Below, piece after piece: positions 1 through 64,000 of a DNA stretch of 64,000 nucleotides. Source of the stretch: the human T2T-CHM13v2.0 reference genome, Homo sapiens. Position numbers and translations under genes: made by a program. Location: assembly GCF_009914755.1 (NCBI RefSeq), contig NC_060928.1. One strand, 5' to 3'. The number at the start of each line of letters is the position of its first letter. Position 1 is the stretch's first letter. Below the pieces are notes generated by a model. That model was not told the origin of the DNA. It ran no database searches and saw only the letters and a program-made list of their open reading frames with translations.

Positions 1-169
1 GTAAATATGCAGAAAAGTAAATACAAATACATACATGAAAAGATGTTCAAAATACCACTATGCAGAGAAATATAAAGTAACAATGACAAATTACTTTACA
101 TCCATTAGATTATCAAGAACGAAGAGCTTTAGTTAACATGTTACCAAAGTTGTTACTGTAGCTTATAGA

Positions 170-640
170 GGCTAATGTAATCCAAACCCAGACCATCCCT
201 TCTGACCTCATTTCTTTCTACTTCTCCCTTATCACTCCACCCCAGCCACACTATCCAGCTAGTGACCTTCACACAAAGCACGGCTCCCTTTTCCTGAAAC
301 ACTCATTCCTTAGATACAACTCTGGCTTGCTCCTTAATTCAGGTCTTTGGCCAAAAGTCAACTGCTCAGAAATTTGCCCTGATCACTCAACAATCTTATA
401 TATAATGCTCCTTCCATACTGCTCCATGTGCTGACCCTACTTTATTTGCCTCACAACACTTATCAGTTACCTACCATAACTGACTTGCTTATTGCATTTG
501 TATAATACTTATTTTATTGTATTCATTTGTTTATTGCCTGTCTCCCTTAGTAGGAGACAGGAACTTTTTCACTCTAGCACCTAGAACAGTGCCAGGAACA
601 TGGCAGACACTCAGTAGACACTGACAGAATGAACAAACAT
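170..640 (+). mobile_element. L2 LINE 3' end
   Basis: gcacctagaacagtgccaggaacatggcagacactcagta...gaatgaac, the L2 terminus. Confidence 0.65.
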
Positions 641-1253
641 GCAATGAACAAACACTGACCACTAGAACAGATGCTAATAAAATGGAACTCTTCTATACTC
701 ATGGAGAATATGCGGATTTATAACAGCATTTCTGAGTTTCTGTAAAATGATGCATATGTATGATAATATTCCCCTTAACTGAGCAGTAGGTCACCATCTG
801 CATAATCTAAATAAACTTCCAAATATAAGGACAAATGTAAAAGAAGAATATCTATAACAACACTACTTATAGTGGAAAAAACTAGAAACAAGAGTGAATC
901 CTCAGCAATAAGGATATAATTAAGTAAAATGTGTTACATACACAGCGTAGTTTATGCAGGCTTTAAAAGAACTGAAATTAGATCTATGCCTGTTTTCTTA
1001 GAAGGATCTGTACTACATATTAAGCAAGAAAAGCAAGATTCAGGTGTTTATACTATGAACCCATTTTATGAAACAATGACTAAACCTCCACTCTATACAT
1101 ATACATATATTAGCCTAGTGAAAGGGAGGTACCAGTGTTGATAATGCTCATGTGGAGCTTGGGCAAGGTAAGGAAAAACATAATGCTCTTTTGAAAAATG
1201 TCCACACCAAAATCAACACAAATGATACAGTCCCCATTATGTACAATTATACA

Positions 1254-1752
1254 TGTGTGGCAGATACCATAGGTTGTCTGTCCAACAGCCACTCCTGATC
1301 ATTCTTCCTTGCTATCAAAGCTTACCTCTCAATATAGTAGCAGAAAATGCCAGAAACACTTGTTCCCTTTCTCCCTTGTAGTTGAAGGATGACCATGTAA
1401 CCTGACCAATGGGAACTAAAAATCTGCTAGAGTCTCCTAGGAAGCATATTGTTTCCCCTTGAAAAGAGAGACGTGAAGAGAAGCAGCTCATTTCCTTGCT
1501 TCAAGCTTTTGAACATAGTTATCTGAGGAAGTTATGACTGAAGCTGGTAGAGCCATCCTGTGACTATGCCGGGAAGGCAAGATCAAGAGAAGTCAATCCA
1601 AAGCCCTGACTCTGCTAAACTGCTGTCAATCCTAGAACTGTCATCTCCAGCCTTCTTATTACATGTTATATATTTAATGAATACATTTCTATTGTTGACG
1701 TTACTTTCAGTCAAGTATTTGGGTCAACTGCAGCCCAACATCTTAACTAACC
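1254..1752. mobile_element. MLT1-type (ERVL-MaLR) old LTR
   Basis: tgtggcagata...gaccatgtaacctgaccaatggg...gccatcctgtgactatg...caactgcagcccaacatcttaactaa. Confidence 0.55.
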
Positions 1753-1772
1753 CTGTATCTATGTGAATTTTA

Positions 1773-8060
<6,288 letters not shown>

Positions 8061-8457
8061 TAAATGAAATAGACTAGCATAGAAAATCTCAAAACGCATT
8101 CCATATGGTAACACTGAGAACCACCTAATGAAACTTTTGTTTTGGTGTATACATATATCTACATAAACTGAGCCACAATATAGAATGCATTTCTTACTGT
8201 AGGATACAGTAAGGAACTTTTTTGAAAAACACTTTATGCTTTAGAACTCTTTGCAGCAGAACTTCGACTCACTGCTAGGATGATTTGGTGGCATTCCAAT
8301 CAGGTACATTTCATTATCAGACTCAACGAAAAGAATGACAATCTTATTTAAGCTTAGCTCTCAAAGCATATGATTGCTCTTCAGATACTTGTCCAAAAGT
8401 AAAATGCACTGCCATTTGAAACATTAAAAGCTCACCTGAGAAAAAAATGCATACAGC

Positions 8458-8632
8458 ACAGCTGTCCAATAGAACTTTTGGAGCTAGAAATACCTGCACT
8501 GTCCAACATAATAACCACTAGCCACATGTATTGAGTACCTGAAATGTAGCTAGTATGAGGAGCTGGTGAATTTTATTTAATTAACATTAAGTAGCCACAT
8601 GTGGATAGTGGCTACTGTTTTGGATAGCACAG
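8458..8632 (+). mobile_element. MER3 hAT MITE
   Basis: ctgtccaatagaacttt...ccactagccacatg...gtggctactgttttggatagcacag. Confidence 0.75.
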
Positions 8633-8679
8633 ATACAGGGCATTATGCCTTAATACTTTCAAAATGTAGGTACACGAAC

Positions 8680-8812
8680 AAAGAAATAAATGCTACATGT
8701 TTGAGATGATGAATATCCTAAATACCCTGATTTGATCATTACACATTGTATGCATGTATCAAAATATCACACATACCCCATAAATATGTACAATTATCAA
8801 CAAAAAATAGAT
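8680..8812 (+). mobile_element. L1MA 3' terminal fragment
   Basis: taccctgatttgatcattacacattgtatgcatgtatcaaaatatcac...ccccataaatatgtaca. Confidence 0.7.
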
Positions 8813-8829
8813 TTTTAAAAGGTGGTACC

Positions 8830-8953
8830 TGGACTATAAGGATCATCTGAATCACTTGGGAGCTTCTTAGAAATGCTGAATCACAGACCTGACTGCAAGC
8901 ATAATTAGAGTGACCAGCTGGTTCATGAGCACAATAAATTTGAAAAGCACTGA
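8830..8953. mobile_element. MER5-like fragment
   Basis: gaatcacttgggagctt...aatttgaaaagcactg. Confidence 0.45.
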
Positions 8954-8961
8954 TCTATAGG

Positions 8962-9604
8962 ACTGGTTTTCAATGGGCACGGAACCAGTGAGCACTGCTG
9001 TACCAGTGAAAATTAATGGGACACTTTGGTTGGAACAATTACTGATGAAGTGCTTCTGGCACTACTACACATCTAAGAGCTGGCATCTCAAATGACATTC
9101 AAATATCTTGCCAAATATTTATGTAATTTTAAAATAATCTAATCATAATAGTGAACATTTGAATTGAACTCAATTTTCTAACATTATCTAGCACCAAGTA
9201 TTTTTTGTGCAACTTTAATGTATTCTGAATTTTCCAGGAATACCATATGTAAATTGAGGAAAAGATATATTTTTGTCCAGAACTTTTACTAAGTGTTGTG
9301 CCCCATTTCAGAAAAGCTTATTTAATAGCCTGAATTTAAAAGTTATCATGTGCACATCTAGGTGGAGGTTCAGTTATCAGACTACTTCATTATGTAGTTA
9401 TGTTGGAACTAAAACAAATATTTTATTTAAAACGACTTCCCTCTTATTTCACCTATTATATTATCTCTATTATTCTCCAGTTAAGACTTTTTTCCTTTAA
9501 AAAAAAGTAGGTAAGCAAGTTATATACACATGAATTTCACTTCAGGATAATAGTGTGCACTGATTTTACATATGAGGTGCTGGGTCTAACAGACTTAACC
9601 ACTG
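8962..9604 (+). mobile_element. MER20B hAT element
   Basis: ctgaattttccaggaat...gtaaattgagg...gactacttcattatgt...catgaatttcacttcaggata...accactg. Confidence 0.65.
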
Positions 9605-10089
9605 ATTTAAAGATTTATGCACCTATTATCATCCCTCTAGATCAGGGGGCCTTAATCTGGGAATACTGTACAAGGATCTTCAGCCAAGAATTCTATTGAG
9701 TGCAGCTTCAGGAGATCTATAAAGTCCTCCGTAGCACACAATTTGATGCATAGGTATTAAATGATAATCAATCATCAAGGTGTTGCCACCACAGGGTGAA
9801 GAACACATAACTTTATCAGGAAGTACTAAATTAAGAAACATACGTTACACCCTGAGACTGTATAAATTAGGCTGGACTATAAACTTGGGCCTCAAAATGT
9901 GGATCACCACCCAGTTACATTTACAGAATTGCAATTTTTATCATTTCATCAACCTACATTGATGAACTCTACAAAAAGAAAAAAAACTAAAAGAGTTACA
10001 GAGTCACTGCATTACTCACACTATAGGTGTTCCTTCACCGAGACATAGGGAAGGCTAACATCCATTAAACATTTGCTACACACCAAGCC

Positions 10090-10275
10090 ATACGTTACAT
10101 TCTGTACACCCAGGAATTCATTCATAAAGTCTCACAACCACCCTCTGATACAGGTATTACTCCTTGTTTCACAAATGAGGAAACTAGCTTAGAAAGCTCA
10201 ATTAACTTTGACTAAGTTCATACAGCTAATAGCAGAACTAGAATGTGAACTCAGGTTGTCTGCCTCCCAAACATG
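10090..10275 (-). mobile_element. MIR SINE
   Basis: ctcacaaccaccct...ttcacaaatgaggaaact core. Confidence 0.65.
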
Positions 10276-10654
10276 CATGCACTTTTCTGGAGAGGGTGGC
10301 TACTTTTTCTTTAATGTTATCATAAAGTATACATCTATTGGATCTTGTCTTCCATTGGCATAGCCTGCTAGATTTCTTAGGGCAAAAATTATATCCCACA
10401 AATGAAAGTTGCCCAAGCATGACATCAGCATCTTTGAGTAAATTGCTTCACTTAGAGTGGTCACTTAGAATGGGCTTTATGGAATGCATTTGGCATGCTA
10501 ACCTTACCTTTGGTTTAATATTTTTTCACATTCTCCCTTTTCTTCATTTTTAAATTTACTTCCTGCAATAAGGCAATGAACAAATAAATCCACACTACAT
10601 GCTGCTTTAGGTAATGCATGAAATACTAAGACAGTCCTACAGAGTGAATACAGC

Positions 10655-10660
10655 TTTATT
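10655..10660 (-). terminator. Candidate far-distal poly(A) signal AATAAA (would give a ~9.3 kb 3' UTR)
   Basis: Lies in unique sequence, with upstream UGUA (10731-10728) and downstream ctgtcttagtattt. Confidence 0.4.
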
Positions 10661-11119
10661 GGATGATTTAGAAACCACCTGGAATCATTCTTATAATTCA
10701 AAACACCAACTATCATTATGATAACAGTACATAAGTTCCAGTATTTTCCACTTTGAGAGAACCCTGGTTTCCTTGGCTGCTTTCTAAAGAGGAGAAAAAG
10801 AACACCTAACAGGGAGATAGATCAACAATGAGCACATTTGAGGGCATAGGCAAAAAGTAGGGAGATCAGTTGTTATGTTATTTAGGTAAGAACTGATACA
10901 GTAACAGTCAGGAGACAAATAGAAACTGCAGTGGACTTGGAGACACTGCCTAAGTGGAAGGTGAAAGGAAGTAGAGCCATGCAAACCAAGCTTAGTTGAC
11001 CATATTGATGACAAAGTCGTAAATGGTGTTAGGAGTTTGTAAGAAGTAAAAGGGAAATTTAAAGAGGGTAAGCTATTTGGTTTTTTGCCAACACTACCAT
11101 CACTGCAAAACGTTTAGAG

Positions 11120-11303
11120 TAGGTGGTCAGCAAACTTTTTACATAAAGAACCAGTTAGTATATATCTCAGGCTTTACAGCCAGATAGTCTCTGTCTACTT
11201 TAAGACAACTCTGACATTGTGGCACAAAAACAGCCATGAATATATGTAAACAAATGGGTAAGGCCATGTTTCAATAAAACTTTATTTACAAAATAGATGT
11301 GAG
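11120..11303. mobile_element. MER58A-like hAT MITE abutting the L1PA
   Basis: ggtcagcaaactttt...caataaaactttatttacaaaa resembles MER58A. Confidence 0.6.
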
Positions 11304-11998
11304 CAGTCAGAATGGCTATTACTAAAAAGTCAAAAAATAATAGATGCTGACAAGGTTGTGGAGAAAAGTGAACACTTATTCACCGTTGGTGGGAGTGTAA
11401 ATTAGTTCAACCATTGTGGAAGACAGTGTGGCAATTCATCAAAGACCTAAAGGCAGAAATAGCATTCAACTCAGCAATCCCATTACTGGGTATATACACA
11501 ACAGAATATAAATCATTCTATTATAAAAAGACATGCACATGTATGTTCATTGCAGCACTATTCACAATAGCAAAAACATGGAATCAACCTAAATGCCTAA
11601 TGATAGACTGGATAAAGAAAATGTGGTACATATACACCACAGAATACTATGCAGCCATAAAAAAGTACAAGATCATGTCCTTTACAGGGACTTGGATGGA
11701 GCTCGAGGCCATTATCCTTAGCAAACTAATGCAGGAACAGAAAACCAAACACCACATTCTCACTTGTAAGTGGGAGCTAAATGATGAGAACACATGGACA
11801 CACAGAGGGGAACAACACACACTGGGGCCTATCAGAGGGTGGAGGGTGGGAGCAGGGAGAGGATCAGGAAAAACAACTAGTGCATACTAGGCTTAACACC
11901 TGGGTGATGAAATAATCTGTACAACAACCCCATGACACAAGTTTACCTATGTAACAAATCTACACTTTCATCCCTGAACTTAAAAGTTAAAAAAAAAA
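11304..11998 (+). mobile_element. 5'-truncated L1PA element: ORF2 C-terminus, 3' UTR and poly(A)
   Basis: ORF 11414-11890 (IPLLGIY...TCTCMFIAALFTIAKTWNQPKC...WIKKMWYIYTTEYYAAIKK) is the L1 ORF2 C-terminus, followed by a G-rich UTR and an A tail. Confidence 0.92.
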
Positions 11999-12473
11999 GT
12001 GATTGGCACAAAATGACAGGATGGATAACCCAAGGGCAGTAGAAATGGAAGATGCGAACATTTGAAGACAACCTTCATAAAAGTACTACTTACAAAACAG
12101 CATGTAGAAAAGGAAAATAGTGGTTTCCTGAAAGGAGAAAAAATGTGCTTACTAATCACTTATCATTCTGACTCAGTTACAAAACCCATGTGTGGAGACA
12201 TGCAGGACATTGCAATATTTAACCATGGTTATTATCTAAAAGGCAGAGCTAGAACACAGAGCCCCAACAGTATATCTAATACACTCAACACCTTGACATA
12301 AACAATACAAAACAAGGTCAAGTTGGGACATATCTTGTCTCACATGTCCTATGGCATATACTACACATCAAAACACGATGTCAGGCACCATGCACAAACC
12401 ATTCACCCAAAATTGTGTCAAATGTTGAAGTCACAAAATAAAGCAGAAAAATAATGCTCTTAAAAACAAATCA

Positions 12474-17555
<5,082 letters not shown>

Positions 17556-18245
17556 GAAAATATATCTATTTAATCTATTTATAATATCCTGCTAAACAGA
17601 GAGAAAACAGTAAGTTGGAAAATAACATATAGCCTAATTTTGTATTTAGAGAAGATGCTGATAAAGTTATAAAAGTTGCAAGTCACTGTACTATTTAAGT
17701 GGCAACTGCCAAAAGTGATTCAGCGTAATTTATTATCCTTTCTTGTCCCCAGGAAAAAGGTTTAAAATAACATCATGATTCTAAAATGGTAATACCAATA
17801 ATCAAATGCTACACATCAGTTATTTCAAAAATTTAGAACTGTATACATTTAATGTGTTAATTCCTCCTTTGCACCTAAAAGCTGATGCTTAAAATTGGAC
17901 TTCATCTTAGAATTAAGAAAATAGATCAATTTATAATAGATACACTACTTCAGTCCCACCCACTGCCAACATACCAGTAACATCATCACTTTTAAGTAAA
18001 CTCTTGAAGTACTCAAAACTATACATATTGACATAGACAGTAAGTCACCTTAACCAATTACCCAAGTTTAACTAGCAGATATTATGTACAGTATGCTGAG
18101 ATTATAATAAACACAGAATTCTGATTCAGTATTTCTAGAATACTGAACAAGAGGTGTTTGTGGCATTGAGAGTACTGTGATAACCTGTGGTACCCTTTAA
18201 ACTGCTTTAAAATTTTACAATGAAATCAGTGCTATTAATTTCATG

Positions 18246-18251
18246 TTTATT
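18246..18251 (-). terminator. Poly(A) signal AATAAA, probable main distal site
   Basis: Minus strand gaAATAAAcatg near the distal end of the repeat-free UTR. Consistent with the recalled reference UTR length of ~1.75 kb. Confidence 0.6.
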
Positions 18252-19038
18252 TCATACAGGGTTTTTGTCAAGTTTATCAGTTTTAAAATGATTAAGTCAT
18301 AATCACCATTCAAAGACAAATTTTCCTCTCAAAATAATAATTTCCATTCTGCTACCTACAGTTTGGCTTATCCTTTGGTCTGATAGCCATACTTCATCTC
18401 ACAGGACTATACAAGTATGTACTATGTACAAAACATTTTCAAGTTTGCTTTCAAATGATACCTACAAAGAGTAGATCAAGTTTTCAAGTTTACAGAATAC
18501 CATACTACAACAATTTACCACTATAAATATGTCTTAACACCTGTTTATTCCATTCTATTTAGATTGCAACACTAACAAGATTCTTAATGCATATGTCCCC
18601 ACCACCTGTACTTTCCCTACACTATCATTTTGACACTTAACATAGAAACAACTCAATTCAGCAACCAAGTTTTACAACCACTGTTGCTACCAATCAAATG
18701 GTGATGCATCAGATCCCAATTCTCATGAGTATTAACATATTAAGAGAGTACATTATTTACCTAAGACTGAATGACTGTGCCTTACTTTATAAAAAAACAA
18801 AGATAGCCACATCAATTTAATTCCATATATATGATACTACCTATTCAATTTATTAAAAATTGTAATAAACATAATAATCAAACTAGTGCTCCAAACTTAT
18901 GCTGTTCACATGGAAGACACCACAAAAGAAGACATAATATAGAGACTGCCTTGCAATAAGAAGTACAAATTCCTTCTATAAAGATGGAGAAATAAAAGGA
19001 CAAATCTAGTTGTCTAAAAGACAATTCACTGTACACAT

Positions 19039-19044
19039 TTTATT
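19039..19044 (-). terminator. Poly(A) signal AATAAA, overlapped by a Pumilio element
   Basis: Minus strand CTGTAAATAAAATGTGTACAGTG, with GU/U-rich downstream sequence (ttgtcttttag...ttgtcctttt). Confidence 0.7.
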
Positions 19045-19344
19045 TACAGTTTTGTACACTGTCTTAATATGAATGGGACTGCTTTTCTACTTGAGCCATT
19101 TTTAACCAAAGCAAAATAACCTAAGTAATACAAAGTGTTAAAATACAGCATAAAGATACAAAAACAGACATACTAATTCTAGTTAGGAATGTAATTATGA
19201 TGTTACATTTTTTATAATCCACAATTATGTTTAGGAAATCACACAAACATAGATCACTGATTTGAATGAAATGCATAAATTTGTAGCAAAGCTTTGTAGT
19301 TACAAAAAACAAAAAAAATTACCAAAGAATGCACAAAATTAATG

Positions 19345-19350
19345 TTTATT
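19345..19350 (-). terminator. Proximal poly(A) signal AATAAA
   Basis: Followed on the minus strand by a U/GU-rich element (ttttgtgcattctttggtaatttttttgttttttgt). Confidence 0.65.
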
Positions 19351-19981
19351 CCACCTTTGTGTCATATTCCTGGATCCTTCACCAATGTTACATGAGGAAA
19401 AAAACAAAAGCAAAACAAATGAAAAACTGAAATCAGAATCACTAATATTATCAAGTAGGGAAACAAATAAATTAAAATCTAGCAGCCATCAGCAAGAGTA
19501 CAGCAAAGACAATGCTGTAAAAAGAAACAAAGAAAATTGCTAGAAAACTGTATGCATCATAATCTTTCAAACCAGCAAAATATGCTTCTGCATAAAATGG
19601 AACAACAGAATTTTTTTTCCTGTAAAGTATAGAAATGCCAAGTTGTTTTCTGACTATTGTGGATAGGTAAAATCTGTATGTAATTAATGGTAATTCTACT
19701 GAACTATTACAGAGTGGGCCAGGAACACATTTATGGATTCTGGGGATGTGTACTGTAATTCTTTGATTGGGATAGTGGAAACTCTAGCCAAAAAAAAAAA
19801 AAAAAATGAACACAGAAGTACAAGACAAAGGCGAATGAGACTTCTCTTATATCTGAGTAACATTAAGATGGAAATCAAATTTAAATGCAGTCCACTCTGC
19901 TTTTTGAAGAGGCTTTGGTTCAGCTCCCAAATCTCGATTGCTTGACGCAGTCTCCTATGAGAATACTCAGAAGGTGTCTTC

Positions 19982-20096
19982 TTAAACAACAAACCTATTT
20001 TTAGTGGTGGAGCCGCTCTTAGTAGCTGTGTCTGCGTGGGACTGATAACCAATCACTATCTTTGGAGGAAGTCCTAACCTTTCCTTGTATACCCTC
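19982..20096 (-). CDS. EIF4E: EIF4E terminal exon 7, coding part (G-RVYKERLGLPPKIVIGYQSHADTATKSGSTTKNRFVV*; includes the MNK site Ser209)
   Basis: Long pyrimidine tract followed by cttctag|GAGGGTATAC. TAA stop at 19984-19982. Confidence 0.98.
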
Positions 20097-20645
20097 CTAG
20101 AAGAAAAAAAAAAAGAAGAAGAAAAAAGTAGTCATTAACTTTTACTCACAAGAAATACATTTAAAAATTTAGGGTTATTAGTCTTTATATTAAAAAACAT
20201 AGACTTGAGAATAAAATAGGAAATTAATTATACACCCTTTTCCTTTCAGCACAATTTACTCTTCATTTTTGCGATATTCTTGGTTAATTACTTTTAAAAT
20301 ATTTGAGAGCGAGTCAGGTATGTTATTACTAAATTACAGGAGCATTACTATATTATTATATTGTTATTTATTATGATACTATTACTAAATCAACAGTGAA
20401 CAAAGTAAGGACAGTCCCTGAGCTGACTGCATTTATAGTCTAGTAGAGAAAACATAATCAAATAATCACAAATACATGACAGACCTGTATCACATGCATA
20501 CTTAAAAACAGAAATCTGTAAAACAAACATGTTTCATTCTTTGATCTAAAATGTTACATTTCACGTCTGAACCCTAGCAAATATTGTATATTACTACACA
20601 AATTATATTAACCATACCTGTTATAAGACTGCACAAACAAAAACT

Positions 20646-20702
20646 AAACACTTTGAGGGAGATTAAACACTTCGAGGGAGTGAATGAAACACTTCGAGGG
20701 AG
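20646..20702 (+). repeat. Three direct copies of 16-bp AAACACTTYGAGGGAG
   Basis: Copies at 20646-20661, 20665-20680 and 20687-20702. Confidence 0.9.
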
Positions 20703-21152
20703 AATGTAATTTCTGCTTTACATACTAACTTTACAACCTAATTTTCAAGTAAGACATGACTCTATTGCAAGAATAAAATGGCACTTGTCATGAGTGCCAA
20801 AGAGTAAACATAAGGGCTGTGATACTGTATAACAAGGAGATTCTAATCTCATCTACAACATTAGAGAAGTCTTCCCCTTTAAATATCACGAGGTCAAAAG
20901 GATAATGTTAAGAGAATGAGCACATTTGAAAGCTGAGAAATAAAAATTAGGCTGTGTGGCTATGGCTTGTAAGTAAAGTGAACATGAGATAAAGCTGACA
21001 AGGTTTCAGAGGAAGATCACAGAGAGCTTCATAGGTCATCTTAAAAATTTGAATCTTTGGCTGGGCGCGGTGGCTCACGCCTGTAATCCCAGCACTTTGG
21101 GAGGCCGAGGCGGGCGGATCACGAGGTCAGGAGATCGAGACCATCCTGGCTA

Positions 21153-21398
<246 letters not shown>

Positions 21399-22370
21399 TC
21401 AAAAATAAGCAAAAATCAAATAAAAATAAAGGAATAAAGATATTAATGGAGTTAAATCCTCCAACATGATACTAGGATAGGTTTTTTTTATACCTTCCAG
21501 AAGATTTACTACCTTCCCCCTAAAATAAGGTATTAAAAAGTAATTTTATGGTAACTAAAGTGTTAATTATCAAATTTGCATTATAATGCAATGCATTCCT
21601 TTCAATTATACTTAATTATTAAAAATGTCAAAAAGCAAGACCATTGAGTCATGCAAATTGGAAGGTTAAAAAAGAAAATCTTCGTTTGAAAATCTGAAGT
21701 CTTAATATACACTCAAAAACATTTAATATTGACAAAAATACAAAACTTCCGTAGGAAAAAAATTCTTAATTTAACTCATTTAAAAAAAAAAAAAGTAAAT
21801 CCTCCAAAATTAGGTTTTGATGCTGGAAGAAACATTAAAATATGATGACAAATCAACTCTTTTCTCTTATGGAACCCCATATAGCATGAAATGTAGAAAA
21901 TCCCTATACCTTTTGATCCAGAAATAAATTATGTTCACATAAAAATTTACATGGCTGAGAGCAATGGATCACGCCTGAAATCCCAGCACTTTGGGAGGCT
22001 GAGGCAGGTGGATGACTTGAGGCTAGGAGTTTGACACCAGCCTGGCCAACATGGCGAAACCCTGTCTCTACAAAAACTACTGCAGTGGTTCAGGCCTGTG
22101 GTCCCAGCTATTCAGGAGGCTGAGGCAAGAGAATCACTTGAACCCAAGAGGTGGAGGTTGCAGTGAGCTGACATCGCGCTACTGCACCCCTGCCTGGGCA
22201 ACAGAGTGTGACTCTGTCTCAAAAAATTAATTAATTTTAAAAAGAAAAATTAATAATATTTGAAAAATCACAAAGGGGCAAACCAAACATTTTGACCACT
22301 GACTGACCAGCACTTAATTTTAACATAAAATTGTAAGTCAAATTTTTTTTTTTTTTTTTTTTTTTTGTGA

Positions 22371-22589
<219 letters not shown>

Positions 22590-22786
22590 TGATCCACCTG
22601 CCTCAGCCTCCCAAAGTGCTGCGATTACAGGTGTGAGCCACTGCGCCTGGTGTCAAATATTACTAATATAATTGAGGTAAAAAGAAATCTTAGAAAAAAA
22701 ATGTCAGCTGGTTTAGCATGGTGGCTCACGCCTGTAATCTCAGCACTTTGAAAGGCTGAGGTGGCTTGATCAAGTCCAGGAGTTCA

Positions 22787-23026
<240 letters not shown>

Positions 23027-23389
23027 TTACAAAAAAAGGTTTAATAAAACCCTACATATGTGGGTTTTAAACATGGAACAAAAACCAAGATATGTTATAT
23101 AAATTTTAATGAAAATTATACGTAGTAAACACACATGCTTTAAATGCACATATACTATTTGCCAATAATCACTGAATTATTATTATGAGCATACATTAGC
23201 TCTTTTCAAAGTAGTACTTTTTTCCAAACAGCACTTTCAAAGTAGGAAATAATACATTCTCATTTGTGAATGAATAAAAAATGCTACATGCCAAAGGAGA
23301 GTGCTCTAGTGGTTATATACTTCACTGCTAAGAAAAAGCAATTTTACAGAAATAAAAAACATATGAAAAAGGCCAGGCGCAGTGGCTCA

Positions 23390-23656
<267 letters not shown>

Positions 23657-23871
23657 CTAAATAAATAAATAAATAAATAGCTGTGAAAAAACCCAAAAAA
23701 ACAAGACGTTGCGCACCAATTGAGCCGTTCAAAATTATAAAAGTGTTCACGAAAACAATACAAGGAAAACAGGATCTACAAACTGAAGTATTTCTAAAGC
23801 TACAAATAAAATAACTTCTGGTTTTACTCATCTTAATACTGTAAAATAAGTAGGCAAAGAGCAAAACTTAC

Positions 23872-24011
23872 CCTATATGTGTAACAGCTTCTCTGTTTTC
23901 ACATTCAGTAGTCCATATTGCTATCTTATCACCTTTAGCTCTAACATTAACAACAGCGCCACATACATCATCACTGTAGTCATCAAAAGATTCTCCAATA
24001 AGGCACAGAAG
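23872..24011 (-). CDS. EIF4E: EIF4E coding exon 6 (140 nt; LLCLIGESFDDYSDDVCGAVVNVRAKGDKIAIWTTECENREAVTHI-G)
   Basis: tttttttaag|CTTCTGTGC...CATATAGG|gtaagt. The acceptor is the less common AAG. Confidence 0.98.
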
Positions 24012-24385
24012 CTTAAAAAAAAATCCCAAATTACATTTAATAGATTATAAACAAGCTCATTACACTGCAAATGTCTCTTCTGTATTTGCATAGAAACTAA
24101 AGGCAGTTTTTAAATCAAGAGTTAATTTTTTAAATGTGTAAATTTTATTTGCATATATTGATCTGTCCTGACTTTTAAATACTCATTCATTTATTTACTA
24201 TCAAATCAGCCTTTTTCAGCAAATTTGGCAGTTAATGTCATGGCAGACATAAAAGCTGATTTTATTAATATTCATTTGCTCTGCTGCTGCTTATATTTAT
24301 GAGCAAACAAATATTAATAGAATAATAAAAATAGCTATTCATGGTTAATCTCCTCTTGTTCTTATTTTTTATGAATATTTGTTAA

Positions 24386-24499
<114 letters not shown>

Positions 24500-24945
24500 T
24501 GATCCTTCCACCTCAGCCTCCTGAGTAGGTGGGCATACATACAGGGACATGTCACCATACCCAGTTAATTTTTGTATTTTTTGTAGAGACAGGGTTTTGC
24601 CATGTTGCCCAAACTGGTCTTGAACTCCTGAGTTTAAGTGAAATGCCTGCCTCAGCCTCCTGAAGTGTTGAGATCACAGGTGTGAGCCCAGCCCTAACAG
24701 ATTTCTTAATTGTGGTAAAATACAAATAACATAAAATTTACCATTTTAACCACCTTTAAGTGTACAGTTCAGTGGTGTTAAGTACATTCAACATTGTTGT
24801 ACAACCATCCCTACTACCATCCATCTCCAGAAGATTTTTTTTAACTGCAAAATGGAAATGTCCTGACTTTTTAATGTGGAATTCAAAAATGGTATTTGCT
24901 CATGATCTTCCCCCTCAAAAACAGAATTTTCTTCTTAAAAAGTCA

Positions 24946-25095
<150 letters not shown>

Positions 25096-25326
25096 CTAAA
25101 AAAAAGCAAAATAGTCACTTATTCAAACATTTAAAGTGATTAACTTAACAAGTGCTAACTATAAACCAGGCACGGTTTCAAGTGCTAGGGATACAAAAGA
25201 GACTACAAACCCCGCTCCTATAAGCTTGGGGTTTGGAACCTCTGTCTACAGAAAATGCTTATTATCTCATATTTAATTTGTCTTGTAAAGCCAGAAGTTC
25301 CAGTTAATATCACAACATGTAGGTCA

Positions 25327-25515
<189 letters not shown>

Positions 25516-26028
25516 TTAGCTGGGCATGGTGGCATGCACCTGTAGTCCCAGCTACTTAAGAGGCTGAAGTGGGAGGATCACTTGAACCCAGAGGGTGAGG
25601 CTGAAATGAGCCATATAAATAAATATCCGCACTCCAGCCTGGGCAACAGAGCAAGACCCTCGCTCTAAAAATATAAGTATTTAAAAGTTTAGTATACATA
25701 TAGCAATGCTGTAAGAGGGTTGCAAAAACTTCAATCATACAAAATGTAAGGTTCTATAATTTTGAGGTTAATGAAATGACCACAGTGAGCTTACTGTGGT
25801 GAGAGTCAACTGCCAATCACTTAAAATATCTGACTTATAATGTGGTAGGATGTTTCACTGTACTATAAACAGGAGTCATATGACAGAACAAAAATAATTA
25901 CTGACCCTGATTTTCTAGTGTTGGGCATCCTTCTCTTAAATTAAGTAACAAATGTAAAACATAACATATCTTAAGTATCAGTATTCCAAAACTACCTCTA
26001 AAACTGCTTTATACTTTTAAAACCTTAC

Positions 26029-26142
26029 TGTCTCTAGCCAAAAGCGATCGAGGTCACTTCGTCTCTGCTGTTTGTTCAATGTAATTAGCCATCGTCCTCC
26101 CCGTTTGTTTTTCTCATCTTCCCACATAGGCTCAATACCATC
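26029..26142 (-). CDS. EIF4E: EIF4E coding exon 5 (114 nt; DGIEPMWEDEKNKRGGRWLITLNKQQRRSDLDRFWLET; includes cap-binding Trp102/Glu103)
   Basis: ccctgtag|GATGGTATTGAG...CTAGAGACA|gtaagg. Phase 0 at both ends. Confidence 0.98.
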
Positions 26143-26838
26143 CTACAGGGTTAGAAGACAACAGTATTACACAACATTGTTACCTTGACTTTGAGAGATA
26201 ATCATTAGAAACAGTTAAGCAACAACACTGTCAACTTCTTACTTTATTGCCCATAAAACTGCCATTGATGTAGTTTTTAAACAGCACATAAGACTTAAAG
26301 CCAGAGGCATGACATTGCAGAATTAGAGTCCTGGCTTTGTCACTTATTAGCTATCAAATCTTGGGTTTCACTTAATTTGAAGGTTCTTAAACTTTCTGAG
26401 AAGCAAACATATTTTAGAAGCTCTGTACATTTCTACAGCTAGAAAATACATGCAAAAACTATGCAATTTCAGTTAATGAATGTCCCGTCCCCCTACCAAC
26501 TGACAAAGCCCAATAATAAGTATTCCAAGGACCCATGCTCCTAAGGTTAAGAATGCTTGATAAACTCAGTCTGCTCAAATATATAAAGGAAGGAGTAGAC
26601 TGGATAATCAAAGCTCTCATCAAAATCAATCTCAGTATGTGCCCACAGAGTAACTCTCTCTCAATTTTTATAAACAAATAGAATAAGATATATTGATACT
26701 AAAGCATACTACAGCCAATTAAATTATCAGCCTATTCATCACACTATCAAATATTCCTAAGTTTATGGTAAGATTTCTTAATGAATACCAAATGGCCCAG
26801 TCCTATAATAAATATATAAAATCACCAATTAAGCATAC

Positions 26839-26902
26839 CTTAAAAAGTGAGTAGTCACAGCCAGGCATTAAATTACTAGACAACTGGATATGGTTGTACA
26901 GA
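26839..26902 (-). CDS. EIF4E: EIF4E coding exon 4 (64 nt; A-LYNHIQLSSNLMPGCDYSLFK)
   Basis: tttacctag|TCTGTACAAC...CTTTTTAAG|gtatgc. Confidence 0.98.
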
Positions 26903-27847
26903 CTAGGTAAAAGAAAATAACAATTAAAAACACAGAATATGTAATATAGAGTTTAGGTGCTTACATATATATACATTTAGAACATATGATGAAAATAAAC
27001 AGATAAAAGTTCATGTTTACTTGTTTCTAAGGAGTCAATTTCTAAAATGGACAAAACAGATCTTAAAAGCAGTTAAATAATCAACTTCAGATGACAGGTA
27101 TAATTTTCAAAAAAACTTCTAGTGACTGCTCTGACAAAAATATATTTTATGTTAGTTAACTCAGTGCATACATATGTATATATATAAGAAACTGAGAAGA
27201 GAGGTATAAGGTGGCTTTAAGTAGATGAAATAATTTCTGAAGTTAATACACAGTTTTTTTCACAAACATAAAAAAACAAAAACAAAAACAAAAACAAAAA
27301 CCAGAAACGATGAACTTCCTGACCATCAGGATTGCATGACTGAAACAGTCATTATCCTTGAAGGTATCCAAGAGTAGAATAGATCAACGGTTCCCAAACA
27401 CCACAAACTGTCACTGGTTAGTCAACATAATAATCATTTTAAAACTGATTTTAGAAAAATAAATAAATAAATATAGTTACAAGCCCTACATCTTGGGATT
27501 ATAATCACCTAAATATAAGATGGAACCCTGCAGTCTGTATTTCTAAACTATTTCCCAAGTATCAAAATAACAGAATAACATTTGCGATGACTTAGTTGCT
27601 TGCCTGAAGGTAGGAGGCTTAGATCATTTGATCTCCTGTAGTCTTTTACAGCAAAATTGATTTAAAAATTGGCAACTCTTAAGAATCTTTTGCTTGTCTC
27701 CAATATTAGATGGCAGAAATAATGATCTTAGCTGTGTCTACAGACCATGGATGATTCTACTATCCTTAGTCTGGTTCTCCTGGTGCTATGTTAACCCCAT
27801 CTAGGAATATTTCAGGTAAAGATTTAAGGGCCGGGTGCAGTGGCTCA

Positions 27848-28182
<335 letters not shown>

Positions 28183-30186
28183 TTAGGTGAGACAACCTAA
28201 GACCACATAAGGTTTGCTGAGTCACTACCTAATGGTAACTCCCAACTACATCATCAATGACAGCCTCCACTAGGCAACAAAAAAAGACGGGATACTAAGT
28301 GACTATAAAATTAGCGCTACTAATGTCATAAAATGAATGGATATTGTGGGAATGACCTTCAATAAAATACTTTTTCCCTTTTGCTGCCTCCTTTCTCTTC
28401 TGTGGTGCTCAAAGGTCTCTCAAGTAAGTCCATCATGAGAATTTATAATGGCACATCTAAACAGAATCCTAAGACTATGCAGTCTGGATAAATACAAAAG
28501 GACTCAATGGTTATCTGCAATAAATTTGCTAGAAAAAAACAGAAATTAGGAAGTGGCCCACACATTTATAGAAAACTGAAAAATCCTTCATATCTCTAAG
28601 TTATGGTATAAAAACCTACTATGTAATGACATTGACTACATGTAACTGAAGCATGGAGAACTGTTCTAATTAGAAGGTAGAATTATGTAAACTGGTAAAA
28701 GCCAAACAAACTAGATAAATGCAAATCTGATTGGGGAAGGTGGCTCAAGGCTTCCTTTTTCTCTGTAGGAGAATGAAAAGCTTTTTTTTGGGGGGTGCAG
28801 AAGACTGGAGTTATTTAAGAGTCCTGAATAAACAAAACTAGAGAAGAAAAACTACTTGATGTTTTGATGATGGGCAAAGAATAATAATCCTAGTTTAACT
28901 AGAAAACTAGACCTATAAATTATTAGGCCTTAAATGTAGTTATTATTAAGTGTCAATGCTTTTAATAAAAAATAAATACTCTCAAAGTTTACTCTCAAAT
29001 GAATGTTCTCAAATACTCTCAAAGTTTATGGTTTTAATCGTATGCTTTGCTTTTTTCAGCAACACAAATGAATACAAAATATCTATTAGAAGCCAAGCAC
29101 TGGAAATATACAGAAAAATATTGTTTCTGCTGTTGAAGATGTACATACATATGTATAAATTTTATACCACAATCTATTTCTTTGTATGAGCAGAATATCT
29201 TGAGGGGGTTACATTAAAACATAAGAGTAGCATCACTAATTCAGCATGTATATGATCCTAAAAAAAGATGTACAAGTTAGAATATTTAGATAACTGCTAG
29301 GTAATTTAAAGTGCTTATTAAAGAGTTTTGCCTTTCATGGTCTCAAATAGTACCTCCCTAGTCATTCTCCAAGTAAATTAGACACACTGGATTAACTTTG
29401 TTTTTAAGAGAATCAATTATCAAAACTTCTTGAAATAGACTTTACAATTTTTATTTATTTTATAGAGAAACAGGGACTCATGTTGACCAGGTTGGTCTTG
29501 AACTCCTGGCTGCAAGTGATCTTCCTGCCTCAGCATCCCAAAGTATTAGTATTACAGGCATGAGTCACTGAGCCCAGCCTTAAATTTTGTTTTAAGGTCA
29601 TGCAAAAGTTGATGATCCCAATTCTTAACTTTCTGCTATACAGAAACAAAATTTCAAAAATATTTCAACTATTCTTCTTGAGGTTGATCAAAGTATAATG
29701 AAATGAATAAAGTATCATGATAGATACTGGCATTGCCTTGACAAACCGTGAATTCTGAACACTTCAGCCTTTGATATCTTAAAATCTCTGGTACAGGAAA
29801 TTCCAGATATTGCACTGAAAACAGTTTGCAGAAATGAGGACCCAACAACGCACTGCAATACCCAGTTATGAGGCAAATGTATCTTGGCAACCAGGAGTGG
29901 AACAAGTTCCAACTAGCTGTCAAAAGTTCTAAGGGCAATAATGGATTCTTGAGCTAAGGATATCTCAGGACAAGAAACAATAATTGGGGCTGGGGGATGA
30001 CAAGATTGAAGCTCTGTAAAACTAATAAAGCATAATCACCAATTCAAACTTTTGTGAGGAGATAAAAAAATAGATGAACATTCATTAACTGTTTAACTCA
30101 CACTTCATTTTGTGAATTCGACTTAAAAATAAAAAAACTACACAACGAATAAAACAACAAACATACTAAAACAAATGGTTACTTAC

Positions 30187-30282
30187 GCCCAAAAGTCTTC
30201 AACAGTATCAAACTTGGAGATCAGCCGCAGGTTTGCTTGCCAAGTTTTGCTTTTATCATTTTTAAAAAACCAGAGTGCCCAT
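30187..30282 (-). CDS. EIF4E: EIF4E coding exon 3 (96 nt; R-WALWFFKNDKSKTWQANLRLISKFDTVEDFW-A; includes Trp56 and Trp73)
   Basis: tttttag|ATGGGCACTCTGG...GACTTTTGGGC|gtaagt. Phases are continuous with exons 2 and 4. Confidence 0.98.
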
Positions 30283-30292
30283 CTAAAAATAA

Positions 30293-30770
30293 AAAATCAG
30301 TGTCAAAAAATGGTAGCTGCATACCCATGTTAAAAGCAACATTATTCACAAAAGTCAAAAGGTAGAAGCAACCCACCTGTCCATCAACAGATGAATGAAA
30401 AATGTATATATACACACAATGGAATACTAAAAAGCCCTGATGAAGGAAATTCTAACACTTCATAAAACATGAGGGGAAGCTAAGGACATTAAGTGAATAA
30501 GCCAGCCCCCCTCCAAAAAAGACAAATACTGTATGATTCCACTTATATGAGGTATAAGAAGTCAAATTCATAGAAACAAAAAGAATGGTGATTGCCACTA
30601 GCCAAAGAGAAGGGAGTTTAGGGTTATAGAGTTTACAGAGTTTTGGAAGATGAACAAGAGTTCTGGAGATTAGTTGCACAATAATTGGTTGCAGAAAGTA
30701 CTTAACATTAACTGTACACTTAAAAATAGTTAATACTGTAAATGTTTATGTTTACCACAAAAATTTAGGG
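30293..30770 (+). mobile_element. Old L1M (L1MA/MB) 3' fragment directly abutting the exon 3 acceptor
   Basis: cccatgtt...cattattcacaa...gcaaccc...tgtccatcaacagatgaatg...gacaaatactgtatgattccacttatatgagg. Confidence 0.8.
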
Positions 30771-31210
30771 AAAAAAGCAAAATGCTAGTTGTTATTACAG
30801 TGGCAAATAATGAGAGTTCTCCATTTCTTTCATTTAAAAGATATGTATGTTATGTCTACTACATAACAGATTCCCTGCTATACCTAGAGACCCAAGACAC
30901 ACTGAAACTCATCACTCAACGGAATTCACAGAAATGACGCAGAGAGACAACTACAGTGTGCTAAGTGCTCTGACAGAGATAAGCAAGCACAGTTATTTAA
31001 GAAAAACACAGCAGAGCTGGGCGCGGTGGTTCACGCCTGTAATCCCAGCACTCTGGGAGGCTGAGGTGGGCGGATCACCTGAGGTTGGGAATTCGAGACC
31101 AGCCTGATCAACATGGAGAAACTCCGTCTCTAGGAAAAATACAAAACTAGCCAGGCATGGTGGTGCATGCCTGTATTCCCAGCTACTTGGGAGGCTGAAG
31201 CAGGAGGCTA

Positions 31211-31693
<483 letters not shown>

Positions 31694-31919
31694 TTAGCCA
31701 AGAAGAAATGAGAGTGCCAGGAGTGGGGAAACTATTAAATGTGATTCTATATTTAATCAAATACCTAACTGGGAAAATAATAAAGATTGAGTAATGCTGC
31801 ATAGATATGTTCTGAAATAATGTATACCAGTTTTAATATATCTGTATATACTTCTCTTAAAATAGTTTTATTCCTACATAATACATAATAGCTTATATAT
31901 ACCTAACATATTATATATA

Positions 31920-34274
31920 GAGGCATACCTTGGATATATTGTGAGTCCAGTTCCAGATCATCATAATAAAGTGAGTATCACAATAAAGGAACTATCTTTA
32001 AGGAGAGTCACACAAATTTTTTGGTTTCCCGGTGCATGTAAAAGTTACGTTTACACTATACTGTAGTCTACATTATGTCTGAAATAGCATTACATCTAAA
32101 AAAAAATGTACATACCTTAATTAAAAATTCTATTGCTAAAAATGCTAACGATCATCTGAGCCTACAAAGAGTGGTAATCTTGCTGATGGAGGGTCTTCCC
32201 TTGTTTGCTGCTGACTGATCAGAGTAGTGGTTGCTGAAGATTGGGGTGGCTGTGGCAATTTCTTAAGACAACAACGAAGTCTGTCACACTGATTGACTCT
32301 TCATTTCACAAAAGATTTCTCTGTAGCATGCAATGCTGTTTGTAAGCATTTTACATAGTAGAATTTCTTTCAAAATTGGAGTCAATCCTCCCAAACCCTG
32401 CAGTTGCTTTATCAATTTGGTTTATGTAATATTCAAATCCTTTGTTGTCACTTCAACAATGTTCACAGCATCTTCACCAGGAATAGATTCCATCTCAAGA
32501 AACCTTTTTTTCTGCTCACCCATAAGAAGCAACACCTTATCCATTCAAGTTTTCTCATGAGACTGCAACAATTCAGTAACATCTTCAGGCTCCATTTCTT
32601 ACTGTTGGTCTCTTGCTCTCTGCACATCTGCAGTTACTTCTTCCACTAAAGTCTTGAACGCTTCAAAGTCATCAATACGGGTTGGAATCAAATTCTTCCT
32701 AACTCTTGTTCATGTTGATATTCTGACCTCCCATGAATCATGAATGTTCTTAATGACATCCAGAATGCTCAATCCTTTCGGAAGGTTTTCCATTTACTTT
32801 GTCCAGATCCATCAAAGGAATCACTATCTACAGCATTTAGCCTCATGAAATATAGTTCTTATTAATAAATAATAAGGCTTGAAAGTCAAAATTCCTCTTT
32901 GCTGCTCCATACGCTGCAGAAAGTACACTGTGTTAAGAGGCATGAAAACAATTCATCTCTGTCAGAGCTCTTGGGCGACTAGGCGCATCATCAAGGAGCA
33001 GTGATATTTTGAAAGGAAACTTTTTTTCTGGGCAGTAGGTTTCAACAGTAGGCTTAAAGTATTCAGTAAACCATGCTATAAATCGATGCACTGTCATCCA
33101 GGCTTTGTTGCTCCATTTCTAGAGCATGGGCAGAGTGGATTTAGCATCATTCTTCAGGATTCTTAAGATTTTGGGAATGGCAAATGAGCACTGGCTTCAA
33201 CTTAAAGTCATTGGCTGCAAGATCCCCTAACAAGAGTCAGCCTGTCCTTTGTAGCTTTGAAGCTAGGCAATGACTTCTCTCTAACTAGCAAAGTCCTAGA
33301 AGATGGCATCTTCTTCCAGTAGAAGGCTGTTTCGTTTACACTGAAAATCTGTTTTTAGTGTAAACTTCCTTCATCAATTACCTCAGCTAGATCTGGAGAT
33401 TTTGCTGCAATTTCTATATCAGCCCTTGCTGCTTCACCTTGTACTTTTATGGGGGTGACTTTCCTTATACCTTATAACTGACCTCTGCCAGCTTTCAACT
33501 TTTATTCTGCAGCATCCCCACCTCTCTCAGCCTTCATAACACTGAACAGAGTTAGGGCCTTGCTATGGATTAGGCTTTGTCATAAGGGAATGTTGTAGCT
33601 GGTTTTATTTACTACCCAGACCACTTGAACTTACTCTATATCAGCAATAAGGCTGTTTTGTTTTCTTATCATTCATGTGTTTGCTGGAGGAGGACTTTCG
33701 ATCTCCTTCAAGAATTTTTCCTTTGCTTTCACAACCTGGCTAACTTATTTGGTACAACAGACCTAGCTTTTGGCCTGTGTTGGCTTTTGACATGTCTTCC
33801 TCGTAAGCGTAATCATTTCAAGCTTTTGATTTAAAGTGAGAGACATGCAACTCTTCCTTTCACTATAACATGTAGAGGCCACTGTAGGGCTATTAATTGG
33901 CTTAATTTCAACATTGTTGTGTCTCAGGGAATAGGCAGGCCCAAGGACAAGAAGATGGGAATGGCCAGTCAGTGGAGCAGTCAGAACACATACAACATTT
34001 ATCAATTAAGTTTGCCATCTTATATCGCCAATGTTCATGGCACCCCAAAACAATTATAATAGCAACATCAAAGATCACTGATCACAGATCATAACAGATA
34101 CAATAAAAGTTTGAAATATCGTGAGAATTACCGAAATGTGACACAGAGACACCAAGTGAGCACATGCCATTGGAAACATGGCATCAACAGAACTGCTTGA
34201 CACAGGATTTCCACAAACCTTCAATTTATAGAAAAGGCATGATTTGTGAAGCACAGTAAAATGAGGTACGCCTG
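31920..34274 (-). mobile_element. Near full-length Tigger1 DNA transposon (TcMar-Tigger) with decayed transposase
   Basis: TIRs (g)AGGCATACCT and AGGTACGCCTG, with TA on both sides (31918-31919, 34275-34276). ORF 33763-34005 retains SERKSCMSLTLNQKLEMI, which resembles the TIGD1/Tigger1 N-terminus. Confidence 0.92.
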
Positions 34275-35035
34275 TATAATATTTTCTCTAATGCCTTGAA
34301 GATAAACTCGTGGAACATTAAAGTTACACTTAAATGTTATTATCCCAAGATGATTCTCCTTTAGAAGAATTAAACTGAATATTCTCTGAATTACAATACC
34401 AAAGGGCAGTCAAAGGGAAATTTCATTTTCTCATCAACACGAATGTTGTCTGAAGAGCCTTCCAAATTGAATATATATTTCATAATCCTATAATTAATGC
34501 TTGGTAACTTCACCTAGACAGAAAAATGAGATGCATTTCAACATGTACTTGATAATTTGTCAGCAACTGCCACCCCATTATCAATAAAAAAGAAGAAGAA
34601 AAGGCAAGAAAACCACCAACGAGGTCAAGTATACATGCTGGATTTTTAAAAATAATTCAATCTTTTTTCAAAACAAAAACCTCTGCACCCAGCCATTTAA
34701 ACACATAAAGATCTATGGGGCCAGGAAAGGTGGATCATACCAGTAATAACAGCATTTTAGGAGGCTGAGGCAGGAGGATCACTTGAGCCCAGGAGCTCAA
34801 GACTAGCCTGGACAACAAAGTGAGACCTCATCTCTACTAGACATTTAAAAAATTAGCCAGGCATGGGCTGGGCGCAGTGGCTCACGCCCGTAATCCCAGC
34901 ACTTTGGGAGGCCAAGGTGGGTGGATCATGAGGTCAAGAGATCGAGACCATCCTGGCCAACACGGTGAAACCCCGTCTCTACTAAAAATACAAAAATTGG
35001 CTAGGCGTGGTGGCACGCGCCTGTAGTCCCAGCTA

Positions 35036-35498
<463 letters not shown>

Positions 35499-35986
35499 CT
35501 AGCTACTTAGAAAGCTGATGTGGGAAGGTCATTTGAGCCCAGAAATTTGAGGCTGCAGTGAGCTATTATCATGCCACTGCTCCCCAGTCTGGGCGACAGA
35601 ATGGGACCATGTCTCTTCCAAAAAAAAAAAAAAAAAAAAAAAAAAAAAGCCAGGCATGTTGGTTCATGCCTGTAATCCCAGTATTTTGCGAGGCCGAGGT
35701 GGATGAATTGCTTGAGTCTACGAGTTCAAGGCCAGCCTGGGAAATAGCAAAACTCCAACTCTACAAAAAATACTAAAATGGTGGTGGTGCATGCCTGTGG
35801 GGCCCCAGCTGGGGTGGAAAGATGGCTTGGGTACGGAAGGTGAAGGCTGCAGTGAGCCGAGATTACACGCCACCCCAGCCTGGGTGACAGAGTGAGACCC
35901 TGTCTTCAAAAACAAACAAATGACGTTTTTAGTTTTGGAAAATTTGAAAACATCTTAAGTGCTTATCAACAAGGAATTATTTAAAT

Positions 35987-37841
35987 CAGCAGTTCTCAAA
36001 ATGTGGTCTGCAGACAGGCAGGAGGCCCTAAGATCCATTTTCATAATAATGCTAAGAAGGCACTTTGCTTTTCAGTATTCACATTTGCACTAACGGTGCA
36101 AAAGCAACAGTAGTTAAATCTGCTGGTGCCTTAGCAAGAACCAAGACAGTGACACAAAACTATACGAGTAGTCACTGTACATTTATTACTACCAACTCTC
36201 ACAGTACTAATAATGTGAGTTTCATATAAGAATGCCTTTGGGCCAGGCATGGTGGCTCACACCTGTAATTCTAGCACTTTGGGAGGCTGAGGTGGGTGGA
36301 TCACCTGAGGTCAGGAGTTCAAGACCAGCTTGGCCATCATGGTGAAACCCTGTCTCTACTAAAAATACAAAAATTAGATGGGCATGGTGGCAGGTGCCTG
36401 CAATCCCAGCTACTTGGGAGGCAGACGCATGAGAATGAACCCAGGAGGCGGAGGTTGCAGTGAGCCAAGATCGCACCATTGCACTCCAGCCTAGGCAACA
36501 AAGTGAAACTCCGTCTTGAGAACAAAAAAAAAGGAATGACTTTGATGAGGCAATAAACATTACCAGTTTCATTAAATTTCATTCTATTTCCATATTTTTC
36601 ATAATCTGCACAAAAACCACTTCCACTACTGTAAAACAAAATACAATATTTAGGCAATTGTCTGAACTTAAGATTGTTGCTTAAAATTTAAGCTTTCAGT
36701 AGAAAAATCAGAATTTTAGAAAGATTTCATCTGCCACTGTAAGCCTGACAACTTCCTAAAAATCAAAGACGCTTAATGAGTTTAGAGGTAATATTAATGA
36801 ATTATTATTGTTTGATACTATATAAGAAAATGTGTCAACATTGGAAGATCTGCATAACTCACTGAACCATTATTTTCCAAATAAGCAGTGTATGATGTTA
36901 AAAATCTTACACAGGTAAGAGATCCATTCCAGATGCAAGACACTGACAGACCAATGGATTTTAATGTAACAAAGTAGAAAAAAATTCTTGGATATGGTTT
37001 CAGATTCCACATTGCAACTAGCCTCTAAGAAACCTAGTATCTCTTTGAGCATGTGTCCTACGAAAAAGGGGGGGGAAAAAAGAAACCTAGTAGTGTATCA
37101 AAGGAGCATATCAACAATTATTTTTAAAGGCTTTTAAAAACTATTCTCCCTTTTCCAACCAAATACCTGTGTGAGGCTGTATTGTCTTCTTATACTTCCA
37201 ATGAAACATCTTAACTCCATAGACTGAAGGCAGAAACAGCTATGAAAATCCAGTTGACTTCTAAGACGGCAAAAATGCGGCCAGGTGCGGTGGCTCATGC
37301 CTGTAATCCCAGCACTTTGCGAGGCCGAGGTGGGTGGATCATGAGGTCAGGAGTTCAAGATCAGCCTGGCCAACATGGTGAAACCCCGTCTCTATTAGAA
37401 ACTACAAAAATTAGCCGGGCATGGTGGCACACACCTGTGGTTCCGGCTACTAGGGAGGCTGAGGCAGAAGAATCGCTTGAACCCGGGAGGTGGAGGTCCA
37501 GCCTGGGCGACAGGGCGAGACTCCGAAAAAAAAAAAAACAGATGGCAAAAATGCTGTTCTTCCCATTATATATTTTTTATTTCAAATAATTATTTTCATT
37601 ACAAAATGTCACTTAGGTTAACATGTGATAGATTTTCTAAACGAATAATTTTACATTTCTCAAGTTTTTCAGGTGAAATTATACATTTTTAAATGTGAAA
37701 AATAAAATAACATCTTAGCATTATTTACTGTAAAAATATAGTAAATAACAATAGATAAAAATCCACATAAAGCTCTGTAGAGTCACCAATAATTTTTAAG
37801 AGTGTAAAGGAATTGTGAGACCAAATACTTGAGTACTGCTG
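35987..37841. mobile_element. Charlie1-family hAT DNA transposon interrupted by two Alus
   Basis: Ends are CAGCAGTTCTCAA and TTGAGTACTGCTG, with a perfect 8-bp TSD ATTTAAAT (35979-35986 and 37842-37849). Confidence 0.85.
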
Positions 37842-39829
37842 ATTTAAATAAAATATCATACATCCACGCAAGTGACTACTATGCAACTATTAAAAAGTTT
37901 AAAAAAAAAAGCTTAACTGTGTGGTAAAGTTTTCCTAAAATTGATATGAAACCCAGAAACCACTGAGGAAAAGCAGTATTTGCCTACATGAAAATTAAAG
38001 ACCTCTAAAAAAAAAAAAACCATACAATTCCACAGACAATGTTAGAAGACAAATGATATGGATAACCTGTTTCTTTCTGACTTAATACTCCTCCAACTTC
38101 CCTGCCTTGGGTGAGTTAGCACTCTAATATAAAATGCTTGGAAATAAACTTGAAAAGATATTCCATAACTTGTTAGCTTGAAAGTAGGGGAAAAAAAAGA
38201 TAATCCAAAAGAAAAAAAATAGAAGAACTGAATAATCTGTCCTCAGATAAAAACCACAAATCATCAATATGAAAATATTTTGAAACTTCAATTTTAAAAT
38301 GCAAATTGAAAATACTGAAATTGTTTTCCCAAATCAGACTGGGACCAATCTGATTGGCAACAACTTAAAAGACTAATCACATGAGTTAGCAAGGATATAG
38401 AAACCAGGAACTCTCAAACTGTTAAGTCTAAGCCAATAAAACAGAATAATGTGGCAGTATCTGCGCAAAGGTTGTTAAAGGGTAATCTTTGTTCTAGGAG
38501 ATCTGAAATTTTACCCTATATATTCACACAAGTGCACAATTATGTAAGGATGTAAATTACAGCACTGTGTGTAAAAAGAAAAATCTATACAGCCATTAAT
38601 GTAAACCTAATAAAATATATGGTGGTATATCAATATAATGCAAGACGGTGGTTTAAAACAATGAGGTAAAATATGCACATACAAACAGAAAAGTCAACTG
38701 TATAGACGTATGTATTAAAAAGTATACATATGTGCATTTAATACTTCTGGAATACAAACCAAATTTAACATTGACTACTCTGGGGAGTGAAGAAAGTAAA
38801 ATGCAAGAAGTAAATAATGAGAAAACTGCCAAAATTGGAGCCATAAAACATAGTATTTTTCCAAATGATACTTGCTATTTTACACAAAAAGTAGAATTTA
38901 TAGAGAAACTGAAGTCCCCAGAGACTTCATTTTAAGATTTAAACTTTTTTTTTTTTTTTAAACTGATGAGGACACTTAAGAATCCCTTCTTAGACTCCAT
39001 TCAAGCTGTGAGGGATATATGCCTTGTTTACTTCTCCCCACAATAAAAGTGACACCAAGAACTAGGTTCACAGACAGCTAGAAGATATACAGTTTGTTTC
39101 ATATCACTGAAAAAAATGAAAAAAAAATGTGGGTTTTGGTGCTACTATTAGGTTAAACTATATAAGACTGCCTCTAACGAATTGTTCAACCTAATACATG
39201 TGGTACATTGCTTCCCTGAGGAAGGATTTTATCCTTTATAGACTGTTTGACCTCTGATGTCCCACTAGCTGAGAATCTCCATTGTCTAAAAAACTGATTT
39301 GTTCCTCACTGGAGGATATACTGAACCAAAGGGTCTCCTATGAGAAAACTGCATACAGCATATTTGAACTATTTATTTCAGTAGGTCTTCCATGATGAAT
39401 AAAGGAAACATTTAAAAAAATTGAGATCATAAAAAAATTTTAATAAATGAAACAATTATAAATAGACTTGTGGACTCTTTTAAGTAGAGAGTGAATGGTC
39501 TGCCCTAAAAAAAGTAAATAAAAACAAAAAAAGACAAGAAATGAACTGAAATACTTCAAGAACCTCAGAAGTTAATTCCAATTTACTTTCCTCTAGATTG
39601 TTACAATGTTTCTGAACTGCCATTTTCTTCCCACCATCAGCATTCAGTGAACTCAAGTTAATTCTCATATACCCCAGAAAATAAATAAAAACAAACCTAC
39701 TGGAAAGGAGTGGGAAGAGTTGGGAAAAGCCATATAATGAACTAATACTCAATTTCCTGTTACACTATTAACTATGAAAACTTAACTAATTTTAATCTGT
39801 CCCCTTTTCTAGTCTCTCACTTACAAACC

Positions 39830-40815
<986 letters not shown>

Positions 40816-40827
40816 TAGAAAGCTTAC

Positions 40828-40934
40828 CTGTTCTGTAGGGGATGTTTAATATAGTGTTCTGGGTTAGCAACCTCCTGATTAGATTCCGTTTTCTCCTCTT
40901 CTGTAGTCGGGGGATTAGGAGTAGGGGTGGTTTC
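40828..40934 (-). CDS. EIF4E: EIF4E coding exon 2 (107 nt; ETTPTPNPPTTEEEKTESNQEVANPEHYIKHPLQN-R)
   Basis: Minus strand reads ccactag|GAAACCACCCCT...CTACAGAACAG|gtaagc. The translation matches eIF4E residues 7-42, including HPLQ. Acceptor phase 0, donor phase 2. Confidence 0.98.
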
Positions 40935-43521
40935 CTAGTGGAAAATAATATAAAACATTATTTTAAATGTCTTAACACATCTATGACAGCAATATTCTAA
41001 CTAAACCTGAACTGATATGCTGATAATTTTTTTTTTTTGAGACAGAGTCTCTCTCTGTTGCCCAGGCTGGAGTGCAGTCGTGCGATCTTGGCTCACTGCA
41101 ACCTCCTCCTCCTCCCAGGTTCAAGCAGTTCTCCTGCCTCAGCCTCCTAAGTAGCTGGGATTACAGATGTGTGCCACCATGCCTGGCTAATTTTTGTATT
41201 TTTAGTAGAGACGGGGTTTCACCCCGTTGGTCAGGCTGGTCTTGAACTCCTGACCTTGTGATTCACCTGCCTTGGCCTCCCAAAGTGCTGGGATTACAGG
41301 CGTGAGCCACCACACCCGGCACTAGTAGTATTTTTTAAGAAGAAGGAATTAAAGCAGATTGCTTCATAAAACAGACCACAGACCAAACTCTAAAGAACCA
41401 TTCTCTATTCTCATATCTCTTCATTAAGAGCAAAGAGCAAACGGTTTCTCAAATTTGAAAATATAACAGTATTTATAGTTATCCTTCCACTTGCACTTTT
41501 TTTTTTAAATAGCAGGAAGACTGTCACAGACTATGCAACAAAGTTGGGAAAATCTTCTATCTTTCTTAACATACCATCATATTAAGATACTGCATATGGT
41601 ACTGAAGGGGGTATCAGGAAGGATACAGGATGGAAACTAAAGTTTCAAGAGTATAACAACTGTATCACTGGGCACTGTGGTGCGTCTCTACAATCCCAGC
41701 TACTCGGGAGATTAATAGGAGGATTAATAGGAGGATTGCTTGAGCCCAGGAGTTTGAGACCAGCCTGGGCAACACGGCAAGACCCTGTCTCAAAAACAAA
41801 CAAAACAAAACAAAACAACATTATGATGACAAAAAAGCTTTGTAAAGTGATCAAGCCAATGATGCGCAGGTCTTACCTTCATGGCATACTGTTTACCCTA
41901 TCGTAACCTAAAAGTTCGGCAACTTAATATTTTCAATGGAACCTAACAAGATGGACATTGGCTTGAACTTAAATCTTCTTTTAGGCTAGACAAAATTAAC
42001 ACTGTCATCTAAAAATATCAGAAAGAAAAGTAGTCTGGGGGCAGTAATTTAAAATAGGTGTTCACCACATTCTTCCATGTAGCTCTTCATACTATCATAA
42101 ATTGTTGTCAACAAAAGAAGAGAGCCAAAGAAAGGCACTAGGACAAAGACTGATACCAAAAAAAGGGCAATGCAACAAGTGTTTGGATATCAGACTGAAG
42201 CAGCAAACAACAGAGATCTATGTTAACATAACAAGATATGTAAGTCAAATATTTATTGTCTAAAAGAATGCAGAGCAGAAAGGTGGTAAATATTTATTTG
42301 AAAGAATATGGGTTTTTTTTTTTTTTGTATTTTATTTTTCTTAGAGATGGGGTCTCACTCATAGCTCACTGCAGCCTCAATCTCCCTGGCTCAAGCAATC
42401 TTCTTGCCTCAGCTTCCACGGTAACTGGGACTACAGATAGGCACCATGATACCTGGCTAATTCTTTTTTATTTTTAGTAGAGACAAGGTCTCACCATGTT
42501 GGCCAGGCTGGTCTCAAACTCCTGAGCTCAAGCAATCCTCCCACCTTGGCCTCCCAAGGGATATGTTTTTTCTTATCAACATATGACATGTACAAGAATT
42601 TCTATTAGCCTATAAAGTCACCCAGAACGGAGACCATGTCTTGATTTTACTCAATAATCACAGTACTTAACCCAACAGGAACTTATTAACTTGATTACTT
42701 AACTGAATAAATTTAAATGTTTACACAGAATGATTAAGGCCTGAAAATTGACATACAGTAAGTAATGCCTTAAAACCAAACATTTTTATCAACATTTACT
42801 TACCAGTAAATTTAAGTGTTCAAACAGATAATTACTGAATGACATTTCCTATCCCACTAGCTTAAAATTAATGATGGGTTTCCAGGCAGACAGTGGGAGT
42901 CTCGATGAAAACAATGAGAGACTGGCAGGCAGGTAGGCTTTGGGGGACAGGGTACCAGAGAAAAACTGCTGTAGATGAGAAGTGGGCTCCTCAATATATG
43001 TAAAAATCCCTCACAGGTTTTTGGCTAACTCCTAAACTGGCACTTTCAGAGCGTAACTCTGGTTGGCCTAACAGAGAAGAACAGCTAAGCCAAAACTTGC
43101 AACTGCCCAGTATTTGTGAAACGTAAGCAGAACGGGTGCAGGGACTTATGTCTGTAATTGCAGCACTTTGAGAGGCCAAGGCGAGAGGACTGCTTGAGTC
43201 CAGGAGTTCGAAAACAGCCTCAGCAAGTGAGACCCAGTGAAGAAAGGGGAAGAAAGAAAAAGAAACAATCCTCTTTCTCTCTCTCTCTCAAGTCTTTGGA
43301 CATACAGGAATTAAAAGCAAGTTATCACTCAGGAAAAACATATTCAGTTCCTAGAATTTTAAAGTGTTATTTTGAATTAAAATAAAAGTCCCACTGTAAG
43401 TAACTGATTACTATAGTCTTCATATCAAGAACACATAATCGGCCGGGCATGGTGGCTCACGCCTGTAATCCCAGCACTTTGGGAGGTCAAGGCAAGTGCA
43501 CCACCTGAGCTCAGGAGTTCA

Positions 43522-43791
<270 letters not shown>

Positions 43792-45764
43792 TTAAATATG
43801 TGTGTATGTATGAATCAGTAAGTATACTAATTTAAAATCTTTAGTCTTCACTTTTAAACATACTAGATTTTAAAACGAATGATGTGAAATACCATAAAAA
43901 TTTTTATTGGGCATAGACAGTCATCTTTTCGTATGATCTATATGGGAACTAAAAAATATTTCAAGAAACAAGTTCTATTTTAAGGTATCTAACCTTATTT
44001 TTAAGATTGCTTCCTATAGACACTAAATAGTTTTAAGTTTACATTCAGTTTAAAAACAAAACTCTACTGCAAAATCCTACCATATTCCTCTCTCTACTCT
44101 CTTAGGCTAGTGTTCTCTCAATGAGCAAATTTCACTGGAAATTACATCCTAAATGACCGATCTCAGGTTCTATCAGGGAATTTAAAAAAAAAAAAAAGGA
44201 AAAAAAATTAAATGACCAGTATTTCTAGGTTTATAAACTACTTGGACAAAAAAGTAAAGGCTAATTTAGCAGATTATGGCTAATCTCAAAGTAGTCAAAC
44301 ACATTTTTACCCTAAAATAGGCAATCTTCCCTTGAAAAAGCATCGTGTAACGAATTTTAGGTGGGTAGAATAGGGAGTAAGAGCGAGGCCATGGGATGGT
44401 GCTGTGTTCATCCAGGTAGTGACCAATGTGGCTGAAAGAGAGGGTTCATGAAACCAAAGAGCTAGAATGGTAGGTTGGAGTGAGACTGTTAAAGGCCTCA
44501 AAGGTCAGGCTAAAAGTGTACCTTTCATCTTGGGGGCAATGAAAGCCATTAACTAGAAGGTCAAAGAGATTAAATACAAATGGCAAGTGAGGGAAGAGAA
44601 AAAGATAACCAATTTGAGAGCAAAGTATTAAACCTGGTTTAAGATTTGCTGAGTTTATCAGCTTCAAATAAAAATGTTCAGTATTGTAATTTAGCAAACC
44701 CAGGGCTGAATAAACTGTCATAGCAACAAGAGAAAGTTGAAAGCGAAGAAAAAAAGCAAGCAAGGGTGAGAAAAGTCTAACAACTGGCTGCAAAGAATGT
44801 CAGGTAGCTTTTTACTACATTCTGCAAAAATTAGCACAGGTATAATATTAATCTTACAGGACAATCCTAATATTATAGAGGTAAATATTTCCCAGATCTA
44901 GCATCATTCTGTGGTGTTTTCAATAAATCTGACTAAACTTTAGGTTCTCCTCATCATGTTCAAGTCTACATTGCTTAAATTCCAAAACCATGATGTGCTT
45001 TTCCATAGTTTTGAACATTCAAGATTTCTCAGCAACTCTCAACCTAAATATACATATAAACCACTTCTAGAAATAATGATGAGCCTTTCCCCTCAGAATA
45101 CCCCATTTGTGTCCTCCATTACCTTCATTCAACAAATATCTACTTACTCACAGGAACTTCCAAAAAATTTTTTTCCAGGTTAAGACAAATCACCCAACAC
45201 CTTATTTGAAGTATGGAATAATCAGTAGTCCCTCTTGGCACTAATAATGGTTTGAACCAGTAACTCAAAGTATAGTCCACAGACTACTACTGCTGGTCCA
45301 CAAACTGGTTATGGTTGACAGTGAGGTTAAGTATAGAAATGCAAAGTAAACACTTTGAAAATCTGTAGCAATTTGACAATTTTGTATCTGCTGAAACTAA
45401 TCAAATTCAGGCTTACATATTGTATGCATGTCTTCATCTTTATCATTTTACAAAAGTATTATATTAGAAATTTTTAAAAAAAGGCCAGGCATGGTGGCTC
45501 ATCCCTGTAATCCCAACACCTTGGGAGGCCAAAGCAGGAGAATCTCTTGAGCCCAGGAGGCCAAAATAGGAGCATCACTTGAGTCCAGGAGTTCTAAGGC
45601 TGCGGTGAGCTATGATAGCACCACTGCATTCCAGCCTGGGTGACAGAGTAAGACTCTGTCTCTAAAAAATTAAATGAAATGAAACTTTAAAAACAAACAC
45701 AAACCAGATTGTCATCAGAATATGAGATGCACTGCTTCTGATCACACCCTCTAGAGCCATGTTC

Positions 45765-45945
45765 CCCATGTTGGAATCCCAGCTCTGCCATTCACAGCTG
45801 TAAAATTCAGAGCAAGTAACTTCCGTGGCCTCAGTTTCCTCATCTTAAAATGGGCATTGTGACATTTATCTCCTAGGATCACAATGGGGATTAAATGAAT
45901 TAAAAAATAAAAGCATTTAAACTGTCTGATACATGGGAAATGCAA
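45765..45945 (+). mobile_element. MIR SINE
   Basis: gaatcccagctctgcca...gcctcagtttcctcatcttaaaatggg core. Confidence 0.75.
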
Positions 45946-48331
45946 AATAAGGGTTGCTTTTTATAAAGTAGCTAAAAATGTTAAGTGAATGGTTACCTGG
46001 CTTGCCATTCTCCAAGTATTTATTCAGAGCAAACTATATGACCAGCCACTATGCTGAGTTGTTTCATATGATTTGTTTTAGAAAGAAAAAAATTTTTTAA
46101 ATTATATTTATCACTTTCCTCCTTCCTAAATTCCTTCTGATATATGTAGATATAGGTATTCCTCCCAGAACAATAATGATTAATGCAATATAAAGTCATT
46201 TTAAAGTAAATTGAAGTAAGGAAACCTACTTTTCCTACTTTTAAAGGTACTCCCAGATACCCTATTTCCCCTTTTCTGTACTGAAGGCATCATATCTTTG
46301 GCCTCATGAATGGCTAAAATATAGCATTGAGCTGCAACTATCTATTACCAAGGAACAGCATAAAGGACATTGAAATCAAGCATCAAAAAAGGCACAAAAA
46401 AGGGGGCTAGAGGGAGAAAGACATTCTATATCAGGCACATTTATTCACATACCATCTTCTGTGCTTCCAAATAATGCTGCAACTGACAGTCTGTATATAT
46501 CAGGCTCTGACTTCACTACTACAGTTTTCCTCTCATAACAGAAAAAGCAATCCCAGGTTTATCAGTCCCTGATGCACTAGGAGCCATACTGCAAAATGGG
46601 TAGCTCAACAAGACAGCCTGGATCCACCTCTAACCCCAACTTGATGAGTCCTTTAAGTCTTAAGATGAGTATGATAGGAGAAAACTTTCAGAGTACCATA
46701 GGGATTTAAGTGATCTAGGGTAAGTCCTTAAAATCCCTGTAAGGATCAGTTTCTTCCCTTGTAAAAAGTGCCGTGTGGGTTTTCATCAACAATCCAAGAG
46801 TTTGGCACTGAAGTGATCCATAACTGTCGGCTACCATGAGCAATCAGTACTTGAGATGACATTAATGTAAGAGTTTAGAAAGGTAAGAGCTGAGTAAATG
46901 CGGCATACTGAACTAGACTTCAAACTCTGGAGAAGTTCCAGTCCTTTAAATTTTAAGATGAGGAAAAAATTTTAAGAACAATAGAAGATAAATCACTAAC
47001 ATTCATATCCCAGTAATATCTGAACAAGGAGTGGTAACCTAAACTACCTAGGGTATGCTCTCTAAATTATTGTCCTGGCTCAATAATTTCTATCTATCCT
47101 CAGATCCTTACACCAGACCTTCCCCACCTTCACCCCACCCCCAATCATACACACAGTAAGTAGGGATATGAAAAGAGAAAGAACTCGTGATTAAGTTAGA
47201 AATAATTACCCAGATTACTGTTACCACACCTAAATAATTCTGATACCAACACTCTCCCCCTTCCTGATGACACAAAAATATAAACGTGTTCGGTCAATGC
47301 TACAGCACCAAATAATGGATAACAACATGATTGGTGACTCATATCCAGTAGTGCTTCCTTATATTACCCCTTCCTTCACTTTCTGTAGCTGAACTGGAAA
47401 ACCAGCTGTGTCCATATTAGAAATGTAAATGCTACATATGGCAAAGACAGCTGCAATTATTTCTACAAGGTACTAATACAACATTCTAGTAAATTGAAGT
47501 CACTATATTAAATAAAGGTATGAAATAATGAGCAGAAGGACAGACACAGTAAGAACAGAAAAGGATGGTGCTTTATGATTTTGAAAAGCTCACACCTCAT
47601 CCAAACTATGAGTTTTTACTTGATAGGGAACATTTACTAAGCAGTAACTACCAGGCCATGTGCTACATTATTTTCATACATATTATCTCAACATACTATA
47701 AATCATCTCAATATAGTCAATCTTCATAATCCCGTGAAACAACCATTATTCTCTCCACTCTTCAGACAAATCTGAAGTCCTGGAAAAGTAAACATGTCAT
47801 TTAAATCCAGGACTACCAGGGTTTACGGCTAAGAACACCACATGTCCTAGTTCTACCTGTTTGTTGTTTCAGTATAATTGTTAACAGAACTCTCACTCCC
47901 AAAGGTGGCCAGGACTGAATAATAAATTATATGGTTACAAAGATTCTCTTTCTAGGCAACATAAATCTATAATATATACTGTGCTCTGTTCTACAGCCTC
48001 AGGCTCAACACCTTTGCTCATCTTGCCAATGCATGTGACTGCCAATAAACTAGTAAAAAAGGCATGAATGGTACACCTCACCCTTCCTCCCAGACACACA
48101 AAAAAACCCACTACCAGGAAAAAAAGCAACTATATAGTGAGTTTGTATTATTATGCACAGCAGGACACTAAATACCCATTGGTCAAATATCTCACATATA
48201 CAGGTAAGTGTAAGTAAAAACCTCTTTTATGTGTACAAATAACTTTAATGAGAACATTATTTAATACAAATATGTAAACAGACTTCATACGTTTCTGTTC
48301 CTTGTAGTATCTACTGTTAGTTCTCAGTTTT

Positions 48332-48861
48332 GTCATTCATTTGACAAATTAAATCAGGCAAAGAAATGTACACAATCACATAAAAAGAATCACGTTCTCA
48401 CACTTGAACACACAGCAGTGGTCAAAAATAATGAAATGTAAACTGGACCCCATGATTTAATGCAAAAAACACCCTGTACATAAAAGTTTCAGGCTTCTAA
48501 CTCCACTGAATCCAGTACTAAATGTTCTTTATATTCCTCAGCTTCTTCCAAGTCCTTTTCACTTTCTAAAATCTGCCAAAGAACAGTATATGCAGCTTCC
48601 AACCTGTGCTGGCAAACAAGGCTTATCACCTGGGATTCTCGCAGACTTTCTGCCTGCTTTTTAATGGCATCATTTTCACCATCTTCAGCTCTCATTTTTT
48701 TTCTTTCCTTCTTGTTTTGCTTCTTTTTCATGCATCACTTTTTCTCGACCAACTGCTTCACCACAGGAGTCTTAATTTGTCTCAGGACAGGATCAGCCAT
48801 GGTCCCCCAAGCGCCATGAGAAGGGTGGGACAGAGAGCCAGGGTAATCATGGAGGAGGCGG
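48332..48861 (-). pseudogene. TBCAP3: TBCA (tubulin folding cofactor A) processed pseudogene in EIF4E intron 1, same orientation as EIF4E (probably TBCAP3)
   Basis: Intronless MADPVLRQIK-TPVVKQLV...MRAEDGENDAIKKQAESLRESQ...RLEAAY...EKDLEEAEEYKEHLVLDSVELEA*, closely matching TBCA (MADPRVRQIKIKTGVVKRLV...LDSVKLEA). ATG at 48800, premature TGA at 48737-48735, two compensating frameshifts. 5' and 3' UTR remnants are present, with a diverged 18-bp TSD at 48314-48331 and 48862-48879 (15/18 identical). Confidence 0.93.
48630..48731 (-). CDS. EIF4E: Putative pseudogene-derived alternative EIF4E coding exon (MKKKQNKKERKKMRAEDGENDAIKKQAESLRESQ, 34 aa)
   Basis: ATG at 48731, then 102 nt to TCCCAG|gtgata, a phase-0 donor compatible with the phase-0 acceptor of exon 2. 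34+211 = 245 aa. Confidence 0.55.
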
Positions 48862-49612
48862 CTGTCAGTCCTCAGTTCTTTTCAACAAACCATGCATTTC
48901 CTCACAGCACCCTCAAATATGTAAATTAGTATAATTAATTAACTAGTACACAAGAACAAATATAGTCTTACCACCTGTCTTGTAAGAAATAAAAAATTTG
49001 GTGAAAACACTGAAAAACTGCCTCAGGCTATTAAACTGTTTTGGTTTTTAGCTTTCAAACATCTATTTACAGTAAAGGAATACCAGCTAATCTGGCATCA
49101 CTCATGAAAGTGTGGCTGTGGATTTTGCAGTCTTCCTTATCTGTAATAAAGGATCAAAACTATGACTTTTATACTCCTCCCTTAACCGAGAAAGTTGAAA
49201 TAAAAAACACATGGAGATTTAGCAAAATACAAATCTTTCAACATTAAAACACTGCTCACATGGAAAAAATTTTTTCATGTAAAAGTCCCTGAGACATCAT
49301 ATATCAATCATGATTCAAAAGACAGTACTTCTTAAAGTGCTTTTCAATTAATATAAAATGGCAACTAAACAATAACAAAAAATCACTAGTAACTGGATTA
49401 CTAAAGAGTTGTGATGATGTGTACAAATTGTGCAGTGTCCAAAAATACTACAAAAATTCAATAGCTGTTTATTTAAATAATAACCTAAATACTTGATCAA
49501 AATAAGTAGCACTAACTCATGAGTGAATAGAGCTGATTAAGTTTGTTGGGCTATAGCTAAATATTTACATTTCTGGATACTCAGCAAGCTATACTTGAAC
49601 ACATTTTATTAA

Positions 49613-49901
<289 letters not shown>

Positions 49902-49920
49902 TGAACTCCTCCTGACCTCA

Positions 49921-50073
<153 letters not shown>

Positions 50074-50450
50074 TCACTGCAACTTCCATCTCCTGGGTTC
50101 AAGCAGTTCTCTACCTCAGCCTCCCAAGTAGCTGGGATTACAGGCGCCTGCCACCACGCCCGGCTAATTTTTGTATTTTTAGTACAGACAGGGGTTTCAC
50201 CATCTTGGCCAGACTGGTCTTGAACTCCTGACCTCGTGATTCACCCGCCTCGGCCTCCCAAAGTGCTGGGATTACAGGTGTGAGCCACCGCGCCCAGCAC
50301 ATTCTTAACTACTAGAAAGAGTTGTAGGAGGCTGGGAACACTGGCTCACACCTGTAATCCCAGCACTTTGGGAGGCCGAGGCGGGTGGAGCATCTGAGGT
50401 TGGGAGTTTGAGACCAGCCTGACCAACATGGAGAAATCCCATCTCTACTA

Positions 50451-50651
<201 letters not shown>

Positions 50652-51041
50652 TCACCTTTTAACATTTTAAAATAAATTTTTTTAAAGAACATTCTTAAGG
50701 GAGCACTAACATGTACCTACTGATCAAATTACTTTGCACATATTATATAGCTTAAGCCAACATCACAAATTCAGTCTGGGTTTGGGGAGGTGATAACACA
50801 GACACAAGAAATAACAGATGTGTGATCTAGGATGACAAGGCTAATGATAAAATTTAAATGTCACTACTATTTAAACCAAAGGCTACCAGAAGATTCATAA
50901 TTTAAAATAACTAGAAAAATTTACAGGCCGGGCACAGTGGCTCACGCATATAATCCCAGCACTTTGGGAGGTCGAGGCGGGCGGATCACGAGGTCAGGAG
51001 TTCAAGACCCACATGACTAACATGGTGAAACCCCATCTCTA

Positions 51042-51239
<198 letters not shown>

Positions 51240-51940
51240 TTACATACGGCCAGGCACGGTGGCTCATGCCTGTAATCCCAACACTTTGGGAGGCCAACAC
51301 GGGTGGATCATGAGGTCAGGAAATTGAGACCATCCTGGCCAACATAGTGAAACCCAGCCGCTACTAAAAAATACAAAAATTAGCTGGGCGTGGTGGTGCA
51401 TGCCTGTAATCCCAGCTACGAAGGAGGCTGAGGCAGGAGAATCGCTTGAACCAGGGAATCAGAGATTGCAGTGAGCTGAGATCGCACCACTGCACTCCAG
51501 CATAGCGAAAGCAAGACTCCATCTCAAAAAAAAAACCACAAAGAAAAGAAAAATTTACATACGTTGAACATTATGCAAAAGTAAAAAAATGATTCAAAAT
51601 ATATCAACACTAAAATGGCATTACAACCAGTGCACAAAACTGTTGACTGCAGTAACATGATAATTTCCATTTCAATTATTCCTTAAAGCTTTATAAGAAG
51701 TATTTGAAAGGCAAATCTTTTAAAGAATTTAACTGCTATTTAAACGTTTATACATTTTAAAACTTAGAAAACATAACTAAAATTTCATGATACTAAATTC
51801 TAGTTTTTTAAAAAAATCAATCTTTACATGTCACAGTTCAAACAAATGAGCAGTTACTGTTAAAATTCTATGTGTTTTGCCGGGTGTGGTGGCTCACGCC
51901 TGTAATCCCAGCATTTTGGGAGGCCGAGGCAGGCGGATCA

Positions 51941-52204
<264 letters not shown>

Positions 52205-52397
52205 TTATAATTTCAATGTAAACTGTAGCTTTAATAAGGTCATTTTGTTTTCTGTAACAACTTCTTATCCAACAAATTTTTTTTTTCTTCTTTTCTTGCC
52301 TTCAGAGGAGGGTATCACTATTACTTAGGCTGGAGTGCAGGGGTGCAATCACAGCTCACTGCAGCCTCAAACTCCTAGGCTCAAGAGACGATACTGA

Positions 52398-52604
<207 letters not shown>

Positions 52605-53389
52605 TGAAGAAATATATACCTTAAAAAAATTTACAAAACCAGGTATAGTCATCAGTTTCATATGTTCCCAGGATTACAGAGTGGAATACAACCTTCTATT
52701 TACTTAGTTTAAGTTTTACTTAATTTAAGTTAAACTATCAAGCTTCCAAACGTAAAAGGATCTACTGAGTTCCAAGCCAAAACTAAATGGGAAAATAGAA
52801 AAATAATAAAATTAAAATAAAAACATCTACATTCTTTAACCTAGTAATTAGACTTCTAAGAGACAACACATCTATCAACAGATATAACCAAAAGGTAACA
52901 GATAAACAAACCACGGCGTTTATGATGTAAGCACTAAACATGTTTGTAAAAATTACTTTAAAACTAATACAAATGTGGAGAAAAGCAGATTACAGAACCA
53001 TATAAAAATGAGCACTTAAAAAAAAAAAAAGGCCAGGCACGGTGGCTCACACCTGTAATCCCAGCACTTTGAGGCCGAGGTGGGCGGATCACGAGGTCAG
53101 GAGTTTAAGACCAGCCTGGCCAACATGGTGAAACCTCGTCTCTACTAAAAATACAAAAATTAGCCAGGCGTGGTGGCGCATGCCTGTAATCCCAGCTACT
53201 TGGGAGGCTGAGGCAGGAGAATCACTTGAACCCAGGAGGAGGAGGTTGCAGGTTGCAGTGACCTGAGACCGTGCCACTGCACTCCAGCCTGGCAACAGAG
53301 CCAGACTCCGTCTCAAAAAAAAAAAAAAAAAAAAAAAAAAAGCACTTTTTTTTTTTGCTTTTGACCTATTTTAAGAAGTCCTAAATAAA

Positions 53390-53900
53390 CTGTAGTGCAT
53401 CCAGAAAATGAAACATTGCTGAATGCTAAAATAAAATGAGTTATCAAGCCATAAAAAGACGTAGAAGGAACTTAAATGTATATTACTAAGTGAAAGAAGC
53501 TAAGCTGAAAAGGCTACATACTGTATGATTCTAACTCTGTGACACTCTGGAAAAGACAAAAAGATCAGTGGTTGGTGGGGAGGGTATAAACAAGCAGAAC
53601 AGAGGATTTTTAGGGCTTAGTAAAATTATTCTGCACGATATTATAACCGCAGATACATGTCATTTTACATTTGACAAAACCCACAGACTGTACAACATCA
53701 GGAGTGAACCCTAATGTAAAGTATGAACTTTGGGTGACAATAACGTCAATTTAGGTTCATCAATTCTAACAAATGTGCCATTCTGTTGTAGGATGTTGAC
53801 ACTGGGAAAGCTGTACCTGCACCGGGGCAAGGAGTAAGTTACGGGAACTGTCTTTTCTGCTCAGTTTTGCTCCGAACCTAAAACTGCTCTAAGAAAATTA
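53390..53900 (+). mobile_element. L1MC-type 3' end fragment
   Basis: aagtgaaagaagc...aaggctacatactgtatgattc...gtgaaccctaatgtaaa...gaacctaaaactgctctaa. Confidence 0.75.
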
Positions 53901-54446
53901 AGTAGTTAGTTTTTGAGACAGGGTCCCGCTCTGATGCCCAGGCTGGAGTGCAGTGGCACAATCACAGCTCACTGAAGTCTCGACCTCCAGGGCTCAATCA
54001 ATCCTCCCGCCTCAGCCTTCTGAGTAGCTGGGACTACAGGCACATGCCACCACACCCAGCTAGTTTTTTGTATTAATATTTTTAGTAGAGACAGGGTTTC
54101 ATCATGTTGCCTAGGCTGGTCTTGAACTCCTGGGCTTAAGCAATTCACCTGCCTCAGCCTCCCAAAGTGCTTCAGGTTTCAGGCATGAGCTACGCACACA
54201 AACCCGGCCGAAAATTAAGTATTTAAAAGGGAAAAAGAAAAGGTACGAAGAAGGATATGGTTAAAAAAAAAAAGAGAAGTTCACAAACAAGTGAACCAAA
54301 ATATTACCAGAGAACACCTAGTTGTTGAGATTACAGATTATTTTTTCACAATGATCTAAATGTTCAAAATGTATTATAACAAAGTTATATTAAAGCCCAA
54401 ATAAACATCTGAAACTACTCCTGGACTGCTCAGTGTATTCCAATAA

Positions 54447-55154
<708 letters not shown>

Positions 55155-55289
55155 CTACGTACTTCCTCAAAGGAATAAGTTAAGATTTTGCATGTATATA
55201 ACAATTACAGGAAGCTATAAAAATGAACATTCAGAGGACAAAAAAAAAAAAAAAAGGAAGAGAAGGAGGATGGGAGGGAGAAAATAAAT

Positions 55290-55800
55290 ACCTGGAAATT
55301 CAAAATGAATGGAAACTTAAAATGAAGGTTGAAAAATAAATGAAATTTCCCAGAGAACTAGTCCAAGAGATCTAATATCTGAGTAACTGTTTCAAAGAGA
55401 AAAAAGAGGAGAATTACCAATAAACCTATGAGAAGTGATGGACATGAGTGGCCATATTAAAAATGCCCAATGAGTACACAGTACAATGGATGAAAACAGA
55501 CTTATACTAAGGTATATTATTGTGAAATAAGGACAAGAAAAAGAATCTACAAATTATAGGGAGTGAGGGTGAGAGAGCAACAGGTCACACTAAAAAATAA
55601 TTTTTAGCTACCAGAATAATTTCAGACTCATCAGCAGCTACAACAGAAGTCCACCATGAAACTTGACTTCAGAATCCTGAAGAATTCTATGTCCAGCCAA
55701 ACTACAGGTATGACACTTAATATTCAAGGCCTCAAAAATTTTTTTACTATGTACTTTTTCTCAAAAAACTGCTGGAGATCTGGCCCACCAACGTGAGATA
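55290..55800 (+). mobile_element. Very old L1-related (HAL1/L1ME) remnant
   Basis: Purine-rich sequence with ORF1-like motifs (tcagactcatcagcagc, gaattctatgtccagccaaacta). Confidence 0.4.
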
Positions 55801-56034
55801 AGAAACCAAATAACAGGAAGATAAAGGGCACAGCAAATGGAAGGGTGGAACACAAAAGTCAAATGAAAGAATCAGGAACATGGTAAAAGGAGATCCAGGG
55901 AAGACAAATGTTTACCATATATAAAGGGCAGCAGTCCAGATTGGAGCAATGTGATTCAGGTGAATGTGACTGGAGCAATGTGATTTAATGGCTGCTATGA
56001 TTAAAATGCCTATTTTTATTATTCTACCTTTTCT

Positions 56035-56036
<2 letters not shown>

Positions 56037-56088
<52 letters not shown>
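56037..56088 (+). repeat. (AC)26 microsatellite
   Basis: Uninterrupted AC run. Confidence 0.97.
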
Positions 56089-56093
<5 letters not shown>

Positions 56094-58058
56094 ACCCAAA
56101 TGCTCAAGTGTCCAGCCCAGACTTTTATCTCTACTTAATTCTGCTTGACCATGTGTTCATGAAGTTCCTCTTCTCTCCTTTATGCCCTGCTAACTGTATT
56201 AGGTAACTTTACACCAGAAGAGTTCAGCTTTAATCCAATCTTAAAACAAGATACAGAGCAGCATATTCCCAAAGACCACTCTCTTACTGAAGATTCTTTG
56301 CCTGGCCCACAAAACAGCCTCACCAGATAACAACTATAAATCCTATGTTTCCCAGGACATGTCCATGATCATGCCCACTGGTTTCCCGAAAAAGGGCTCT
56401 AGTAGAAATTCTAGGAAGCTGAAGCCAAACTATAAACCAAAAACTGTGTTCAGATTATCATTTTTATGAGCCTTCATCCAATAGTGGCAATACCATCTTT
56501 CCCTTAAACATCTAGCTTTTTAGTTTTTTCAAAACTAAACAACACATAGCTGAAAGATACATACATGGGAGGTTAATGTAGAAAAAACAAAAAGCAAGGG
56601 AATGCTTGACTCAAAAGTCAGAAAAGAAGATGGAGGAGGGGCCAAAGATACAAGAATGTGATCACGGGAGTATTAAAAAAGCTGAAATGCTGCTGTGGTG
56701 TCCTAGGTCATGGTACATGTGTCTTCAGTTTACTACTCTAAAACCTGGCCAGGCGTGATGGCTCACACCTGTAATCACAGCACTTTGGGAGGCCAAGGCA
56801 GTAGGACTGCTTGAGCCCAGGAGTTTGAGACCAGCCTGGCCAACATAATGAAACTCCGTTTTTACTAAAAATACAAAAATTAGCCGGGCGTGGTGGCGCA
56901 CACCTGTATTCCTAGCTACTTGGGAGGTTGAGGCAGGATGATCGCTTGAACGTGGGAGGCGGAGGTTGCAGTGAGCAGAGACTGCACTCCAGTCTGGGCA
57001 ACAGTGAGACCCTGTCTCAAAAAAATTTTTTTTTGCCAGGTGTGGTGGCTCACGCCTGTAATCCCAGCACTTTGGGAGGCCAAAGTGGGTGGATTACCTA
57101 AGATCAGGAGTTTGAGACCAGCCTGGCCAACATGATGAAACCCTGTCTCTACTAAAAACACAAACAATTAGCTGGATGTGGTGGTGGACGCCTGTAATCC
57201 AGCTGGTCGGGAGGCTGAGGCAGGAGAATTGCTTGAACCCAAGAGGCGGAGGTTGCAGTGAGCCGAGATTGTCACTGCACTCCAGCCTAGGCAAGAGCAA
57301 AGCTCCGTCTTGGAAAAAAAAAAAAAAAGAAAGAAAAAAAAATTAAAGATAAAAGAAAACGTACATACCTATTTTATACTTTGTTTTTACATATAAACAT
57401 TTATTTTGAAAAAGGGAGGAGCACTAAAAAAAAAATTGCAGCCTGAAAACCAACTATATTTGAAAAAGTGTTTTATCTGACCAACAGGGTTTAAAATTTT
57501 TCAATCCGTTGTCAAAACATCTACTTTATAGATATATTATCTCGTGTATGGAATGATACAGGGAAAAGTTTATTTATCCCAGTAATGTTTGAAATAGCAA
57601 ATGGTTGGAAATGACCTAAATATTAATATAGAAATAATTATGTTAAAACCAAATAGTGTAACATATACCATCAGAAAAAAGAAGTGAAAACTTTATGTGT
57701 TGATATGTAATGCTCTACAAGACATATTAAGTGAAAAAACACAATGTGCCAGAAAAGTGCACATAGCTGGCTACTATTTACTTTTTATAAATATACATAT
57801 TTGCTGTATATGCACAAATCTCTATTAAAAGTTAAACAACTGACAATGCTGGTTGCCTCTAGGTCATCTGCCTGGATAGGGATCAGCTTCAGGAGACTGT
57901 GTACTTTTGCATAAAACTTGAGTTTTGAACACTGTAAAGTACTGTCTATTTACACACACATTTAAAAAACTAGTAAAAAGCCTGGGTGTGGTGGCTCATG
58001 CCTGTAATCCCAGCACTTTGGGAGGCTGAGGCAGGCAGATCATGAGGTCAAGAGATCA

Positions 58059-58280
<222 letters not shown>

Positions 58281-58458
58281 CTAGCAAAAAAAAAAAAAAC
58301 AAAAAAAAACATTAACCCACAGAAAAATTCTAATTCTATACAAGAGTAAATAACTATCTTTCAAAGTTTAAAATACAGAGCGACAAGCTTTTCTAGGATA
58401 GAATCATGTATCTAACCAAACTGGACATATCCAGTTATACCTTATAAAGTTGAACTAA

Positions 58459-59022
<564 letters not shown>

Positions 59023-59953
59023 ACTTTTTCTAGTAGAATCCTCAAAAAATTGTAATTGGGCAATTTGGAAAGGGGAATGAGGTGGTTGGGGAAGATAGGC
59101 AGGAGATAGGTTTTCCACATTAGACAGAACTTAGCCTGTGCCAGATAATGTCCTTAATATGACTCATGCTAATTCAATCCTTGTTGTACTTCAGTATAAA
59201 TTGGTTTCCTTTGTAAACCTATGCATTTTATGTAATACATGTTAAAACATTCTTTTTTCTTTTTTTTTTTTGAGACGGAGTTTCACTCTTGTTGCCCAGG
59301 CTGGATGCAATGGCACCATCTCGGCTCACTGCAACCTCCACCTCCCAGGTTCAAGCAATTCTCTTGCCTCAGCCTTAGCTGGGACTACAGGCACCCATGA
59401 ACACGCTCGGCTAATTTTTGTATTTTTAGTAAAGATAAGGTTTCACCATTTTGGCCAGGCTGGTCTCGAACTCCTGATCTCAGGTGATTCGCCCATCTCA
59501 GCCTCCCAAAGTGCTGGGATTACAAGCATGAACCACTGTGCCTGGCCTGCATTTTAAAACACTCTAAGATAGGGGCTATAGGCTTTACCAAATTGCTATT
59601 TTGGACCATGAGTATGTAACTAAGTCAAAGAAAAAAAACAAAAAATAAAGAAAAGCTAAATACCATGATGTATAAACCAACATCCAAAACAGATTTTACA
59701 ATCCACAACATGGTAACAAAGTATACAAGTTCAAATGAAAAAAATTTAACCCTCCTAATCCCACCATCCATAAACCATCTGGCATATTCTTTCAGTTAGA
59801 ATTTTACACTTATTTGTGTACCTACGCATCAGTATCAACCCTAACATACAAGTTTTACTGAAGGATGGACTTTAGTTTTGGTTGAATTTGTTCCTCTTTT
59901 TACACAAGATAGTAATAAAGCTTGACACTCAGGTTTGAGTTCTCTCTCACTTA

Positions 59954-60059
59954 TGTTAATTATGAGTTCTATAAAAATAACTTGCCTTGCTAAAAATTAA
60001 AAAAAAATTTTATATTCAAGTGCTATTCCTTTTGCGGCACCAAAACTTTGTATGTAACA
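59954..60059 (+). mobile_element. Internally deleted mini solo LTR10 (106 bp)
   Basis: TG...CA termini with a perfect CTTA TSD (59950-59953 and 60060-60063). Both halves align to the two ends of the LTR at 3487-3959. Confidence 0.85.
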
Positions 60060-60317
60060 CTTAAGGAACTATGTGACCGTGGTAGAAAGTTAAAAATCAC
60101 TTGAAATATGAATTCCTCACCTATAAAGTATTCATTTATTCATCAGAAAAAGAACTATAAGAAAAAATATACATTTCACATATCAATTAAAATATCAAAC
60201 TTTCTTGCCTTAGTTAATACTTCTGACCAGATTTTGTGCCAACATAGGCTTACTGCCCCATAAGAAGTTTCACGGCAATACTAATATGTTGACATATATA
60301 TGTAGACATATATATCA

Positions 60318-60560
60318 AAATTAGTTACAATATTTTTTTCTGTGCTCTGCTCATTACAATGACAGTAATGGAGTGCAATGTCATCATCTCGGCTCACTGC
60401 AACCTCCACCTCCCAGGTTGAAGCAATTCTCTTGCTTCAGTCTCCCAAGTAGCTAGGACTACAGGCACCCGTGACCACGCTTGGCTAATTTTTGTATTTT
60501 TAGTAGAGATTACAATGACAGTAATGAGCAGAGCACAGAAAAAAATATTACAACTAATTT
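60318..60560. repeat. 40-bp inverted repeat (38/40) enclosing an Alu fragment bounded by 18-bp direct repeats
   Basis: Arms at 60318-60357 and 60521-60560. Direct repeats at 60353-60370 and 60509-60526. Confidence 0.92.
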
Positions 60561-61094
60561 CTGTATAGCATTTTGTAGTAACAAGCTTAAAATACACCAA
60601 GAAACACGTATGTGTACATTTTAGCTTAAACTTTTTCAAAACAACTGTTTTACCCTTTGCCAGACTTATCACCAAAATTACTAAAAGTACTAAGGTAGTT
60701 AAGTCTAGAATAAATCCAAAATTCACAAACTTTTAAAAATGTACTAAAACTTTTTTCACTAGCAAAATATTTTAACTGGGAAATCATACGAACTAGCAAA
60801 TGCCAGAAATCAAATTAGAAAGGGGGAGAAGGTTAAGTGTCCATCCACTTTCTTTAGAAATCCACAAAGTTCTCAATTAGTTACTAAAACACGATTGGTG
60901 TAATTGCTTGGTTTAGTCCTCAAGATTATATATTTTTGTTATCTAACATTGTAATATAACAGGGCCTAAAAATAAATGCCCACACGTTTTATTTTATAGC
61001 TGTAGCAAAACACATAGTAAGCTTATCAAAACACATCTCCCCTTCTGAAGTCACCCAAGCAAAGCACATTACATGCCTACTTGAAAGAGTGCAA

Positions 61095-61595
61095 CGGTTA
61101 AGAATATACACTCTGCACTTTGGCTGCTTTAATTTAAACTCCACCCCACCACTTAATAGCTGTGTGATTTTGGAGCAAGTTAGTCACACAATGTTACTTC
61201 ATCTGTACTGTTAAGAATTAAATGAGTTAGCCTGGCGCGGTGGCTCACGCCTGTAATCCCAGCACTTTGGGAGGCTGAGGTGGGCGGATCACGAGGTCAG
61301 GAGTTCGAGACCAGCCTGGCCAATATGGTGAAACCCCATCTCTACTATAAATACAAAAATTAGCCAGGCGTGGTGGCACGTGCCTGTAGTCCCAGCTACT
61401 CAGGAGGCTGAAGCAGGAGAATCACTTGAACCCAGGAGGCGGAGGTTGCAGTGAGCCGAGATCGCGCCACTGTACTCTAGCTGGGACAACAGTGAGACGC
61501 TGTCTCAAAAAAAAAAAAAAAAGAAATAAATGAGTTAATATATGTAAAGCATTCAGTGTGGTACTTAACATAGAATAAGTGCTATGTGTAGCAAT
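61095..61595 (+). mobile_element. MIR interrupted by an AluS (61230-61522) with TSD aagaa(t/a)taaatgagtta
   Basis: MIR sequence on both sides of the Alu, and a duplicated target. Confidence 0.7.
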
Positions 61596-61984
61596 TACAA
61601 ATAACGATCTTTCTACATTAAAAATAGCTGTTACAAACAAGGTATGTTTATAAGGTTTTTTTAGTTAGTTGCTTACAACTATAAATCCATATCCTTAATT
61701 CCATATCCCTATAAATCCAATGCTGGTTAGATTTGTAATGATTCCACAAAAATTTACTGAATATAGTGTGACTAAACTTCATTTTCCTGTTTTTTCTTTT
61801 TTCTTTTTTTTTTTTTTTGAGAAGGAGTTTCAGTCTTGTTGCCCAGGCTGGAGTGCGATGGCAGACATAGGCTCACCGCAACCTCCACCTCCCAGGTTCA
61901 AACGATTCTTCTGCCTCAGCCTCCCAAGAAGCTGGGGTTACAGGCATGTGCCACCATACCCAGCTAATTTTGTAATTTTGTTAA

Positions 61985-62218
<234 letters not shown>

Positions 62219-62293
62219 TGACTATTAGTATTTTAGACACACACACACACACGCAAAATCATTTTCTTTTTCTTTTTTTTTTTGGTGAGATAG

Positions 62294-62392
<99 letters not shown>

Positions 62393-63050
62393 TGAGGCTA
62401 GGACACAGGTGTGCACCACCATATTCAGCTAATTTTTTAATTTTTTGGAGAGACAGGGTCTCGCCATGTTGGCCAGGCTGGTCTCAAACTCCGGGCTCAA
62501 GTGATCCTCCTGCCTTTGTCTCCCAAAGCCTCGGATTACATGTGTGGGCCACCAAGCCCAGCCCCTTTCTTTTTCTGGAGACATGATTAGGGACTTTTGA
62601 AGGAACACTAGTGATTTTTATGGTAGGGATAGGAGTGGGAAGAACATCTTAGGATTGTGAATCACAGGCTTTGCATTTCTTGCTAATGGCTAAGGATTGA
62701 TAATTAAAAAGCAGCAATGTGAATTTCCAAGAAAAGAGGGAAAATAGTATGTAAATGCATGGATATACATGAGTATAAAACATTCATGGAATGTCAACTT
62801 TAGTCCCTTACAGTTGACAAACTGTCACCTTTGAATACTGCATTTAAAAATTGAAATCACCGTAATATATCTTATTCCGACTTTCAGCTGACTTAGAAAT
62901 TTCAGTCTTCAAGATCACTCAGATATTAAGATGAGACTATAACCCATGCTCATTTCCACTTCTCAAAAAAGTCTCTATGACTAAGATGGTGCAACTCACC
63001 GGTACTAATAGATTAAGGAAACTTCTTTTGTTTATTTTTTTTTTTTTTGA

Positions 63051-63266
<216 letters not shown>

Positions 63267-64000
63267 TGATCTACCCACCTCGGCCTCCCAAAGTGCTGGG
63301 ATTACAGGCATGAGCCACCGCACCCGGCCCATATTCTTAACTTTATGTAAATTAAACAATATTTTACTTAAATGTTTTTTGCCTACAGTTTTCTGTCCAA
63401 ACTAGAGTAAGCTTACATAATTCATTTTGCATATTATCCCTCTGCAACTTCTGTGTATAAACTGTGTGTCTACATTGAATTTCTCTAAGTCTAATAATCA
63501 TGCTCATTAACTCAGATTATAAAATGAAGTGTGAAATTTGTTTCTGTTTTTTTTTTTATTCTTTTTGATGGAGTCTTGCTCTGTCGCCCAGGCTGAAGTA
63601 CAGTGGTACCATCTCGGTTCACTGCAACCTCCACCTCCAGGTTCAAGCGATTCTCCTGCCTTGGCCTCCCCAGTAGCTGGGATTACAGGCGCCTGCCACC
63701 AGGCCTGGCTAATTTTTGTATTTTTAGTAGAGACAGGGTTTCACCATTTTGGCCAGGCTGGTCTCGAACACCTGACCTCAAGTGATCCCCACCCGCCTCG
63801 GCCTCCCAAAGTGCTGAGATTACAGGCGTGAGCCACCGCACTCAGCAAGTATATTTTTTTCTTTTAATTGAAGAAATCTGGAATATGAACCCCAGAGCCA
63901 AATTTACGTGGATTATCGAGGAACTCTGATATAGTGGGTTCTTTCATTAAGCAAAAAGTCCACTAATTTGCATAGTCTGGTTGGCATTCAATTGTTCATT

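What the first reader, a model, noticed from the sequence alone, without database searches (positions are those of the whole stretch)
48630..48800. TBCA retrocopy can donate a new N-terminus to eIF4E (pseudogene-host chimera)
Seen in sequence: the retrocopy is co-oriented in intron 1. An ATG at 48731 opens 34 codons ending at CAG|gtgata (48630), in phase 0 with the exon 2 acceptor. This predicts a 245-aa protein in which MATVEP is replaced by MKKKQNKKERKKMRAEDGENDAIKKQAESLRESQ and the cap-binding core is intact. The first 12 residues are the off-frame reading between two compensating frameshifts, so they are a de novo basic peptide; the rest is in-frame TBCA sequence. Inference: KKKQNKKERKK resembles an NLS or RNA-binding patch and could relocalise eIF4E, which has established nuclear mRNA-export roles. 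I recall a 245-aa predicted EIF4E isoform in annotation but have not verified it, and I know of no functional study.
Basis: partly seen in the sequence, partly recalled or inferred. Interest (0 to 1): 0.8.

Follow-up and report, generated by a model that had tools for sequence, protein, structure and literature searches.

The report
Annotated EIF4E exon from TBCA pseudogene
An old, dead copy of the tubulin-chaperone gene TBCA sitting inside the first intron of EIF4E supplies an alternative exon and a possible new protein start, but this exon is already in the public annotation and looks poorly suited to being translated.

Summary
On the minus strand, ATG 48731 opens 34 codons that end at CAG|gtgata (last exon base 48630), in phase 0 with EIF4E exon 2. 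In-silico splicing gives a 245-aa ORF that stops at the annotated CDS end.

It is not new. The hub's RefSeq table already lists 48630-48911 as an exon of another EIF4E transcript.

- TBCAP3 is an old TBCA retrocopy bounded by target-site duplications (84% identity to the parent; K2P 0.14-0.18).
- The GT donor arose by two transitions in the retrocopy (CGG ATG to CAG|GTG).

Translation looks inefficient. Six ATGs precede the start. One is TBCA's own start in strong context, and its 21-codon uORF ends 3 nt before the weak-context ATG 48731. Met13 (48695) has better context and would drop the basic patch.

There is no sign of selection: a neutral simulation keeps the exonised codons open 68% of the time. 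The exon start follows an AG, so it may be an internal exon; the canonical AUG would then stop after 9 further codons.

No paper on this chimera was found. The NLS idea is untested. This is an ordinary, annotated retrocopy exon acquisition.

The parts
48630..48911 (-). Alternative EIF4E exon (282 nt): 50 nt of host intron (48911-48862, including the 5' target-site duplication) plus 232 nt of the TBCA retrocopy (48861-48630)
   Evidence: Hub RefSeq table lists 48630-48911 under 'exons of other transcripts'. Sequence. Length 282, a multiple of 3. Retrocopy boundary.
48630..48731 (-). 34-codon N-terminal coding segment of the predicted 245-aa isoform
   Evidence: Translation. Spliced ORF of 245 aa ending at 19982.
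48696..48731 (-). 12 codons (MKKKQNKKERKK) read out of the TBCA frame. The ATG is an off-frame ATG that also exists in the parent gene.
   Evidence: Alignment and codon table. TBCA codon 26 starts at 48732, so 48731 is offset by one base. 8 of 12 residues are K or R.
48630..48695 (-). 22 codons in the TBCA frame (TBCA codons 40-61, 5 amino-acid changes), starting with Met13 in better initiation context
48624..48632 (-). 5' splice site CAG|gtgata. The GT (48629-48628) arose in the retrocopy from ancestral CGG ATG.
   Evidence: at the codon that is now CAG the present parent has AGG, the chrX copy CGG and the chr1 copy CAG; at the next codon all three have ATG, and only TBCAP3 has GTG. 7 of 9 consensus matches.
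48330..48861 (-). TBCAP3 processed pseudogene (retrocopy of the TBCA mRNA, all four parent exons contiguous)
   Evidence: Bounded by the direct repeats. RefSeq gives 48333-48855 (hub table).
48862..48877 (.). 5' target-site duplication (16 nt)
   Evidence: family D2: 14 of 16 identical to 48314-48329.
48314..48329 (.). 3' target-site duplication (16 nt), preceded by a decayed poly(A) remnant
   Evidence: family D2. Sequence.
48735..48800 (-). uORF from TBCA's native start codon (gggaccATGg, strong context): 21 codons, with its stop TGA at 48737-48735, 3 nt upstream of ATG 48731
48685..48735 (-). Overlapping uORF from ATG 48735 (TBCA Met25 codon): 16 codons, running past both in-frame Met codons
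48912..48931 (-). AG dinucleotide (48913-48912) directly before the annotated exon start, with TACTAAT (48931-48925) upstream. This is a possible weak 3' splice site.
   Evidence: pyrimidines 11 of 18; 2.2% of window positions do as well.
40828..40934 (-). EIF4E exon 2, the acceptor of the junction (eIF4E residues 7-41)
   Evidence: Hub table.
48489..48731 (-). 80-codon ORF if the exon is not spliced (a TBCA C-terminal remnant)
   Evidence: PDB 1h7c_A E 1.1e-21. Pfam TBCA 30.6 bits against a cut-off of 30.3.

Best explanation
TBCAP3 is an old L1-type processed pseudogene of TBCA. It inserted in the sense orientation into EIF4E intron 1.

Neutral decay then did three things.
1. Two transitions turned the TBCA codons CGG ATG into CAG|GTG. 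This made a usable 5' splice site that happens to be in phase 0 with EIF4E exon 2.
2. Deletions of 1 and 5 nt put an off-frame ATG, already present in the parent, into the same frame as TBCA codons 40-61.
3. CpG decay of the former TBCA 5'UTR created extra upstream ATGs.

The result is the 282-nt exon 48911-48630 that RefSeq already annotates for an alternative EIF4E transcript. It is most probably a 5'-terminal exon driven by a weak promoter that is not a CpG island. Its longest in-frame ORF is a 245-aa eIF4E in which residues 1-6 are replaced by 34 residues.

I infer that this is a minor, evolutionarily neutral by-product. The transcript exists, but the 245-aa protein is made inefficiently if at all. 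If the frame is translated, Met13 (233 aa, without the basic patch) is at least as likely a start as Met1.

Shown here: anatomy, origin of the donor, frameshifts, uATGs, ORF length. Inferred: low translation, neutrality, first-exon status.
For: - Annotation: exon 48630-48911 is listed for another EIF4E transcript (hub table). The spliced ORF is 245 aa and ends at the annotated stop.
- Retrocopy nature: the 80-aa ORF hits TBCA 1h7c_A at E 1.1e-21 and Pfam TBCA. One contiguous stretch aligns across all four parent exons found on contig C5. A 16-nt target-site duplication flanks it, 14 of 16 identical.
- Age: 441 of 524 aligned bases are identical to the parent, K2P 0.18 (0.14 without CpG sites). 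The chrX copy gives 0.02 and the chr1 copy 0.12.
- Donor created in the retrocopy.
- Frameshifts of -1 and -5.
- Translation handicap: 6 of the 11 ATGs in the exon lie upstream of 48731. Among them, 48800 is in strong context and its uORF ends at 48735. 48731 itself is in weak context (T at -3, A at +4). 48695 is adequate. A strong out-of-frame ATG at 48682 opens a 73-codon ORF.
- No constraint detectable: NG86 dN/dS is 0.23 on only 10 changes in the exonised codons and 0.58 downstream. Neutral simulation keeps the exonised codons open in 68% of runs and codons 40-108 open in 30%.
- No CpG island: GC is 0.32-0.47 around 48911. The 445 nt upstream are single-copy in the genome, 1 match of 1, itself.
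- Literature: no paper on the chimera in searches. The one study of eIF4E1 protein variants I could read covered isoforms 1 and 3 only.
Against: - The annotated exon start is directly preceded by AG, with a TACTAAT about 15 nt upstream. Only 6.5% of window positions follow an AG, and 2.2% do so with an equal or better pyrimidine count. This argues that the exon is internal, not 5'-terminal.
- dN/dS of 0.23 in the 22 exonised codons is nominally below 1. With 4.5 synonymous and 5.5 non-synonymous changes it cannot exclude constraint.
- TBCAP3 read counts rose 5.9-fold in PBMCs after blood was held for 24 h (3 donors; PMC9675784 Table 3). This hints at regulated rather than noise-level transcription of this spot, though those reads are not shown to come from this exon.
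- An alternative N-terminus can change eIF4E behaviour: isoform 3 was recruited to stress granules less readily than isoform 1 (PMC5006505).
- uATG-rich leaders do not abolish translation. I have no RNA-seq, CAGE, Ribo-seq or proteomic data.
Confidence: 0.6

Rival explanations
1. The 282-nt exon is an internal cassette exon. Its 3' splice site is the AG at 48913-48912 in host intron sequence, and its 5' splice site is the retrocopy-born GT. It is included at low frequency in transcripts from the normal EIF4E promoter.

The canonical AUG in exon 1 then reads into the exon and stops after 9 further codons. The inclusion product would be an unproductive, NMD-prone ('poison exon') isoform, and the 245-aa ORF would be an annotation artefact of a 5'-incomplete cDNA.
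For: - AG|G sits exactly at the annotated exon start, with TACTAAT 15 nt upstream and 11 of 18 pyrimidines.
- Only 2.2% of positions in the window match this by chance.
- There are no CpG-island or repeat-derived promoter features at 48911.
- Exon 1 ends in phase 0 at ...GAACCG|gtgagt. A phase-0 read-in gives GAVRKCMVC then a stop.
Against: - The pyrimidine tract is weaker than all 7 annotated acceptors in the window (12-18 of 18).
- From recall, not from any call: RefSeq lists this variant as protein-coding (an NM_ record, isoform 4, 245 aa). Curators normally would not do that if the canonical AUG lay upstream.
- The hub table does not show an upstream partner exon inside the window.
Confidence: 0.25
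2. One reading: the chimeric transcript is translated from ATG 48731 into a functional 245-aa eIF4E proteoform. Its basic N-terminal 12-mer acts as a nuclear localisation or RNA-binding patch and changes where eIF4E works.
For: - The ORF is intact and the cap-binding core is unchanged.
- 8 of the first 12 residues are K or R, and two K(K/R)X(K/R) matches are present.
- Solved eIF4E chains of 192-196 residues that start near residue 22-26 show that the core folds without the native N-terminus.
- A different alternative N-terminus (isoform 3) altered stress-granule recruitment (PMC5006505).
- The TBCAP3 signal is inducible in stressed PBMCs.
Against: - Six upstream ATGs and a weak-context start. 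The strong-context TBCA ATG's uORF ends 3 nt before it, leaving almost no room for re-initiation. Met13 is in better context and lacks the patch.
- The basic peptide is simply the off-frame reading of a Lys/Glu-rich region, and the same off-frame ATG exists in the parent.
- There is no significant constraint.
- None of the 4 peptide strings searched occurs in the searched literature.
- D6RBW1, a TrEMBL EIF4E entry, is listed with PE=3 in the one paper that cites it. Its length was not shown there, so I cannot confirm it is this isoform.
Confidence: 0.1

Closest known systems
RefSeq alternative EIF4E transcript carrying exon 48630-48911 (hub annotation; from recall this is transcript variant 4 / isoform 4, 245 aa)
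   Same: It is the same object: identical exon end at 48630 and the same junction to exon 2. The ORF computed here is 245 aa.
   Different: The annotation does not say that the donor, the start codon and the N-terminal 34 residues derive from the TBCA retrocopy. It also does not comment on the six upstream ATGs or on the AG before the exon start. The accession and isoform number are recalled; searches for them found no paper.
[quoted passage not shown] 2008, PMC2584115; passages seen)
   Same: A sense-oriented retrocopy in a host intron supplies a new 5' exon. That paper also describes in-frame plus out-of-frame retrocopy sequence forming a new N-terminal coding region. It counted 10 such 5'-exon events (1% of expressed retrocopy events).
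   Different: EIF4E and TBCA do not occur in that paper's main text (0 occurrences each).
CSMD3 / retro_hsap_4001 (Kubiak et al. 2020, PMC7290577, section 3.3.4 read)
   Same: A retrocopy in the host locus gives alternative first exons and a new N-terminus (19 residues) to a host isoform.
   Different: That case has a reported tissue-specific (testis) expression. Here no expression data for the junction were available. TBCAP3 is catalogued there only as retro_hsap_3065, a known pseudogene. The stored supplement is cut and showed no Table S5, so I cannot tell whether the EIF4E case is in their list of 56 exapted retrocopies.
eIF4E1 isoform 3 (alternative N-terminus from an exon just downstream of exon 1; Frydryskova et al. 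2016, PMC5006505, passages seen)
   Same: Residues upstream of exon 2 are replaced by a longer alternative N-terminus while the core is kept. This shows that an N-terminal swap can change behaviour (52% against 75% of transfected cells forming eIF4E-positive stress granules).
   Different: That exon is not retrocopy-derived (its ATG and donor are visible near exon 1). It was cloned from cell lines and tested. The 245-aa form was not part of that study.

Membership tests
Processed pseudogene (L1-mediated retrocopy) of TBCA | Intron-less copy of the spliced parent mRNA | tested here: met
   One contiguous stretch aligns across parent exons 1-4, which lie up to about 85 kb apart on contig C5.
Processed pseudogene (L1-mediated retrocopy) of TBCA | Flanking target-site duplications | tested here: met
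   16-nt direct repeat at 48862-48877 and 48314-48329, 14 of 16 identical, exactly flanking the copy.
Processed pseudogene (L1-mediated retrocopy) of TBCA | 3' poly(A) tail | tested here: inconclusive
   Only a short A-rich remnant (caaaa) lies between the end of homology and the 3' duplication. The younger chrX and chr1 copies keep A runs of 11 or more.
Processed pseudogene (L1-mediated retrocopy) of TBCA | Disabled parental reading frame | tested here: met
   A 1-nt deletion near 48747 brings TGA 48737-48735 into the frame of the native ATG, so the native ORF is cut to 21 codons.
Pfam TBCA (PF02970) | Score at or above the gathering cut-off | tested here: met
   The 80-aa unspliced ORF scores 30.6 bits against a cut-off of 30.3, which is marginal. 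The 34-aa exonised segment alone gives no match. So the chimera carries a TBCA fragment, not a TBCA domain.
Retrocopy exon acquisition, new 5' coding exon (Baertsch Type I) | Retrocopy nested in a host intron, with part of it spliced to a host exon | tested here: met
   Nesting and orientation are from the hub table. The splice junction is taken from the RefSeq exon 48630-48911 (hub table). No reads were examined here.
Retrocopy exon acquisition, new 5' coding exon (Baertsch Type I) | Retrocopy-derived ORF in frame with the host CDS | tested here: met
   245-aa ORF through exons 2-7, ending at the annotated stop.
Retrocopy exon acquisition, new 5' coding exon (Baertsch Type I) | Exon is 5'-terminal (has its own transcription start) | tested here: inconclusive
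   An AG precedes the exon start. There is no CpG island. No cap or 5'-end data were available.
eIF4E family cap-binding protein | Conserved core (exons 2-7) retained unchanged | tested here: met
   Exon 2 equals residues 7-41 of solved eIF4E. The downstream exons are the annotated ones. Cap binding of the chimera is not testable here.
Classical monopartite nuclear localisation signal | K(K/R)X(K/R) core within a basic cluster (pattern recalled, not from a call) | tested here: met
   KKER at residues 7-10 and KKMR at 11-14; 8 of the first 12 residues are K or R. A pattern match only.
Classical monopartite nuclear localisation signal | Importin-dependent nuclear import conferred on a cargo | not testable with these tools
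   Needs a tagged-protein localisation experiment.

The most novel reading that the evidence does not exclude
An intronic, stress- or inflammation-responsive start site beside the TBCA retrocopy drives an EIF4E transcript in blood cells. That transcript is translated into an eIF4E proteoform of 245 or 233 aa. Its pseudogene-born N-terminus (a basic off-frame 12-mer plus a TBCA helix fragment) changes eIF4E's partitioning between cytoplasm, nucleus and RNA granules. A decayed pseudogene would then have given a new regulatory arm to a central translation factor.
Probability: 0.07. Interest if true: 0.65.

Novelty: already known. Interest (0 to 1): 0.22.

Why it matters
eIF4E is the cap-binding factor that limits translation initiation, and it is a cancer drug target, so any real proteoform with altered localisation would matter. 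Here the exon and junction are already public annotation, and the event belongs to a described class (retrocopy exon acquisition).

- a documented step-by-step origin (two point changes make the splice donor; two deletions make the frame);
- a concrete reason to doubt that the annotated 245-aa protein is produced in quantity;
- an open question for annotators: is the exon truly 5'-terminal?

The locus is a tidy teaching example of how neutral decay of a pseudogene can create a coding-looking host isoform. On present evidence it is not a discovery.

Tried and rejected
1. Finding parent TBCA exons 3 and 1 with short retrocopy queries failed. One search gave 2 matches (self and the chr1 copy) and one search gave 1 match (self). 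I solved this by fetching the interval on C5 and running local blastn, and by using the younger chrX copy as the query.
2. The two weak PDB hits to designed TPR-like repeat proteins (E 9e-5 and 2e-4) were set aside. They are repetitive-helix matches with no single stretch passing the threshold.
3. A repeat-derived promoter upstream of 48911: the 445 nt upstream matched only itself in the genome, so this was rejected as far as that search can see.
4. A CpG-island promoter: rejected (GC 0.32-0.47).
5. Selection on the exonised codons: dN/dS 0.23 looks low but rests on 10 changes, and neutral simulations keep the frame open in 68% of runs. I do not count it as evidence.
6. Literature:
   - 'TBCAP3' gave 4 papers. 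Two were trypanosome TbCAP3; one was a list of pseudogenes; one was a PBMC expression table.
   - 'D6RBW1' gave 1 paper, a protein list.
   - 'NM_001331017' gave 0.
   - EIF4E + TBCA + retrocop* gave 0.
   - 'eIF4E isoform 4' gave 2 papers, off-topic by title; only the listing was seen.
   - Four peptide strings and two accessions gave only one table entry, for ENST00000505992.
   - TBCA-pseudogene terms gave 8 papers, none on this locus by title.
   - EIF4E + TBCA + pseudogene: 4 papers hold the terms, 3 were listed, none on topic by title.
7. Retrocopy reviews and tools had 0 occurrences of EIF4E or TBCA in the main text: PMC8071448, the FREDDIE preprint and Baertsch 2008.
8. A 2018 paper on eIF4E1/eIF4E3 splice variants that I recall (Mol Genet Genomics) is not held, so I did not see it.
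They may list this case.
10. The search of earlier findings was not open.
11. Primate conservation, RNA-seq junction counts, CAGE, Ribo-seq and proteomics cannot be reached with these tools.
12. I did not fold the 245-aa chimera, because a spliced protein is not a letter-for-letter product of the window.

Full report
**The observation**

On the minus strand, ATG 48731-48729 opens 34 codons, MKKKQNKKERKKMRAEDGENDAIKKQAESLRESQ. They end at base 48630 and are followed by gtgata. EIF4E exon 2 begins at 40934 after a pyrimidine-rich ...ccactag and reads ETTPTPNPPTTEEEK... in its first frame, so the junction is phase 0.

The exon 2 peptide aligns to residues 7-41 of solved human eIF4E chains. Only the six residues encoded by exon 1 are therefore replaced; that exon is visible as atggcgactgtcgaaccg|gtgagt. 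Joining the annotated exons by coordinates in a script gives an ORF of 245 aa from 48731, or 233 aa from the second Met at 48695. Its stop codon ends at 19982, the annotated CDS end.

**Already annotated**

The hub's RefSeq table lists 48630-48911 among 'exons of other transcripts' of EIF4E, and TBCAP3 at 48333-48855 on the same strand. The donor at 48630 and the overlap with the pseudogene are therefore public annotation.

From recall only, this is EIF4E transcript variant 4 / isoform 4 of 245 aa. The computed length agrees, but searches for the accessions found no paper. D6RBW1 is a TrEMBL EIF4E entry with PE=3 in the one paper that lists it. ENST00000505992 is an EIF4E transcript in one table. 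Neither source shows the sequence, so I cannot tie them to this isoform by a call.

**What the element is**

- The unspliced frame continues for 80 codons to 48489.
- That ORF matches human tubulin-specific chaperone A (1h7c_A, E 1.1e-21, residues 30-108) and Pfam TBCA at 30.6 bits against a cut-off of 30.3.
- A search of the window's own genome with the 523-nt pseudogene gave 6 matches: itself, a full-length copy on C23 (chrX, 82%), a copy on C1 (80%), a partial copy on C5 at 158.9 Mb, and two exons of the parent gene on C5 at 78.17-78.19 Mb.
- Parent exon 3 was found by local blastn in the fetched interval.
- Parent exon 1 was found with the chrX copy as query.
- The pseudogene aligns as one uninterrupted stretch across all four parent exons.
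- It is flanked by a 16-nt direct repeat, 48862-48877 and 48314-48329, 14 of 16 identical.
- Only a short A-rich remnant of a tail is left.

This is a classical L1-type processed pseudogene spanning 48861-48330.

**Age**

Against the parent mRNA, 441 of 524 aligned bases are identical (57 transitions, 26 transversions). K2P is 0.18, or 0.14 when CpG sites are left out. The chrX copy is at 0.02 and the chr1 copy at 0.12. There are eight indels.

With recalled mammalian neutral rates of about 1-2 x 10^-9 per site per year, this places the insertion tens of millions of years ago, probably before the anthropoid radiation. This is an inference and I could not test it, because no primate genomes are held.

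**How the exon arose**

- Donor: at the first of the two codons the chrX copy has CGG, the present parent AGG and the chr1 copy CAG; at the second codon all three have ATG. TBCAP3 has CAG|GTG. A G>A change at a CpG gives the consensus A at -2, and an A>G change seen only in TBCAP3 creates the obligatory G of GT.
- Donor strength: CAG|gtgata matches 7 of 9 consensus positions. The six other annotated donors in the window match 6-8 of 9.
- Start codon: ATG 48731 is an off-frame ATG that also exists in the parent (T ATG AAA AAG...).
- Frame: a 5-nt deletion near 48701 brings it into the TBCA frame at codon 40 (48695). A 1-nt deletion near 48747 puts the native TBCA ATG (48800) into this same frame, but with TGA 48737-48735 in between.
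- The first 12 residues are therefore an off-frame reading of a Lys/Glu-rich stretch (8 of 12 are K or R).
- The next 22 residues are TBCA codons 40-61 with five amino-acid changes.

**Is there evidence of function?**

None that I could find.

- dN/dS (NG86) against the parent is 0.23 for the 22 exonised codons, but on 4.5 synonymous and 5.5 non-synonymous changes. It is 0.58 for the 45 codons that become intronic after splicing.
- In 20,000 neutral simulations at the observed divergence, the exonised codons stay free of stops in 68% of runs and codons 40-108 in 30%. The open frame is therefore unremarkable.
- The leader is hostile to translation. Six of the exon's 11 ATGs lie upstream of 48731.
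- Two of these (48850, 48817) sit where the parent has CpG-containing sequence without an ATG.
- The native TBCA start at 48800 is in strong context (gggaccATGg). Its 21-codon uORF ends 3 nt before 48731.
- ATG 48735 opens a 16-codon uORF that runs past both in-frame Met codons.
- ATG 48731 itself is in weak context (T at -3, A at +4).
- Met13 at 48695 has A at -3.
- A strong-context, out-of-frame ATG at 48682 opens a 73-codon ORF.

By the scanning model (established knowledge, not tested here), little initiation is expected at 48731. If the frame is used, a 233-aa product without the basic patch is at least as likely as the 245-aa one.

**First exon or internal exon?**

The annotated exon start, 48911, is directly preceded by AG (tttgag|GGTGCT). 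A TACTAAT lies about 15 nt upstream, and 11 of 18 positions in the usual tract are pyrimidines. In this window 6.5% of positions follow an AG, and 2.2% do so with at least that pyrimidine count.

Around 48911 there is no CpG island (GC 0.32-0.47), and the 445 nt upstream are single-copy. So the exon may be an internal cassette exon whose supporting cDNA was 5'-incomplete.

In that case the canonical AUG of exon 1 (phase 0 donor) reads GAVRKCMVC and stops. That would be an NMD-type product, and the 245-aa ORF would be an annotation by-product.

Two things argue against this. The tract is weaker than all seven annotated acceptors in the window (12-18 of 18). And, from recall, RefSeq treats the variant as coding. 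I leave this open at about 25%.

**Leads in favour of regulation or function**

- In one RNA-seq study, TBCAP3 was 5.9-fold induced in PBMCs prepared after blood was held for 24 h (3 donors). It sat in a module of inflammatory, stress and granulocyte genes (PMC9675784, section 7 and Table 3 read). The reads are assigned to the pseudogene and were not shown to come from this exon or junction.
- Frydryskova et al. 2016 (PMC5006505, passages seen) studied eIF4E1 isoforms 1 and 3 only. Isoform 3 has another alternative N-terminus, and it was found in stress granules in 52% of cells against 75% for isoform 1. N-terminal swaps can therefore matter.
- Solved eIF4E chains of 192-196 residues that start near residue 22-26 show that the core does not need the native N-terminus.

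**Comparison with what is known**

The event is a textbook case of retrocopy 'exon acquisition'.

- Baertsch et al. 2008 (PMC2584115, passages seen) counted 10 new 5' exons among expressed retrocopy events. They describe combined in-frame and out-of-frame contributions to a new N-terminus.
- Kubiak et al. 2020 (PMC7290577, section 3.3.4 read) report 56 exapted retrocopies, 18 of which contribute coding sequence. One example, in CSMD3, supplies a 19-residue N-terminus.
- Neither main text mentions EIF4E or TBCA.
- TBCAP3 appears in Kubiak's stored supplement only as retro_hsap_3065, a known pseudogene. That file is cut, and Table S5 was not visible.
They may list this case.

**Verdict**

The object is already annotated and belongs to a known class. 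The proposed function is untested and made less likely by the leader. Interest is low.

The most novel reading still open is an inducible intronic start site giving a pseudogene-born eIF4E proteoform with altered localisation. I put that at about 7%.

Noticed in passing
window 48911-48913 and 48925-48931 (minus strand): The RefSeq exon start is directly preceded by AG, with a TACTAAT about 15 nt upstream. The exon may be internal rather than a first exon, which would bear on whether the 245-aa CDS annotation is sound.
   Followed up: partly
L002 (G000:C23:32639753-32640295): A second, full-length TBCA retrocopy on chrX is young: 534 of 545 bases are identical to the parent, K2P 0.02. It keeps an A run at its 3' end. 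A search listing (PMC3448672, a paper on the DMD locus, one occurrence of TBCAP1) suggests it lies in DMD. The paper was not read.
   Followed up: no
L010 about 1822-1889 (parent TBCA exon 3) against L002 and L003: In this assembly the parent's codon 61 is AGG, while the young chrX copy has CGG and the two older copies have CAG. The parent itself changed (or varies) at this CpG after the chrX copy was made.
   Followed up: no
L014 about 849-926 (minus strand), roughly 120-200 nt downstream of EIF4E exon 1, outside the window: An ATG-initiated open stretch ends at a GT donor. The forward primer that PMC5006505 Table 1 gives for isoform 3 matches its start. This is the alternative exon of isoform 3, read by eye only.
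   Followed up: partly
window 48682 (minus strand): A strong-context ATG (ctgaagATGg), out of frame with eIF4E, opens a 73-codon ORF across the splice junction. It would compete for ribosomes that scan past 48731 and 48695.
   Followed up: partly
window 48489-48731 (minus strand): If the exon is not spliced, an 80-codon ORF encodes a truncated TBCA-like peptide, equivalent to TBCA residues about 30-108. Neutral simulation keeps this frame open 30% of the time, so it is not remarkable.
   Followed up: yes
TBCAP3 as a gene label (PMC9675784, Table 3): TBCAP3 read counts rose 5.9-fold in PBMCs after blood was held for 24 h, alongside inflammatory and granulocyte genes. This could reflect an inducible start site, a change in cell composition, or intron signal.
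   Followed up: no
window 49700-50000: GC content rises to 0.52 about 800-1100 nt upstream of the exon. I did not examine what this is.
   Followed up: no
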